The position numbers and the translations under genes are program-made. From Longimicrobiales bacterium (GTDB lineage: Bacteria > Gemmatimonadota > Gemmatimonadetes > Longimicrobiales > Gaopeijiaceae): a DNA stretch of 64,000 bases. Position 1 is the first letter of the stretch; every line of letters begins with the position of its first letter. Where the stretch lies: positions 1,120,001 through 1,184,000 of the forward strand of contig CBDFIQ010000002.1 in the NCBI GenBank assembly GCA_965248195.1, in the 5' to 3' direction. Shown piece by piece: positions 1 to 64,000 of the stretch. The notes under the pieces were generated by a model. The model was not told the origin of the DNA, did not search any database, and saw only the letters and a program-made list of their open reading frames with translations.

Positions 1-307
1 TCCACTCCATCGTGGAATCAGCAACCATTTGCTAGAATGCCCTTTAGTTGCTTCGTCGCGTAGTGAGGCGGGGTAGCGCATCCTCCGGCTAGTTCGCGAT
101 CTAGTCCTGATACATGCCATCCCGGGCAGCTGGAGGTCCGCCACGTCAAGGAGCGCCTGCGGGAAGGCAGTGAGAAGCGACGGAGCATACCAGTGCCACC
201 TGTGGTCGAAGACACTGCTCAGGCTGACTACCGCTGTTTCACGGCCGGTTGTGTCTCCGCGTCTTTATGCTCCCGATCTGGTGTTCCAAGTGTCCTAGTC
301 CCCGCAC

Positions 308-658
308 GTGACCCGGACGATCTCGGCGAGCCGCCCTTACCCGCGAGATCGCTCTCGCTCGCACACGCTTCGAGCTGCCCGACTCCGTGCCCGTCATCTC
401 CTGCTTCGAGGCGGGCCGAGACGGCTTCTGTATCCATCGCTTTCTTCAGACGCAGCCCCACTGGTTCAACCTCGTCGTCGACTCCGCCTCGATCGAGGTC
501 AACCGACGCCTCCGACGCCTCAAGACCGACCGCACCGATGCCCACAAGCTCCTCACGATGCTTATTCGCTACCACAACGGTGAGTCCCGTGTCTGGTCCG
601 TCGTCCACGTGCCCACGCCCACGCCCGAGGCCGAAGACGCCCGCCACCTTCACCGCGA
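308..658 (+). pseudogene. IS110-family transposase, 5' part (degenerate N-terminus, cut by IS256)
   Basis: Frame reads EIALARTRFELPDSVPVISCFEAGRDGFCIHRFL...VVDSASIEVNRRLRRLKTDRTDA...EDARHLHRE, the DEDD RuvC-like domain motifs of IS110; it ends at the IS256 left end. Confidence 0.85.
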
Positions 659-2034
659 GGTAGTGTCCCTAGATTTGTGTAAAAGCGGATAAGCTGGACA
701 GGAGGGAAAGAAAAACGGAAGCTCCTCTGTTGTTGTTCACTGTCACATGAACCCGGGAGTCCGGGTCTGCAGAGCAGGCTCGGAACCGGAGAGGAGCTTC
801 CGATGCAAGAGATTGTGGAGATCGGTCGGGCCACGCAAGACGAGCTACGCGATGATTTGCGCGAGCTGTTTCAAGGCGCGATCCGGCTGACGCTCGAGAT
901 GGTGCTGGAAGAGGAGCTGAAGGCCATGGTAGGTGCACGCCGCTTCGAGCGGGTGGGAAGCCGGAAGGACCATAGGAACGGCACATACCTGAGGCGGCTG
1001 CTGACGAGCCTGGGGCAGATCGAGGTCGCCATGCCCCGGAGCCGGGACAACGGTTCGCCGGCCGACGTGATCGGCCGCTACCAGCGCAGGAGCCCCGAGC
1101 TCGACGAGATGATGGTCGAGGCGTATGTGAGCGGCGTGTCACAGCGCAAGATGGGCGACGTCACCGAGGCGCTGATGGGCGAGCGTGTTGGGCGCTCGAC
1201 GGTGAGTCGTGTGGCAAAACGGCTCGACGAGGCCGTGGAAGGGCTGCGCCGTGCGCCGATCGAGGGGCCTCACCCCTATCTGTACCTGGACGCCACGTTC
1301 TTGGACGCCCGCTGGGCCCGCAAAGTCGAGAACGTGAGTGCGCTCGTGGCGTATGCAGTGGGCCCTGAGGGTCACCGACGGCTCCTGGCCGTCACGCTGG
1401 GCGCTGAGGAGTCGCAGCAGAGCTGGTCGGAGCTCCTCGAGCAACTCCAGGACCGCGGCCTCGGCGGTGTCGAGCTCGTGATCGCCGATGAGCACGCAGG
1501 CCTGGCAGCTGCGGTCCGCCGCTTCCTGCCCGAGGCACGCCGTCAGAGGTGTACGGTCCATCTGCAGCGTAATGTGGGGGCGAGGGTCCCCCACCGCCTA
1601 CGCAAGCGCGTGGCGCGTGAGGTCTCGGTGATCTTCCAGACATCCGGACTCGCCGAGGCGAAGAAGCTCCTGGGCGAGTTCGGCGCACGCTGGAAGAAGG
1701 AGCTGCCCGAGGCCGTGGAGGTCCTGGAGCGGGGCTTCGGGGCAGCGACGCAGTTCTACGCGTTCCCCGAGGCGCACTGGCCCCGGCTGCGTACCACCAA
1801 CAGCCTCGAGCGGCTGCACGGCGAGATCAAACGCAGGATCAAGGCCGCCGGCGCCTTCCCGGACCGGGCCAGCGCCCTCAGGCTCATCACGGCCGTCGCA
1901 CTCAGGACCACACACGTCTGGGGCGACCGGCGTTACCTCGACCTCTCACTCCTCCAGAAACAGGAGGTCGCCCAAGCAGCCTAGCCGAAGGCGAGGAGCT
2001 TCCTCCGCTTTTACACACAAATCGGGACTTGACC
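659..2034 (+). mobile_element. IS256-family element, copy 1 (1,376 bp)
   Basis: Imperfect terminal IRs GGTAGTGTCCCTAGATTTGTGTAAAAGCGGA / GGTCAAGTCCCGATTTGTGTGTAAAAGCGGA; same length and ends as copies at 10179 and 24260; no target duplication. Confidence 0.95.
803..1984 (+). CDS. IS256-family (Mutator-type DDE) transposase
   Basis: RNGTYLRRLLTSLGQIEVAMPR, YLYLDAT, IADEHAGL, QRCTVH and RTTNSLERLHGEIKRR motifs; SD GAGGAG. Confidence 0.97.
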   Translation: MQEIVEIGRATQDELRDDLRELFQGAIRLTLEMVLEEELKAMVGARRFERVGSRKDHRNGTYLRRLLTSLGQIEVAMPRSRDNGSPADVIGRYQRRSPELDEMMVEAYVSGVSQRKMGDVTEALMGERVGRSTVSRVAKRLDEAVEGLRRAPIEGPHPYLYLDATFLDARWARKVENVSALVAYAVGPEGHRRLLAVTLGAEESQQSWSELLEQLQDRGLGGVELVIADEHAGLAAAVRRFLPEARRQRCTVHLQRNVGARVPHRLRKRVAREVSVIFQTSGLAEAKKLLGEFGARWKKELPEAVEVLERGFGAATQFYAFPEAHWPRLRTTNSLERLHGEIKRRIKAAGAFPDRASALRLITAVALRTTHVWGDRRYLDLSLLQKQEVAQAA

Positions 2035-2657
2035 TCCTCGCTGCCCAGGGCCTCTCCCTCTCTTCCCTCAATCGTGGCTTCCTCGACCAACTCGACGACC
2101 TGCGCCTCTTCGACGACTCTCCGCTTCTTCCCCAACTCCGCCAGCGTCTCGAACGTGAGTGGCTCCACCGTTGCGATGTCTCCCACAGAATCCGCTTCAT
2201 CGAGAAGCTCCAGTGCCAACGCCTCGAGGCCTCTACGCATGATCCCGCACTCGAGCTCGTACGCCAGCTCATGAGCCTCAAGGGTATCGGACTCCAGTCC
2301 GCCTGGCTCTTCACCTTCGAGTTCTTCTCCTGGCGCAACATCCAGAACCGTCGTGAGATCGCCGGCCTCGCCGGCTTCACGCCCACCCCCTATCAGAGCG
2401 GAGATGACTCCTTCGACCAGGGCATCTCCAAGGCCGGTAGCTCCACCGTCCGCGCCATGGCCATCCAGATTGCTTGGGGGTGGCTCCTCTTTCAACCCGA
2501 CTCCGCACTCACCCTCTGGTACCAGCGTCGCTTCGCTTCGCGCGGGCTCCGCATGAGGAAAATCGGTATCGTCGCCCTCGCTCGCCGTCTGCTCATCGAA
2601 CTCTGGAGATTTTCCGAAACCGGCTCACTCCCCGAAGGCGCCATCACTTCTCCTTGA
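2035..2657 (+). pseudogene. IS110-family transposase, 3' part
   Basis: Reads LLAAQG...LMSLKGIGLQSAW...REIAGLAGFTPTPYQSG...QGISKAG...RKIGIVALARRLLIELWR (IS110 C-terminal domain). Confidence 0.9.
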
Positions 2658-2659
2658 GA

Positions 2660-2816
2660 AGCCATCGCTCCTTCGAGGTCCGTTCGACATCGCGCTGGGT
2701 GGGGCGGCCCGTGATTGCTGCGGGTCTCGCCTTTCAGGCCAACCGTCTCGACAGATGGGGTACGGCTCTGACGCAGTGATCGAGGAGTAGCCTTGGGACG
2801 ATCCACTACATCACCC
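2660..2816 (+). ncRNA. Candidate IS110 non-coding end RNA (bridge/seek-RNA-like)
   Basis: Non-coding stretch after the transposase stop with several hairpins (CCCGT..GCGGG, CCGTCT-CGAC-AGATGG, GTGAT..GTAG..CTAC-ATCAC); function inferred from family only. Confidence 0.35.
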
Positions 2817-2943
2817 CCCAGGCCCCCACGGGACTCCCCCCCCTTGGAACCGAGGGCAAAAGCGCCCCGAGGGCACGCGTCGACAGCGAGCCCAGAAGAC
2901 CCCGCCCTACCCCCACCTGCCCATTCCGCGGTGTGGGCTACCG

Positions 2944-5141
2944 CTAACCACTCTCTGGCAGCTGTACTTTATGTGCGACCGGCAAGAATCGGGTCATGTG
3001 CCTTGTATAATCTGCATAATACTGGTTCCAGTCAGCCTCTTCGTAGTCTTCGGGGTCAGCTTCGATGTTTCGCTCGAGGGTCCTGGCACACACTGCATCT
3101 GCAACGATCTCGGCCAGCAATACTCGAAAGTGTCTTGACTCTTGTCCAGGGAAGTCCGGCGGCGCTCCGAGATACCGCGCGAGGGACGGATGCCTGGCGG
3201 CAACCTCGAGTACGTTCTGTTTCCACTTCGACCTTTGATTCCCGTGGCTGACGTCCCCGACCTTGATCTTCAATCCCGCGCCAGGCGCCGGACCTGACCT
3301 GATCTCCGCTGTCGCGCCAAGGCTGTCCACCTGCACTTCGATCTCCCCCTGCGCTTCCTGTGAATCTGACTTAACCGTGAACTCGCCGATCGAGACACCA
3401 AGTTCGGGGTGAGGCTTGATCGTCTTTGCACCCACCACGCGGAAGTGTGGGCTGGACAGTGCTACGTCCATCTCCGTTGCGACGGGGACGCGATCCAGCG
3501 GTGCCAGCACTCTGATCTTCTTTCGGGCTCCGTTTGTGTAGATTTTGTACCGTTTTCTCGCGAAGCACAGCGTGGTGACATCCTTGTACTTGTCCGCCTC
3601 GGTGGCAAAAACCTCGATCGCACTTACGGCCTTGATGGATCCGACCGCCACCCGCAAGCCGGTCGCCGGAGTGGCCTTGACGGCTTTCACTTTCCACGAG
3701 GCGCGTAGCGTTGCGTCCCGAGTTGGGTGAGGCTCGAGAGCGACGAATCGACGACCAGTCTGAATCTCAGGTGTTACGCACGCGATCTCGATATTTGCCC
3801 CGACTTCGAACTCTGGGAAGACCTCCTGGTTGATCGTGAGCCCAAACTGCCGCGTATGGCCCACGACCATCTGCGCGAACGGGGGGCTCAACATGTACCC
3901 GTGATTCCGGAAGTGGCTGCCTAGCTGCTTGTGGTCAGGATCTCTCGAGTCCTCGTCCTCTTCACCGGAATCCTTCATGAATTTCGCGGCGGCCTTCTCG
4001 AGGGCGTCGAGTCGCTTTCGCGTGGCGCGACTCTCTATTTCCGCCTGTTGATGCTCGTCCCTCCGGCGCTCCGCGTCCACAAGAGGTCGCAGCCGCTTCA
4101 GGACTCCGCGTAGAGAGCCGACACGAACGGGTGGCTCCTCGTTAGCCCGGTCTGTCGAGAAGGATCGAGGATCGGTACCGGATTCGAGCTCTCCGGAGGA
4201 AGGTCCTTTTCGAACCGATCGTCGAGATCGTTCCAAAGATCGTCGATATGCGGACAGGTCAGCTTCCCATAGAACCAAGCGGCGTGGTTGTCCCGCTCTA
4301 GTTCAGCGTCAAAGTACGTGGCTTCGTGAATCGTATGCCGAGACTTGACCAGAATCCCGCCGCGCCGGAATCGATTCGGCTCACGCTCAAACGCGCTTCC
4401 GGCTCTTTTGATAATCAGCTTAGCGGTCACGCCAGGATACCCTGGGATTTCAATCGTCGCCTTGAGCCGATCTTTCCCGTCGGGCTGGGGCGCCTTGAGT
4501 ACCACGGTCTTCTTCTGGCTCGAATCTCGGAGGATGATCTTCCTCTTGGGATCACTGAGAATGTCGCGCAACGATACCAACCGCTGGATTTTGTCTTTGA
4601 GGTTGTCGAACCGCGGAATCGGGTTGTCCCCTACCCGCACTGTAACTAGCATGCCCGATTTTTTTAGGAGCCCGGTTCTTTTTCTGATCGCTGGCGACGC
4701 CTCCTCCGTCCCCAAGGCCCTGAATCGGAAGGCCGAGGAGATCTCAGAACAATGAAATTTGCCGTCAGACGCAGCGATTGATTCGAAGGTGACATTGCCG
4801 AGCGCGGCAATGTCCTTAGCGCCTCTGCTGTTGGTACCCCGCACCGCAAAGCCCTCCTCGAGACCGCTGAACCGTCCACCCGTCCATGTGAGCTTTTCGT
4901 CCATCGCGTCGAGCGTCATTCCGTCGGCGTGATCGCGGACCCGAAGTGCGCGCCCGTCGGTCCCTCCGCCTCTCTCGATCTCGATCTCGATCGTGCCTGA
5001 AATTCCCAACTGCTGATACCGGTCGTCGCAGTTCGTGATCAACTCCACCAACGCATCGAAAATGTCTCGAATCGCCAGCTTAGCTTGTTGCATGACCGAC
5101 CGGCGACCACCCGTTATGTCCTTTGCTTCCATCGTCTCCAT
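2944..5141 (-). pseudogene. MORC-like GHKL ATPase (~732 aa if repaired), frameshift at ~4104
   Basis: N-box ALVELITNCDD, G1 VRDHADGM, G2-like RGTNSRGAKD; ORFs 4098..5141 and 2944..4278 join as ...SALYAE-VLKRLRPLV... if one G is added (GAGTCC to GAGGTCC); C-terminal VLEVAARHP resembles the IxINxxHP motif. Confidence 0.75.
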
Positions 5142-5159
5142 CGTCTTCGTCCTCTCTTC

Positions 5160-5787
5160 TTAGCGGTGTACGTCGTACGCGTCGCGGCATTTCTGCACGA
5201 AATCGACCATATCCTGCTGACCGGCTGATATGGCTTTGACCTCCAATGCTTTCGAACCGCCCGTTCCAGACCCCAGGGGCCGCATCGACTCTGCACCGGG
5301 CGAGATCGGCCAGGTCGCCGATGGCGGGCGCGAACCCAACGGGGTCCTCGAGATAGTCTAGGAAGACATGATGCTTTCGGACCTTGGCGAGCTGCTTGAG
5401 GACTCGCTGGCGGTGAGCTTTTAGCTCCGACCCTCCCCCGAGCGAGTCAATAACGGAGCCCCTCGCCCTGACCCACTCCACCCCTTCCGGAGTGAGCATC
5501 CAGCCATCGAGGGTTGGGGTTCTCTTAGTCTTTGCAGAATGTCCATGCCTCTGCCCGGTTCGCCCTTCTACGAGTCTCCCATGCTGCTGCTTCCGGGCGT
5601 CCGTCAAGGCGACTCGGACGATGTCCTTGTCGGGGTACTCAGGGTATTTCGTCCAGGAAAAGGACCCTGGAAAAAGCTCATAGCATTTCAACGCAAGATC
5701 CTCGGTGTGGATTCGTTTGGAGTCTCCGCCCAACACCGACAGTGCGTAGACTACCAACTCCCGATTGGGGACGGAGCCAGTCTTCAC
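5160..5787 (-). pseudogene. Winged-helix-like protein (~208 aa if repaired), +1 frameshift at 5250-5252
   Basis: HTEDLALKCYELFPGSFSW..YPEYPDKDIVRVAL...GWMLTPEG (wHTH-like wing). Removing one A gives FEALEVKAISAGQQDMVDFVQKCRDAYDVHR-stop, ending just before the ATPase RBS. GTG start overlaps the upstream stop (GTGA). Confidence 0.65.
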
Positions 5788-6884
5788 TTGTCATTCCTCG
5801 TCTGAATGGATTTCCCCGACAGGTAATCAGTCCCATCCTCGGTCAGCACATACTCCACGTGAACACCCTCCCTCAAGCGCACGAGTAGTCCGAGATCGAC
5901 CATCCGAGCAACCGCGCCGGAGCGTTGCGTGGAGACAAACGCGGCTGACACGGGGGCGTCGGAAACGAGGCGCACGAAGTCCTCGTCCATTTCGTTCGGG
6001 GTGGTCACGCCCGAATCGACGGCGGTGAGCACCGACCTGAACGCGGAGTCTTCACGCGGAACCGAGTCCTGGATGTGAGAGAGCAGAATATGACGTTCCT
6101 CGTCAGTGAACTTTTGAGTCGGCCCTTCTTGAGTCCCATCCAACACCGGGTTCCCGGCCATCGCAAACCACCATCCAGGATCGGTCAACGCGACGCGATC
6201 GCGAGCCGATGACGTGTAGTTCAGGAGGCTCAAGTCTGCCAGGAAGCCCGTTAGATTATTCTCCTTGGTAGTTCCCGCGATGAACTGATTACCGAAACGG
6301 AGCCTACTCTTTTCTGCCTTCTTCCCGGCGCTAGGGAATGCGGTGGAGAGCGCGTTGTCCCTGTGCAATTCGAGACTCCTCTCAAACCTCCTCAACGATT
6401 TTCCCAACTGACTGGCGGCACTGACGATGGCTGTAGACGCCTCATCGACAGTCACACCCTCCGGTTTCTCGAGCAGCATGTTGGCGAGTCCGCGACAGCT
6501 GGCTTTCACTGGTAAGACTCTGTTGTACTGGCCGAAGAACCACCGCTCGAGGGGCACCGGGTCACCGGAAGACCACGGAGTGGGAGGCAAGGGAGCCGCG
6601 TAAAGTTGACGCTCAACCGTGGGGGGTTTGGCGAAGAGTTGTGAAACCTCTATGGATGCCGATTCGTAAGGGCCGTCGCCTTCCGTAACCATCATCGCAG
6701 ACGGACCATCCTCGAGAGTGGAGTCGAGCAGGAGTGCACCCTGCGACCTCACGTTTCGCTCCAACACAGCAAGATTCGCTATGGCAACTGTAATAACCTC
6801 GCCATAATCACTGTATTGGCCGCTCTCAATCAATGCGTCGAGCGTTTTCTTGGTCTGCTGGGACAGATCAACACATAATATCAT
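5784..6884 (-). CDS. Hypothetical DNA-binding protein: N-terminal RHH-like segment plus two winged-helix-like repeats
   Basis: MILCVDLSQQTKKTLDALIESGQYSDYGEVITVAI resembles RHH antitoxin/CopG-type N-termini; two DL(S/G)LL...LT(D/E)xG wing motifs. Confidence 0.7.
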   Translation of the reverse strand: MILCVDLSQQTKKTLDALIESGQYSDYGEVITVAIANLAVLERNVRSQGALLLDSTLEDGPSAMMVTEGDGPYESASIEVSQLFAKPPTVERQLYAAPLPPTPWSSGDPVPLERWFFGQYNRVLPVKASCRGLANMLLEKPEGVTVDEASTAIVSAASQLGKSLRRFERSLELHRDNALSTAFPSAGKKAEKSRLRFGNQFIAGTTKENNLTGFLADLSLLNYTSSARDRVALTDPGWWFAMAGNPVLDGTQEGPTQKFTDEERHILLSHIQDSVPREDSAFRSVLTAVDSGVTTPNEMDEDFVRLVSDAPVSAAFVSTQRSGAVARMVDLGLLVRLREGVHVEYVLTEDGTDYLSGKSIQTRNDK

Positions 6885-6895
6885 AATAATACCTA

Positions 6896-6942
6896 TTTAT
6901 AATTATAAAATATACACTATAATATAGATCCCCGTTTGTCAA
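6896..6942 (-). promoter_or_regulatory. sigma70-type promoter with palindromic operator for the three-gene operon
   Basis: TTGACA at 6942-6937; -10 candidates TAGTGT (17-bp spacer) or TATAGT (15-bp); perfect palindrome TTTATAATTATAAA at 6896-6909. Confidence 0.65.
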
Positions 6943-6999
6943 ACCGACATAGACTCAATCCATGCCGTCAGCGCCGGGACAGAAAACGAGGGGGGCGTC

Positions 7000-7737
7000 T
7001 TGAGGGAGCCGGGAAACGTGATCCTGGTCTGCATAGAGGACTCGCCAGAGGCAACGGTCCGCCCTCGCTTGGAAGCGATGGGGGCTGATCTCTCCCTGAT
7101 CCATATCCTCGACGGGTTCCGCCCACTCGACGGCGGGGAGCCGGAGCTATTGGATCTATCGAAGGTCGATCACCGCCAGGAATTTCGGCGGCTCGTAGAG
7201 GACGTCGAAGCCGTGCTGGTCGTGGTAGATCCCGTGATGGCTCACCTTGGGGGGTCGAACACGTGGAAGGACAGCGAAGTGCGATCCGTCCTCGCGCCGC
7301 TTGCTCGCATGGCCGACGAGACCGGGGTAGCCGTTCTGCTCGTCCGCCACCTCCGGAAGGACGATTCCGCCAGTGCGATCTACCGTGCCGGCGGCTCGAT
7401 CGCGTGGCACGCGCTCCAGAGACAGGGCCGATCCGTCGAGATCGTCGCCGTCGTCCGGACCCGGAAGGAAATGGACCGAGCCGGGACGATCCTCGGGAAC
7501 TGGGCCGAGGCGCCCGCCGCCTCCGGCGCCGTCGATCCGGCCCGCTGCGAGATCGACCGGATCGAGCAGGCGATCCGCGGCATGGACGACGCGGTGATCG
7601 AGAAGCATGGCGGCCTCCAAGGCTGCCTCGAGCGGATCGTCGAGCTGAAGGACCTGCTCCGGTCCGTGCGGCCCGGAACGGCGATCGACGGGTTCACGAC
7701 ATGGCGCTCGAGCCGGCTTCCGGGGGGCGGATCTTGA
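7000..7737 (+). pseudogene. AAA_25/RecA-type primase-helicase fragment fused to an unrelated C-terminus
   Basis: IEDSPEATVRPRLEAMGAD, Walker B LVVVDPV, VLLVRHLRK, YRAGGSIAW; Walker A missing; sequence character changes after ~7410. Confidence 0.65.
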
Positions 7738-8623
7738 CCGCCGATCGGCGGGGGTCGGTGGCGTGCCGCGCGTGCACATCGACATCGGCGTGCATGTGCA
7801 CGAAAACGCCGCTTCCATGTGCGCGCCTGCGCTTGCGCATGTCGCTGGCCGCGTTGCGGTTGCACCACGGCCGCAGGACCGGCGATGCCGTTCCGGAGCT
7901 TGCGGCCGTGACCGGAGCGACCCCCCTCTTTCGATGCCTGGTACGGCATCGGGGAGGGTTGGATGTGCACGCCCATCCACCCTCCGTCGGGAGGTCGTGC
8001 TCCGGTCCAGCAATCCCGTGCGGGAAGGCCATCGGTCACTTGGGACGGGCGCGTCCCGGACTTGGCGGCTTGGGCTGTGGCCCGAGCCATCGGGGTACCC
8101 CGGCTTTGCTCGGTGATGCCCGGTTGCCAGACGGCCGGCCGGTCGGCGAACGGGTGACCCGCCGCCTCGAAGCGGCGCTCAAACCGCCTTCCCGCGTAAG
8201 GATTGATGGATCGGGAGCGACCCCAAGGGACGGGGGCAGGGGTGTGAAAACACACCTGCATCCGAACCCGTACCAGGCCCTCGGACTGGGGGGTCGCTCC
8301 CGTCCCGGTCAGTGCTGCCCGTGCGGTGCTGACCGACCCGGCCGCGAAGGCGCAAGACGTGGCCGTGTCGTGGCTTACTCCGTAGCACGCGTGCGCATCG
8401 CCGGAGGGCCAAAGTGCGCATCGGCCCCCCGCGTCGTTTGCGCACTCCAGTGCGGCCGTAAGTCGCGCGCCGGTCATCGGTAGCGCGCCCCCGCGAGACG
8501 CACCGTCCGCCAGGTGCTGGCCCGCCGGATGGACCCGGGTCCGGGCTGGCGGCGCACCTGCTTCTCGAGCACGACGCTACGCTTCATGGCGGCCTGCAGG
8601 CCTCCCCCCTATACTATTGGGGG

Positions 8624-9859
8624 ATGAATAGTGTGAAGCACTCGGCCAACCCGCCGCGAAAAACCAAGCTCAAGGGCCGCCATCCCGACAAGGCGTTGTC
8701 GGCCGCCTTCGTGCGCACGGCCCCGCCCGGCAGACATTGCGACGGCAATGGCTTGTACCTCTACGTGCAGCCTACGGGAACGCGGAGCTGGATTCAGCGG
8801 CTCGCGATCCGGGGCCGCAATCGCGAGCTCGGACTGGGCAGCGTGGCGCTGATTTCGCTGGCCGAGGCCCGCGAGCAGGCGCTGGCCAACCGCAAGCTCG
8901 CGCGCTCGGGCGGCGACCCGCTCGCCGAGAAACGCCGCACGCAGGGCGTGCCGAGCTTCGCGGAATCCGCCGTGAGGGTGATGGAACAGAAGCGGGCCGG
9001 TTGGCGCAGTCCGGGTCATAGCCGCGAGTGGATTTCGAGCCTCAGGCGCTACGCCTTCCCGCGCATCGGCGAGATGGCGGTCTCGGAGGTGACGAGCGCC
9101 GACGTGCTGGAGATCCTCACACCCATCTGGCACGTGAAGGCGCCCACGGCCCGGCACGTGCACCAGCGTATCCGCACGGTGCTGGAATGGGCCGTGGCGA
9201 TGGAGTTCAGGACCGACAACCCATGCGACCGAATCGGGCCGATCCTCGGAGCGCAGAACGACGTGGTGACACACATGCGGGCCTTGCCGCATCGCGACGT
9301 GGCGTCGGCGATCGAGACGGTGCGGGGGTCGGGGGCGCAGCCGGTCGTCAAGCTCGCGTTTGAGTTCGTGGTGCTGACGGCGGCGAGGTGGGGCGAGGTC
9401 CGGGGGGCCGAGTGGGCGCAGATCGATCGAAGGGAGGGAGTATGGACGATTCCCGCCACGCGGATGAAGGCGCAGCGCGAGCACCGGGTGCCGCTGTGCC
9501 GCCGCGCCACAGAGATTCTCAGCGCGGCGCGGAAGCTCGGGGACGGCAGTCCGCTGGTGTTCACCCGTGGGGGTGGCAAGCCGCTCTACGAAAAGCGGCT
9601 GCGCCGGCTTCTGCGGAACTGCAAGATCGCGGCCGTGCCGCACGGCTTCCGCTCGAGCTTTCGGGACTGGGCGGCAGAAGAGACGGATCATCCGCGCGAA
9701 GTCATCGAAGCGGCGCTGGCGCATGTGGTCCAGAACAAAGTCGAGGCGGCTTATCGGCGCACCGACCTGTTCGACCGCCGACGTCGACTTATGGACGACT
9801 GGTCGGCGTACTTGGCCGGCGAGCGTGGAGATGCAGCCGACGTCAGGCCGGTCCGTTGA
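8624..9859 (+). CDS. P4-type tyrosine recombinase (integrase) with N-terminal arm-binding domain
   Basis: DGNGLYLYVQPTGTRSW, LTAARWGEV, RMKAQREHRVPL, HGFRSSFRDW, ALAH, AAYRRTDL. Confidence 0.95.
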   Translation: MNSVKHSANPPRKTKLKGRHPDKALSAAFVRTAPPGRHCDGNGLYLYVQPTGTRSWIQRLAIRGRNRELGLGSVALISLAEAREQALANRKLARSGGDPLAEKRRTQGVPSFAESAVRVMEQKRAGWRSPGHSREWISSLRRYAFPRIGEMAVSEVTSADVLEILTPIWHVKAPTARHVHQRIRTVLEWAVAMEFRTDNPCDRIGPILGAQNDVVTHMRALPHRDVASAIETVRGSGAQPVVKLAFEFVVLTAARWGEVRGAEWAQIDRREGVWTIPATRMKAQREHRVPLCRRATEILSAARKLGDGSPLVFTRGGGKPLYEKRLRRLLRNCKIAAVPHGFRSSFRDWAAEETDHPREVIEAALAHVVQNKVEAAYRRTDLFDRRRRLMDDWSAYLAGERGDAADVRPVR

Positions 9860-10178
9860 TCTGAGCTGAACACATATCAGACGACGGTGTGCGTGCGGGT
9901 GCGCCTCTCTCCCTGGTATCGTCGTTCTCCACCTCCGCCTGCTTCAGTAATTTCAGGGGCAGCGGGTGTCTCACTGACATCCGCAGAGAGGGCAAAAGGC
10001 GGTCAAGCTCGCCCAGGCGAAGCACCTCCGCTACAGTCCTTCCTTCTCGTCCTCCAAGAGCTGCTTGAGTTTCTCCAGGCGTTCTTTCGCAATCGCTTGT
10101 GCGGTTCCGCCCAACACAACCGGATAGATTGTACCTCTGATCTGACCCCCTGAAACGAGACCAGGTGCAATGTTAGGA

Positions 10179-11554
10179 GGTCAAGTCCCGATTTGTGTGT
10201 AAAAGCGGAGGAAGCTCCTCGCCTTCGGCTAGGCTGCTTGGGCGACCTCCTGTTTCTGGAGGAGTGAGAGGTCGAGGTAACGCCGGTCGCCCCAGACGTG
10301 TGTGGTCCTGAGTGCGACGGCCGTGATGAGCCTGAGGGCGCTGGCCCGGTCCGGGAAGGCGCCGGCGGCCTTGATCCTGCGTTTGATCTCGCCGTGCAGC
10401 CGCTCGAGGCTGTTGGTGGTACGCAGCCGGGGCCAGTGCGCCTCGGGGAACGCGTAGAACTGCGTCGCTGCCCCGAAGCCCCGCTCCAGGACCTCCACGG
10501 CCTCGGGCAGCTCCTTCTTCCAGCGTGCGCCGAACTCGCCCAGGAGCTTCTTCGCCTCGGCGAGTCCGGATGTCTGGAAGATCACCGAGACCTCACGCGC
10601 CACGCGCTTGCGTAGGCGGTGGGGGACCCTCGCCCCCACATTACGCTGCAGATGGACCGTACACCTCTGACGGCGTGCCTCGGGCAGGAAGCGGCGGACC
10701 GCAGCTGCCAGGCCTGCGTGCTCATCGGCGATCACGAGCTCGACACCGCCGAGGCCGCGGTCCTGGAGTTGCTCGAGGAGCTCCGACCAGCTCTGCTGCG
10801 ACTCCTCAGCGCCCAGCGTGACGGCCAGGAGCCGTCGGTGACCCTCAGGGCCCACTGCATACGCCACGAGCGCACTCACGTTCTCGACTTTGCGGGCCCA
10901 GCGGGCGTCCAAGAACGTGGCGTCCAGGTACAGATAGGGGTGAGGCCCCTCGATCGGCGCACGGCGCAGCCCTTCCACGGCCTCGTCGAGCCGTTTTGCC
11001 ACACGACTCACCGTCGAGCGCCCAACACGCTCGCCCATCAGCGCCTCGGTGACGTCGCCCATCTTGCGCTGTGACACGCCGCTCACATACGCCTCGACCA
11101 TCATCTCGTCGAGCTCGGGGCTCCTGCGCTGGTAGCGGCCGATCACGTCGGCCGGCGAACCGTTGTCCCGGCTCCGGGGCATGGCGACCTCGATCTGCCC
11201 CAGGCTCGTCAGCAGCCGCCTCAGGTATGTGCCGTTCCTATGGTCCTTCCGGCTTCCCACCCGCTCGAAGCGGCGTGCACCTACCATGGCCTTCAGCTCC
11301 TCTTCCAGCACCATCTCGAGCGTCAGCCGGATCGCGCCTTGAAACAGCTCGCGCAAATCATCGCGTAGCTCGTCTTGCGTGGCCCGACCGATCTCCACAA
11401 TCTCTTGCATCGGAAGCTCCTCTCCGGTTCCGAGCCTGCTCTGCAGACCCGGACTCCCGGGTTCATGTGACAGTGAACAACAACAGAGGAGCTTCCGTTT
11501 TTCTTTCCCTCCTGTCCAGCTTATCCGCTTTTACACAAATCTAGGGACACTACC
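10179..11554 (-). mobile_element. IS256-family element, copy 2 (1,376 bp)
   Basis: Reverse complement of copy 1, bounded by a 9-bp TSD. Confidence 0.97.
10229..11410 (-). CDS. IS256-family transposase
   Basis: Protein identical to 803..1984. Confidence 0.97.
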   Translation of the reverse strand: MQEIVEIGRATQDELRDDLRELFQGAIRLTLEMVLEEELKAMVGARRFERVGSRKDHRNGTYLRRLLTSLGQIEVAMPRSRDNGSPADVIGRYQRRSPELDEMMVEAYVSGVSQRKMGDVTEALMGERVGRSTVSRVAKRLDEAVEGLRRAPIEGPHPYLYLDATFLDARWARKVENVSALVAYAVGPEGHRRLLAVTLGAEESQQSWSELLEQLQDRGLGGVELVIADEHAGLAAAVRRFLPEARRQRCTVHLQRNVGARVPHRLRKRVAREVSVIFQTSGLAEAKKLLGEFGARWKKELPEAVEVLERGFGAATQFYAFPEAHWPRLRTTNSLERLHGEIKRRIKAAGAFPDRASALRLITAVALRTTHVWGDRRYLDLSLLQKQEVAQAA

Positions 11555-11600
11555 ATGTTAGGATCGACCTGGTCTGAAGCTTTTCAGCGAGGAGGTCAGG

Positions 11601-11879
11601 ATGGGAAGGAAGCGACACACTCCGGAGCAGATCATCACTGCACTGCGGGAGGCAGAGGTCGGTCTGGCCCGCGGCAAATCCGTGAAGCTGATCAGCCGGG
11701 AGCTCGGCATCACCGAGCAGACGTACTACCGGTGGAGGTGGGAGTACGGCGGGATGAGGGTGAGCCAGGCACGGCGCCTGAAGGAGCTCGAGCGCAAGAA
11801 CGGGCGCCTGAAGCGAGCAGTGGCGGACTTGACACTGGACAAGCTGATCTTGGAGGAAGCGGCCAAGGGAAACTTCTGA
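11601..11879 (+). CDS. IS3 OrfA (HTH)
   Basis: [13 protein letters not shown]...[13 protein letters not shown]...[29 protein letters not shown]. Confidence 0.92.
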
Positions 11880-12763
11880 GCCCCGAGCGCCGACGGAGGT
11901 GCGTGGTGCATGTATGTCAGCGACTCGGGGCGAGTGAACGTCACGCGTGTCACGTACTGGGTCAGCCGCGCTCGACTCAGCGTCGGGTGAAGAAGGTGCG
12001 GGTCGACGAGTCGGCGCTACGCACGGACGTGATACGGTTGGCGAGCCGGTTCGGCAGGTACGGGTATCGACAGATCACGAACCTGCTACGCATCGAGGGC
12101 TGGGAGGTGAACCACAAGCGTGTGGAGCGGATCTGGAGGCAGGAGGGGCTGAAAGTGCCCAGACGGCAACCGAAACGGGGTCGGTTGTGGCTCAACGATG
12201 GCTCGTGCATCCGGCTCAGGCCACTGCATAAGAATCACGTGTGGTCCTACGACTTCGTGAGCACGCGGACCCATGACGGCCGAGCGCTGAAGCTCTTGAC
12301 CGTGCTCGACGAGTACACGCGGCGGTGTCTGGCGATCAGGGTCGGTCGAAGGACTCGATCCGATGATGTACTCGAGGTTCTCGCCGATCTCTTCGCTCGG
12401 CACGGTCCGCCCGAGCATCTACGCTCGGACAACGGGCCGGAGTTCACGGCGAAGTTGGTGCGCAGGTGGCTGGCCAGGTTGCGGGTCCAGACCCTCTACA
12501 TCGCGCCGGGCAGTCCATGGGAGAACGGCTACAACGAGAGCTTCAACGGCAAGCTGAGGAACGAGTTCTTGAACGGAGAGATCTTTTACACACTGCCCGA
12601 GGCCGTCGTACTCGTCGAGCAGTGGCGGCGGGTGTACAATACCGTTCGACCCCACAGCGCCTGCGGCGGTCTACCCCCCGCTCCGGAAGCATTGAAACCA
12701 TCACCTTGGTTCCTCAGAATGCCTCAGCTCCAGGGACCGCCAATGGCTTCAGGTCTAACATAG
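11867..12763 (+). CDS. IS3 OrfB (DDE integrase core), reached by -1 frameshift at GGGAAAC 11867-11873
   Basis: [49 protein letters not shown]. Confidence 0.92.
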
Positions 12764-12928
12764 CAAGTGGTACCGCAGGAGGGGGTACGTCAGCGGCCGG
12801 GCCCGTTGCTCACGTTAGAGCCTCTAGCCCCTCAGCGATAGCGTACTTGAGGGCCGTGCTGGAATTAGGCGTCATAGGATGTGAGTGCGGTCACCACTAA
12901 GCCCTAGTGCGATGCACCCCATCTGAGC

Positions 12929-13909
12929 TCAGGCCGCGGGCAGGCTCTCCACGAGGCGGATCATTCGTTCGAGCTGATCCCGTTGCGGAACGCGCCCACG
13001 TCCCGCGCCGAGGTTGTCAACCATGTGCTCGGGGTCGCTCGTCCCCGGACAGGCTGCAGTCACCGCCGGGTGCGCGATCACGAACTTGAGCATGAGCTGG
13101 GCCCAGGTGTGCGCGTCGAACTCGGCCGCCCAATCCGGGACCGGGCGGCCGCCGATCCGCGCCCACATCCTGCCCCGGCCGAATGGCAAGTAGACCAACA
13201 CGCCGATCTCGCGCTCGAGAGCGAGGGGGAAGATGACCTCTTCGGGCGTTCGGTTGTCGACCGCGTAATCGATGCCGATGAAGTCGATCGGTTCACTCCG
13301 CATGACGTCGACGAGCGCAGAATACTGGCCCTCGAAGGTGGTCGTGATGCCGATGTAGCGGATGTACCCCTCTGCCTTCAGCTCCTTCAGGAGGGCGAGC
13401 TGCGTCGGCGGATCGCCCATGTTGTGGACCTGGAAGAGGTCGATCTGCGGGAGGCGGAGTCGAAGGAAGGAGCGTCGGATCTGGTAGCGCGCCGCTGCCG
13501 GGTCGGCCGAGCCGCTGCCGCCGCCACTCAAGCGGGCAGCGTTCACCTTGGTTGCCCACCAGATGCGGTCGGCGATTCCGAGATCCTGCGCCACCTGACC
13601 TGAAACCTGCTCGCTGGCACCGTAGAGGTAGGCCGTGTCGAACACGGTGCCGCCCCCGTCGACGAGCGCCTGGAGGACCGCGCCGATCTTGTCGTACTCC
13701 TCGGTGCGGGACTCTCTGAGGGCCATCTCCGAGAAGGTGTTCGCGCTGCCCAGGCCGACAACGGGGAGCAGCTCACCAGTCTTGGGAATCGCGCGCTGGA
13801 TGAGTGGCTGACTCTGGAGCCCCTGGAGCGCCTCCAGAACCCTAGAATTCAGGCCGAGCGTGGCACCCGCGCCGGCGGCAATACGGAGCCAACCACGTCT
13901 CGATACCAT
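12929..13909 (-). CDS. Aldo/keto reductase with Tat-like signal peptide
   Basis: SRRGWL twin-arginine leader; VVGLGS, FDTAYLYG, ATKV, IDLFQVHN, PGTS..EHMVDN. Confidence 0.9.
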   Translation of the reverse strand: MVSRRGWLRIAAGAGATLGLNSRVLEALQGLQSQPLIQRAIPKTGELLPVVGLGSANTFSEMALRESRTEEYDKIGAVLQALVDGGGTVFDTAYLYGASEQVSGQVAQDLGIADRIWWATKVNAARLSGGGSGSADPAAARYQIRRSFLRLRLPQIDLFQVHNMGDPPTQLALLKELKAEGYIRYIGITTTFEGQYSALVDVMRSEPIDFIGIDYAVDNRTPEEVIFPLALEREIGVLVYLPFGRGRMWARIGGRPVPDWAAEFDAHTWAQLMLKFVIAHPAVTAACPGTSDPEHMVDNLGAGRGRVPQRDQLERMIRLVESLPAA

Positions 13910-13955
13910 GGTCCAGCCTCGAAGGGTTGGGGTCGGCCTACGCTCCTAAGATAAC

Positions 13956-14204
13956 TGACCTGACCCCCTGAAACGAGACCAGGTGCAATGTTAGGATCGA
14001 CCTGGTCTGAAGCTTTACAGCGAGGAGGTCAGGATGGGAAGGAAGCGAGACACTCCGGAGCAGATCATCACTGCACTGCGGGAGGCAGAGGTCGGTCTGG
14101 CCCGCGGCAAATCCGTGAAGCTGATCAGCCGGGAGCTCGGCATCACCGAGCAGACGTACTACCGGTGGAGGCGGGAGTACGGCGGGATGAAGGTGAGCCA
14201 GGCA
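13956..14204 (+). mobile_element. Second IS3 copy, truncated inside orfA
   Basis: Near-identical to the IRL, leader and orfA of the 10138 element; interrupted at 14205 by an IS256 left end. Confidence 0.9.
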
Positions 14205-14709
14205 GGTAGTGTCGCGATATTTGTGTAAAAGGGGGTGAGGGGTCCGGGGAGGGTGGACAGCCCGGGAAAGAGAGAGAGGAAGCTCCTTGTGAATGTTCAT
14301 CATCACACGAACCCGGGGAGTCCGGGCCTGCGTCAGCAGGTCCGGAACCGGAAAGGAGCTTCCTCAATGGAAAAGATGGTTGAAGTTGAGCGGGCCACGC
14401 AAGAAGAGTTACGGCAGGATTTGAAGTCGTTGTTTGAGGGCGCGATTCGTTTGACGCTCGACATGGTGCTGGAGGAGGAGTTGAAGGCGATGGTCGGAGC
14501 GCGTCGTTTCGAGCGGGTCGGCAGCCGGAAGGACCACAGGAACGGCACGTACCTCAGGCGCCTGCTCACGAGCTTGGGTCAGATCGACGTGATGGTGCCG
14601 CGCAGCCGGGAAGGCGGCTCGCCCGCCGACGTGATGGGCCGCTACCGGCGCAGGAGTGAAGAAGTGGACGAGATGATGGTGGAGGCCTACGTGAGCGGTG
14701 TGTCGCAGC
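14205..14709 (+). mobile_element. Divergent IS256 relative, left end and 5' transposase fragment (ATG 14367)
   Basis: GGTAGTGTCGCGATATTTGTGTAAAAG end; MEKMVEVERATQEELRQDL...EAYVSGVSQ homologous to the intact copies, then an abrupt break. Confidence 0.9.
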
Positions 14710-15770
14710 AAGAAATGCCCCTTCGGGCAGAAATCGCCGGGCAACAGATCGCGCCCGTTGATGTTCACGCCCCGGAACCCGCCTTTCAGCGTGGTCGCCT
14801 GACTGATCTGTCGGAGCCCCGAGAGCTGATCGCCGAGATCAATGATCATCCCCCGGGTCGTGTAGTAGAGATCAGGCATCTGCCCTCCGGCAGCCGCGAG
14901 TCGGTGCTCCATCACCGCGATCTTCTTCTCGGTGATCTGCCCGGATCCGGAGATGGCGATGCCAGCCCAGCGTCGGTTGCCCGCTGCGGTCTGGTCGATG
15001 TTCTCGAACGTGTCACCAGTCGCTGCAACCGCGAGAATGCCGGTCGCCTCGTTCTGGTAGTTGTTCGCCTGATCCGTGCCGGTCGCCGCGGCGTCGTTAC
15101 AGAGCACCAAGAAGTCGCCGATCTCGTCGTTGGCGAACGAGCCGTCGACGGTCATCTGCTCGTTATCGACGTCGACGGTGGAGATCGTTTGACGGCCGCG
15201 CTCCGCACCGCCTGATGGGTTGATCAGCGCGACCTCCATGCCCTCGATGAGCAGCATGGTCCCGGGCCCTGCGCCCGTGACGCCATAGGGACTGTGCACG
15301 TCGTAGGTCGGCGCCGAAGCCACCGTCTCGAGCAAGCACAAGATCCCGTCCCCGTCGCCGTTGTACTGGCGCTCGAGGTCGATTTTCACGCGCGTCATGC
15401 CGTCCTCGAGCTCGTCCTTCAGCTTGTCTACGAACGCGTTGCGCGTATCGGAGGTGAGAGGAATCGTCTGCCCGCCGATCGCCACGACCGTGTAGGTGTG
15501 GGCCAGGTCCGCCTTACCGGCGCGCCTGATCGGACGGGAGGGAGTCGGCAGCAACTTGCCGTCGGGCACGTTGGCCGTCTTGCCGCCGGTCTCGAGCTTC
15601 ACGTTGAAGTGGAGACCGTCCGGCCCGCCCTTGAACTTCGTCGTTCGATTGAGCTGGGCCGTGAGCGGCGTAGAGTCTGGCACAGCGTCGAGCGCCATCA
15701 GATACACCTGCTTGAACACTGAGCTGACCTCGCTCACCGAGCTGGTGGCGATATCCGCAAAATCAGTCAT
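14710..15770 (-). pseudogene. Phage major capsid protein, C-terminally truncated
   Basis: FKQVY, LPTPSR, AFVDKLKDELEDGMTRVKIDLERQYNGDGDGILC, TTLKGGFRGV..DFCPKG pattern typical of HK97-fold MCPs; directly downstream of a scaffold-like gene. Confidence 0.75.
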
Positions 15771-15809
15771 AACCCCTGTTCCCTGTGAGGGCGCAGGAGC
15801 AAATCAGCT

Positions 15810-16943
15810 TTAGGTCTGGCCCGTCTCCTTGAAGTCCTCGAAGACTCGATCGATCGCGCTCATGCGCTTCTCGAAATTCGTGTTGCCTTCGAGCTCTGCC
15901 TCGTCCACCGGTGCCTGACCGGACGGAGGCGTACCCGACCCTTGCATCGTTTGCCCTTTGCGCTGTTCGAGTTTCTTGTCGATGCGAGCGTTGTGCTGGG
16001 CGGCATCGGCCTTACTCGGGTCGGGGTCCGGACTCTCACCGTTCGGGCTCTCGGGTAGAGGAACGCGACCGGCAAAGTCGGCGTTCATCGTCTTGAGCAC
16101 GCGGGTGAGCGCATCTGAATGCTCCTCCGTTAGCCATCGCGCCGCTTCCGCGGCCGCGATCCCTTCTGCCTCCTCCTGACTCTGTCCTTTGGCGACGAGC
16201 TCCCTCGTGAGGATCTCGCGGTAGCTTTCGGACGTCTGGAAGAGAGCAGCCTGAATCCTCGGGATGTCGGTCTCGCGGAGCATCGGATAGTCCGCTTTGC
16301 CCTTCTCACTCCCGAGGAGATCCTTCGTGTCCTGCGCGTAGCTGGCGTACACGTCCTCCCAGGCCTTCTTCTCGTCGGCCTCGGCACGGGCGGCATCCGC
16401 CTCATCACGTTCCTTGAGCTCGTCCTTCGCTCGGGCGCCCTCACGGGCTTCCTTGCTCTCGAGCGGGCCGAGCGCTTCACGCATCTTCTCGGCCGCGTCT
16501 TCGTCGGTCGGAGCCGAAACGAGCAGCTCCTCCCACTCGATGGCCTTCTCTTTGGCCTCGCCCTCGAGCGCTGCGACACGAGACAGTGCCGTGGCTCGCT
16601 CGTTGCCGAGCTCAGTGAGACGCCGATCAGCGTGGACACCCTTCTGTGCGAGCCCCACGAGTCCAGACATCGACTCGACCTTCACTTCTTGGCCGTCGGC
16701 CTCCGAGACCCGCATTGCGTCCATGACCGCCAACGTCTGGCGTCGAGTGGCGATGATGCCCTCCATATTCAGGCTCGCCGTGATCCGATCTGGGAGAAGA
16801 CTGCTGCGGAGGCGCTCGCCCACGCTTTGTGTGAACGGCCGATGCTGGAGCAGACCCTCGTTGGCGGCGGTCACCTGGGTGAGCAGTTCGGCTGTAGTCC
16901 CGCTTACCTTAATCTCACGTGGATCCTGTAGTTCGACTGTCAT
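15810..16943 (-). CDS. In-frame chimera: Fic-family N-terminus (16943-~16703) plus phage scaffolding-protein C-terminus
   Basis: HRPFTQSVGERLRSSLLPDRITASLNMEG (Fic N-terminus with SxxxEG helix) followed by ADGQEVKV..LVGLAQKGVHADRRLTEL and a charged coiled coil; ATG 16943 has SD GAGGA. Confidence 0.6.
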   Translation of the reverse strand: MTVELQDPREIKVSGTTAELLTQVTAANEGLLQHRPFTQSVGERLRSSLLPDRITASLNMEGIIATRRQTLAVMDAMRVSEADGQEVKVESMSGLVGLAQKGVHADRRLTELGNERATALSRVAALEGEAKEKAIEWEELLVSAPTDEDAAEKMREALGPLESKEAREGARAKDELKERDEADAARAEADEKKAWEDVYASYAQDTKDLLGSEKGKADYPMLRETDIPRIQAALFQTSESYREILTRELVAKGQSQEEAEGIAAAEAARWLTEEHSDALTRVLKTMNADFAGRVPLPESPNGESPDPDPSKADAAQHNARIDKKLEQRKGQTMQGSGTPPSGQAPVDEAELEGNTNFEKRMSAIDRVFEDFKETGQT

Positions 16944-17168
16944 TTCCTCACGCTTCCCAGAGCCATTTGCAACACCCCTGCCCAGGAACCTCCTGGGGTT
17001 TCCCGAAGGATTTGCGAAACCGTTGACGCGTAATGTGCCGACCAAGTGTGGAGTTGGCGAGTCGGTCGCAAACCTCCACAGCAACACCGCGTCGGTCAGC
17101 CTCGGCCTCGCAGACCTCGGCCTCAAGTACGAAGGGGAGAGGCCGAAGCCCCTCCCCCGTCTTAAAAG

Positions 17169-17190
17169 TGTGCACGTTGATGTGCACGTT
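17169..17190 (+). repeat. Tandem 10-bp direct repeats TGTGCACGTT (integrase arm-type sites)
   Basis: 17169-17178 and 17181-17190, about 105 bp left of the att core. Confidence 0.65.
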
Positions 17191-17296
17191 AGCGTACTCT
17201 AACCCCGTGTGCGGGCAGAAAATCGTACTCGGGCCTAGTGGCCGTTTCCCTTATTTTACCCCGAAAACTGTGAAAGCCGGCACCTGCTCATCAGGC

Positions 17297-17338
17297 TTTA
17301 CACCCAGGAGGTCACAGGTTCGAATCCTGTACCGCCCA
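17297..17338 (+). other. 3' half of tRNA-Val(TAC): att-site duplication of an integrated element
   Basis: TTTACAC loop, CCAGG, AGGTC, ACAGG-TTCGAAT-CCTGT, ACCGCCCA; no D-arm or 5' acceptor strand upstream. Confidence 0.88.
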
Positions 17339-17398
17339 TTGAGATAAGGTAGGACGCAAACGGCTTTCCGGGCTTTGGGCTCGGGGGCCGTTTCGTTT

Positions 17399-17422
17399 TG
17401 TGTATGTTCACTGTGTATGTTC
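17399..17422 (+). repeat. Tandem 11-bp direct repeats TGTGTATGTTC (arm-type sites)
   Basis: 17399-17409 and 17412-17422, between the att core and the integrase relic. Confidence 0.65.
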
Positions 17423-17434
17423 GGACCGAACATC

Positions 17435-17614
17435 CTATTTCGCCTCCCTGAGTTCGCCGCGCTCCAGCACGACGCGGAGCATGGTGCCAGGATCGGCTTG
17501 CTGGTAGACGAGGCGAAGAGTGTTGGGGTTGGCCCACCCGCCAGCGGCGGCAACGTCAGCGTTGGAGAGATGCTTCCGTTCCGTGGCCCACTTCCTCCGG
17601 TAGGCGTGCCACAG
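17435..17614 (-). pseudogene. Tyrosine integrase C-terminal relic
   Basis: LWHAYRRKWATERKHL..DVAAAGGW..NTLRLVYQQAD contains the HxxR, W and catalytic Y positions; ends pointing at the att site. Confidence 0.8.
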
Positions 17615-17703
17615 GTGTGGAAAGTCACTGGAGATTATATCCCGCCGGCGGGACACGAGCGTCGACCCTGGTGGGAGGCTTGCCGGAGGCATAGACTGCC
17701 GAC

Positions 17704-19662
17704 ATGTCACGGATTGCACCGCTCTTGTTGGTGACGCTGTTGGCGCTCGCGGCGAGCCCGGTCGCCGGAGCGCAGACCGGGGAATGGCGCGCCTACAGCG
17801 CCGACGCTGCCGGCACCAAGTACGCTCCACTCGACCAGATTACGGCCGACAACGCCGGTGACCTGCGGGTCGTCTGGCGGCAGTCGACGATTCCCGACGC
17901 GATTCGGCAGGGCAGCACCGTGCGGGCCCCGGCGGTGGTGCAGAACACGCCACTGATGGCCGACGGCCGGCTGTATGTGAGCACGGCGCTTGGGACGGTG
18001 GCCGCGCTCGACGCGACCACCGGTGAGGTCGTCTGGTTCGATCCCCTACCCGACGGTGTGACACGCCGGGGAAGCTCGAGTCGTGGGGTCGCGTACTGGC
18101 GAGGACGGGATGGTGACGACGCGCGCGTCATCGCCGTCGTCGGGTCGACCCTGGTCGCGCTGAACGCGCGGACCGGTGCGCGGTACCCCGACTTCGGGGT
18201 CGACGGCGAAGTCGACCTCACACAGGGCTACGACATCCGCACTGTGACGGAGTTCGGCTGGCGGTCGGCGCCCCTGGTGGTCAACGACGTCGTGATCGTC
18301 GGCTCGGCCATCCCCGACATCATCAACGACGAGATGCTGGCTCGCAAGGAGATGCCGCCCGGCGACGTTCGGGGCTTCGATGTCCGTACAGGCGAGCAGC
18401 TCTGGATCTTCCACACCGTGCCTCAGGAGGGCGAGGTGGGCAACGAGACGTGGCTCACCAGGACGGACGAGGACCGGGCGTCGTGGGAGTACACCGGGAA
18501 CACGAACATGTGGGCCTGGCCGAGCGCCGACGAGGAACTGGGCTACGTGTACCTGCCGCTCTCGACACCGACCAACGACTATTACGGCGGACACCGGCCG
18601 GGTAACAACCTGTTCGCCGAGAGTCTGGTCTGTCTCGACGCCCGGACTGGCGAGCGCATCTGGCATTTCCAGGCGGTGCACCACGGGGTCTGGGACTACG
18701 ACTTTCCGGCAGCGCCCAACCTGGTCGACATCACGGTGGACGGTCGCGACATCAAGGCGATCGCTATCGTCAGCAAGCAGGGCTTCACCTACGTCTTCGA
18801 CCGAGTGACCGGGGAGCCGGTCTGGCCGATTGAGGAGCGTTCTGTGCCGGAGGGCAATGTGCCCGGAGAGTGGTACTCGCCCACCCAGCCGTTTCCCACC
18901 AAACCGCCGCCGTTCGAGCAGCAGGGGGTCACGGTTGACGATCTGATCGATTTCACACCGGCACTGCGCCGGGAGGCGGAGGAGATCCTGGCCGGGTATG
19001 TCTCGGGGCGACTCTTCACGCCGCCGACCCTCATCGATGAACGGCCCGGTGGCACCCGTGGCACGGTCCAGGCCCCAGGCCTGGTCGGAGGCGCCGACTG
19101 GACCGGCGCGGCCATTGACCCGGAGAGTGGCACGCTCTACGTGCCGACGGTCCGGACGCCGGTCGTGGTGGGGTTGACAAGATCGGAACACCCACGCTCG
19201 AACGTCGCCTTCGTGATGCAGTCACTCGACATCGCCGAGGGACCACAGGGGTTGCCGCTGCTCAAGCCGCCCTATGGCAGCCTCGTGGCCATTGACCTCA
19301 ACGCGGGCGAGATCCTCTGGCGCGTTGCGAACGGGGACGGTCCGCGGGACCATCCGGCGCTTCGCGACCTGGATCTGCCGCCGCTGGGGCAGGCGGCGCG
19401 GGTGTCTCCGCTGGTCACAAGCACCCTCGTGTTTCTCGGTGAAGGCGTCGACCGGGGAATGGTGCTGTTGCCGGAGGACGTGGGCGGCAAGCTGTTCAAG
19501 GCCTACGACAAGGCGACCGGTGCCGTCGTAGCCGAGGTCGAGCTGCCCGGCGGCGTGTCCGGGGCACCGATCTCCTATATGGCCAACGGTCGCCAGTACA
19601 TCGTCATGCCGATCGCCTGGAGCGACATGACCAGCGAGTGGGTGGCGCTGGCGCTACCCTGA
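17704..19662 (+). CDS. PQQ-dependent quinoprotein dehydrogenase (glucose/quinate dehydrogenase-like beta-propeller), secreted
   Basis: Signal peptide; TKYAPLDQIT, TPLMADGRLYV, GDVRGFDVRTG, YYGGHRPGNNLF, HHGVWDYD, PISYMANGRQYI. Confidence 0.9.
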   Translation: MSRIAPLLLVTLLALAASPVAGAQTGEWRAYSADAAGTKYAPLDQITADNAGDLRVVWRQSTIPDAIRQGSTVRAPAVVQNTPLMADGRLYVSTALGTVAALDATTGEVVWFDPLPDGVTRRGSSSRGVAYWRGRDGDDARVIAVVGSTLVALNARTGARYPDFGVDGEVDLTQGYDIRTVTEFGWRSAPLVVNDVVIVGSAIPDIINDEMLARKEMPPGDVRGFDVRTGEQLWIFHTVPQEGEVGNETWLTRTDEDRASWEYTGNTNMWAWPSADEELGYVYLPLSTPTNDYYGGHRPGNNLFAESLVCLDARTGERIWHFQAVHHGVWDYDFPAAPNLVDITVDGRDIKAIAIVSKQGFTYVFDRVTGEPVWPIEERSVPEGNVPGEWYSPTQPFPTKPPPFEQQGVTVDDLIDFTPALRREAEEILAGYVSGRLFTPPTLIDERPGGTRGTVQAPGLVGGADWTGAAIDPESGTLYVPTVRTPVVVGLTRSEHPRSNVAFVMQSLDIAEGPQGLPLLKPPYGSLVAIDLNAGEILWRVANGDGPRDHPALRDLDLPPLGQAARVSPLVTSTLVFLGEGVDRGMVLLPEDVGGKLFKAYDKATGAVVAEVELPGGVSGAPISYMANGRQYIVMPIAWSDMTSEWVALALP

Positions 19663-19826
19663 AAAAGCGCGTCAAGAAGGCAGAAGTCAGAAGCAGCTGG
19701 ACGGCTTCGCCAACTTCATCAGTTCTGGGACGTAGGGATAGGCATTTTAGGGCCCTTGTCTTCCAGGGGTGCGGCACCGCACTCCGACGCCAACTGCGCC
19801 ATGAGCTTCGGCCCGGGGAGATTCTT

Positions 19827-21020
19827 ATGAAAGTCAAACGTTCCGCCCGCATCGCTGGACTGTTGCTGTTCGGCCTGCTCGCGGTCGGCCATGCCCACGG
19901 GCAATCGACGATCGGCGTCCCGGTGCCGCCGTTGGGGGAGGGACCTTGGGTCTTCGATACGGCCGAGCAGCACAAGATCCGCGTCAGCGTCGTGACCAGA
20001 GGACTCTCGCATCCATGGGCCATAGCCTTCCTTCCCGAGGGCGGCATGCTCATTACCGAGCGACCCGGCCGGCTTCGAGTCGTCCGCGACGACGTGCTCG
20101 ACCCGCACGCTATCTCGGGCGTGCCCCAGGTCAGAACCGACGGTAACGGTGGCCTGATGGACGTCGCTCTCCATCCCCAATTCTCCGAAAACGGACTGGT
20201 ATATCTGACCTATACGAAGCCGGTGGAAAAGGGCTGGGGCGCCCCAGCGCTCGCGGTGGGCCGGCTCGAGGCGGGAGCGCTCAGCGACGTCAGAGATCTC
20301 GTGGTGACCGAAGCGTTCGAGGGCAACTCGGGTCTCAACGGTCGTGTCGCCTTCGGGCGTGATGGCAAGGTCTACATGTCCACAGGCGGTCGGGTAGGGA
20401 ATGCCGCACAAGACCCGATGAGCCTCCGTGGCAAAGTCCTGCGGCTCAACGACGATGGTACGGTGCCACCGGACAACCCGTTCGTGGACCGCCAAGGCTA
20501 TCGGCCGGAGATCTACACCTTGGGACACCGCAACACGCTGGGCCTCATGCTCCACCCGGAGACGGGGGCGCTGTGGCAGCACGAGAACGGGCCCAACGGC
20601 GGCGACGAGATGAATATCCTCGCGCCCGGCCGCAACTACGGATGGCCGGTCGTCAGCTTCGGACGCAACTACTCCGGCGACCGGATTACCGAGCATCCGA
20701 CGCACGAAGGGATGGAATCGCCCCTCGTGGTCTGGCTACCTGCGATCGCGGTCGCAGGTATGGCGGTCTACACGGGCGACCGGTTCCCCGCGTGGAGAGA
20801 CAACGTCTTCGTCGGATCGCTTCGCCAGGGTGGCATACCGGGCACGGGCCACCTTCAGCGGATCGTCTTCAACGAGAGAACCGAGGAGTTGCGCCGCGAG
20901 TCGATCTTGACCGAGCTCAGGCAGCGGATCCGGGAAGTACGCGAAGGCCCAGACGGATTCCTGTACCTGCTGACGGACGAAGACGACGGCGCCCTACTGC
21001 GTATCGAACCCGCTCCGTGA
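19827..21020 (+). CDS. PQQ-dependent soluble sugar dehydrogenase (GSDH/YliI-like)
   Basis: GLSHPWAIAFLP, TERPGRLR, GGLMDVALHPQF, GKVLRLNDDGTVPPDNPF, GPNGGDE, NYGWP. Confidence 0.9.
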   Translation: MKVKRSARIAGLLLFGLLAVGHAHGQSTIGVPVPPLGEGPWVFDTAEQHKIRVSVVTRGLSHPWAIAFLPEGGMLITERPGRLRVVRDDVLDPHAISGVPQVRTDGNGGLMDVALHPQFSENGLVYLTYTKPVEKGWGAPALAVGRLEAGALSDVRDLVVTEAFEGNSGLNGRVAFGRDGKVYMSTGGRVGNAAQDPMSLRGKVLRLNDDGTVPPDNPFVDRQGYRPEIYTLGHRNTLGLMLHPETGALWQHENGPNGGDEMNILAPGRNYGWPVVSFGRNYSGDRITEHPTHEGMESPLVVWLPAIAVAGMAVYTGDRFPAWRDNVFVGSLRQGGIPGTGHLQRIVFNERTEELRRESILTELRQRIREVREGPDGFLYLLTDEDDGALLRIEPAP

Positions 21021-21282
21021 GGCGGGTGCGGAGGCCACACCCCGCGTCATTCCCCGACGAGGCCGGAAAGGCTTGGTGAGCGCGGGCGCGCAAGAGCCCG
21101 CCGCGGGCGGCGCCGGCGCGCCAGCATGCCTTCTACATGTTGCGTCCAGTCGGATTCTCCACCGTGCCGCACTCGTCGCCCAAGTAGCCGTTTCCACCGC
21201 AGTAGGTCGGGTCCTGGAGCTGAAGCAGGGATGCCGTCCGGATCCGTGAAATAGAGGTTCGCCCCCTCACCAGACGGCCGTG

Positions 21283-21304
21283 AACGTGCACAGCAAGGTG
21301 CACA
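21283..21304 (-). repeat. Third pair of arm-type repeats, inverted (AACGTGCACA / AAGGTGCACA)
   Basis: First unit is the exact reverse complement of TGTGCACGTT; same 2-bp spacing. Confidence 0.5.
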
Positions 21305-21559
21305 GCTCGGGCCGGATTGGCCTAGCTAAAAGACGAACGAGGCGCTGACCGCATGCTGGTAAGGCAGGAGCGCCAGCTAAGGCGTGGGACTCGATGGCGT
21401 AGCGGCCTTCTAATGCTGCGTTCAGGCGTGTGATGGCATCGGACAAGGACGCACTCCGGGTTCAGACTGCGGTCAACATCCGAGCGCGGGGCGATGGGCG
21501 CAAGCAGATGGCCGGAGGTGCCGCCTTGGTATTGCCCCTATCTGAACGCCCGCGCGGGC

Positions 21560-21633
21560 TCAGCAGGTGGGTTCGCGAAACTGTGCCGGAGGGTGTGGGT
21601 CGTGACGTGCTTCTCGATCCCGGCGGCCTCCCG
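21560..21633 (-). pseudogene. XerD/integron-type tyrosine recombinase micro-relic
   Basis: REAAGIEKHVTTHTLRHSFA then, after a frameshift, HLL. Confidence 0.7.
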
Positions 21634-21674
21634 ATTGGAGAAGCGGCCCTAATCTAGTGATGAGCACTCACCCA

Positions 21675-22514
21675 TCACCTGGGGGTGTCCATATTGATAG
21701 CGATGTAGCCGAACGAGTCCGGCGGACCAGATTCATTGTTCCTGGTCTCCACCCACTGATGTGGTGTTGTGGCCGGCACGATCATGATGCCACCCTTCCT
21801 GATTTGATAATAGGCCGCAGGCCCGACCGGTCTTCCGTCAATAATGTCCGCGCCGGGCGTACCGGTCATGTAGGTCGCCTCACCGTCCATCAACAGGAAG
21901 ATGTGGCTGTGATTCGGATGCGCTTCGGCACCGTCGCGCGCGCCCACCCGCTGCGCATAAAACACGACACCCGGGTCCCAGAGCAACGGATCTCGGGATC
22001 CTCCCGGCTCCGACATTCTCGTCCGGATCCTCTCGGAGCCGATGAGCTGCACGACGTCTGGAATTCCCCAAGTATTGCCGGATCTCGGCGTCTCTTTGTG
22101 CACTGCAAGATACGCGATCGTTCCCGTGGGTACTTCCTTCCACCAGTAGGGCGTATTTGCCGGAATGACGATCAAATCGCCCTCGTTCAAATCGCGACTC
22201 CGCCCTCCCTCGATCACACCGTTCGAAAGCGTTCCTTCTGTAATGAGAGTTGCGGAGCCCTCTTTGACGACAATGATGTGATTCGTTGTCTCATCCAGAA
22301 CGGCCGTGGGAGACGCGGAGATACGTTCGACCGCAATCGTTAGTCCCGGATCTTGAAGCAGAATGTCGCCCTCTGCCAGGGCCGCTTCCACTTCTGTGTC
22401 GGGGATGTATCCGGGCGACACCGGAGCAGCGAACTGAGCCGCGGCCACCGTGGGTAAACTCACGATGACCGTTACGACCGCCATTCCTACAACTGCCGAG
22501 AGCAACTTCATCAT
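21675..22514 (-). CDS. Secreted double-cupin-like protein
   Basis: Signal peptide; two repeats ending GDLIVIPANTPYWW and GGIMIVPATTPHQW; AEAHPNHSH. Confidence 0.7.
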   Translation of the reverse strand: MMKLLSAVVGMAVVTVIVSLPTVAAAQFAAPVSPGYIPDTEVEAALAEGDILLQDPGLTIAVERISASPTAVLDETTNHIIVVKEGSATLITEGTLSNGVIEGGRSRDLNEGDLIVIPANTPYWWKEVPTGTIAYLAVHKETPRSGNTWGIPDVVQLIGSERIRTRMSEPGGSRDPLLWDPGVVFYAQRVGARDGAEAHPNHSHIFLLMDGEATYMTGTPGADIIDGRPVGPAAYYQIRKGGIMIVPATTPHQWVETRNNESGPPDSFGYIAINMDTPR

Positions 22515-22811
22515 CAATTCGTCCTCCCTAGTCGTCCGAAGAAACTCGAAGGCATGGCGCCAACGGCGACGGCAGCTGATCGTTGTATCCTCCGCACTCG
22601 CAACACTGATAATCGAGAATCACCTCGGTATCAGAGGATCAGACCGCGTTCAACATCCGATAGCGGGGCGGTAGGCGCAAGCAGAAGCCCGTCACAAGCC
22701 CAGAATCCGCCGTTCGTAGCCTAACTTAGACGGTAATCTGCAGGGGGTTCATCGTCACCGTGGGCTCCATCACGATGGGACGACCTCTGTTCGGACCCCG
22801 GATTCTGGGCT

Positions 22812-22948
22812 CGCGTCACCCAACGCCACTGCTCTCGCATCGCCCAAACGCTCAACAACAGACCTCGTAAGCGACTCGGCTTCCGAACCCCTAAGGAGTG
22901 CTATGAAAACATCTCAACTATCTAGCCCGTGTTGCACTTCAAAGTTGA
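22812..22948 (+). mobile_element. IS30-family relic (transposase C-terminus and right end)
   Basis: IAQTLNNRPRKRLGFRTP..stop at 22925, then GTGTTGCACTTCAAAGTTGA. Confidence 0.8.
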
Positions 22949-23715
22949 TGCTGAGCCGCAACTTCACCGCGCACTATATGAGCACATTGCAACATTCCAG
23001 CACGCTCGAGCGTTTTCCTCGATGCTTCGTTGTCGCTCGCGCATCGTGCCGCGGGGCGCCGTTCCATCTCATAGCAGATGCGCTTGAGTTCCTGAACAAG
23101 ATAGGTCCCGTAACCCTGACGACGATGCCCTGCGGCGACCTCCATGTAGATGTCGCCATACGGTGGGTTGTAGTGGAACATCAGTCCGCCTGTGGCGATC
23201 AGCTCACCGTTGAGGTCAAGGCCCCAGTCCCCGACTGGTTCATGAGAGTGCGGAAAGATGCTCCGTCGGTCGACGCCCGTTAGGGTGCGGAGAACGATGC
23301 CACCGATGGCATGCTGCGTGGTGAAGCCGTCTGTAAATAGAACCCTGTCGGTCACCAGTCCATTGGCGGACTCAAAGAGCGGCGCCATGAGGAAGGGGTC
23401 GTTCGTCTGAGCCTCGATCCAGCGGGGTCGTGCGGTCGTAACGAGTGCTCGAAACAGGTGCAGCGCGGCCGGTCGATGCCCTGGGACCACGTAGAACTCT
23501 TTAACGATCTCCCTTGGCGGATGGGGATCGCCGGCGACGGAGCCGTACCCAACGACTTCTCCCCGGACCTTCAGAAGATAGGAGTCGGTGAAGCCGCGCT
23601 CATGGTAGGAGTCGTGCACGATCTGGCAGTCCATGGCCCTTCGGTAGTCGTCCCTCAGGGAGAGGATTGCCTCAAGAGGCTTGCGAACAACCTCGATGCT
23701 CAGCGGTTCGACCAG
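22939..23715 (-). CDS. GNAT-family acetyltransferase (start uncertain)
   Basis: GDIYMEVAAGHRRQGYGT acetyl-CoA motif; NEASRKTLERAG. Confidence 0.8.
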   Translation of the reverse strand: MVEPLSIEVVRKPLEAILSLRDDYRRAMDCQIVHDSYHERGFTDSYLLKVRGEVVGYGSVAGDPHPPREIVKEFYVVPGHRPAALHLFRALVTTARPRWIEAQTNDPFLMAPLFESANGLVTDRVLFTDGFTTQHAIGGIVLRTLTGVDRRSIFPHSHEPVGDWGLDLNGELIATGGLMFHYNPPYGDIYMEVAAGHRRQGYGTYLVQELKRICYEMERRPAARCASDNEASRKTLERAGMLQCAHIVRGEVAAQHQL

Positions 23716-23856
23716 GTGCGGTCCCCGTCGGTAATAGTTGCGGTCTAACGGATTTGCGATTCTGATCTTATAAGGCGAAAGGCTGACCTCACTCGAGCGT
23801 GGCGTTACGCTGATCTTGCTCAAAGGCCTGCGGCACCCAACCCAAGGAGGCCAGCC

Positions 23857-24259
23857 ATGTTTGTCGCAGGAATCGATGCTCACGCAACGTATTCGGTGAT
23901 CGCCATCGTGAGCAATACAGGTCAGCTCGTGGCCGGACCCATCCGGATCAAGAACACACAAGAGGATCGACTCGATGATCTACTTCAGCAGTATCAGCCC
24001 CTGGAGGTGGTCGTCGAGACGAGTCCGGCCTGGCCGTGGCTCTTCGATCGACTCCAAGAGCGGGGGATCGACTTCGTGCTCGCTCACGCCAAGCGGCTCC
24101 GAGTCATTGCCGAGTCCAACTACAAGAGTGACGACATCGACGCCGAGTTGTTGGCGCGTATGCGGCTCGCGGGCCTCATCCCCGAGGTCCATCCGAAGTG
24201 CATTGAACAACGGGAGCAGGCGGTACTGCTACGCAACCGGGCGAGACTCGTACGCGAAC
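23857..24259 (+). pseudogene. Second IS110-family transposase, N-terminal part only
   Basis: AGIDAH, VVVET, KSDDIDAELLAR (DEDD); SD AAGGAGG; cut by IS256 copy 3. Confidence 0.88.
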
Positions 24260-25635
24260 GGTAGTGTCCCTAGATTTGTGTAAAAGCGGATAAGCTGGAC
24301 AGGAGGGAAAGAAAAACGGAAGCTCCTCTGTTGTTGTTCACTGTCACATGAACCCGGGAGTCCGGGTCTGCAGAGCAGGCTCGGAACCGGAGAGGAGCTT
24401 CCGATGCAAGAGATTGTGGAGATCGGTCGGGCCACGCAAGACGAGCTACGCGATGATTTGCGCGAGCTGTTTCAAGGCGCGATCCGGCTGACGCTCGAGA
24501 TGGTGCTGGAAGAGGAGCTGAAGGCCATGGTAGGTGCACGCCGCTTCGAGCGGGTGGGAAGCCGGAAGGACCATAGGAACGGCACATACCTGAGGCGGCT
24601 GCTGACGAGCCTGGGGCAGATCGAGGTCGCCATGCCCCGGAGCCGGGACAACGGTTCGCCGGCCGACGTGATCGGCCGCTACCAGCGCAGGAGCCCCGAG
24701 CTCGACGAGATGATGGTCGAGGCGTATGTGAGCGGCGTGTCACAGCGCAAGATGGGCGACGTCACCGAGGCGCTGATGGGCGAGCGTGTTGGGCGCTCGA
24801 CGGTGAGTCGTGTGGCAAAACGGCTCGACGAGGCCGTGGAAGGGCTGCGCCGTGCGCCGATCGAGGGGCCTCACCCCTATCTGTACCTGGACGCCACGTT
24901 CTTGGACGCCCGCTGGGCCCGCAAAGTCGAGAACGTGAGTGCGCTCGTGGCGTATGCAGTGGGCCCTGAGGGTCACCGACGGCTCCTGGCCGTCACGCTG
25001 GGCGCTGAGGAGTCGCAGCAGAGCTGGTCGGAGCTCCTCGAGCAACTCCAGGACCGCGGCCTCGGCGGTGTCGAGCTCGTGATCGCCGATGAGCACGCAG
25101 GCCTGGCAGCTGCGGTCCGCCGCTTCCTGCCCGAGGCACGCCGTCAGAGGTGTACGGTCCATCTGCAGCGTAATGTGGGGGCGAGGGTCCCCCACCGCCT
25201 ACGCAAGCGCGTGGCGCGTGAGGTCTCGGTGATCTTCCAGACATCCGGACTCGCCGAGGCGAAGAAGCTCCTGGGCGAGTTCGGCGCACGCTGGAAGAAG
25301 GAGCTGCCCGAGGCCGTGGAGGTCCTGGAGCGGGGCTTCGGGGCAGCGACGCAGTTCTACGCGTTCCCCGAGGCGCACTGGCCCCGGCTGCGTACCACCA
25401 ACAGCCTCGAGCGGCTGCACGGCGAGATCAAACGCAGGATCAAGGCCGCCGGCGCCTTCCCGGACCGGGCCAGCGCCCTCAGGCTCATCACGGCCGTCGC
25501 ACTCAGGACCACACACGTCTGGGGCGACCGGCGTTACCTCGACCTCTCACTCCTCCAGAAACAGGAGGTCGCCCAAGCAGCCTAGCCGAAGGCGAGGAGC
25601 TTCCTCCGCTTTTACACACAAATCGGGACTTGACC
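24260..25635 (+). mobile_element. IS256-family element, copy 3 (1,376 bp)
   Basis: Same ends and length as copies 1 and 2; no TSD. Confidence 0.95.
24404..25585 (+). CDS. IS256-family transposase
   Basis: Protein identical to the other copies. Confidence 0.97.
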   Translation: MQEIVEIGRATQDELRDDLRELFQGAIRLTLEMVLEEELKAMVGARRFERVGSRKDHRNGTYLRRLLTSLGQIEVAMPRSRDNGSPADVIGRYQRRSPELDEMMVEAYVSGVSQRKMGDVTEALMGERVGRSTVSRVAKRLDEAVEGLRRAPIEGPHPYLYLDATFLDARWARKVENVSALVAYAVGPEGHRRLLAVTLGAEESQQSWSELLEQLQDRGLGGVELVIADEHAGLAAAVRRFLPEARRQRCTVHLQRNVGARVPHRLRKRVAREVSVIFQTSGLAEAKKLLGEFGARWKKELPEAVEVLERGFGAATQFYAFPEAHWPRLRTTNSLERLHGEIKRRIKAAGAFPDRASALRLITAVALRTTHVWGDRRYLDLSLLQKQEVAQAA

Positions 25636-26494
25636 TCCATGCATTCTGGAGGAGGTTAGTCAGGAGAATCCTCAAGAGCGCATTGTCCCCAAGGGCCTTG
25701 ATTCCAGCCTCTACCTCGAACGCCACGTCACGATCCGGGACCCGCGCACGCAAATCGTCGATGATGTCTTGTCCTAACGCTGAAAGGTTGACTTCCGCTC
25801 GACTGATCTCGGCTTGGTTCACGTCAGCGAGGTCGCGAAGGTCGTCGATGGTATACATCATGTGGCGGCCCGCGGCCCAAATGCGCTGTAGGTCGTCCTT
25901 CTCCTGTTCATCGAGGGAGTCGCCGAGGGTCTCGCGAAGCTGGTGGCTGAAGTTAGTAACGATCAGTAATGGGTTCCTCAGGTCGTGCGCTAGGGCGTAG
26001 TTGAACGCCTCTAGCTCCTGATTCGCCACTTCGAGTGCCGCGACCGAGTGTTCAAGCTCCCGCTCCGCAGCCGCCCGCTCAGTGATGTCTTGAACGGCGC
26101 AGCTTACTCCCACCACCGTGCCGTCCGGGGATCTGACGGGATAGAAGTTGTGTTGGAACGTCCTCATGATTCCGGGATGGGCCGGCGTCTGCGCCTCGAC
26201 GGTCTCCGCCTCGATCGGTTCACCGGTCGTGATCACCTGGCGTAGCTGCTCCTCGACGCCCCGTGCGACATCAGGAAGGACGTCGCCGACGCTTCGGCCC
26301 AGGTGTTCCTTGACCGCCAGCCCGTTGACGGCTGCGAGCCATTCGTTGATGTGGATATAGCGTAGGTCCATATCGAAGTAGCAGAGGCCCATGGGTGCCT
26401 TCCTATAGGCCAGGCCTTCCGGTTCGGGGTCTCGGACCCGGTTGGCCTGTTGGGCCGACCCGCCTCGAACTGGTGATCCTTTCCTATCTCCCAC
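25636..26494 (-). pseudogene. PAS-domain histidine kinase truncated in the ATPase domain
   Basis: PAS (DLRYIHINEWLAAVNG), H-box ALAHDLRNPL, N-box LTNLLQNAW then the IS256 end. Confidence 0.88.
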
Positions 26495-26901
26495 CGTTAC
26501 CTCACTAGAACAAACGAAAGATCACCGACCGTCGGGGAGAGACGACCCCCACTTAGAAATTCGGCAACGCTAAGATACTCGATGGGACCAAGGAGAACGA
26601 CCTCGGGGGAGGTGCGGAAACGCACGCTCTGGATCAGCGAACCCAATCCGCCGGACCTCGGGTCCGCCGTAGCGGAAGAGTGTGTCGGAGATATGGCTCT
26701 CCTTTCTTTTTTGCCGGCACGTCCTGATGTCGCGAACTTTTCAAGGCGGGGGCGGGACGCCTCGCTTCCCGGGGGGGACAATTACTCTAGGGTGCCGTCG
26801 GGCTAGGCGCAAGCCGGGCAGTAGGCCCACTTCTCTCGGTCCAGGGGGCCGCTCACCCGATTCAGTTCATGCTTCTTAAGGAGTGATCTGATCCACGTAG
26901 T

Positions 26902-27075
26902 ATGAAGCTGCTAAGTACTGAAGAAGTGAGAGATTCTTTACAGGGAATTCTCGAGCTATCTCTCAAGACTGCTCAAGACATTCAGGGTGTCTTGGATGAC
27001 CTGGCTTCACGTCAACCCGTCCCGGAGGGAGCCGAACATCCTGAGGTGACACCCGACGAGGGCGAAGAACGCTAG
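26902..27075 (+). CDS. Possible 57-aa small protein
   Basis: MKLLSTEEVRDSLQGILELSLKTAQDIQGVLDDLA... amphipathic helix with acidic tail; SD spacing poor. Confidence 0.3.
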   Translation: MKLLSTEEVRDSLQGILELSLKTAQDIQGVLDDLASRQPVPEGAEHPEVTPDEGEER

Positions 27076-27210
27076 GGTAGAGCCTCAAAATCCAATTACC
27101 GCGGGATGCATCATATTCTAGGAGACACAGGTTTGATGTCCTGGTCCGAATCTGTGAGCTGGTGAAGACCGGCCGCGAGCAGCGTCGGGCCCTTCGCAGG
27201 ACGCCGTACT

Positions 27211-27303
27211 TCCTCGAGATGGGCCGCCCTTATCGCTCGCATCTACAACGTCCTTCCGCTCGTCCGCCCGTCCTGCGGTGCTTCGATGCGCATCATCGCC
27301 TTA
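27211..27303 (+). pseudogene. IS91-family transposase C-terminal relic
   Basis: RWAALIARIYNVLPLVRPSCGASMRIIA matches the WAxLIARIYEVxPLxCPxCGxxMRIIA zinc-ribbon tail. Confidence 0.7.
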
Positions 27304-27361
27304 GCGCGGCGGCGACCTGGCCTCACGTATCGATACCGCCTCCACCGTGACAGGCTCGAAT

Positions 27362-28846
27362 TCACAATATGAGCCCGACGATCTCCCTAGCCTCTCCCGT
27401 TAGCTCGACGATGTGCATGCCCGTATTCGCCCGATCCACGAGATAGATGTAACCGCGATCATCGACCTCCACGTTGTTCGTCTGGATAGCGACTTTACAC
27501 TGGTCCTGGCCGGCTACAGTGATGCATCGCTCGGCGGTATTCTCGTTGATGGCGGGGATGTAATAGCCAACCTCGACGGGGTTGTAGGGGTCGCGAATAT
27601 CCACGACGCGCACGCCCGCATTGAACCAGGTGACAAACAGGAGCTTACCGTAGTAGATGGGCGTGAGATTCTCATTGGACCCATGGGCGCCGAAGCGTCC
27701 GCCTCGCTGGCAAAAGTCGCCGCTGGCATCAGGAACGTTGAAGCTGGAAACGGGCCATGGGTGCGCTTCGTCCGTAATTTCCACCATGAACATCATTTGC
27801 CGAGCCTGGTCCGTGCATTCGTTTCGGGTTTGTTCGTTCACGATTGCGACGAAATCCTGCCGATCCATGGCCTGATCGTTGGCAAACTCTTCGAGCTGCA
27901 TATCGAGGATCGGAAAGGCGGTGTGGGCGCCCATATAGTCCGGTAGCCTGAGCTGTCCGACCACGGGTGCGCTTAGCTCCTCTGCAGTCGGGTTGGCAGG
28001 ATCCACGAGCGAGTCATTGATGAGGATGTCGCGATCCAGGATCGCGAGCACACCGCGCTCCGCCGTACCGTGGCCGCAATAGACGCGGTTCTTTTCCACC
28101 ACCGAAACGCAGCCGTGCAGATCCATGGGGGCATCACCGGTCCCGCCCGGCTGCTGTCCGACCAGGCCGAAGTTGCGGATGAACTTCGGCTCCGACGGAT
28201 CGCTGAGATCATAGATCTGCATCATACGAAGCGTACGCCAGCCAGGGACGCCCGATACGAGATAGGCGATGCCGGTCTCGCACTCCCACCAGGTCTTGTG
28301 GGTATCCGTGAGGCCGTCCACAAGGAGACTCAGCAGCTCCGGCGCAGCAGGATCAGTCACATCGAAAACCTGATGGTAGGAGGCGCCGGCTCGCAGTAAG
28401 TAGGCTCGGCCGGCTCGGCCGTTCGCTAGCTCGTCGCCCGTGCAAATTCGTACCATCTGGGCCCCTGAGCTGCCCTCAATGGGGGGGATGTGGTGAAGAT
28501 AGACCGGATTTTCCGGGTCTGTGACGTCGACGATCGACGTCCCGTTCTGCTCGACGTCACCTGTTAACGTATTCAGAGCCTCCCCGGCATGATGTCCGAC
28601 ATAAGCGATCCATCGTTCTTCCCCGGCGACGATCTGTCGCTTGATCTCAGGTTGATAGGCCGTTCGGGCTTGAAGCGCTTCGTGACCGAGTAGGCGCACG
28701 TTATCGCTCTGGGCCCGATTCGGGCCGTCAGGCGCGACCGGACTGGCCCAGAGATTCTGTTGGCTGACCGCCGCTAGGCTCAAGGCGCCTAACACGATCA
28801 TCAGGAAGAGCGCACGGAGGAGTCTCCGGTGGTGTGATGGCTGCAT
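27362..28846 (-). CDS. Secreted LVIVD-repeat beta-propeller protein
   Basis: GTSIVDVTDPENP, VFDVTDPAAP, IYDLSDPSEP, GVRVVDIRDPYNPVEVGYYIP; SD AGGAG. Confidence 0.85.
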   Translation of the reverse strand: MQPSHHRRLLRALFLMIVLGALSLAAVSQQNLWASPVAPDGPNRAQSDNVRLLGHEALQARTAYQPEIKRQIVAGEERWIAYVGHHAGEALNTLTGDVEQNGTSIVDVTDPENPVYLHHIPPIEGSSGAQMVRICTGDELANGRAGRAYLLRAGASYHQVFDVTDPAAPELLSLLVDGLTDTHKTWWECETGIAYLVSGVPGWRTLRMMQIYDLSDPSEPKFIRNFGLVGQQPGGTGDAPMDLHGCVSVVEKNRVYCGHGTAERGVLAILDRDILINDSLVDPANPTAEELSAPVVGQLRLPDYMGAHTAFPILDMQLEEFANDQAMDRQDFVAIVNEQTRNECTDQARQMMFMVEITDEAHPWPVSSFNVPDASGDFCQRGGRFGAHGSNENLTPIYYGKLLFVTWFNAGVRVVDIRDPYNPVEVGYYIPAINENTAERCITVAGQDQCKVAIQTNNVEVDDRGYIYLVDRANTGMHIVELTGEAREIVGLIL

Positions 28847-28987
28847 GGGTTCTCTCCTAAAGTGGCGCACAGGCTCGGAATCGTTGACCAAAATTCGGCC
28901 TCTCACCGGGCCGATCGGCCCGAGTCACGTTGACCGATGGGCTCTCCATCGAGCCAAGCTAGAGCTCCTCGAGCACAGGCGCCGGGC

Positions 28988-30043
28988 TCAGCGCGCCGTG
29001 TAGGTTCGGCTGAACCCGTTGCGGCTGTTCGTGATGGTGAACGTGCCGTCCTGGCTGACCGACGCCCGAATCCAATGACCGTTGCACTCAGCGGTCTCTT
29101 CCAGGTTCGCGATCATGTCTTCCGCCGTGTTGTGGGCCGGATCCGGATCGAGCAGCGAACGGTGGCCCTGCCAAATCCCTTCGATGCCCGGACTCTCCGC
29201 GATTCGGTCGTAGTGCGCCGTCGAGACCTCGCGAAAACCGGGTGATGTGCCCCCCAGCCCCTTCCGCGGACCGTTGTTCACGACGACGACCTGAGGCTTG
29301 ATCGCATAGAGGTGCGTCGGCGAGCCCGCGTCGTCCCAGGCTCCATGGCGACTCGTCTGATAGAGCGTGACCTCGCCCACCTTGTTGACGGGGCACGACA
29401 GCTCGACCTCCTTCGCCCAGTTCAAATCCCCGAGGTCGAGAAAGGTGAACCGGCCGTATGTGAAGAGTGCCCCGACGCTGCGCTGATTCTCCGGACTGGC
29501 CTGCGGTTTGTGTTCAGCCGTCACGCACAGCGTGTTTGATCCGCCGTCGTTGACGGGTGTCGTAACGAGTCGACCATCCGAGGCGATGACGTCGATCTCG
29601 ACTGATCCGAACGGGATCTTTTCGCCCGCCTCGACGGCGACTCTCTTGTCGCCGCAGACGCTGAGGTACACGTCGAGCCATTGCTGATTGCTCTCCTCGG
29701 TGGTGGTCCCATGGTCGAAGCATTTCTCGATCGGGATCATCTCGGCGAGCGCTTGAAGCCCGCCCACGTGATCCCGGTGGAAGTGCGTGATGACCAGGTA
29801 GTCTATCTTGGTCAGGCCGGCCTCTCGAGTCGCCGCGAGAATTCGCGATGCGTCCCGGTTATCAGCCCCGGGGTAGCCAGTATCGATGAGCAGCGATTCC
29901 TCGGTGGGAGACACAACCAGGGTAGCGGCGCCGCCTTCGACGTCCACCCAGTAGATGTCGAAGGTCGGCGACTGCGCCGCGGTTTCGACAGGGATGTACA
30001 ACAGCCCGATGAGCCACATCCAACGCACGCCTGGTTTCGACAT
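28988..30043 (-). CDS. Secreted MBL-fold metallohydrolase (ComEC/Rec2-like)
   Basis: WVDVEGGAATL, LIDTG, ITHFHRDHVGG, LGDL, SRHG. Confidence 0.88.
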   Translation of the reverse strand: MSKPGVRWMWLIGLLYIPVETAAQSPTFDIYWVDVEGGAATLVVSPTEESLLIDTGYPGADNRDASRILAATREAGLTKIDYLVITHFHRDHVGGLQALAEMIPIEKCFDHGTTTEESNQQWLDVYLSVCGDKRVAVEAGEKIPFGSVEIDVIASDGRLVTTPVNDGGSNTLCVTAEHKPQASPENQRSVGALFTYGRFTFLDLGDLNWAKEVELSCPVNKVGEVTLYQTSRHGAWDDAGSPTHLYAIKPQVVVVNNGPRKGLGGTSPGFREVSTAHYDRIAESPGIEGIWQGHRSLLDPDPAHNTAEDMIANLEETAECNGHWIRASVSQDGTFTITNSRNGFSRTYTAR

Positions 30044-30383
30044 GCTCAACTCCTTGTGTCGAGGCACCGATTCTACGGCAGGTGGCATGGCTCTTGATCG
30101 CCATAGCGGCCTCGTCGTCGGACGGGCGTCCTACGGGAGCGTCAGTCAGGCGGCGGGGCCAGCACCGGCCACCGGCAAGCCGATAACATGAAGCGCGGCC
30201 CGCGGACCCGCTAGATGCCGTGGACACGGATGTGACGCCCTTCAAGCAGAGACGGCCACCCCCATCGTTTCGGGCGCGGCCGTCCGGGGAGCTTGTGAAG
30301 CTGGCGGAGGAGCTCGAGGAGCGGGGGACGTTTTGCCCGCTGGCGGTCCGAGGTTCCTGAGACGACCCGCCCGTCCTGTACTT

Positions 30384-31022
30384 CTAGAAGATCGCTAATC
30401 CCAGATGGGTCTGGACCGAGAGGGTCCGGTTCTTCAGCGCGTCGGTCGAGATCTTGTTGATCGAGGTCATCCCGGTCGTGTACCGCACATCGAATCCAGT
30501 GTAGAGGATCCCGCCCAGGGCGAAGCTGATGCCGAGACCGGCCGTGCCCCCGATGTCGGTTTGCTTGAAGCTGGGTCCATTGACTAGCTGGTCACATTTC
30601 TGGGCGGTGGCGAGACCCTCAGTGAGGTCACAGCCGATCCTGAACCCGAAGGTCGGGCCAAGCACGAGGTGGACCGTGGCGGCTCCCGCGGACACGATCG
30701 GCATGCGGACGTGGACCGGTACTTCGATGTATTCGAGGTCGATGAGCCGCAAGACCTCCTGCTGCGTCGCCGGGTCTGTGAGGATGTCCTCGACACCTCT
30801 CTGAGACCAATCGGCTCCGAGGTTGAGGCCCAAGCCACCCATCGGAACGATAAGATCGATGCCGAAGACCATTCCGGCCTGGTTCGCGGCCCCTTGGAGG
30901 TCCGATCCGCCCAATGCGCCGCTCAACTGGGAAAGATTCATCCCGCCGGAGACCTCCAACTGCCCCTCAACCGGGAGTGCTGTAAGGGCCACGATCATGG
31001 CCACAAGATGAAGAGTTTTCAT
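30384..31022 (-). CDS. Outer-membrane beta-barrel (PorT/porin family)
   Basis: Signal peptide, LEYIEVPV, DVRYTTG, terminal Phe. Confidence 0.8.
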   Translation of the reverse strand: MKTLHLVAMIVALTALPVEGQLEVSGGMNLSQLSGALGGSDLQGAANQAGMVFGIDLIVPMGGLGLNLGADWSQRGVEDILTDPATQQEVLRLIDLEYIEVPVHVRMPIVSAGAATVHLVLGPTFGFRIGCDLTEGLATAQKCDQLVNGPSFKQTDIGGTAGLGISFALGGILYTGFDVRYTTGMTSINKISTDALKNRTLSVQTHLGLAIF

Positions 31023-31262
31023 GGTTCGCTTCCTGATAGAGTCATCAACAAATGGGCTGCGTATCGAGCGTGGAGCTCTATTTCCACGCTATCCGCGGTA
31101 AACGTACGGCGCAACGAAAAAAAAACGGCCTGAGCCTTGGAGCAGGAGTCCGCCCGCGAAACGGATCCAAAGACGTGCTCGTAGGGTTTAGAATAGCGTG
31201 AGGCGCTCGCCCTCTTCGGGGGCAGAGGCGCCCACGACGGACCATTGGCAAGGATGTGAATC

Positions 31263-31538
31263 ATGCTCGGGCTGCTTGGACTGGGTATCGCGGCGGCGGC
31301 GGGGATCGTTGGGCATACGAGAGCCCGGAGTTTCGTCGGACGCCGACTACGGTTTACGAGCCTCGTGGAGAAGCCGTACCTCGGCGTGGCGGCCGGGGTC
31401 ACGGCGACCGTCGTGGCGTCTCCGTTGGCCTGGCTTCCGCTGGTGAGCGTCGGCACGGCCATCGCCTTCGGGACCGGTGTCGGAACCGGTGCGGCGCTCG
31501 GCGCCAGGGACGCCAAGAGGCCTCTAATAGAAGATTGA
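31263..31538 (+). CDS. Small membrane protein
   Basis: Gly/Ala-rich hydrophobic segments; upstream of the kinase on the same strand. Confidence 0.6.
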   Translation: MLGLLGLGIAAAAGIVGHTRARSFVGRRLRFTSLVEKPYLGVAAGVTATVVASPLAWLPLVSVGTAIAFGTGVGTGAALGARDAKRPLIED

Positions 31539-31596
31539 TCTTTCTGGATCGGCGGGGCGACCTCGTGGCGTCGTCGCTTCCTTTTTAGCTTCGAAC

Positions 31597-33351
31597 ATGG
31601 AATCCAGCTCTGTCCCCCGTATGGGGCGGTCTCGATGGATCGCCGCTTTGGGCGTTTCCTTCCTCGCGCTTCTCGCGTTGGCACTCGTGCCGGCGTTTCT
31701 CGAGCGGCAGGAAGCTAGGCTGGAGCGGGAGCTCGCCGTGTTCTCCCAGGCTCGCCCCATGTTTCCCGAGATTCAGCTCGTCCATTCTCGAGAAATGATG
31801 CGAATCGAGCAGTATGTGAGCTCGGGCGACTCGAGCTTCGTCGGCCTGTATCAGGACCACCTCAGACGGGAAGGGCAACTTCTCGACGACCTGAGACGGG
31901 TGATCAGCGGGATGCCGCCGACCTACCGGGTGGAGCTGAGTCAGGTCGAGTCCCGCGCCAACGACTGGCGGGTGCTCCATTCACCGCTCATGGAAGCGGG
32001 TCCCCTCTCGACCGATCCTCTGGCGTTTCGCGAAAACATGGAGGATGACCGCGCCCGCTACGACTCCCTTCAGGCCGCGGTGCGGGCCTTCGAGGACCGA
32101 CTGGTCCGCGACGCGAGCTTGGTGGCCAGCCGTCTGCAGCGCCAACGCACGTGGCAGCTCTGGGTCACCCTGGGTGCCGTCGGCCTGGCCATCCTGGGCG
32201 TAGTCTCCATGGCTTACCTCGGCGCGAGTCTCCAGAACCTCGCCCGTGGTGAGACGCAACGCCGGCTGGAGACCGTAACGGCCCGTCGCGATCTACACTC
32301 GATCCTGGGAGGGACCGCCGATGGCCTGATCGGAGTCGATCAGAACGGAAGATGCACGTTCCTCAATGAAGCTGGGTCGACCTTGCTCGGTTACTCCCCG
32401 AGCGAGCTGCGTGGGGAGCCCGTACACAGTCGGATCCACCACACCAGGGCCGACGGCGGCGAGCTTTCGGAGAGTGAATGTCCCGTTCACCGCGCGTTGG
32501 GCTCCGGTGAAACCGTTCTCGTGCCGGATGACGTGTTGTGGCGCAAGGATGGAACGTCCTTCCCTGTTCAGCTCATCGTCAGTCCGATGATGGATGCGCG
32601 GGAGGTGCGTGGCGTGGTCCTCACGTTTACTGACATGACCGAGATTCGTGCGGCCGAGGCAGCACTTCGTGACGCGGTGAGAGCGCGGGACGAGGTGCTG
32701 GCGGTCGTATCCCATGATCTCCGGAATCCGATAGGCACGATCACGGCCGCGGCCGAGTTGTTGGCCGAGGTTGGGATGCCTCCGGAGCGGCAGGCGGAGC
32801 ACGTCGAGATTATCGCCAGGGCGGCCCATCGCATCAACCGGTTGATCCAGGATCTCTTGGACGTAGCCACGATCGAGAGCGGGCGGCTTTCGGTCCGAAC
32901 CAAGCGCGTGGACCTCGGTGAGCTCGTTGAGGAAGTCGGCTCTCAGATGCGACTTGGGGCCGACCTAGAGGGGGTCGACCTTTCGGTACGCGTCCCGGCG
33001 GAACTTCCAGCGGTGAAAGCGGACCGTGATCGGATTCTGCAAGTGATGTCCAACCTCGTCGGCAATGGGCTGAAGTTCACTCCGTCCGGCGGGGAGGTTA
33101 CGGTGGTCGCCGAGCGGGCTCCGGGCGGCGTATCGGTCACGGTTTCGGACACGGGCCCGGGAATTGAGCCCGAAATGAAGCAGCACCTGTTCGATCGGTT
33201 CTGGAGGGGACACGGATCCGGCTTGCGGGGCGCCGGGCTGGGTCTCGCAATCGTCAAGGGAATTCTTGAGGCCCACGGCACGCGGGTTGACGTGGAAACC
33301 GAGGTCGGCCGGGGGAGCGCTTTTTCGTTTACTCTGCCGACTGCGGACTGA
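31597..33351 (+). CDS. Membrane sensor histidine kinase with PAS domain
   Basis: Two TM helices, PAS (RKDGTSFPV), VSHDLRNP, NLVGNGLKF, DTGPGI, GAGLGL. Confidence 0.93.
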   Translation: MESSSVPRMGRSRWIAALGVSFLALLALALVPAFLERQEARLERELAVFSQARPMFPEIQLVHSREMMRIEQYVSSGDSSFVGLYQDHLRREGQLLDDLRRVISGMPPTYRVELSQVESRANDWRVLHSPLMEAGPLSTDPLAFRENMEDDRARYDSLQAAVRAFEDRLVRDASLVASRLQRQRTWQLWVTLGAVGLAILGVVSMAYLGASLQNLARGETQRRLETVTARRDLHSILGGTADGLIGVDQNGRCTFLNEAGSTLLGYSPSELRGEPVHSRIHHTRADGGELSESECPVHRALGSGETVLVPDDVLWRKDGTSFPVQLIVSPMMDAREVRGVVLTFTDMTEIRAAEAALRDAVRARDEVLAVVSHDLRNPIGTITAAAELLAEVGMPPERQAEHVEIIARAAHRINRLIQDLLDVATIESGRLSVRTKRVDLGELVEEVGSQMRLGADLEGVDLSVRVPAELPAVKADRDRILQVMSNLVGNGLKFTPSGGEVTVVAERAPGGVSVTVSDTGPGIEPEMKQHLFDRFWRGHGSGLRGAGLGLAIVKGILEAHGTRVDVETEVGRGSAFSFTLPTAD

Positions 33352-34429
33352 AGCCCAGCAACTGGCAGGAATTTCGGACGACCGACGCATAGTCGGGGAC
33401 GATGGCAAGCCGAATCTCATCCCCGGGGCCATAGCTCTCGGTGGTTGAGAGGTGGACGGTGATAGCGCGGTGTCCTCCGGCCTCAGTCGGCAGCTGAACT
33501 TCCGCCTCGACGGCACTCCCCGTATACGTCGTGGACGTAACGGAGCCCCGGAGCAAGCCGTCCGCGTCGGGAGCGAATCCCTCGGGCCGAACCGAGACCA
33601 TCACGGGCACGCCCTCCGGGAGCCCGGATCGATCCACGCGGCAAAAGGAACCGAAATCGGTCAGCACGCACCCGTCGACGCCTTGAATAAACCCTTGGAG
33701 CAGGTTCGTACGGCCCACAAACGTCGCCACGAAAATCGATTCGGGATGTTTGTAGATCTCCAAGGGCGTTCCGACTTGTTCGATTCTCCCCTGATTCATG
33801 ACCGCCACCCGGTCGGAGACGGCCAGGGCGTCCCGCTGGTCGTGGCTGACTAGAACACAGGTGATCCCGGCCGACCTGAGGCTCCCGACCACCTCGTCAC
33901 GAACGTTGTCGCGGAGATGCGCGTCCAGATTGCTGAACGGCTCATCCATCAGTACCACGACGGGCTCCGGGGCGAGCGCTCGAGCGAGCGCCACTCGCTG
34001 CTGCTGGCCTCCGGACAGCTCATGCGGGTATCGGTCGAAGTGGTGCGAAAGATCGAGAAGCTCCAGGACTTCTCGGGCGCGCCCGGGCCGTTCCGACTTC
34101 GGACGCCCGTGGAGCCCGAACATGACGTTTTCTCCCACCGACAAATGGGGGAAGAGGGCATAGTCCTGGAAGACCATGCCCACGCCCCGATGTTCGGGCG
34201 GAACCCAGTCGCCGTTCCCCGACACCGCGGCGTCGCAGACACGGATTGTCCCGTCATCCGGAGCTTCGAACCCGGCGATGAGTCTCAGAGTCGTGGTCTT
34301 ACCACATCCGCTGGGGCCCAGCAGCGTGAGGATCTCGCCCTCGCGGACATCGAGCGTTACGCCGGACAGGGCCTGAACGGGCCCCGGCCAATAACTTTTC
34401 CCTACATTTTCCAGGTCGATGACCGACAT
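33329..34429 (-). CDS. ABC transporter ATP-binding protein (FbpC/PotA class)
   Basis: GPSGCGKTT, VFQDYALFPH, LSGGQQQR, LMDEPFSNLD, TOBE-like tail. Confidence 0.93.
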   Translation of the reverse strand: MSVIDLENVGKSYWPGPVQALSGVTLDVREGEILTLLGPSGCGKTTTLRLIAGFEAPDDGTIRVCDAAVSGNGDWVPPEHRGVGMVFQDYALFPHLSVGENVMFGLHGRPKSERPGRAREVLELLDLSHHFDRYPHELSGGQQQRVALARALAPEPVVVLMDEPFSNLDAHLRDNVRDEVVGSLRSAGITCVLVSHDQRDALAVSDRVAVMNQGRIEQVGTPLEIYKHPESIFVATFVGRTNLLQGFIQGVDGCVLTDFGSFCRVDRSGLPEGVPVMVSVRPEGFAPDADGLLRGSVTSTTYTGSAVEAEVQLPTEAGGHRAITVHLSTTESYGPGDEIRLAIVPDYASVVRNSCQLLGFSPQSAE

Positions 34430-34443
34430 TTCGGCGCACGCGA

Positions 34444-34460
34444 TTGAGAATCGTTTTCAA
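34444..34460. promoter_or_regulatory. Fur-box-like palindrome
   Basis: TTGAGAATCGTTTTCAA versus consensus TGATAATnATTATCA, about 15 bp upstream of the ABC ATPase start. Confidence 0.55.
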
Positions 34461-34544
34461 CTCGTGTCCGATGGTAGCGGATTCCAGCCAGGAGTACAAC
34501 TGACGCCGGGGAGGCGGGGTGGGCTGTCGCTTGTGGCATTCGCG

Positions 34545-36194
34545 TCACGCCGGGGGCACCTTGTGCTCTGCTGCGAGCTCCCGATACGCTGCCAGTTCAC
34601 GGTTTCTCCGATCCGCGTCCCACCCCAAAGCTTCCGCCATGATGTCGGCTGCGGCATCCGCTGCGGCGAGCCCGAAGTTCGGGCTGAAAAGCAGGAGGGC
34701 GGCCCGCCGGTCCATGAAGTCGACGAGGGTGAGCGCCATCTCACGCTCCACGGCCAAGCGGACCTCACCCCTGAGCGCAGGTACTTCCGGGTGGAGTGGT
34801 TCCAACCAGGACCGATCGTCGTCGGCGAGAGCGAGCAGGTCGTCGAGTTGGTTCCCGTACAGCCAACAGAGTCGTTCCACGACCGCCGGCTCGACCCCGG
34901 ACTCGATCAGGTCCCGCGAACGCTCGGCGTGGTAGGCCTCGAGCCCGGCGGGACCGACAACGGCACCCGGAAGCGGAACCGTCGCGGTCCGCTCCGGGGG
35001 TCCGGGCGCGGGTCCGAGGTCGGGGTCGGCAAGCTTGAGGACCCGGCGCGCCATCTGCCGGTACGTCGTGAGCTTTCCGCCCGCCACGGTGATCAGCCCT
35101 GGAGGGGAGACCCAAACGGCGTCCTCACGGGATGTGTCGCGCGTGCTCTTGCCCTCTTCGCGAATCAGAGGACGAACGCCGGCCCATGTAGCCAGAATGT
35201 CGTCGTACCCGAGGTTCTGTTCCGGAAAACAGTTGCTGACCATGTCCAGCACCTCGTCCACATCGGATCGTGTGGCCCGGGGCCGGTCGAGCGACCCGTC
35301 GTATTCATCGTCGGTAGTGCCGACGTAAACGTAATCCAGGCGCCGCATCGCGAGGCCCCTCTTCCCATTCGTCGCACGCAGAAAGGTCGCCCCCTCGATC
35401 GGCAAACGTTCAGCCGACAGCAGGATGTGGATCCCTTTGCTCGGGATAAGCGAGAACTCGGCGTCGAGGCCGGCTTCTGCCAACACCCCCGCCGACCAAG
35501 CACCCGTTGCGTTGACAATCAGTCTAGCCGACACCTCCACCGTTCGGTCCTCGATCAAGTCCACTACGCGGCATCCGGTGACCCGGCCGTCCTTCATCCG
35601 CAAATCTTGGACGCGCGCATGGTTGACGACCGAGGCGCCGTGCTCGGCGGCGGACTGCGCGTTCTCCAGCGTGAGCCGTGCGTCGTCGGTGATGTACTCA
35701 GGGTATCGCACCGCGCCCTTGAGCGAATCGCGGAGGCCCGGGAGCTGTTCCCTGACCTCCGCCGGAGAGAGGTTTTCGTGTTTCTCGGGGCCTTTTGAGG
35801 CGGCCAAGAAGTCGAAGACCGTCAGCCCCGCCTGGATCTTGATCAGGCTTTCGCCACTGAAAACGGGGAAGACGAACCGGAGTTGATGGACGAGGTGAGG
35901 AGCAATGGTCCGTAACACCGCCCGCTCCAGTGCTGACTCCTTCACGAGTAGAAAGTGTCCGTACTCGAGATAGCGGACGCCGCCGTGCACGATCTTGGAC
36001 GAACGACTCGAGGTGCCGAAGCCGAAGTCCTCCTTTTCCACGAGCCCCACGGTCCACCCCCGGAGGGCGGCGTCCCGTGCGATGCCGCAACCGGTGATGC
36101 CTCCGCCAATGACGAGCAAATCCAGTCGTTCTTGGCCGAGCCGCGTGAGGGCGTCACGACGTCCGGCAAGGTTGAATTCCTGGGGAGGGGGCAT
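34545..36194 (-). CDS. glpD: FAD-dependent glycerol-3-phosphate dehydrogenase/oxidase
   Basis: IGGGITG, GTSSRSSKIVHGGVRYL, DDARL, WAGVRPL, GGKLTTYR. Confidence 0.9.
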   Translation of the reverse strand: MPPPQEFNLAGRRDALTRLGQERLDLLVIGGGITGCGIARDAALRGWTVGLVEKEDFGFGTSSRSSKIVHGGVRYLEYGHFLLVKESALERAVLRTIAPHLVHQLRFVFPVFSGESLIKIQAGLTVFDFLAASKGPEKHENLSPAEVREQLPGLRDSLKGAVRYPEYITDDARLTLENAQSAAEHGASVVNHARVQDLRMKDGRVTGCRVVDLIEDRTVEVSARLIVNATGAWSAGVLAEAGLDAEFSLIPSKGIHILLSAERLPIEGATFLRATNGKRGLAMRRLDYVYVGTTDDEYDGSLDRPRATRSDVDEVLDMVSNCFPEQNLGYDDILATWAGVRPLIREEGKSTRDTSREDAVWVSPPGLITVAGGKLTTYRQMARRVLKLADPDLGPAPGPPERTATVPLPGAVVGPAGLEAYHAERSRDLIESGVEPAVVERLCWLYGNQLDDLLALADDDRSWLEPLHPEVPALRGEVRLAVEREMALTLVDFMDRRAALLLFSPNFGLAAADAAADIMAEALGWDADRRNRELAAYRELAAEHKVPPA

Positions 36195-36195
36195 G

Positions 36196-36939
36196 CTATT
36201 CCGACTCCCGGCCAGCCCACGCGAGGAGCCGGTCGAGGTGGTCGGTCGTGAAGCCGGTGACGCCCGCTTGGCGCAGCCTTGTCGCTTCATCGGGCTCATT
36301 GACCGTCCAGGTCACAACGCCCACCCCCTCGTCCTTCGCGCGCTTTACCAGCGATGGGTCGTGCAATGCGATTTCATGATTCAAATCGAGGATGGCGGCC
36401 GGATCGGCGGCGGCGAGTGACAGCGCCTCGTCGAACAGGTCGGCGGTCACCACGATGAAACCGATACGGATGGCGGCGTCTCGCGCACGAACGCGTTCGA
36501 GGATACTCCAGTCGATGCTGATGAACGTGGTGCGACCGGACATTCTCCGGTCCCGAACAATGCCGACCATACTGTCGACATCCGAAGGTTCACGGATTCC
36601 CTTCACCTCGGGATAGATGTGATGTGCTCTGCCGGCGACGTGATCGAGAGCTTCGGTCAAGGTGGGGATCCTCTCACCGGCGAATCCCGGATCGAACCAG
36701 GCACCCGCGTCTAACATCCGCAACTGCTCGACTGTCTGTCGACGGACCGGCCCCTCACCGTCGGTTGTGCGATCCAGCGTCTCGTCATGAATGACCACGG
36801 GCGTGCCACAGCACGCCACCCGGACATCGAACTCCACGGCACGGGCGCCGGCCCTCAGCGCAGCCTCGATGGACACGAGCGTGTTTTCGGGAGCCCGCGC
36901 CGCGTATCCGCGATGTCCGATGATCTCGACGTCGCCCAA
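36196..36939 (-). CDS. Glycerophosphodiester phosphodiesterase
   Basis: IGHRG..PENT, VEFDV, HDETLDRTT, WTVN, TTD. Confidence 0.92.
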   Translation of the reverse strand: MGDVEIIGHRGYAARAPENTLVSIEAALRAGARAVEFDVRVACCGTPVVIHDETLDRTTDGEGPVRRQTVEQLRMLDAGAWFDPGFAGERIPTLTEALDHVAGRAHHIYPEVKGIREPSDVDSMVGIVRDRRMSGRTTFISIDWSILERVRARDAAIRIGFIVVTADLFDEALSLAAADPAAILDLNHEIALHDPSLVKRAKDEGVGVVTWTVNEPDEATRLRQAGVTGFTTDHLDRLLAWAGRESE

Positions 36940-36944
36940 ACGGC

Positions 36945-37289
36945 CTACTCGTCCGAGCTGGGCCCCGAGATCTGAGCCGGGCTTTGTGGTGGCGCCGCCA
37001 ACTTATCATCGAAATCGGCTGTATCAGCGATCCGCTGCGCACTCGACTCGATCGACTCCAACTGCTGCTCCATCAGCGCCATCCGACGCTCGAGAATAGA
37101 AACGGCGTCGTCACTATCTTTCCTGTCGAAAAATCGACTGAGGGCTTCGACCGTCGGCTTGAGCGCGAAGCGCGCCGTGATCCCGAGGACCGGGATGAGG
37201 ACGACGGAGATCCCCATGAACACGGCGAGGAGGGCCGTCAGATCGATGGGGAGGATCTCCTGGGCGGCGGCGAGTGCGGCGAATGTCAT
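36945..37289 (-). CDS. Small single-TM plus coiled-coil protein
   Basis: LLAVFMGISVVLIPVLGITARF then LERRMALMEQQLESIE; SD GGAG. Confidence 0.65.
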   Translation of the reverse strand: MTFAALAAAQEILPIDLTALLAVFMGISVVLIPVLGITARFALKPTVEALSRFFDRKDSDDAVSILERRMALMEQQLESIESSAQRIADTADFDDKLAAPPQSPAQISGPSSDE

Positions 37290-37552
37290 GCGAGATCTCC
37301 GGCCGGTGACGTCCTGGTGAGGTTGCCGAATGGATGTGATCGGGCGCCCGCGCGCAAGGCGCACCGGCGTTGCAACCATTACGCGAGTCAGGCCGTCGAA
37401 GTTTGCAGAACCGCGATCTCGAATTGAAAACTTTTGTGGGCATCTACTCGTACGGAGTTCGGACGGTTCGGCTGTTGGAGGAGCGGTAGCGACCAGGGAG
37501 GAAGCGCTGGCCCGGACGGGCCGTGTGTGACGAGGCGGGCCAAGGAGGCGAC

Positions 37553-38512
37553 ATGAGGGAGATGAATCGGGCGGCGGTGGTGGTCGGGATCCTAGTGGCA
37601 GGTGCGCTGACCCTCGCTCAAGCGAGAGAGGGTGACGCGATGACGAACGGGCTGGTCTGGGGATCGCAAAAGGTGGTGCAGGGTGCCCAGAGGGTGTTCG
37701 CTGGAATGAGCCGTGCCGTTGGCGGGCTCTTCTACGAGGATCGCGCGCGGGCTGCCTCCGCACCCACCTCCGCTCAGCGACGGAGTCGGGACGGATCGGC
37801 TCGAGAGGCGGCCGACTTCGTGTGGCGCGGAGCGGTGGGGACGGGACAGACAGTAGAGATCAAAGGCGTGAACGGGGACATCATCGCCGAGCGGTCTGCC
37901 GGCGGAGAGATCGAGGTTCGGGCCGAGAGAAGTGCGCGCCGAAGCGACCCGGAGGCGGTGCGCATCGAAGTCGTCGAGCACGCGCGGGGCGTGACGGTTT
38001 GCGCGGTCTACCCATCTTCTCGGGGACGTGAGAACACGTGCGAACCCGGATCGAGGGGCCGCAACAGCACCCGCAATAACGACGTCCGGGTGACCTTTTA
38101 CGTGAGTGTTCCGGAGGACGTCGGTTTCCTGGGCAAAACCGTGAACGGCGACGTGCGGGTGCACGATCTCGCCTCGGAGGTGGGCGCCGAGAGCGTGAAT
38201 GGAGACATCGAGATTTCCACCTCGGGCTTCGCCGAAGCGAGCACCGTCAACGGGTCCATCGACGCCGCCATGGAGCGGTACGACATCGCTTCGGGTTTGA
38301 GCTTCTCGACCGTCAATGGGAGCATATCTTTGGATCTTCCTGACGATGTCGACGCGGACCTGGACGCCAGATGGGTGAACGGGCGCCTCGAAACCGATCT
38401 GCCGCTCGAGCTGATCGGGAGAGTTTCACGCCGCTCGGCTCGGGGCGCTCTCGGCGACGGCGGTCCGGAGTTGAACCTGCGGACCGTCAACGGCTCGATC
38501 CACCTCTTTTAG
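37553..38512 (+). CDS. DUF4097-type beta-strand repeat protein
   Basis: Repeated (T/S)VNG(D/S)I motifs; SD AAGGAGG. Confidence 0.85.
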   Translation: MREMNRAAVVVGILVAGALTLAQAREGDAMTNGLVWGSQKVVQGAQRVFAGMSRAVGGLFYEDRARAASAPTSAQRRSRDGSAREAADFVWRGAVGTGQTVEIKGVNGDIIAERSAGGEIEVRAERSARRSDPEAVRIEVVEHARGVTVCAVYPSSRGRENTCEPGSRGRNSTRNNDVRVTFYVSVPEDVGFLGKTVNGDVRVHDLASEVGAESVNGDIEISTSGFAEASTVNGSIDAAMERYDIASGLSFSTVNGSISLDLPDDVDADLDARWVNGRLETDLPLELIGRVSRRSARGALGDGGPELNLRTVNGSIHLF

Positions 38513-38807
38513 GGGGATCACCGACCCACCCTTATCCCGACATCCCGTCGGTAGCCCCGGGCCTGAGGGCCCCTCCCTCTGGAGGCCCCGGGGCTTACTC
38601 ACTTGTGTAACAAAAACACTCTTAGTAGGGTACATCTTGCTGACTCCGTAAGTCGTTTCGAAGTTTGAGCTTGACCCGCAGCCTGCCTTGAGTAATTTTG
38701 CTCGGCTGTCGGTTTCGGATGTAACAGGATTTGGTACGCCGGATCGGCAGTGGGCCCAAAGAAGGCCTTTGGGAGCAGATAATTCAGGAACCCATCCAGG
38801 AGTAAGG

Positions 38808-40565
38808 ATGATGATTGGACGCCGCCCTCTGGGAGTTTGTTTACCCGTGCTGTTCGCGTTGACCGTTTTGGGCAGCACGGCGCTCCAGGCTCAGCAGACC
38901 GTGAGCAGCCGTTTCCGCGTGCTCATACCGGACTTCCAACCCATGAACGGGGAGGATGACGACTTTGGCAAGGACCTGGCGGATGAACTGCGGGACCTTA
39001 TCGAGGATATGCTCACCCATAGTGCCGTGGATGAGGACGACATCGAAGACGCCCTCGACCGGTTCGACATGAACATGGAGGACCTCAATTGTATCCTCGC
39101 CCGTCAGCTAGCCCAACAGAGCAACTATCAGGTCGTGCTCTGTGCGCAATACACCGGGACCAGGGAGGCGTGGCAGATCCAAAACATCCGTTTCGTAGAT
39201 AGTGGGACCGGAGAAACGTTTGAGGTCGATCCGATCATGTCCGCCCGTGATAGGGAAGAAGAGGCGGCCGCGCAGATTGTTGAGAGCTTCGAACTCTTCG
39301 TCGAGCAAACGAGGGTAGCCATCTTTTGCGGTGACTACGCCGCAAGCCAGCAGTGGGAGAACTCGCTCGAGAACTGTGACCGGGCGCTCGAGTTGAACCC
39401 GAATGCGAATTCGACCCGGTATACGCGAGCCAACGTACTGCGCCAGACCGACCGGTTCGAGGAGTCCTTGGCGGAGGTCCAGCGCTTGCTCGAACGTGAT
39501 CCCTACCACGAAAATGGGCTGTTGCTCGGTGGTTTCTTGGCCATCAACCTCGACAACAAGGAGCTGGCCCGGGGTTTCTATGGCCGGTACCTCGAGCTGG
39601 ATCCGACGAATGCCTCCGTGCGGATGACCGTCGCCTACGATCTGGCCCAGGAAGGGGATCCCCTCGGGGGAATGGAGATCATCGAGGCCGGAGTGGAGGT
39701 CGATCCCGACAATATCGACTTCTATGAGCAGTTGGGGAACTTCGCGTTCGCCGGAGCGGAGCAGGTCCGCAGAGAGGCAGAGGACGCGGGAAGCGACAGC
39801 ATGACGCCCGAGGTCCGCGAGTTATACGCTAAGGCGATCGCGGCGTATGAGCGGGTCTTTACCGAGAAGGGCGCGGAGACGTTGGTCTCACAGCTCCGTA
39901 ATGTATCCGCCGCACAGCTCCAACTGGGCAATGTGGAGGAAGCGATCGCGTTTGCCGAGCGCGCCATCCAGTCTAACTCCAGTGATGCAAGCCTGCGGGC
40001 CATCCATGCGGAGGCGCTGAAGGAATCGGGGCAGATCACCGAGGCCGTGGCGGCACTCGCTTCCATCGAGGAGCTCGATCCGGATTGGCCCAACCTGCAC
40101 CTTCGTATGGGTAACTGGCTCATGGAGGCCAGGCGGGTCGAGGAGGCGGTACCGGTACTACAGAAGGCGGTTGCGAATGGGGCGTCGCCAGATCAGGCCG
40201 CGAACATGATCTTTACTCAGGCTTACGCGGCGTATGTTCAGCCGACCGAGAAGAATTACCCGCGATTCGTCGAACTGATTCAATTCGCCAAAGATTTCGA
40301 CGTTAGCGGTCAGGTACGGGAGACCTACGACTTCTGGCATGGATACAGTCTCTATAACCAAGGAGTCGCGCTGCAACCTGTGCCCGAGACGCTCGACTCC
40401 GCCAATCGGACGCTGCCGATGTTTAGGGAGGCCCTCGCACTCTTCCAACGGGGCAAGGGTTACGCGGACCGGACCGAGGGCATCAATTTCCAGCAGTTCG
40501 CGGAAGCGATCGGCACGTATATCGAGATCCAAGAGGCGGTCATTTTGCGCGCAAACCGCCGGTAG
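38808..40565 (+). CDS. Secreted tetratricopeptide-repeat protein
   Basis: Signal peptide; RALELNP, LLERDP, YLELDP, VEVDP repeats. Confidence 0.85.
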   Translation: MMIGRRPLGVCLPVLFALTVLGSTALQAQQTVSSRFRVLIPDFQPMNGEDDDFGKDLADELRDLIEDMLTHSAVDEDDIEDALDRFDMNMEDLNCILARQLAQQSNYQVVLCAQYTGTREAWQIQNIRFVDSGTGETFEVDPIMSARDREEEAAAQIVESFELFVEQTRVAIFCGDYAASQQWENSLENCDRALELNPNANSTRYTRANVLRQTDRFEESLAEVQRLLERDPYHENGLLLGGFLAINLDNKELARGFYGRYLELDPTNASVRMTVAYDLAQEGDPLGGMEIIEAGVEVDPDNIDFYEQLGNFAFAGAEQVRREAEDAGSDSMTPEVRELYAKAIAAYERVFTEKGAETLVSQLRNVSAAQLQLGNVEEAIAFAERAIQSNSSDASLRAIHAEALKESGQITEAVAALASIEELDPDWPNLHLRMGNWLMEARRVEEAVPVLQKAVANGASPDQAANMIFTQAYAAYVQPTEKNYPRFVELIQFAKDFDVSGQVRETYDFWHGYSLYNQGVALQPVPETLDSANRTLPMFREALALFQRGKGYADRTEGINFQQFAEAIGTYIEIQEAVILRANRR

Positions 40566-40587
40566 CTCGCGCCCTGACGAGCGCCGA

Positions 40588-40628
40588 GGGCGCCGCGGGA
40601 GATTTTCTCCTGCGGCGCCCTTTTTTTT
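40588..40628 (+). terminator. Rho-independent terminator
   Basis: GGGCGCCGCGGGAGA-loop-TCTCCTGCGGCGCCC followed by T8. Confidence 0.9.
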
Positions 40629-40842
40629 GTTTAGGGGCCAGGCCCGTCTGCTGGGCCTACACCAGTGGGGGAGAGTGGGTAAATCGCTCCGGTGGCGAAT
40701 CTCTTCACAAATTTTCTCCGAATCTGTCGTGGGCGGCCGTTGAGTTTTTACCACGTAACTCAATGACAAACAATAACTTGTGCAATTCTGGCACGCCCCG
40801 CACACCCAAACAAAACCCGAAAACTATCTGCACCGGAAAGGC

Positions 40843-40919
40843 TTGACGGTTCTTGAAGTAGGGGCGTATCTTGGTCCCTATCGCACCACTCTACACCACT
40901 TTAACCCACAGTGCGCCAC
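40843..40919 (+). promoter_or_regulatory. dcw promoter and MraZ-binding repeats
   Basis: TTGACG-18 bp-TATCTT; CCAC at 40886, 40896, 40906 and 40916 (exact 10-bp period). Confidence 0.75.
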
Positions 40920-40922
40920 TAC

Positions 40923-41354
40923 GTGACGAACTTTCTGGGCAGGTATGAATTCCAGATGGACGAGAAGGGGCGGGTCAGTCTGCCCTCGGCGTTTCGTCGA
41001 GAGGCCGACGGTGACCGCTTCGTATTACTCCAGTGGAGACCGCCTGCCCTCACACTCTTTCCGGTGGAATCCTGGGTTGCAGCCCAGGAGCGTCTCTTGG
41101 CGTTCCGGAGAAATCAGCCCGAGGCGTGGGGGGACGTGCTGGCCATTACCTCCAGCGCGGTCGAGGTCTCACCTGATAAGCAGGGCCGGATTCTCGTCCC
41201 CGCCTGGCTACAGGAGGCGGCTGGACTCGATGGGAGGGTCCTACTCCTGGGAAACATCGATCGGGTGGAGTTATGGGATCCCGATGAGTTCGAGAGAGTG
41301 GCGCGTACCGGTTCCGGCGAGTTCAAGAAATTCTCCAACCAAATCTTCGGGTGA
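40923..41354 (+). CDS. mraZ: Transcriptional regulator MraZ
   Basis: DEKGRVSLP and DKQGRILVP repeats; VELWD. Confidence 0.95.
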   Translation: MTNFLGRYEFQMDEKGRVSLPSAFRREADGDRFVLLQWRPPALTLFPVESWVAAQERLLAFRRNQPEAWGDVLAITSSAVEVSPDKQGRILVPAWLQEAAGLDGRVLLLGNIDRVELWDPDEFERVARTGSGEFKKFSNQIFG

Positions 41355-41357
41355 TCC

Positions 41358-42335
41358 GTGTCCTTACGTCTTCCAGCGGCTGAGACTCCTGTGAGCGAGT
41401 GGACGGAGCCGCCGGTCGTTTTTCACGACCCCGTTCTGGCGCGAGAGGTGGTGGAGTTCATCGCTCCGTCCGGTGACGGCATCTATCTGGATGGTACGGT
41501 GGGAGGAGGAGGGCATACCGCCATCCTATTGGAGGAGTGTTCGCGCTGCAGAATCATCGCGGTGGACCGTGACCCGGATGCCTTGAAGGCCGCGAAGGCC
41601 ATCCTGGCTCCGTTGCGGACCCGAGTCCGATTCATCCAGGCTCGATTCGACGAAGCGCTGCACTCCCTCGATCTGCCGGAGCCCCTGGCGGGAGTCCTCC
41701 TGGATCTGGGCGTGAGCTCTCATCAACTCGACTCGGACAGGCGGGGCTTCGCTTTCAGGGCCGGTGTGGAGTTGGACATGCGCATGGATGTCACGCAAGC
41801 GGACACACCCAGCGCGGCCCAAATCCTGAACTCCGAGCCGGAGAAGGATTTGGCTCGGATCTTCCATGAATACGGGGAGGAACCCCGGTCCCGGCGGCTT
41901 GCACGGGCCGTCGTCGAGCGTAGGGCCGCGACGCCCTTCCGGACGAGTGACGACTTGGTCGCTGTCCTCTACAGGACGCTGGGCAGGGCCCCGAGGGCCA
42001 AGGAAAAAGCGCGGATTTTCCAGGCCATGAGAATCGCGGTAAACGAAGAACTCACGTGCCTGGAACGTGGCCTCGCGGAATTTCGCGAGGCGATGGCGCC
42101 GAATGCTCGAATTGTGGTGATCTCGTATCACTCGCTCGAGGATCGGCTGGTCAAGAACGCCTTCCGCGATTGGAGCCGCTCCTGTGTCTGCCCGCCCGGG
42201 ATGCCGGTGTGCACCTGCCGGGGTGAGCCACTGGGGAGCGTGCTGACCCGAAAGGCCGTACGGCCCGGGGAACTCGAGGTGCGCCGAAACCCCCGCGCCC
42301 GTAGCGCCCGGCTTCGGGCTTGGAGTAAGGCATGA
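41358..42335 (+). CDS. rsmH: 16S rRNA m4C1402 methyltransferase
   Basis: DGTVGGGGH, DLGVSSHQLD, ISYHSLEDR, NPRARSARLR. Confidence 0.97.
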   Translation: MSLRLPAAETPVSEWTEPPVVFHDPVLAREVVEFIAPSGDGIYLDGTVGGGGHTAILLEECSRCRIIAVDRDPDALKAAKAILAPLRTRVRFIQARFDEALHSLDLPEPLAGVLLDLGVSSHQLDSDRRGFAFRAGVELDMRMDVTQADTPSAAQILNSEPEKDLARIFHEYGEEPRSRRLARAVVERRAATPFRTSDDLVAVLYRTLGRAPRAKEKARIFQAMRIAVNEELTCLERGLAEFREAMAPNARIVVISYHSLEDRLVKNAFRDWSRSCVCPPGMPVCTCRGEPLGSVLTRKAVRPGELEVRRNPRARSARLRAWSKA

Positions 42336-42649
42336 GGCGCGCCCGGTCTCGCCGCTCTCGTTCGGGCCGCTCCTGGGCCACGCCGAGCCTGCTTGCGCTG
42401 GGCTTTGCCGGTCTTCTCTCCGCTTTGAGCCTCGTGACTTGGCGTCAGAGCCGCGCCTTCGAGGCGCTGGCGGACCTCGACGGAGTCCAACGGTCGCTTT
42501 CGCTCGCTGAATCAGAACGGGCGGAGCTCCTTCGACGGATTCAAGGCTTGGACAGCCGGACTCGGATCTCGTCGGTGGCCCAGGAACACCTCGGCATGCA
42601 CCGTCCGGAGGCCTCCGAGATGGTTCTGCTTTCGGGAGGTGGGCGATGA
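42332..42649 (+). CDS. ftsL: Cell division protein FtsL-like
   Basis: TM plus leucine zipper, position between rsmH and ftsI. Confidence 0.8.
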   Translation: MRRARSRRSRSGRSWATPSLLALGFAGLLSALSLVTWRQSRAFEALADLDGVQRSLSLAESERAELLRRIQGLDSRTRISSVAQEHLGMHRPEASEMVLLSGGGR

Positions 42650-44679
42650 GACGCCGAAAGCGTGTGATGGAGACCAGGGTGAAGGTGCGTCGCAGGGTGC
42701 TTCTCGCGTTCTGGTTGATGAGTGGAGGCCTGATCGTCGCCAGAGCCAGCCAGATCCAGGTGGCCCAGGGCCCCCTATGGAGGGGGCAGGCGGAACGCCA
42801 GCACCGCACCAGTGTGCAGATCGCCGCGGTTCGGGGATCGGTGCTCGACCGCTCGGAGGTCGAGTTGGCCACCAGCCGCGAGACCTTCAGGGTGAGCGTC
42901 GCGCCGAGAGAGATCCGAGACGTTGAGGCGGTGACACGCCTCTTGGTCGAAACACTGGGGCTGGATGAACGGGTCGTACGTGGGGCTACGACGTCGTCGA
43001 GACCCTGGCGGGTCCTCCCGAGCACCTTTCCGCCCTCCGTGCGCGAAGCGCTCGACAGCCTTCGTGGTGTGTACCTCGAGCGTGAGCACCGCCGGTTCTA
43101 TCCCCAGGGTGACCTGGCCAGGGGTCTGCTCGGCGCCGTGCGCGACGGTAAGGTGTCCGGGGGTGTCGAGCAGGCGTACGACGAGGTCCTCCGGGGAACC
43201 GTGGGCCAGGCTGTCCTCGCGAGAGACCCGACCGGTAAGCCGATCCCGGGCGAGAGCGTGGTCGTGCAGGGACCACGGGAGGGTGGCCAGGTCGTCCTGA
43301 CCCTGGATGTGGACTTGCAGGAGATTGGGCAGCAGGCGCTGACGGAGGCCATTCGGGAGACCGAGGCGCGAGGTGGAGACCTCCTCATCACGGATCCGCG
43401 CACCGGAGATGTTCTCGCGATGGTGTCCATTCGCGATGGGGCCACGAGCGGCTTATCGGCGATCAACACTCCCTATGAGCCTGGCTCCACACTCAAGCCG
43501 CTCACGGTGGCCGGACTCCTACAGAACGGGCTGGCGTCACTCGACGACGTGGTCGATACGGAGTCCGGCTCGTGGACCGTGGCGGGCCGGACGATCCGGG
43601 ACGTGAGCAGCGAGCACGGTCGCATGACGTTGGCGCGGGCGCTTCAGATTTCCTCGAGCGTGGGTGTGGCGAAAGCGGCGCAGGCTATGAGTCCTGCGGT
43701 CCAGTACCAGAACCTCCGCGATTTCGGGCTCGGGGCGCCCACCGGGATCGGCCTTCCCGGCGAGGTGAGAGGCACGCTGCGGCGCCCAGAGCGTTGGAGC
43801 GGCCAGTCCTCAGCGTCTCTTGCGATCGGATATGAAGTTTCTGTTACGCCCCTTCAGATGGCCATGGCCTATGGGGCCCTGGCGAATGGCGGCCGGCTCA
43901 TGGAGCCCCGGCTCGTAAGGGAGCTCCGGGACTCGAACGGCAAGGTGACCGCCCGCTTCCCGTCCCGCGTGGTGCGGAGGGCGGTCTCGCCACGTGTGGC
44001 GGGCGCGGTCTCCGATGTGCTCGTCGACGCGGTTGAGGGCGGAACGGGGACGCGTGCCCGCCTCGGCACCTTCAAGGTGGCGGGCAAGAGCGGCACGACG
44101 CGAGCCTGGTTGGACGGGGCCTATCACACCGGGGATTACTACGCTTCGTTCGTGGGATTTTTCCCGGCCGAGGACCCGCAGCTCGTGGTCATGGTCAAGT
44201 TGGACCGTCCGCAGGGGGCGTACTACGGCGGGTCCGCTGCGGCTCCTGTAACTCGGGCAACGATGGAAGCCGTGTTGGCCGCTCAGAAGACACCCATCGA
44301 TCGTCGGGCTCTCGTGCAAGTTGCACGGGCTGAAAGGCTCGACGTTCCCTCACGGGAGGGCCGTGGCGGTGAGACACCCCTCGTGACGCGGTTCGCGGAG
44401 CTCCGGCTGACTGGGTATCCAGGGTCGGCTGCGACTCGGGAGTCGAGCGTGTCGCGCTGGCGTGAATCCATGCAGCTCGAGGATCGGGCCATCGTTCGCG
44501 TTCCCGATGTCCTGGGACTCCCCGCTCGGGCGGCGGCCCGGCGCATTCACCAGGCGGGGCTTCGGGTTGAATGGGATGGATCGGGCGTGGCGAGGTACAT
44601 GGTGCCCCCGGCCGGCTCGCTCTTGACGCCGGGTGACACAGTGCGGTTGGCGTCGGTGGGAAGGAGCGGCGATGACTAG
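42646..44679 (+). CDS. ftsI: Penicillin-binding protein FtsI with PASTA domain
   Basis: EPGSTLK (SxxK), SSSVG, AGKSGT. Confidence 0.92.
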   Translation: MRRRKRVMETRVKVRRRVLLAFWLMSGGLIVARASQIQVAQGPLWRGQAERQHRTSVQIAAVRGSVLDRSEVELATSRETFRVSVAPREIRDVEAVTRLLVETLGLDERVVRGATTSSRPWRVLPSTFPPSVREALDSLRGVYLEREHRRFYPQGDLARGLLGAVRDGKVSGGVEQAYDEVLRGTVGQAVLARDPTGKPIPGESVVVQGPREGGQVVLTLDVDLQEIGQQALTEAIRETEARGGDLLITDPRTGDVLAMVSIRDGATSGLSAINTPYEPGSTLKPLTVAGLLQNGLASLDDVVDTESGSWTVAGRTIRDVSSEHGRMTLARALQISSSVGVAKAAQAMSPAVQYQNLRDFGLGAPTGIGLPGEVRGTLRRPERWSGQSSASLAIGYEVSVTPLQMAMAYGALANGGRLMEPRLVRELRDSNGKVTARFPSRVVRRAVSPRVAGAVSDVLVDAVEGGTGTRARLGTFKVAGKSGTTRAWLDGAYHTGDYYASFVGFFPAEDPQLVVMVKLDRPQGAYYGGSAAAPVTRATMEAVLAAQKTPIDRRALVQVARAERLDVPSREGRGGETPLVTRFAELRLTGYPGSAATRESSVSRWRESMQLEDRAIVRVPDVLGLPARAAARRIHQAGLRVEWDGSGVARYMVPPAGSLLTPGDTVRLASVGRSGDD

Positions 44680-46156
44680 GCCATCGGCTGCTCTTCAGGT
44701 GGTCACTGCCGCCCTCGGGGCGGCTGGCCTGATCGAAACGATCCACGGTTCGAATGACGTGGAAATAACTGGCGTGACGCAGGACTCGCGTACGGTGCAG
44801 CCCGGCAACCTTTTTCTGGCGTGGAGCGGATCTGCCTGGGACGCCCATGGCTTCGTGGCTCAAGCGGCCGAGATGGGTGCGGCTGCGGCCGTGGTGGAGC
44901 GGTACGTTCCCGAGGCCGGGATTCCGCAAGTACAGGTGTCGGACGGCCGCTTGGCCGCCGCCTTGGCCGCGGACGTGGTCCTCGGCTCCCCGTGGGCCGG
45001 CTTGTTCACGGTCGGCGTGACCGGCACGAACGGCAAAACGACCACGGCATCTCTCACCCAGCATCTCCTTGGCTCCCGGGGTGCTTCGGCGGCGGTGGGC
45101 ACGCTTGGGCTCGTCCAACCCGACGGCTCGGTGAGGGAAGGGACCGAAGGGCTCACGACGCCGGGCCCCGTTGCGATCTCCACTTGGTTGGCTGATCTGG
45201 CTGCTGAGGGCATTGGTTCGGTAACCGTGGAGGCGTCCTCTCACGCGCTCGAGCAGAAACGCCTCGACGGGGTGCGTTTCGACGCGGTGGTCTTCACCAA
45301 TTTCTCCCAGGACCACCTCGATTATCACAGCGACATGGCGGCGTATTTCAGGGCCAAGGCCCACCTTCTCGATCTGATGAAGGAGGAAGGGTGCGTGGTC
45401 GTCAACGCCGACGACGCGCACTGGAAGGATCTTCCCGTCCAAGGGCGCCGCACTGTCACCTACGGCATCGATGAACCGGCCGACCTTCGTGCGGAGGAGA
45501 TCGAGCCGGGTTCGTCCGGAACCAGGTTCCGCATGGGAAGCACAGCGGGCGAAGTCGATATCGAACTTCCCCTCATAGGCCGCTTCAATGTTGAAAATTG
45601 TCTGGCGGCGGCGGGTGTGGGCGCGATCGCCGGTATGTCCCTCGAGGCCGTGGCGGACCGTCTCGCCAGCGTACCGCAGATTCCCGGCCGACTCGAGGTG
45701 GTTGCCCGGAAGCCGTTTACGGTCGTGATCGACTTCGCGCACACGCCCGACGCGCTTCGCCACGTCCTCACGACCATGCGCCCGCTCACGGCAGGGCGTT
45801 TGATCGTTGTTTTCGGCGCGGGTGGCGACCGGGAGCGAGGCAAACGGCCCGAAATGGCTCGGGCAGTCGCCCAAGGTGCGGATCTGGTCGTGATCACATC
45901 CGACAATCCCCGGACGGAAGATCCGGAGTCCATCATCGATGACATCGTACCGGGAATGAATGGCTCCGCCTTCGAGCGCTTGGCGGACCGTCGTGAGGCG
46001 ATCGGCTACGCGCTCACGCAGGCCCGCTCGGAGGACCTCGTGCTGCTCGCGGGCAAGGGACACGAACGATATCAGGTCATCGGCACCGAGCCCCATGCGT
46101 TCGACGAGAGGCTGATCGTCGAGGAGCACCTCGGCCGGATGGGAGGCGTGGCGTGA
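44672..46156 (+). CDS. murE: MurE ligase
   Basis: GTNGKTTT, EASSHAL, DFAHTPD, SDNPR (meso-DAP type), AGKGHE. Confidence 0.96.
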   Translation: MTRPSAALQVVTAALGAAGLIETIHGSNDVEITGVTQDSRTVQPGNLFLAWSGSAWDAHGFVAQAAEMGAAAAVVERYVPEAGIPQVQVSDGRLAAALAADVVLGSPWAGLFTVGVTGTNGKTTTASLTQHLLGSRGASAAVGTLGLVQPDGSVREGTEGLTTPGPVAISTWLADLAAEGIGSVTVEASSHALEQKRLDGVRFDAVVFTNFSQDHLDYHSDMAAYFRAKAHLLDLMKEEGCVVVNADDAHWKDLPVQGRRTVTYGIDEPADLRAEEIEPGSSGTRFRMGSTAGEVDIELPLIGRFNVENCLAAAGVGAIAGMSLEAVADRLASVPQIPGRLEVVARKPFTVVIDFAHTPDALRHVLTTMRPLTAGRLIVVFGAGGDRERGKRPEMARAVAQGADLVVITSDNPRTEDPESIIDDIVPGMNGSAFERLADRREAIGYALTQARSEDLVLLAGKGHERYQVIGTEPHAFDERLIVEEHLGRMGGVA

Positions 46157-47565
46157 CCCCTCCCTTCGTATGGACGGACGATCACGTGAGAACCGCATTG
46201 CGTGTCGCACCTCAGGAGGACTGCAGCCTCATCTTCACCGGCATCTCCACGGACAGTCGCACGACTCGAGAGGGGAACCTGTTCGTTGCTCTGTGCGGAG
46301 ACAACTTCGACGGGCACGACTATGTGTCCGATGCCCTCGGCCGCGGAGCACGGGGGGCTGTCGTGGCACGACCCGTCGAGGCGGATGGCGCCTGCGTCTA
46401 TCCCGTGGAAGACACCCTGCTGGCGCTCGGACAACTCGCCTTATATCGCCGGAGCCGCCTCGACGCTGTCGTGGTGGGCATCACCGGGTCCTCAGGAAAG
46501 ACCGCAACCAAGGACATGACCCGGGCAGCGATCGAGGGATCGCGCCGGGTCCACGCGACACCCGAAAACCTGAACAATCGTATCGGCCTGCCTTTGACGC
46601 TGCTCGACGCTCCCGACGATGCGGAGGTGGTCGTGCTCGAAATGGGTACGAACGAGCCGGGGGAGATCGCTGCTCTCACGCGAATCGCTGAACCCAAGAT
46701 CGGTATCGTGACGACCGTCTCCGAGACCCACATCGAGAAGCTGGAGTCCCTCGAGGGCGTGCTCGACGAGAAGCTGGACCTCCTGCGGGGACTCCCGGAC
46801 GACGGCAAGGCGGTTGTGGGCGATGAGCCGGCCATCCTCTCTGAAGAGGCCGGCCGCATCCGCCGTGACCTCTTGGTCGTGGGCCTCGGTACGGGCGCGG
46901 ATGCGGAGTATCGCCCGGGCGAGTCCTCGATGGACGAGCAGGGGTGCTGGAGTTTCGTCTGGCGAGGGGAGCCCGTGCACCTGCGGGCTCCGGGACGCCA
47001 TTCGGTCCAGAACGCACTCATCGCCCTGACCGTAGCCGAACTGGTGGACGTCCCTGCCCCCGAGGCCACTAGCGGGGTCGGCCGGGTCGAAGCCGGTTCC
47101 ATGCGCGGAGAGATGAGGCGGATCGGAGGGCTCACGCTGATCCTCGACTGCTACAACGCGAATCCGCAGAGTTTGCGGGCTGCGCTTGATCTGCTCGGCG
47201 ACATCGAGCCCAGCCGGCCCAAGGTGGCGGTCCTCGGCAGCATGCTCGAGCTGGGGGCCCGTAGTGCGGAACTACACACGGTCCTTTTGGACGAAGCATC
47301 CACGATCGGGTTGGACCTTGTCGTCGCCACGGGCGAGTTCGCCCGGGCCGCCGCGGACGCCCCGTCGGCAGAGTCGCGAGGGGCCGCGTCGACGATCCTT
47401 TCCGTGATCGACCCGCTTGAAGCCTACAAGGAGCTCCGCGGAAAACTCGCTGGCGACGAGGTCTTGCTGATGAAAGCGTCGCGCGGCGTGGCATTGGAGC
47501 GGCTGATTCCCCTGTTCGAGAGCGACTTCGGCGAATCTGCGGCGGGCGGGGGGGTCGAGGCCTGA
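46153..47565 (+). CDS. murF: MurF ligase
   Basis: GSSGKTATK, NNRIGLP, DCYNANP, KASRG. Confidence 0.96.
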   Translation: MTPPFVWTDDHVRTALRVAPQEDCSLIFTGISTDSRTTREGNLFVALCGDNFDGHDYVSDALGRGARGAVVARPVEADGACVYPVEDTLLALGQLALYRRSRLDAVVVGITGSSGKTATKDMTRAAIEGSRRVHATPENLNNRIGLPLTLLDAPDDAEVVVLEMGTNEPGEIAALTRIAEPKIGIVTTVSETHIEKLESLEGVLDEKLDLLRGLPDDGKAVVGDEPAILSEEAGRIRRDLLVVGLGTGADAEYRPGESSMDEQGCWSFVWRGEPVHLRAPGRHSVQNALIALTVAELVDVPAPEATSGVGRVEAGSMRGEMRRIGGLTLILDCYNANPQSLRAALDLLGDIEPSRPKVAVLGSMLELGARSAELHTVLLDEASTIGLDLVVATGEFARAAADAPSAESRGAASTILSVIDPLEAYKELRGKLAGDEVLLMKASRGVALERLIPLFESDFGESAAGGGVEA

Positions 47566-48671
47566 TGCTCTATCACCTGCTTCCGCCTCTCGCCGACGTC
47601 CATATCTTTTTCAACCTCTTCCGCTTCATCACCTTCCGGGCCGCTGGCGCGCTCGTCACGTCGCTCGTGCTCGCCTTCGTACTGGGGCCGATGACCATCC
47701 GAGGCCTCAGGCGATTCGGCATCGGCCAAGTGGTTCGTGAGGAGGGGCCGGCGACCCATCTTCCCAAGGCCGGGACGCCGACCATGGGCGGGGCCCTGAT
47801 CGTCATGTCGGCAAGCATTTCAACGCTGTTGTGGGCCGAATTGACCAACTGGTATACGGTGCTGGCGCTGCTGAGCCTCGTGGCGATGGGCGCCCTCGGA
47901 TTCATGGACGACTACCTCAAGGTCGTTCAGAGACGGACGGCGGGCCTGATCGCCCGCTACAAGATGTTGGGCCAGTGGACGTTCGGACTCGGCATGGGGC
48001 TGTTCTTGCTCCTCAATCCGATCTCGCCTGTGCCCCCGAACCACACCATGGTGCCGTTCTTCTCCGACGTCGCATTGGTCTTCCAGCCGTGGCTTTACGT
48101 GCTGTTCGTCGGGTTCGTCATCTCGGGCGCCGCGAACGCGGTGAACCTCACAGATGGACTCGACGGCCTGGCCGCCGGCCTTGTCGCGATCGCCGCGTCC
48201 ACGTTCGCAGTCTTCGCGTATCTGCTGGGCCGCGTGGACAGCTCCGCGTACCTGGGGCTGTTCTACCTGCCCGGCGCGGGGGAGTTGTCCGTGCTTGCGC
48301 TCGGCCTGGCGGGTGGCTGCCTCGGTTTCCTCTGGTTCAACACGCATCCCGCAGAGGTCTTCATGGGCGACACGGGTTCGCTCGCTCTGGGAGGCGCCAT
48401 CGGGGTCATGGCCATTCTGCTCAAGGCGGAGTTTCTCCTGGCGATCGTGGGCGGTGTCTTCGTCCTGGAGGTGCTCTCGGTGGTCCTCCAGGTCGGATAC
48501 TTCCGCTACACGGCCGCGAAGCACGGCTCCGGTCGAAGACTCTTCAGAATGGCCCCGATCCACCACCACTTCGAGCAGTTGGGATGGCCGGAGAGCAAGG
48601 TCGTCGTCCGTTTTTGGATCATGGGAATCCTGTGCGCGATGTTCGCGTTCAGCGCGCTCAAGATCCGGTGA
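47565..48671 (+). CDS. mraY: Phospho-MurNAc-pentapeptide transferase
   Basis: KAGTPTMGG, DDYLK, NLTDGLDGL, FMGDTGS, MAPIHHHFE. Confidence 0.98.
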   Translation: MLYHLLPPLADVHIFFNLFRFITFRAAGALVTSLVLAFVLGPMTIRGLRRFGIGQVVREEGPATHLPKAGTPTMGGALIVMSASISTLLWAELTNWYTVLALLSLVAMGALGFMDDYLKVVQRRTAGLIARYKMLGQWTFGLGMGLFLLLNPISPVPPNHTMVPFFSDVALVFQPWLYVLFVGFVISGAANAVNLTDGLDGLAAGLVAIAASTFAVFAYLLGRVDSSAYLGLFYLPGAGELSVLALGLAGGCLGFLWFNTHPAEVFMGDTGSLALGGAIGVMAILLKAEFLLAIVGGVFVLEVLSVVLQVGYFRYTAAKHGSGRRLFRMAPIHHHFEQLGWPESKVVVRFWIMGILCAMFAFSALKIR

Positions 48672-48683
48672 GGAACGAGCGCT

Positions 48684-50066
48684 TTGAACACGCTGGAAGG
48701 CGAAAAGGTTGCCGTCGTCGGATTAGCCGCATCCGGATGGGCTGCGGCTTGGTTGGCACTTGAAAAGGGAGGTGAGGTCCATGTCTCGGATCTGCGCACT
48801 GACACCGCAACTCATGCTCGTGGAGCCGAGCTCCGCGGACGTGGAGCCGAGGTCGAGCTGGGAAAGCACCCGGTCGATCGCATCGCAGGCGCCGGCACGG
48901 TCGTTGTCAGCCCCGGCATTCGCCCGGACGCTCCGGTGCTCAACGAGCTCGGCGAACGGGGCGTACGTTGGATCTCAGAACCTGAGTTCGCCTTTCGGTT
49001 CTTCGATGGTCCACTGATCGCTGTGACAGGAACGAACGGCAAGACCACCACGGCGGCCTTGGTGGCACACCTGCTCGAAGAGGATGGGCTGGATGTGGCT
49101 CTGGGCGGGAACATCGGCGCCGCCTTCGGCCCTCCCGCCTCCGAGCTCGCCCTCCGGGAGCAAAGCCCGGCGTGGTACGTCCTGGAGATGAGCTCGTTCC
49201 AGTTGGGTGCGATAGATCGGTTCAAACCCGATATCGGGGTGATGACCAATCTGGCTCCGGATCATCTCGACTGGTATCCGTCCGTGGAATCCTACTACGC
49301 CGATAAGGCCAACCTCTTCCGCAATGCCGACGACGACAGCCGGTGGGTCTTGAACAGAGACGACCCGGCCGTCGCTGCTCTGGCGGAGGGCGTTCCCGGC
49401 CGTCGCTTCTTTTTCAGCCGGACGAGCGGCGGCCGTCCGGGCGCCTACCTCGACCGTAACATGCTGACACTGGACGTATCCGGGGAAGTGGAGGCCTTGG
49501 GTCACGTCGAGGACATCGCTCTTCTGGGGGCGCACAATGTGGAAAACGCTCTCGCCGCAGCGACCACGGCTCGGCTGGGTGGCGGCTCCCCGGGATCCAT
49601 TCGACGGGGTTTGGCCACGGCCAAGGCCCTTCCTCATCGCACCGAGAAGGTGGTCGAAGCGAAGGGTGTCCGGTGGGTGAACGATTCGAAGGCAACGAAC
49701 GTGGCCGCAGCTCGGTCCGCCATTGGCAGCCTCAAGGGGGCGCTGCTCGTCCTGCTCGGTGGCAAGGACAAGGGCGAGGACTTCTCGAGGCTGGTAGCCG
49801 CGCTCTCGGAGGCTGACGCCCGCGTGCTGACCTTCGGCCAGGCAGGGCCGCGCATTTTCCAAGCTCTGGACGGTCATGTGCCGGTGGAGTTGCTACCGGG
49901 GGGCTTCGACGAGGTCATGGAGGCTGCAGCCCAACGTGCGGCCCCGGGGACCACGGTCCTGTTATCACCGGCATGCTCCAGCTTTGACATGTTCGAGAGC
50001 TACGAGGAGCGCGGTGCCCGCTTTGCGGCGTTGGCCAAGGCCATATCAGAGGCTGCCGAGCGCTGA
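48684..50066 (+). CDS. murD: MurD ligase
   Basis: VVSPGI, GTNGKTTT, EMSSFQL, NDSKATN, SPACSSFD. Confidence 0.97.
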   Translation: MNTLEGEKVAVVGLAASGWAAAWLALEKGGEVHVSDLRTDTATHARGAELRGRGAEVELGKHPVDRIAGAGTVVVSPGIRPDAPVLNELGERGVRWISEPEFAFRFFDGPLIAVTGTNGKTTTAALVAHLLEEDGLDVALGGNIGAAFGPPASELALREQSPAWYVLEMSSFQLGAIDRFKPDIGVMTNLAPDHLDWYPSVESYYADKANLFRNADDDSRWVLNRDDPAVAALAEGVPGRRFFFSRTSGGRPGAYLDRNMLTLDVSGEVEALGHVEDIALLGAHNVENALAAATTARLGGGSPGSIRRGLATAKALPHRTEKVVEAKGVRWVNDSKATNVAAARSAIGSLKGALLVLLGGKDKGEDFSRLVAALSEADARVLTFGQAGPRIFQALDGHVPVELLPGGFDEVMEAAAQRAAPGTTVLLSPACSSFDMFESYEERGARFAALAKAISEAAER

Positions 50067-51250
50067 TGAGCCGCGCCGTGGACCTCGCTCCGTCCGGGCC
50101 GCTGGCCCTTCCCATCACGGGCATCGGGAGAGGGTGGGAGCCCGCCGCGATCATGACGCTCACGCTCATCCTCCTATCTCTCGGTTTGGTGACGCTTTAT
50201 TCCGCCAGCGCCTTCCTCGCGCAACGGCAAGCCTTGCCGGATTACTACTACGTCCTCCGGCAGGCAACCGGCGTGGCGGTTGGTTTGGTGATTCTCGGCG
50301 TCTGTGCAAGGATTCCGCATGACCTTTGGCGGCGACTCGCATGGCCGATGGTCGTCGTTGCGTGGCTCCTTCTCATGATCGTGGTTGCGCCGGGGACCGA
50401 GTCCATCGCGCCCTCGATCAACGGGGCACGCCGGTGGCTGCGCATCGGCCCAACCCTTCAGCCCTCGGAGTTGGCCAAGGTCGCCGTCGTCGTCTGGACG
50501 GCAACGGTAGCGATTCGTAAGCAAGAGGAGTTCTCGAGCCTGCGGCGAGGCCTCGCGCCGTTCCTCTTGGTGTGGGCCGCGCTGATCGTGCCGATCGGGC
50601 TCGAGCCTGATCTGTCAACCGCGTTGCTCGTGGGGGTGATGGGGTGCCTGGTCGTTTACGTGGCGGGTGCTCGACTGACCCACTTCCTCTTCCTAGGTCT
50701 ACTCGCCGCTCCAGTTCTGTACACCCAGTTGGACGTCGCCTTCCGGGCTCGCCGCATGGTGTCGTTCCTCGACCCTTTGGCGGATCCGGCGGGCGCTGGC
50801 TTTCAGGTCCACCAGTCGCTTGTCGCTTTCGGCTCGGGGGGCGTCGCTGGCGTGGGGTTCGGACAGGGCCGGCAGAAGCTCGGCTTTCTTCCGGAGGCCC
50901 ACAACGATTTTATCTTCGCGATGATCGGGGAGGAGTGGGGGCTGGTTGGCGTCACGATGACGGTAGTGCTTTACATGCTCCTGATCCTGATCGGCTTTCG
51001 AGTCGCATCGCGTGCTCCCGACCTCTTTGGGCAGCTGCTGGCGGTTGGGCTGACCAGCATGATTGCCATGCACGCGATTCTCCACATGGCTGTGGGACTG
51101 GGTTTGGTGCCGGCCACGGGCTTGGCGCTACCCCTTATCTCTTACGGACGCTCGAATCTGCTGGTCACGCTGGCGTCCCTCGGGATTCTCATGAGCATCT
51201 CCCGGGCGAGCCAGAGGCCCCTTCCCGTGGGAAGGAGGGCCCGTGCATGA
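50066..51250 (+). CDS. ftsW: SEDS glycosyltransferase FtsW
   Basis: NGARRW, QPSELAK, LPEAHNDFIF, ISYGRS. Confidence 0.96.
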   Translation: MSRAVDLAPSGPLALPITGIGRGWEPAAIMTLTLILLSLGLVTLYSASAFLAQRQALPDYYYVLRQATGVAVGLVILGVCARIPHDLWRRLAWPMVVVAWLLLMIVVAPGTESIAPSINGARRWLRIGPTLQPSELAKVAVVVWTATVAIRKQEEFSSLRRGLAPFLLVWAALIVPIGLEPDLSTALLVGVMGCLVVYVAGARLTHFLFLGLLAAPVLYTQLDVAFRARRMVSFLDPLADPAGAGFQVHQSLVAFGSGGVAGVGFGQGRQKLGFLPEAHNDFIFAMIGEEWGLVGVTMTVVLYMLLILIGFRVASRAPDLFGQLLAVGLTSMIAMHAILHMAVGLGLVPATGLALPLISYGRSNLLVTLASLGILMSISRASQRPLPVGRRARA

Positions 51251-52415
51251 GGGTCCAGTCGTGGTCTTCGCCGGAGGCGGCACCGGGGGCCACCTCTACC
51301 CGGCGCTGGCACTCGCGGACGAACTCGTGCGGCAACGTCCGGACGTGCGGCCGTTTTTCCTCGGTGCACGTGGAGGAATCGAGGCTCGGGTGCTCCCTGG
51401 GCGGGGGCTGGAGCATCGGCTTCTCCCGGTGCGAGGGATCGCACGAGGGGAGTGGTGGTCGAATCTCGGGGTACCCTTGGCCCTCGCGTCCTCGCTTGCG
51501 ACCACGCTCGGAGTCCAACGCCACATCCGGCCGGAGTTGGTCGTGGTGACGGGCGGGTACGCTGGGGCGCCCTCGGGGTTGGTGGCGACCCTCATGGGAA
51601 CACCACTGGTGCTCCAGGAGCAGAATGCGTGGCCCGGAGTCACCACTCGCCTCTTGTCGCGGTGGGCAACGCAGATACACCTCGCGTTTCCCGAAGCGAT
51701 GGCGGAGTTGCCCTCCCGGGCTCGGAAGGTGGCGCGGGTCTCAGGATGTCCGATCCAAGCCCTCCCCGACAACCCGCCCGAACGCCGCGAGGCTCTTGCC
51801 GGAATGGGGCTCGACCCACAGCGGAGGCTCCTGCTGTTGATCGGTGGAAGCCAAGGATCCCTGGCGCTGAATGAGCTGATGCTCCAAGCCGTCCGGCTCG
51901 GAGCCGTCCGGTCCGAGGCCGCCGGGAACCTTGCGCCTCTGGATGAGTGGCAGCTCCTCTGGATGACGGGGCCGGCGCACCATTCGTCTATCGTCGAGGA
52001 GCTTGCCGCTAGCGGGGACCCGCCCTGGATCCGAGCAGTTCCCTACATCGAGGACGTGCCGAGGGTCCTGGGGGTCACGGATCTGGCGGTGTCGCGGGCA
52101 GGCGCTATGACGACGGCGGAGATCTTGGCGTGGGGAGTGCCGGCCATCCTGGTACCGCTCCCCACCGCTGCCGCGAACCACCAGGAGCTGAACGCTCGCG
52201 CCCTGGAGGAGGCAGGGGCCGCCGTACATCTGGAGCAGGAGGGACTGACGGCGGAGGGGCTGTGGAGGACCATCACCCGCTTGGCAGAGGACCCCCAGAT
52301 GCTCGCCACGATGAGTCAGCGCGCGCGGGAGCGCAGCCGGCCCGACGCCACCTCCCTCATCGTCGGCGAGATCGTGTGCCTTCTCTCGGATCCTGGACAG
52401 GGAGGTGCCCGATGA
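51243..52415 (+). CDS. murG: MurG GlcNAc transferase
   Basis: GGGTGGHLYP, EQNA, GGSQG, SRAGAMT, HQELNA. Confidence 0.97.
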   Translation: MHEGPVVVFAGGGTGGHLYPALALADELVRQRPDVRPFFLGARGGIEARVLPGRGLEHRLLPVRGIARGEWWSNLGVPLALASSLATTLGVQRHIRPELVVVTGGYAGAPSGLVATLMGTPLVLQEQNAWPGVTTRLLSRWATQIHLAFPEAMAELPSRARKVARVSGCPIQALPDNPPERREALAGMGLDPQRRLLLLIGGSQGSLALNELMLQAVRLGAVRSEAAGNLAPLDEWQLLWMTGPAHHSSIVEELAASGDPPWIRAVPYIEDVPRVLGVTDLAVSRAGAMTTAEILAWGVPAILVPLPTAAANHQELNARALEEAGAAVHLEQEGLTAEGLWRTITRLAEDPQMLATMSQRARERSRPDATSLIVGEIVCLLSDPGQGGAR

Positions 52416-53845
52416 TCGCCCTCGATCCGGGTTCGAGCTCGGTGGGGGAGCGGGATCTGCGCCGGCTCTCGACCCAGGGACCGGTGCATTTCATGGGGGT
52501 AGCGGGCGCCGGCATGTGCGCGCTGGCCGAGCTCTTTGCGGAGAGCGGAGGAACCGTGTCGGGGTGTGACCTACGGCCGGGATCCAGCACGGATAGGCTC
52601 CGCACCATGGACGTGCAGATACACGAGGGGCATGAGGCGAGCCACGTAGAGGGGGCGGCCGCCCTCGTGGTCAGCGCCGCGGTCCCGAAGGACCACCCCG
52701 AGGTCCAGGAGGCGCTCGAACAGGGAATTCCAGTCTTCAAGCGAGCCGAGGCCCTGGGCCAGTGGGTCAATCAGGGCCGGGTGCTGGCGGTGGCCGGCAC
52801 GCACGGGAAGACGTCCACCACCGCGATGGCGACGGAGATTCTCGTGGCGGCAGGGATGGATCCGACCGGCTTCGTGGGCGGCCGTGTGCCCGCTTGGGGC
52901 GGTAACCTGCGTAGCGGTGGCGGCGATCTCTATGTCGTCGAGGCGGACGAATACGACCGATCGTTCCTGGAGCTGAGGCCCGCGGTGGCCGTGGTGACCA
53001 ACCTCGAAGCGGATCACCTCGATACCTATGGTGCCCTGGAAGGTGTCGTAAACGCTTTTCAGGAGTTCCTCGATGGGCTCCTGCCGGATGGCTACGCTGT
53101 CATCTGCGCGGATGATCATGGGGCGAGCGGACTCGTCACGGGCCTCACGTCTGGGGTGCGTACATATGGCTTGGAGACGGGCGCGCAGATACGTGCAGTC
53201 GACGTCGAGGCGAGCCCCGCCGGCATGGACTTCCGGGTGATCGAAGAGGGCGTCGACCGAGGGACCTTCCGACTTTCTGTGCCCGGCGTTCACAACCTGC
53301 AGAACGCGCTGGGCGCCGCGGTTGCGGCGCGCTGTTTCGGCGTGGACTGGGACACCGTCCGCGAGGGGCTCGCGGCGTATCAGGGAGTCGAGAGGAGATT
53401 CGACACGGTTGGGTTGGAGCGGGGGATCCTGGTCGTGGACGACTATGCACATCACCCCTCGGAGATCCAGGCTACTCTGGCGGCCGCGCGGGGAGCCCAC
53501 CCGGACCGGCGGATCGTGGCCGTGTTTCAACCGCACCTCTTCACGCGGACACGGGATTTTGCCGAGGAATTCGGGCAGGCGCTTGCCGAAGCCGACTCGA
53601 TCTGGGTCACCGACGTGTTCCCGGCTCGGGAGGATCCCATCGAGGGCGTAACGGGTGAGATGGTTGCGCTAGCAGCGCGGCGTGCGGGCGCTGACGTACG
53701 CTATCACGCCGACGTGAGCTCGATGGCGGAAACCGTCGTGACGGAGCTCGCCTCGGGTGACCTCCTCCTGACCATGGGCGCAGGGTCCATCGACCGCGTG
53801 GCGCATGAGGTCATGGAACGCCTCGAGGAGACCTCTCATGCGTAA
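52412..53845 (+). CDS. murC: MurC ligase
   Basis: HFMGVAGAGM, GTHGKTST, EADEYD, DDYAHHP, FQPH. Confidence 0.97.
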   Translation: MIALDPGSSSVGERDLRRLSTQGPVHFMGVAGAGMCALAELFAESGGTVSGCDLRPGSSTDRLRTMDVQIHEGHEASHVEGAAALVVSAAVPKDHPEVQEALEQGIPVFKRAEALGQWVNQGRVLAVAGTHGKTSTTAMATEILVAAGMDPTGFVGGRVPAWGGNLRSGGGDLYVVEADEYDRSFLELRPAVAVVTNLEADHLDTYGALEGVVNAFQEFLDGLLPDGYAVICADDHGASGLVTGLTSGVRTYGLETGAQIRAVDVEASPAGMDFRVIEEGVDRGTFRLSVPGVHNLQNALGAAVAARCFGVDWDTVREGLAAYQGVERRFDTVGLERGILVVDDYAHHPSEIQATLAAARGAHPDRRIVAVFQPHLFTRTRDFAEEFGQALAEADSIWVTDVFPAREDPIEGVTGEMVALAARRAGADVRYHADVSSMAETVVTELASGDLLLTMGAGSIDRVAHEVMERLEETSHA

Positions 53846-54593
53846 CTTGGTCCGGACCACCGTGTGGGGATTGGTCGCGGGAGGCGTGGCGTTGGCCGCC
53901 GATTGGCTTCCGGACGCGCTCGCCGAGCTCGACTTCTTTCGGGCCCGCGAATACAGGGTCGCCGGGGCTCGTCTCCTACAGGAACAAGAGGTTCTGGCCG
54001 CAGCGGCCATTTCACCGTTCGTGAGCGTGTTCGACGATTTTACGTCGATAGAGATGCGTCTCGAGCTGCACCCACTGATTCGGCGCGCCCGTGTGATTGC
54101 CGAGCTCCCGAGGACCTTGGTGGTCACGATCGACGAGCGGATTCCGGTCGGATTCGTGGCGGGCCCGGTACTCGAACCGGTGGACCGGGATGGCCAGGTA
54201 CTCCCGCTGGACCCAGTCCAACACCGGCTGGATCTCCCCCTCCTGATCAGGGCCGGAGGAGGGGCCGCTCTCTCGCCTTCCCAGGTGCGGGTCCTGGCGA
54301 TGGAGGTCAACCGTCTGGCGGCGGATGACCCCACGTTCCTGGCTGCGGTCTCGGAGATGGCCATCGACGATCGCGGCGACGCGACCGCTTTGCTGAGCGG
54401 AGACCTTCTTCTTCGATTCCGCCCGCCCCTCTCGCATCGGCAGCTGCGTGACGGTCTCACCGTGCTGGAAGATGCCGTTCTACGCCACCCCGATCAGACA
54501 GCATCCGTCCTCGATCTTCGGTTCGAAGATCAGGTCGTCGTTGGTTATGCCGAGCAACGCGCTCGAGCGGTTGGTCAACGGAGGGATCAGTAA
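53838..54593 (+). CDS. ftsQ: Cell division protein FtsQ
   Basis: TM, POTRA-like region, LDLRFEDQVVV; position before ftsA. Confidence 0.85.
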   Translation: MRNLVRTTVWGLVAGGVALAADWLPDALAELDFFRAREYRVAGARLLQEQEVLAAAAISPFVSVFDDFTSIEMRLELHPLIRRARVIAELPRTLVVTIDERIPVGFVAGPVLEPVDRDGQVLPLDPVQHRLDLPLLIRAGGGAALSPSQVRVLAMEVNRLAADDPTFLAAVSEMAIDDRGDATALLSGDLLLRFRPPLSHRQLRDGLTVLEDAVLRHPDQTASVLDLRFEDQVVVGYAEQRARAVGQRRDQ

Positions 54594-55823
54594 ATGCACT
54601 CGACCCTGATCGCCGGCGTCGACCTCGGCACGACCAACACCTGCGGGGTGATCGCGGAGGTCCACGACGATCCGTTCCTGCGAAGAAACCTCAAGATTCT
54701 CGGCGTCGGGCAGGCCCGGAGCATGGGGATGCGACAGATCGTGACGCATATCGAGGAGGCCACCGAATCCGTGAAGGTGGCCATGGAAGAGGCCGAACTC
54801 ATGGCTGGTGCGAAGGTGGACCGGGTGTATGTGGGAATCAGCGGCGAGCATGTTCGGGCGGCCACGTCTCTGGGCGTCGTCGCCGTAATCGACGACGAGA
54901 TTTCCTCCTTCGATCTCCAACGCGTTCACGAGGTGGCCCGCGCCGTCGCCCATCCGCCCGATCGTGAACTCCTGCACGCCATCCCCCAGGACTACATCGT
55001 GGATCACCATGCCGGGATCAAGGACCCGCTCGGGATGGCGGGCACGAGGCTCGAGGCGGAGCTCTATCTCGTGACCGGATCCGCCGCCGCCGCCGACAGC
55101 ATCAGGAAGGCGGTCCAGCGGGCGGGTTACCGAGTTCAGGAGTTGGTTCTCGAATCCCTCGCGGCCGCCCGTTCGGTCCTTACAGAGGACGAGAAGGAAG
55201 TGGGCGTCGCTATGGTCGAGATCGGCGCCTGTACGACCAACGTTGCGGCCTATTGCAACGGGGAGCTCCGACATATCGCGGTCCTCCTCTTCGGAGGGGC
55301 CACGGTCACGAACGATCTCGTGAGGGGCCTGTCCGTTCCGTTTGCCGAGGCCAAACGGGCGAAGGAGCACTTCGGTGCGGCGTTCGCCCAACTCGTGGAT
55401 CCCCGTGAGACGGTGGAACTACCGGGACCTGGTCCGGGCCAGAAGCGCCACGTCGCTCGGGAGCTGATTGCCCACGTGGTCGAGCAGCGTCTCGACGAGA
55501 TGTTCGGTCTCGTGCACGCCGAGCTTGAGCGCGAGGGCCTCCTGAACAAACTCGGAGCGGGCGTCGTGCTCACCGGCGGGGCGTCAACGCTGTATGGAAC
55601 CGTGGAGTTGGCCCAGCACGTGTTCGCCGCCCCGGTACGCAGCGGCGTGCCGGGCGAGGGCTTGGCGGGTCTGGCCGACTCCGTGGGAAGGCCGAAGTTC
55701 GCCACGGCTGCGGGACTCGCGCTTTATGGCGCCGACCGGTACGAGGAAACCGGGGACGGCGCCTCAACACTCACTTCCGGCCTTGTGTCCAAGGTCGGTT
55801 CCTGGCTGAAGGAATTTTTCTAG
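54594..55823 (+). CDS. ftsA: Cell division protein FtsA
   Basis: VDLGTT, DPLGMAGTRLE, VVLTGG, C-terminal WLKEFF helix. Confidence 0.97.
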   Translation: MHSTLIAGVDLGTTNTCGVIAEVHDDPFLRRNLKILGVGQARSMGMRQIVTHIEEATESVKVAMEEAELMAGAKVDRVYVGISGEHVRAATSLGVVAVIDDEISSFDLQRVHEVARAVAHPPDRELLHAIPQDYIVDHHAGIKDPLGMAGTRLEAELYLVTGSAAAADSIRKAVQRAGYRVQELVLESLAAARSVLTEDEKEVGVAMVEIGACTTNVAAYCNGELRHIAVLLFGGATVTNDLVRGLSVPFAEAKRAKEHFGAAFAQLVDPRETVELPGPGPGQKRHVARELIAHVVEQRLDEMFGLVHAELEREGLLNKLGAGVVLTGGASTLYGTVELAQHVFAAPVRSGVPGEGLAGLADSVGRPKFATAAGLALYGADRYEETGDGASTLTSGLVSKVGSWLKEFF

Positions 55824-55896
55824 TGCTCCGACGAACCAACGACTCGGGACATCCACTGTGAATCCAGTCGAACCACCCATCCATGGGAGCCAACTG

Positions 55897-57054
55897 ATGA
55901 TGATTTTCGAATTCGAAGACACTCCGATCCAAACGGCACGGATGAAGGTGGTCGGGGTTGGAGGAGCCGGCGGAAACGCGGTCAACCGAATGGTGGACGA
56001 GGATCTGGAGGGCGTCGAGTTCATCACCATGAATACGGACGCCCAGGCGCTGAAGGGCTCGCGTGCGCAGGTCACGCTCCAGATCGGCAAGAAACTAACA
56101 CGCGGGCTGGGTGCGGGCGCGCGGCCGGAGGTCGGTCGGCAAGCGGTGGCCGAGAGCCAGGACGAGGTCCGCATGGTGCTGGAGGGGGCCGACCTGGTCT
56201 TCATCACCGCCGGAATGGGTGGCGGAACCGGCACCGGGGCCGCACCCATCATCGGGGAGATCGCTCGCGAGATGGGTGCCCTCACCATCGGCATCGTCAC
56301 GAAGCCCTTCTCATTCGAGGGTAAGAAAAGGGAACGGCAGTCCGAGCAGGGCCTCGCGGAGCTTCGCAGGACTGTCGATACGATGATTGTGGTACCGAAC
56401 GATCGCCTCTTGTCCGTGGTGCCGCGGGGGACCTCCTTTCGGAACGCCCTGAAGAAGGCCGACGAGGTGCTCCTGAACGCGACACAGGGAATCAGCGATC
56501 TGATACGGGTTTCAGGCGAGGTGAACGTCGACTTTGCGGACGTTCGAACGGTCATGGCTTGCCGTGGGCCGGCCCTCATGGGTTCCGGTTTCGGAGAGGG
56601 AGACAACCGGGCACAGGAGGCCGCTCAAGAGGCTGTTTCTTCACCGCTGCTGGACGACGTATCGATCCATGGAGCCCAGGGCGTGCTGATCAACATCACG
56701 GGGGGTATGGATCTCGCCATTGACGAAGTACACCAGATATCAACTATTATTCAAGAAGAGGCCGGAGATGAGGCGGAGATCATTTTTGGCGCGGTCCATG
56801 ATCCGGAGCTGGAAGGACAGATTCGGGTCACGGTGATCGCGACCGGCTTCGACGACATGATTCGGCCGAACTTCGGAGGGCAAACCCGGTCCCCGTTGCC
56901 TCATCGTCAAGTTCAGCCGCACCCGCAGGTGGCGGCGGTCGGTGGAGGATCGGCGAGTGTGGTTCCGCTTCCTCGACCGCCGGAGCGGGTTGTGACGCGG
57001 GAACAGATCGGCGAGCTGGACGTTCCGACGTTCATCCGCCGGCAGATGGACTGA
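55897..57054 (+). CDS. ftsZ: Cell division protein FtsZ
   Basis: GGAGGNA, GGGTGTG, NVDFAD, DVPTFIRR. Confidence 0.99.
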   Translation: MMIFEFEDTPIQTARMKVVGVGGAGGNAVNRMVDEDLEGVEFITMNTDAQALKGSRAQVTLQIGKKLTRGLGAGARPEVGRQAVAESQDEVRMVLEGADLVFITAGMGGGTGTGAAPIIGEIAREMGALTIGIVTKPFSFEGKKRERQSEQGLAELRRTVDTMIVVPNDRLLSVVPRGTSFRNALKKADEVLLNATQGISDLIRVSGEVNVDFADVRTVMACRGPALMGSGFGEGDNRAQEAAQEAVSSPLLDDVSIHGAQGVLINITGGMDLAIDEVHQISTIIQEEAGDEAEIIFGAVHDPELEGQIRVTVIATGFDDMIRPNFGGQTRSPLPHRQVQPHPQVAAVGGGSASVVPLPRPPERVVTREQIGELDVPTFIRRQMD

Positions 57055-57082
57055 TACACTAACGCTTGTTGAAGGAGGCGGG

Positions 57083-58396
57083 GTGAACTCGGGCTCCAAG
57101 ATATTGGGATTGATCGGTGTTCTCGCGGTGATGGCCTCAAGCCTGGCGTTCGTTCTGTTCACGGGGAAAGAGGTGCCCACGGTGGGCCTTGTGGCCCCTG
57201 TGTTCGCGGCCGCGGCGGAGCGGGTGGAGCTTCGAGCGCTGAAGCGGGACGAGACGCTCGGCGACCTCCTGGCGGGCGTGCTGGACACGAACGATCAATA
57301 CGGCTTGGTCCTGGCGTTGAGGGAGCGCGCCAACCCTCGCCGCCTGCGGCCCGGTACCGAAGTAACATTCCGCTGGCTCACGGCTGCGCCCGCCGAGTTG
57401 CGGGCCGTCGATATCACCGTCGACCCGGATCTGACCGTTCGTATGACGCCGTCCCCAGTCGGCTGGACCTCGAGCGTGATGACTACGCCGGTGGTGATGG
57501 ATACCGTGTGGGCGTCCGGCGAGATTCAGTCGTCACTTTGGGCTGCCGTCGTCGGGAGCGAGGGCCTGGAAAGGGTGGATTCCCGGGACCAGTATGAGTT
57601 CTTCCTGGATCTCCAAAATATCTTCCAGTGGCAGGTGGACTTCGTCCGCGACATCTGGCCGGGGGACTTCTACCGGTTCTCCTACGAACGGGCGGTTCGC
57701 CCGGACGGGACCATGCGCGTCGGGCACGTGCTCTCCGCGGAGTTGGTGAACCGTGGGAGCGCCTATAAGGCCGCCTGGTTCGACCCTAACGGAGACGGGG
57801 CCGGCACGTATTACGACGAAAACGGGAACTCCGTTCGACTCGCGTTTCTTCGTAGCCCGATCGAACTTGGCTACCGGATGTCCAGTCGTTTCAGCAACAA
57901 CCGGTTGCATCCGGTGTTGCGGACTTGGCGGGCGCATTGGGGTGTGGACTTCGCTGCGGCGACCGGGACGCCCGTGCGGACGACCGGGAACGGCGTCGTG
58001 ATCGAGCGCGGCCTGCAAAGCACCTACGGCAACACGATCTTGATTCGGCATTCGAACGGATGGACCACCCGGTATGCCCACATGAATCGTTTCGCCGCCG
58101 GGGTCGGGGTCGGCAGCCGGGTGGCTCAAGGGGACCTCATTGGGTACGTCGGGATGACGGGCCTGGCTACCGGTCCCCACCTCCACTATGAGATGCGGTA
58201 TAACGGCGCCCCCAAGGATCCGCTCGCCATCGATTTGCCGCCAGGCGACCCGGTTCCAGCCGAGCAGTGGGGGGTGTGGGAGGCACAGAGCCGTGCTCGC
58301 CTAGGCCTTCTCGACCGGCTTCCTCTTCCCTGGGACGTTCGGCTTGCCATGAACGTCCTCGGGGACGATGACGCGCCGGACGCAGGAGTGCGGTGA
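57083..58396 (+). CDS. M23-family peptidoglycan endopeptidase (MepM-like)
   Basis: HWGVD (HxxxD), YAHM, TGPHLHYE. Confidence 0.92.
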   Translation: MNSGSKILGLIGVLAVMASSLAFVLFTGKEVPTVGLVAPVFAAAAERVELRALKRDETLGDLLAGVLDTNDQYGLVLALRERANPRRLRPGTEVTFRWLTAAPAELRAVDITVDPDLTVRMTPSPVGWTSSVMTTPVVMDTVWASGEIQSSLWAAVVGSEGLERVDSRDQYEFFLDLQNIFQWQVDFVRDIWPGDFYRFSYERAVRPDGTMRVGHVLSAELVNRGSAYKAAWFDPNGDGAGTYYDENGNSVRLAFLRSPIELGYRMSSRFSNNRLHPVLRTWRAHWGVDFAAATGTPVRTTGNGVVIERGLQSTYGNTILIRHSNGWTTRYAHMNRFAAGVGVGSRVAQGDLIGYVGMTGLATGPHLHYEMRYNGAPKDPLAIDLPPGDPVPAEQWGVWEAQSRARLGLLDRLPLPWDVRLAMNVLGDDDAPDAGVR

Positions 58397-60363
58397 CCCT
58401 TTCTTGGCTGGCCTTTGTAATTCTGGTGGCCGGCGCGGGGGGATTCGCGGCGTGGATTTACGTTCGCCGCGAGCTCCCGATCCCCGGCAGAGGGCTCCTC
58501 GGCACGATCCGCGCGTTGATCCTCGTGCTCGTGCTTCTCCTGCTCTGGGATCCGCGGCTGCCCGGTGGCCCGCGTAGCGGTACGTCCGAGGGTAGCTGGG
58601 TCCTGCTGGATGCATCCGTCAGCATGTCCGCCGGTGCGTCGGAAGGTGGCCCAAACTGGACGTTGGCGTTGGAGCGAGCCGGAGAACTCGCCGAGGCGGG
58701 CGCCCAAGTCCTGGTCTTCGGCGCAACTCCTCGGATTGTCGCCTTCGATTCTCTCGATACGTTACGTCCCGTCGCGTCTGCATCCAGACTGGCGCCTGCT
58801 CTCGCCCGGGCTGCGGAAGCCGGAGCCAGGCACGTAACGGTTCTCTCGGATCTCCGACTCGACGATCCGGTGGAAGCGGAGCTCAGTAGCGGGCGATCCC
58901 CTTTCGGCGTACAGATCGAGAGGAGTGGGGAGCCTGTCCGTAACGCGGGTGTCGCCCGCTTCGAACTTCCCTCCCGCGCCGAGTCGGGGCAGTCGCTCTC
59001 AGTCGGGATCGCTCTGTTCTCCGAGGGGACCGATCCGGGAGATACGATCCGCGTCGAGGTGTGGGAGGGCGAACGTCTCGTTGCCTCGGCTGGGGTTCTG
59101 CCCGCGGAGCCGGGTCTTCTCGCCACGGCGACCATCCGCTTGCCGGCTCCTCGGGACATAGGCTGGCTTCGGTATCGCCTGTTGGTGAGCTTGCCGGGTG
59201 ACGGATTCGAAGCCGACGATGCGAAATCCGCCTACACGGAGGTCGATCCGGAGGAGGGCGGTCTGGTCCTTCTTTCCCTCCAGCCGGACTGGGAGCCTCG
59301 CTTTCTGCTCCCGGTACTCTCACAGGTAACGGGGCTCGCTGCCAGCGGATTTCTCGGAATGAGCGGAGGCCTATACCTGCGCCTGGCTTCAGGCGCCCAG
59401 GTCGGACTCCCCGTGGATGAGGACGAGGTGCGGGAGGCGCTTTCGGGGGCGGACTTCGTGGTCATTCACGGCCTCGGTGCAGAAGCGCCGGATTGGGTGA
59501 GGACGACCCTCGGTGAAGCCCCGAGGTCGATCGTCTTTCCGTCGGACCCGGCGGGAGCACTTGCCTCGGGCGTGGGCGCCCGCTCGCGTTTGGATGGAGA
59601 GTGGTATGCGACGCCGGACCTGCCTCCCTCGGCGCTCGCGGCCAGTCTATCGGGAGCAGATCTGACGGGGTTACCACCGTTGACCGATATCCTTCCCCGG
59701 CAAACACAGCGGACGGCGCCGACCCCGATTCCGCTTCAGCGGCAGGGAATTGGACCCGCGGAGGCTGCACTCGTGCTGAACGAGAACCGAGGGCGTCGTC
59801 GGGTGGTGGTTCTGGCATCGGGGTTTTGGCGATGGGCGTTCCGGGAGGGCCCGGACCGGGAGGCGTATCGTAGGTTATGGGCGGGCGTCGCGGGATGGCT
59901 GCTCGCCTCTGCACCCCAGGACGGGACCAGGGATGTACGGCCCGCGAAGCGCGTGTGGAGTTCTCATGAGTCGATGCAGTGGCGAGCCCCGGGTTCGATT
60001 GGAGAAGAGGTCGGGATCACCCTCGCCCTGGGTGACTCGGTGGTCCTTGATACCACGGTGGCGGTGGATGGCGCCGGGCAGGCGCGGACAAGGCCGCTTC
60101 CCGTGGCCGAGTACTCGTACCGGATCACGCGCCCCGGAGAGGACGGCGTCATCGGAGGTGGCCGGATCGAAAGCGAGGGCCACAGCCTAGAGCTTCTCCG
60201 CCGGCCGGTGGACATCTCTACAAGGGCGTCGGATGAAGACAACGGTCGCCCAACGAGAGGGGGGCTAGGTCCGCCGCTACGGAGCCACCCGGCTCCGTAC
60301 CTTCTCATCCTCGTGCTCCTTTCCGCCGAGTGGATAGGTCGCCGGCGGGGCGGGCTACGATAG
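58393..60363 (+). CDS. Membrane protein with vWA-like domain
   Basis: N-terminal TMs, LLDASVSM MIDAS-like motif, C-terminal AEWIGRRRGGL. Confidence 0.75.
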   Translation: MTLSWLAFVILVAGAGGFAAWIYVRRELPIPGRGLLGTIRALILVLVLLLLWDPRLPGGPRSGTSEGSWVLLDASVSMSAGASEGGPNWTLALERAGELAEAGAQVLVFGATPRIVAFDSLDTLRPVASASRLAPALARAAEAGARHVTVLSDLRLDDPVEAELSSGRSPFGVQIERSGEPVRNAGVARFELPSRAESGQSLSVGIALFSEGTDPGDTIRVEVWEGERLVASAGVLPAEPGLLATATIRLPAPRDIGWLRYRLLVSLPGDGFEADDAKSAYTEVDPEEGGLVLLSLQPDWEPRFLLPVLSQVTGLAASGFLGMSGGLYLRLASGAQVGLPVDEDEVREALSGADFVVIHGLGAEAPDWVRTTLGEAPRSIVFPSDPAGALASGVGARSRLDGEWYATPDLPPSALAASLSGADLTGLPPLTDILPRQTQRTAPTPIPLQRQGIGPAEAALVLNENRGRRRVVVLASGFWRWAFREGPDREAYRRLWAGVAGWLLASAPQDGTRDVRPAKRVWSSHESMQWRAPGSIGEEVGITLALGDSVVLDTTVAVDGAGQARTRPLPVAEYSYRITRPGEDGVIGGGRIESEGHSLELLRRPVDISTRASDEDNGRPTRGGLGPPLRSHPAPYLLILVLLSAEWIGRRRGGLR

Positions 60364-60385
60364 GTGGGATGAGCCGGGACTGACG

Positions 60386-61309
60386 ATGGCCCGATTGTTC
60401 AAGCGGGGGGGCGAGAAGAAGAAGGGGCTTTGGAGGCGGGCCGTCGATCTCGCGCTGACCGATGTCCGGGTCGCCGTGGGAGGGGTCGACCACGAGTCAT
60501 TGGAATCATTGGAGGAGCGCCTCCTCGCGGCTGATTTCGGCGTGGACGCCACAATGAGACTCGTCGATCATGTCGATGCGCTCGCGCGCAGGGGTAAGGT
60601 GTCCGGCGGATCGGAATTGAGGCGTGCCCTCGCGGATGAGATCGCGCGGATCCTGGAGCCGGCCAGATCCTCCTATCTTCAGCTGGCCGACACCGGCACG
60701 ACCGTCTATCTGATCGTTGGCGTGAACGGCGTAGGCAAGACGACCTCAGTGGCCAAACTCGCACACCGTATCCGGGCAGAGGGGCGTAGCGTGATGATCG
60801 CTGCCGCGGACACCTTCAGGGCAGGGGCCGTCGAGCAGCTTCGGGTGTGGTCGGAGCGGGTGGGCGCGGAATTCGTGGCGGGCCAACAAGGGGGTGATCC
60901 GGCCGCCGTGGCGTTCGACGCCATCGACGCCGCCGAGGCCCGGGGGGTGGACGTCGTTCTGGTGGATACCGCGGGTCGCCTACACACACAGCGGAACCTC
61001 ATGGAGGAGCTTCAGAAGGTCGATCGCGTGATTCGTCGGCGCTGTGACGGGGCTCCACACGAATGCTTGATCGTACTGGATGCGACGGTCGGCCAAAACG
61101 CCGTGGCCCAGGTGTGCTCCTTCAATGGCACGGTCGAGTTGTCTGGTATCATCCTGACCAAGTTGGATGGCACGGCGAGGGGTGGTATCGTGGTGGGTCT
61201 CCAACAGGAATTCGGGGTACCGGTCAAGCTCGTGGGGTCCGGTGAGGGGATCGACGATCTGTCCGACTTCGATCCTGATGACTTCGTAGAGGGGGTCTTC
61301 GAGGAGTGA
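60386..61309 (+). CDS. ftsY: SRP receptor FtsY
   Basis: GVNGVGKTT, DTFRAGA, DTAGR, TKLDGTARGG. Confidence 0.98.
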   Translation: MARLFKRGGEKKKGLWRRAVDLALTDVRVAVGGVDHESLESLEERLLAADFGVDATMRLVDHVDALARRGKVSGGSELRRALADEIARILEPARSSYLQLADTGTTVYLIVGVNGVGKTTSVAKLAHRIRAEGRSVMIAAADTFRAGAVEQLRVWSERVGAEFVAGQQGGDPAAVAFDAIDAAEARGVDVVLVDTAGRLHTQRNLMEELQKVDRVIRRRCDGAPHECLIVLDATVGQNAVAQVCSFNGTVELSGIILTKLDGTARGGIVVGLQQEFGVPVKLVGSGEGIDDLSDFDPDDFVEGVFEE

Positions 61310-63396
61310 ACTTTGTCAGGCTGGACAAGCCGGTCCAGTTTCTGAAAGGGGTGGGGCCGGTTCGGGCCGAGGCGCTGGGGCGGATGGGAATCGTGACTGC
61401 CCGTGACCTCCTCTACCACGTCCCGCGACGCTACGACGACGCCTCCACGATCGAGCCGATAGAGCATCTGCAGGTCGGTACGGACGTCACGGCTATCGGT
61501 CGGGTGCGCTCGAAGGGCGTGATACCCACGCGAAAGGGCCTCCGCATCTTTCAAGCCGTCCTAGAGGACGGTTCGGGGATGATCACGTGCGCCTGGCCCG
61601 GGCAGCCGTGGCTGGAGCGGAAGCTTCAGGAGGGGGACCTCCTTCTGGTGACGGGGCCCGTGAAGTTCTTCCACGGGAGGCAGCTTCAGCCCCGGGAATT
61701 CACCGTGTTGGCTCGCGCTTCGGACGACGCTCCGGCGCAAGTCGCCGAGGGGCACGTTTTTTCTACGTATCCGGCGAGCGAGGAGGTCCCGCAGTGGGTC
61801 CTGCGGGGGCTGTTCGAGAAGAATCTCGACGTGCTCCTGACAGACGTGGCCGGGGAGGAATATCTTCCCGGCAAGGAGCGGAGCAAACTTTCGTTGCCGG
61901 GTCTTGGGGATGCGCTTGCGGCGCTGCACCGGCCATCCTCGTTGAGCGCCGTCGAGGCCGCCCGGCGCCGCCTCGCCTTCGACGAGTTGTTCTTCCTCCA
62001 GCTTGTCCAGGCTCAGGTCCGTTACCGTGAAACCGCACAGAAGCCCGGACTCGTGTTCGAGCGAACCAACGAGCTCATCCGGCCGTTGCACGAGGCGTTG
62101 CCCTTTGAGCTGACGGGGGCACAGGCCCGGGTCCTCCGCGAGATCTACGCTGACATGGGGTCGACCCGGAGGATGAACCGTCTCCTGCAAGGGGATGTTG
62201 GGTCAGGGAAGACGATCGTTGCCCTCTTCGCGATGCTCCTGGCCGCGGAGAGTGGGCGCCAAGCGGTCCTCATGGCGCCGACCGAGCTGCTCGCGGAGCA
62301 ACACTTCCGCAATATGAAAGAACTGGTCGAGCCACTCGGCATGACCGTCCAGATCCTGACCGGCCAGATGGGGACCTCGGAGCGGAAGAAGTCGTTGGAG
62401 GCGCTTCGTGAGGGTACCGCGGTACTCACTGTGGGCACGCACGCGCTCATCCAGGAGAGGGTCGAATTTCAAGACCTCGGCTTGGCGGTGGTCGACGAAC
62501 AACACCGCTTCGGCGTAAGACAGCGGATGGCACTGGGGGAGCGCAAAATTCCGCCGGATACGCTCATCATGTCGGCGACGCCGATTCCCAGGTCACTGGC
62601 GATGACGCTATACGGAGATCTCGATTTGTCCCTTCTCGACGAGATGCCCGAAGGCCGAAAACCTGTGAAGACCTTGCTCCGGTATCCAAGCAAACGAAGC
62701 GAAGTCCACCGCTTCGTGGACGAGCAACTCGAGACGGGGTGTCAGGCCTACATCGTTTACCCGATCGTGGAGGAGTCGGACAAGGTGGACCTACGGTCCG
62801 CCACCGAGGAGTACGAGCGGCTCTCGGCCGACGTATTTCAGCACCGACGGGTTGGCCTGATTCACGGCCAACGGCCCAGCGCGGAGAAGGACCAGGTGAT
62901 GCGGACGTTTCTTGCCGGGGAGCTCGACGTGCTGATCGCGACGACCGTGATCGAGGTCGGCATCGACGTACCCAACGCGTCCATAATGGTGGTGGAGCAC
63001 GCCGAGCGCTTCGGATTGTCGCAGCTTCACCAGCTGAGGGGCCGAGTAGGGCGTGGTGCCGCGAAGAGCTACTGCATACTCATTGCCGAACCGGGCGAGG
63101 CCGCGGCCGAGCGGCTGAAGATCTTCAGAGACACGTCCGACGGCTTCGCCGTGGCTCACGCTGACCTGCGCATACGCGGGCAAGGAGACCTCTTCGGCGC
63201 CCAACAGCACGGACGGGATCCTGTTCTGCGCTTCGCCGACCTCTCGAGGGATGAGGACCTGCTGATGGAGGCCCAGGGCCGGGCCCGGACCTTGATCGAG
63301 ACCGACCCGGAGTTGAGCGAAGACCGGGTCTCGCGGATCCGGGCGTTGATGGATCATCGGTACGCGGAGCGGCTGAAGCTTTTCTCGGTCGGATAA
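61306..63396 (+). CDS. recG: ATP-dependent DNA helicase RecG
   Basis: QGDVGSGKT, DEQHRFG, SATPIPR, QLRGRVGRG. Confidence 0.98.
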   Translation: MNFVRLDKPVQFLKGVGPVRAEALGRMGIVTARDLLYHVPRRYDDASTIEPIEHLQVGTDVTAIGRVRSKGVIPTRKGLRIFQAVLEDGSGMITCAWPGQPWLERKLQEGDLLLVTGPVKFFHGRQLQPREFTVLARASDDAPAQVAEGHVFSTYPASEEVPQWVLRGLFEKNLDVLLTDVAGEEYLPGKERSKLSLPGLGDALAALHRPSSLSAVEAARRRLAFDELFFLQLVQAQVRYRETAQKPGLVFERTNELIRPLHEALPFELTGAQARVLREIYADMGSTRRMNRLLQGDVGSGKTIVALFAMLLAAESGRQAVLMAPTELLAEQHFRNMKELVEPLGMTVQILTGQMGTSERKKSLEALREGTAVLTVGTHALIQERVEFQDLGLAVVDEQHRFGVRQRMALGERKIPPDTLIMSATPIPRSLAMTLYGDLDLSLLDEMPEGRKPVKTLLRYPSKRSEVHRFVDEQLETGCQAYIVYPIVEESDKVDLRSATEEYERLSADVFQHRRVGLIHGQRPSAEKDQVMRTFLAGELDVLIATTVIEVGIDVPNASIMVVEHAERFGLSQLHQLRGRVGRGAAKSYCILIAEPGEAAAERLKIFRDTSDGFAVAHADLRIRGQGDLFGAQQHGRDPVLRFADLSRDEDLLMEAQGRARTLIETDPELSEDRVSRIRALMDHRYAERLKLFSVG

Positions 63397-63487
63397 CGCG
63401 ACTACTCTCCGGGGCCGTGCCATCCCCCCGTACCCGTGTTTTGCCGGATAGCGGCCCACTGTACGTCCTCAACAGCCTACGAGCGAT

Positions 63488-64000
63488 ATGAGTCAGGAAG
63501 AAGTCACCGAAGTCGGATCCCTGGGCGAGTGCGTGGGGAAATCTGTCACCGTTCTGGGCTGGGTCGAGAGCACCCGCAGCCACGGCAAGGTCGGCTTCGT
63601 CATTCTACGAGACGGAACGGGGCTCGTGCAGGGCGTTCTGCTCAAGAAGGAGCTTCCAGAGGACACCTGGGCCCTGTTGGAGGCGCTCACGCAGGAATGT
63701 TCCGTGGCTCTCAGCGGCGAAGTACGCGAAGAGCCACGCGCACCCGGCGGATATGAGGTCGGCGTGACCGGCTTGGAGTTACTCGGAGCTTCGGAGGAGT
63801 ACCCGATCCAGCCCAAGGAGCACGGGGTTGAATTCCTCCTGGATAACCGCCATCTCTGGCTTCGGTCCAGCCTCCAGCGCGCGGGTCTGCGCGTTCGTCA
63901 CGAGGTCGAGCAGGCCGTACACGACTACTTGTATGATCGAGATTTCGTCCGCATCGACACACCCATACTCACCGGTTCCATCGGCGAGTCCGCAGGCACG
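63488..64000 (+). CDS. asnS: Asparagine--tRNA ligase (5' part, runs off the window)
   Basis: GWVESTRSHGKVGFVILRDGTG, RAPGGYEV, YPIQPKEHGVEFLLDNRHLWLRS, DTPIL. Confidence 0.93.
   Translation, partial: MSQEEVTEVGSLGECVGKSVTVLGWVESTRSHGKVGFVILRDGTGLVQGVLLKKELPEDTWALLEALTQECSVALSGEVREEPRAPGGYEVGVTGLELLGASEEYPIQPKEHGVEFLLDNRHLWLRSSLQRAGLRVRHEVEQAVHDYLYDRDFVRIDTPILTGSIGESAGT

Follow-up and report, generated by a model that had tools for sequence, protein, structure and literature searches.

An unnamed mobile module centred on a GHKL ATPase, with a frameshifted copy in a Longimicrobiales bacterium

The window, the whole 64,000-nucleotide stretch of Longimicrobiales DNA analysed here, carries three close-set genes on the minus strand: ORF1 (5784..6884; 366 aa, intact), ORF2 (5160..5787; an intact copy has 208 aa, but this one has a frameshift near 5250-5253) and ORF3 (2944..5141; an intact copy has 732 aa, but this one has a frameshift near 4103). 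ORF1 and ORF2 overlap through the GTGA at 5784-5787, and ORF2 and ORF3 are separated by an 18-bp gap (5142-5159) of equal length in an intact sister assembly, L003, in which the two genes encode 208 and 732 aa. The GC contents of ORF1, ORF2 and ORF3 (0.569, 0.595 and 0.581) are lower than those of the core genes (0.654) and the genome (0.63). An AAA_25 fragment (7000-7737) and a tyrosine integrase (8624-9859), both on the plus strand, provide the island context, together with an IS110 remnant (387..2761, plus strand; Pfam Transposase_20 and Transposase_mut) that is split by an IS256 transposase (803-1984, plus strand), a type with 105 copies in this genome. The remnant lies outside the module, starting about 180 bp past the ORF3 stop at the point where similarity to L003 ends (the L003 alignment spans 2762 to 7405). 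This layout agrees with the preliminary description of the locus, and both the integrase and the IS256-split IS110 are matched by Pfam. In RNA runs, at most 0.12 of the words were present.

The preliminary description had treated the two indels as errors in need of repair, which they probably are not. Contigs from runs X1 and X3 show 0 differences from the window across 2706-7200, making assembly artefacts less likely, although X1 and X3 are two runs of one sample, possibly the window's own source, and could share a systematic error. Neither indel is present in L003, X5 or X12, sister strains with intact ORF2 and ORF3 alleles. Because the frameshifts recur in two runs and are missing from the sister strains, the window copy is likely a decaying pseudo-operon and, with both ORF2 and ORF3 frameshifted, the module is likely inactive in this strain.

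By its motifs, ORF3 is a member of the GHKL ATPase superfamily with a long C-terminal half. The GHKL boxes noted at the outset were borne out in all 47 aligned homologues, in which E33, N37, D70, G74 and G107 are invariant; G163 is conserved in 46/47, and the T-box position, a Met in the window lineage, is T in 44/47. Profile searches match Hsp90/Grp94 N-domains (best E 4.8e-5), and Pfam assigns HATPase_c to 11 and HATPase_c_3 to 10 of the 47 members. The predicted tail motif is likewise present, as VAARHP, with H651 in 44/47. The label MORC-like, on the other hand, was not sustained: the MORC family motif GhXhhpXXRhl, which lies in the S5 domain (PMC2292703), occurs in 0/47 members and in 0/31 members of a larger GHKL class, whether the search pattern is strict or loose. 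At the sequence level, there is no Pfam match to an S5-fold transducer after the GHKL domain, and no Pfam, PADLOC or PDB match to a C-terminal PD-(D/E)xK domain, of which a divergent form is possible. Pfam gave no TIR match either, and the C-terminal half is blank in PDB and Pfam sequence searches, so that no library match backs the beta-rich domains first described for ORF3. In keeping with the nuclease motif reported missing, no nuclease family matches any of 47 full-length or 15 C-terminal ORF3 members. ORF3 could not be aligned with the 840-aa GHKL class. Phage carriage was set aside, with ORF1 on one viral contig and ORF2 and ORF3 on none; no ORF3 was found on plasmids.

ORF2 was divided by eye into an N-terminal domain that looks winged-helix-like, a linker and a C-terminal helical domain. 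It has 224 homologues and no Pfam, PDB or named Atlas match. Five Chloroflexota homologues carry a Lys/Ala/Pro linker of 185-243 aa with a net charge of +44 to +53, which would suit DNA binding or compaction.

The AF2 model of ORF1 (pLDDT 87.5) consists of an RHH-like N-terminus (~1-48), so labelled from source annotations and a weak NCBIfam match (E 0.021), followed by a flexible linker and a multi-winged-helix module (~111-360). A PDB sequence search with ORF1 gave nothing useful, and ORF1 shows no homology to ORF2. In VIA-align comparisons the ~111-360 module of the model superposes on the binding domains of FokI (2fok; Z 10.5, 188 aligned, rmsd 3.7), N.BspD6I (Z 9.9, 187 aligned) and BpuJI (Z 8.4, 177 aligned); the FokI Z is moderate, only about 1 above matches to single winged-helix structures, and Foldseek matches the model to FokI at E 0.092. 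ORF1 differs from these enzymes in having an RHH-like N-terminus, a conserved repeat in its own promoter and no catalytic domain: in the model the C-terminus falls ~10 residues past the last winged helix, and aligned homologues stop at the same point. ORF1 is thus predicted to be a recognition fold of the FokI/BspD6I/BpuJI type that lacks the nuclease domain. DndG, SspB and BrxA are related multi-wHTH proteins, with AAA+, P-loop or HerA ATPases as partners in the available portions of PMC10853773 and PMC12839542, whereas ORF1 is paired with a GHKL protein. The ORF1 family comprises 1291 clusters at 50% identity, or 647 clusters at E<=1e-30; one member lies on a viral contig and four are in haloarchaeal plasmid records.

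The promoter attributed to the window operon is only partly recovered. In the promoter/operator region upstream of ORF1 (6885..6942, minus strand), which also holds AT-rich repeats, a TTGACA is present at 6942-6937, but the TATAGT is spaced at only 14 bp and our scan left the pair unjoined; in L003 a TATAAT stands at 15 bp spacing. An AT-rich near-palindrome at 6894-6905 is a candidate for the proposed operator. Across the family, TTGACA occurs upstream of ORF1 in 75/128 loci, against 8.7 in shuffles, and the commonest repeat, ACAGT, occurs 211 times on either strand in 124 windows of 130 bp, against ~19 expected (11-fold enrichment); ACSGT occurs 19 times in the same 124. The commonest ACAGT positions flank the -35 box. 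The repeat is found with all four classes of GHKL gene that accompany ORF1 (see below), so its presence follows ORF1 and not a particular type of methylase. Promoters with TTGACA and an enriched ACAGT repeat suggest that ORF1 is likely an autoregulator. ACAGT is missing upstream of the window ORF1 and of most of its nearest relatives. Columns 315 and 319 of ORF1, in the last winged helix, covary best with the motif, a signal that is weak after kinship is handled (3/10 sister contrasts agree, 7 are uninformative and 0 oppose). The RHH strand was rejected as the motif reader, residue 6 taking 8 different values among motif-positive loci. ACAGT is not avoided in the locus bodies (O/E 1.08). We also disfavour ACWGT as a methyltransferase target: every GHKL and methylase class has it, one methylase-bearing clade almost lacks it, and it is not avoided.

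Another way to view the locus is through the combinations in which its genes occur elsewhere. Among 45 full-length ORF3-type loci, 9 have both ORF1 and ORF2, 17 have ORF2 only and 19 have neither. The suggested three-gene system therefore recurs, but not as an obligatory trio: ORF3 stands without ORF1 in 36/45 loci, and ORF2 lies immediately upstream in 26/45, spread across the ORF3 tree. The usual core is ORF2 with the ORF3 ATPase. Even ORF2 is dispensable, because the 19 solo ORF3 loci (18 of them in one clade) lack it and none was found elsewhere in 15 of the 19 genomes. Supply in trans was rejected for both partners: ORF2 was found in 4/19 genomes, adjacent every time, and ORF1 only as a fragment in 1/19. 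Conversely, a GHKL gene lies <=3 kb downstream of ORF1 in 102/114 loci with at least 1 kb of downstream sequence, falling into four profile classes (82, 12, 5 and 3) whose profiles were built from the same ORF1 loci, near-duplicates included; inspection added 3 more. On the ORF1 tree, the loci with an ORF3-type partner do not group together (8 changes for 9 loci), a pattern that a swappable regulator would produce. ORF1 is thus a plug-in in its own right, found ahead of several GHKL clades that are unrelated to one another. The three genes are real bacterial genes and make up one form of a mobile module that is widespread and has no name.

Had homologues always accompanied a known restriction-modification core, the module might have been an accessory to it. 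That is in part the case: a DNA methyltransferase, of unrelated types, flanks 48/55 well-flanked ORF1 loci, but no restriction nuclease comes with it. By hand count, a methyltransferase flanks 12/26 ORF2+ORF3 loci. The copies in the window and in L003 have none next to them, only 1/8 loci of the close clade around the window copy, the solo clade aside, have an adjacent one, and nothing in G000 closely matches the methyltransferase that is commonest in the family. The family therefore lacks type II composition, having methyltransferases and no recurring endonuclease, and no single nuclease recurs among the identified neighbour clusters. Nuclease-type neighbours are sporadic (PDDEXK_4 in L187 and L188, type I HsdR in L179). 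SF2 helicase and nuclease neighbours of the MORC/paraMORC kind appear in none of the recurring neighbour clusters that were identified, only in sporadic cases. The idea that an effector had been lost finds one case in its favour, a type IV restriction-like gene 455 bp past ORF3 in L003 that is missing in G000. This gene is beside no other ORF3 locus examined and run X5 has yet another sequence downstream of ORF3, so a variable neighbour seems the better description.

Neither PADLOC nor NCBIfam has a model that names ORF1, ORF2 or ORF3, in line with the earlier failure to recognise a named system. PADLOC 2.0 gave 0 matches, with a threshold of E<=1 for the window ORFs and of E<=0.01 for intact ORF2 and ORF3. 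Mza, which we take to be a GHKL ATPase in a defence-type setting, is represented by a weak MzaA match only in a neighbour gene at two loci. The literature searched holds no description of the module, although the supplementary lists of PMC2292703 and of the Tiamat preprint, outside the search, may include it. Prokaryotic MORC and paraMORC1-5 ATPases belong to restriction-modification operons and have been proposed to loop DNA (Iyer, Abhiman, Aravind 2008, PMC2292703). ORF3 resembles them in the intact motifs of its N-terminal GHKL domain, in being distributed sporadically and laterally, and in its methylase neighbours; it differs in having no MORC signature and no conserved SF2 helicase or nuclease, and its partners, ORF2 and an RHH/FokI-type protein, go unmentioned in the available portion of that paper, supplementary member lists aside. 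Tiamat (bioRxiv 10.64898/2026.09.30.754977) and VcSduA/Shedu (PMC12137116) also place a GHKL ATPase in a defence-type setting, but carry a C-terminal nuclease that is unmatched in ORF3. CapK/CapS pairs a GHKL-fold protein resembling an anti-sigma kinase with a DNA-binding repressor, the STAS protein CapS, upstream of immune genes (PMC13373217, in the part available); ORF3, by contrast, is an ATPase of 732 aa whose C-terminal half is long, and no STAS or anti-sigma kinase family matches ORF1, ORF2 or ORF3.

The reading we favour, at a probability of about 0.4, is that of a mobile, unnamed GHKL module whose ORF2+ORF3 core acts as a non-cutting, methylation-linked clamp on foreign DNA and whose ORF1 represses its own promoter, the window copy being broken. 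ORF1 would dimerise through its RHH-like part and bind short repeats around the -35 box with its winged helices, limiting operon expression as controller proteins do in restriction systems. ORF2 would bind DNA and recruit or tune ORF3. With ATP, ORF3 dimers would clamp shut around the DNA and bring about its looping or compaction, thereby blocking transcription or replication; a linked methyltransferase, where present, would mark self DNA. It is unlikely, though the methyltransferase linkage would suit it, that the system is instead conventionally restriction-like, with a nuclease hidden in the ORF3 C-terminal half or borrowed, be it from a neighbouring gene or from another place in the genome. 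Nucleases are part of other GHKL defence proteins (PMC12137116; Tiamat preprint), ORF3 has conserved D630, E646, H651, H671, E678, D682 and H724, and the occasional nuclease-type neighbours (at L003, L187, L188 and L179) could lend an activity. However, most of these residues are lost in distant members, and neither a nuclease family match nor a recurring nuclease neighbour was found.

ORF2 and ORF3 might also organise or silence host DNA in the manner of a nucleoid-associated clamp, with defence secondary. The histone-H1-like ORF2 linkers and the common non-defence neighbourhood of several Chloroflexota point that way, as does a GC-adapted solo-ORF3 clade in 10/24 genomes of one genus. Housekeeping genes, and no methyltransferase, surround about 8 ORF2+ORF3 loci, which counts against the favoured reading. 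Patchy occurrence (20/401, 11/301, 4/301 and 5/301 genomes in four phylum samples), variable and often mobile neighbourhoods, and the low GC and frameshift loss at the window locus make a host role quite improbable. Location in defence islands is an uncontrolled observation. We give still less weight to ORF1 being chiefly an effector specificity subunit, a detached Type IIS-like recognition domain that would load the ATPase and use promoter sites on the side. Its predicted FokI-type fold, its near-exclusive linkage to GHKL genes and the greater frequency of a methyltransferase where ORF1 is present would fit, but the GHKL partner clades have diverged beyond alignment (A2 vs A4 probability 0.6%), most ORF3 loci lack ORF1, ACAGT is not avoided and 2/4 haloarchaeal plasmid homologues precede non-GHKL genes. 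An addiction module, in which ORF2 neutralises a toxic ORF3, would explain a small gene preceding a large one and their joint breakage in the window strain, yet is very hard to reconcile with 19 intact-looking ORF3 genes that have no ORF2 alongside.

To our knowledge, the bacterial GHKL defence proteins described so far act together with a nuclease; eukaryotic MORCs instead silence DNA through clamping and compaction. Returning to the favoured clamp, a bolder and more doubtful version would make it a bacterial counterpart of MORC silencing: a nuclease-free GHKL clamp that traps and compacts foreign DNA. A small DNA-binding partner, resembling histone H1 in some lineages, would direct the clamp, DNA methylation would gate it, and a transcription factor derived from the recognition domain of a restriction enzyme would control it. 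The ORF1 family is in itself large and unannotated; a recognition module of the FokI type apparently serves as a regulator in it, and ACAGT, its predicted binding repeat, is directly testable. If the clamp reading is true, then a widespread bacterial family that has no nuclease and is linked to methylases would offer a small model in which the transition from nuclease to clamp can be tested, and may represent a non-cutting form of restriction.

The three genes are arranged as the preliminary description had them, tightly packed on the minus strand with ORF1 (5784-6884) and ORF2 (5787-5160) overlapping at a GTGA and ORF2 separated from ORF3 (5141-2944) by an 18-bp gap. Their lower GC content (0.57-0.60, against 0.654 in core genes) and island setting likewise held up, with an integrase upstream and, downstream, an IS110 interrupted by an IS256. 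None of the three gave a significant match in Pfam, PADLOC or NCBIfam, bearing out the claim that they correspond to no named system, and no description of the module was found in the literature searched. Two other minus-strand ORFs at 14409-17126 (453 and 438 aa, no significant Pfam match), judged by eye, resemble the paired major capsid and scaffold genes of a phage, disrupted by IS256 remnants; just before the window, past a tRNA-Val, lie ORFs labelled by eye as integrase-like, AAA-like and small-terminase-like.

The expectation that ORF3 is a GHKL ATPase was confirmed by its intact GHKL motifs and its matches to N-domains of the Hsp90 family; its C-terminal half has no match in PDB or Pfam. 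The MORC-like label is not supported by the MORC signature (as in PMC2292703), which occurs in 0 of 47 ORF3-type proteins; by this test they fall outside the MORC family. The T-box Thr is Met in the window lineage (residue 164, window position about 4650), a replacement counted in 7 of 120 close homologues that may change ATP binding. ORF3-type genes occurred in 20/401, 11/301, 4/301 and 5/301 genomes of four phylum samples. The idea of a three-gene system stood only in part: among 45 full-length ORF3 loci, both ORF1 and ORF2 are present in 9 (a share inflated by the fact that all came from the ORF1-anchored search), ORF2 alone in 17, and neither gene in 19, of which 18 belong to one clade. 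ORF2 lies alongside ORF3 on every deep branch, which makes this pairing look ancestral. Beside some solo ORF3 copies sits a convergent gene whose product of 344-509 aa ends in a GreA/GreB domain (L177:10938-12146, L180:6222-7256, L185:4251-5780). Some ORF2+GHKL operons encode large proteins that contain an RNA polymerase alpha-CTD, a sigma-70 region 4 domain or both (L042:3290-5989, L136:7044-9224, L194:11492-13390); two of these proteins match PADLOC MzaA weakly.

ORF1 is a member of a sizeable family that has no name (1291 clusters at E<=0.001), from which we collected 148 loci, near-duplicates included. Where at least 1 kb of downstream sequence was available, a GHKL gene lay within 3 kb downstream in 102 of 114 loci, by profiles derived from the same loci in which they were counted: 82 belong to a different class, of 840 aa, 12 are of the ORF3 type, and 5 and 3 fall into two others. 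Inspection revealed 3 further GHKL genes, leaving 9 of the 114 with none by either route. A DNA methyltransferase, mostly from a single family that carries FxGxG and SPPY motifs, is near ORF1 in 48 of 55 loci with wide flanks; the window and its sister-strain locus (L003, 99% identical, with intact ORF2 and ORF3) have no such neighbour. Among four haloarchaeal plasmid homologues, one precedes a GHKL-type gene and a second has a similar, apparently split arrangement, both with a C5 methylase nearby; in L208 and L211 ORF1 is followed by two uncharacterised ~295-aa proteins and a DEAD/DEAH helicase, with no GHKL gene.

Upstream of ORF1 homologues, TTGACA occurs at 75 of 128 loci (8.7 in shuffles), and ACAGT, on either strand, 211 times in 124 upstream windows (about 19 expected), with at least two copies at 64 loci and its most frequent positions overlapping the -35 box. 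ACAGT is common to several GHKL classes, shows no avoidance in the remainder of the loci (O/E 1.08), and is missing from some clades of ORF1, the window's among them, where promoters abound in ATATA/TATAA. Covariation with it is strongest at ORF1 residues 315 and 319, which lie in the last winged helix: this pair reads SS at 48 loci with the motif and 2 lacking it, and AT at 4 and 22, respectively. Three of ten sister contrasts were informative, all in one direction. From these patterns we infer that ORF1 is a putative autoregulator.

The best-supported view is of a modular system with the GHKL ATPase as its core, in which ORF2 (by eye a winged-helix fold) would usually serve as the partner that binds DNA, while ORF1 and a methylase would be optional parts. 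The ATPase might then drive clamping or compaction of foreign DNA. We put this at roughly 0.4 and prefer it to four rivals because no nuclease recurs; the clamp step is drawn by analogy from established GHKL behaviour and from the DNA looping model for MORC/paraMORC (PMC2292703), and the working mode would resemble that of those restriction-linked operons. A nuclease hidden in the module or borrowed by it is the most credible rival, if a doubtful one. Solo ORF3 copies often have defence-type genes nearby, namely those for type I HsdR, KAP NTPase, AbiEii-type ATPase, Schlafen, PD-(D/E)xK and RES (a tally with no background control), and methyltransferases of several unrelated types are near ORF2+ORF3 in 12 of 26 loci by hand count, some others having short flanks. 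Similarity between the window and L003 ends at window position 2762. Past that point L003 carries a 422-aa gene (L003:14397-15665, 455 bp after ORF3) whose product resembles type IV restriction proteins at its N-terminus (PADLOC mREase_IV, 7.7e-17) and has a NOV_C domain at its C-terminus; the gene was found neither in the window's genome, G000, nor beside any other ORF3 locus compared. A role in host chromatin seems unlikely, though in its favour several Chloroflexota ORF2+ORF3 pairs lie amid housekeeping genes, and in five of them the ORF2 protein (L239-L242, L244; 385-443 aa) has a long histone-H1-like Lys/Ala/Pro linker with a net charge of +44 to +53.

The predicted structure of ORF1 (pLDDT 87.5, confident) begins with a short extended stretch and two helices, RHH-like as some source annotations concur, after which a disordered linker leads into a compact region. 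In the model, 177-188 residues of this region align with the domains by which FokI (Z 10.5), N.BspD6I (9.9) and BpuJI (8.4) recognise DNA, while unrelated transcription factors reach Z 8-9.6 over only about 65-85 residues. FokI was top-ranked but not significant in Foldseek (E 0.092), the Atlas lead is a FokI-domain cluster (0.76), and the model has no space for a catalytic domain. Of the remaining rivals, ORF1 as a specificity subunit we judge improbable, and an addiction module is very unlikely indeed.

The two indels that the preliminary description proposed to repair were located, as an additional base in ORF2 (near 5250-5253) and a missing base in ORF3 (near 4103) relative to L003, and are probably genuine lesions. 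Contigs from sequencing runs X1 and X3 (depth 7 and 5) show zero differences from the window over 2706-7200, and X5 and X12, from other studies, are free of either indel; for these reasons the indels are likely real and strain-specific, though X1 and X3 are a single sample and possibly the window's own source. G000 (2 contigs, 4.86 Mb in total) has 105 near-full-length IS256 copies, three of them in the window (803-1984, 10229-11410, 24404-25585), a large recent expansion that fits ongoing decay. The window copy of the module is thus likely dead, and the object of interest is the family rather than this copy.
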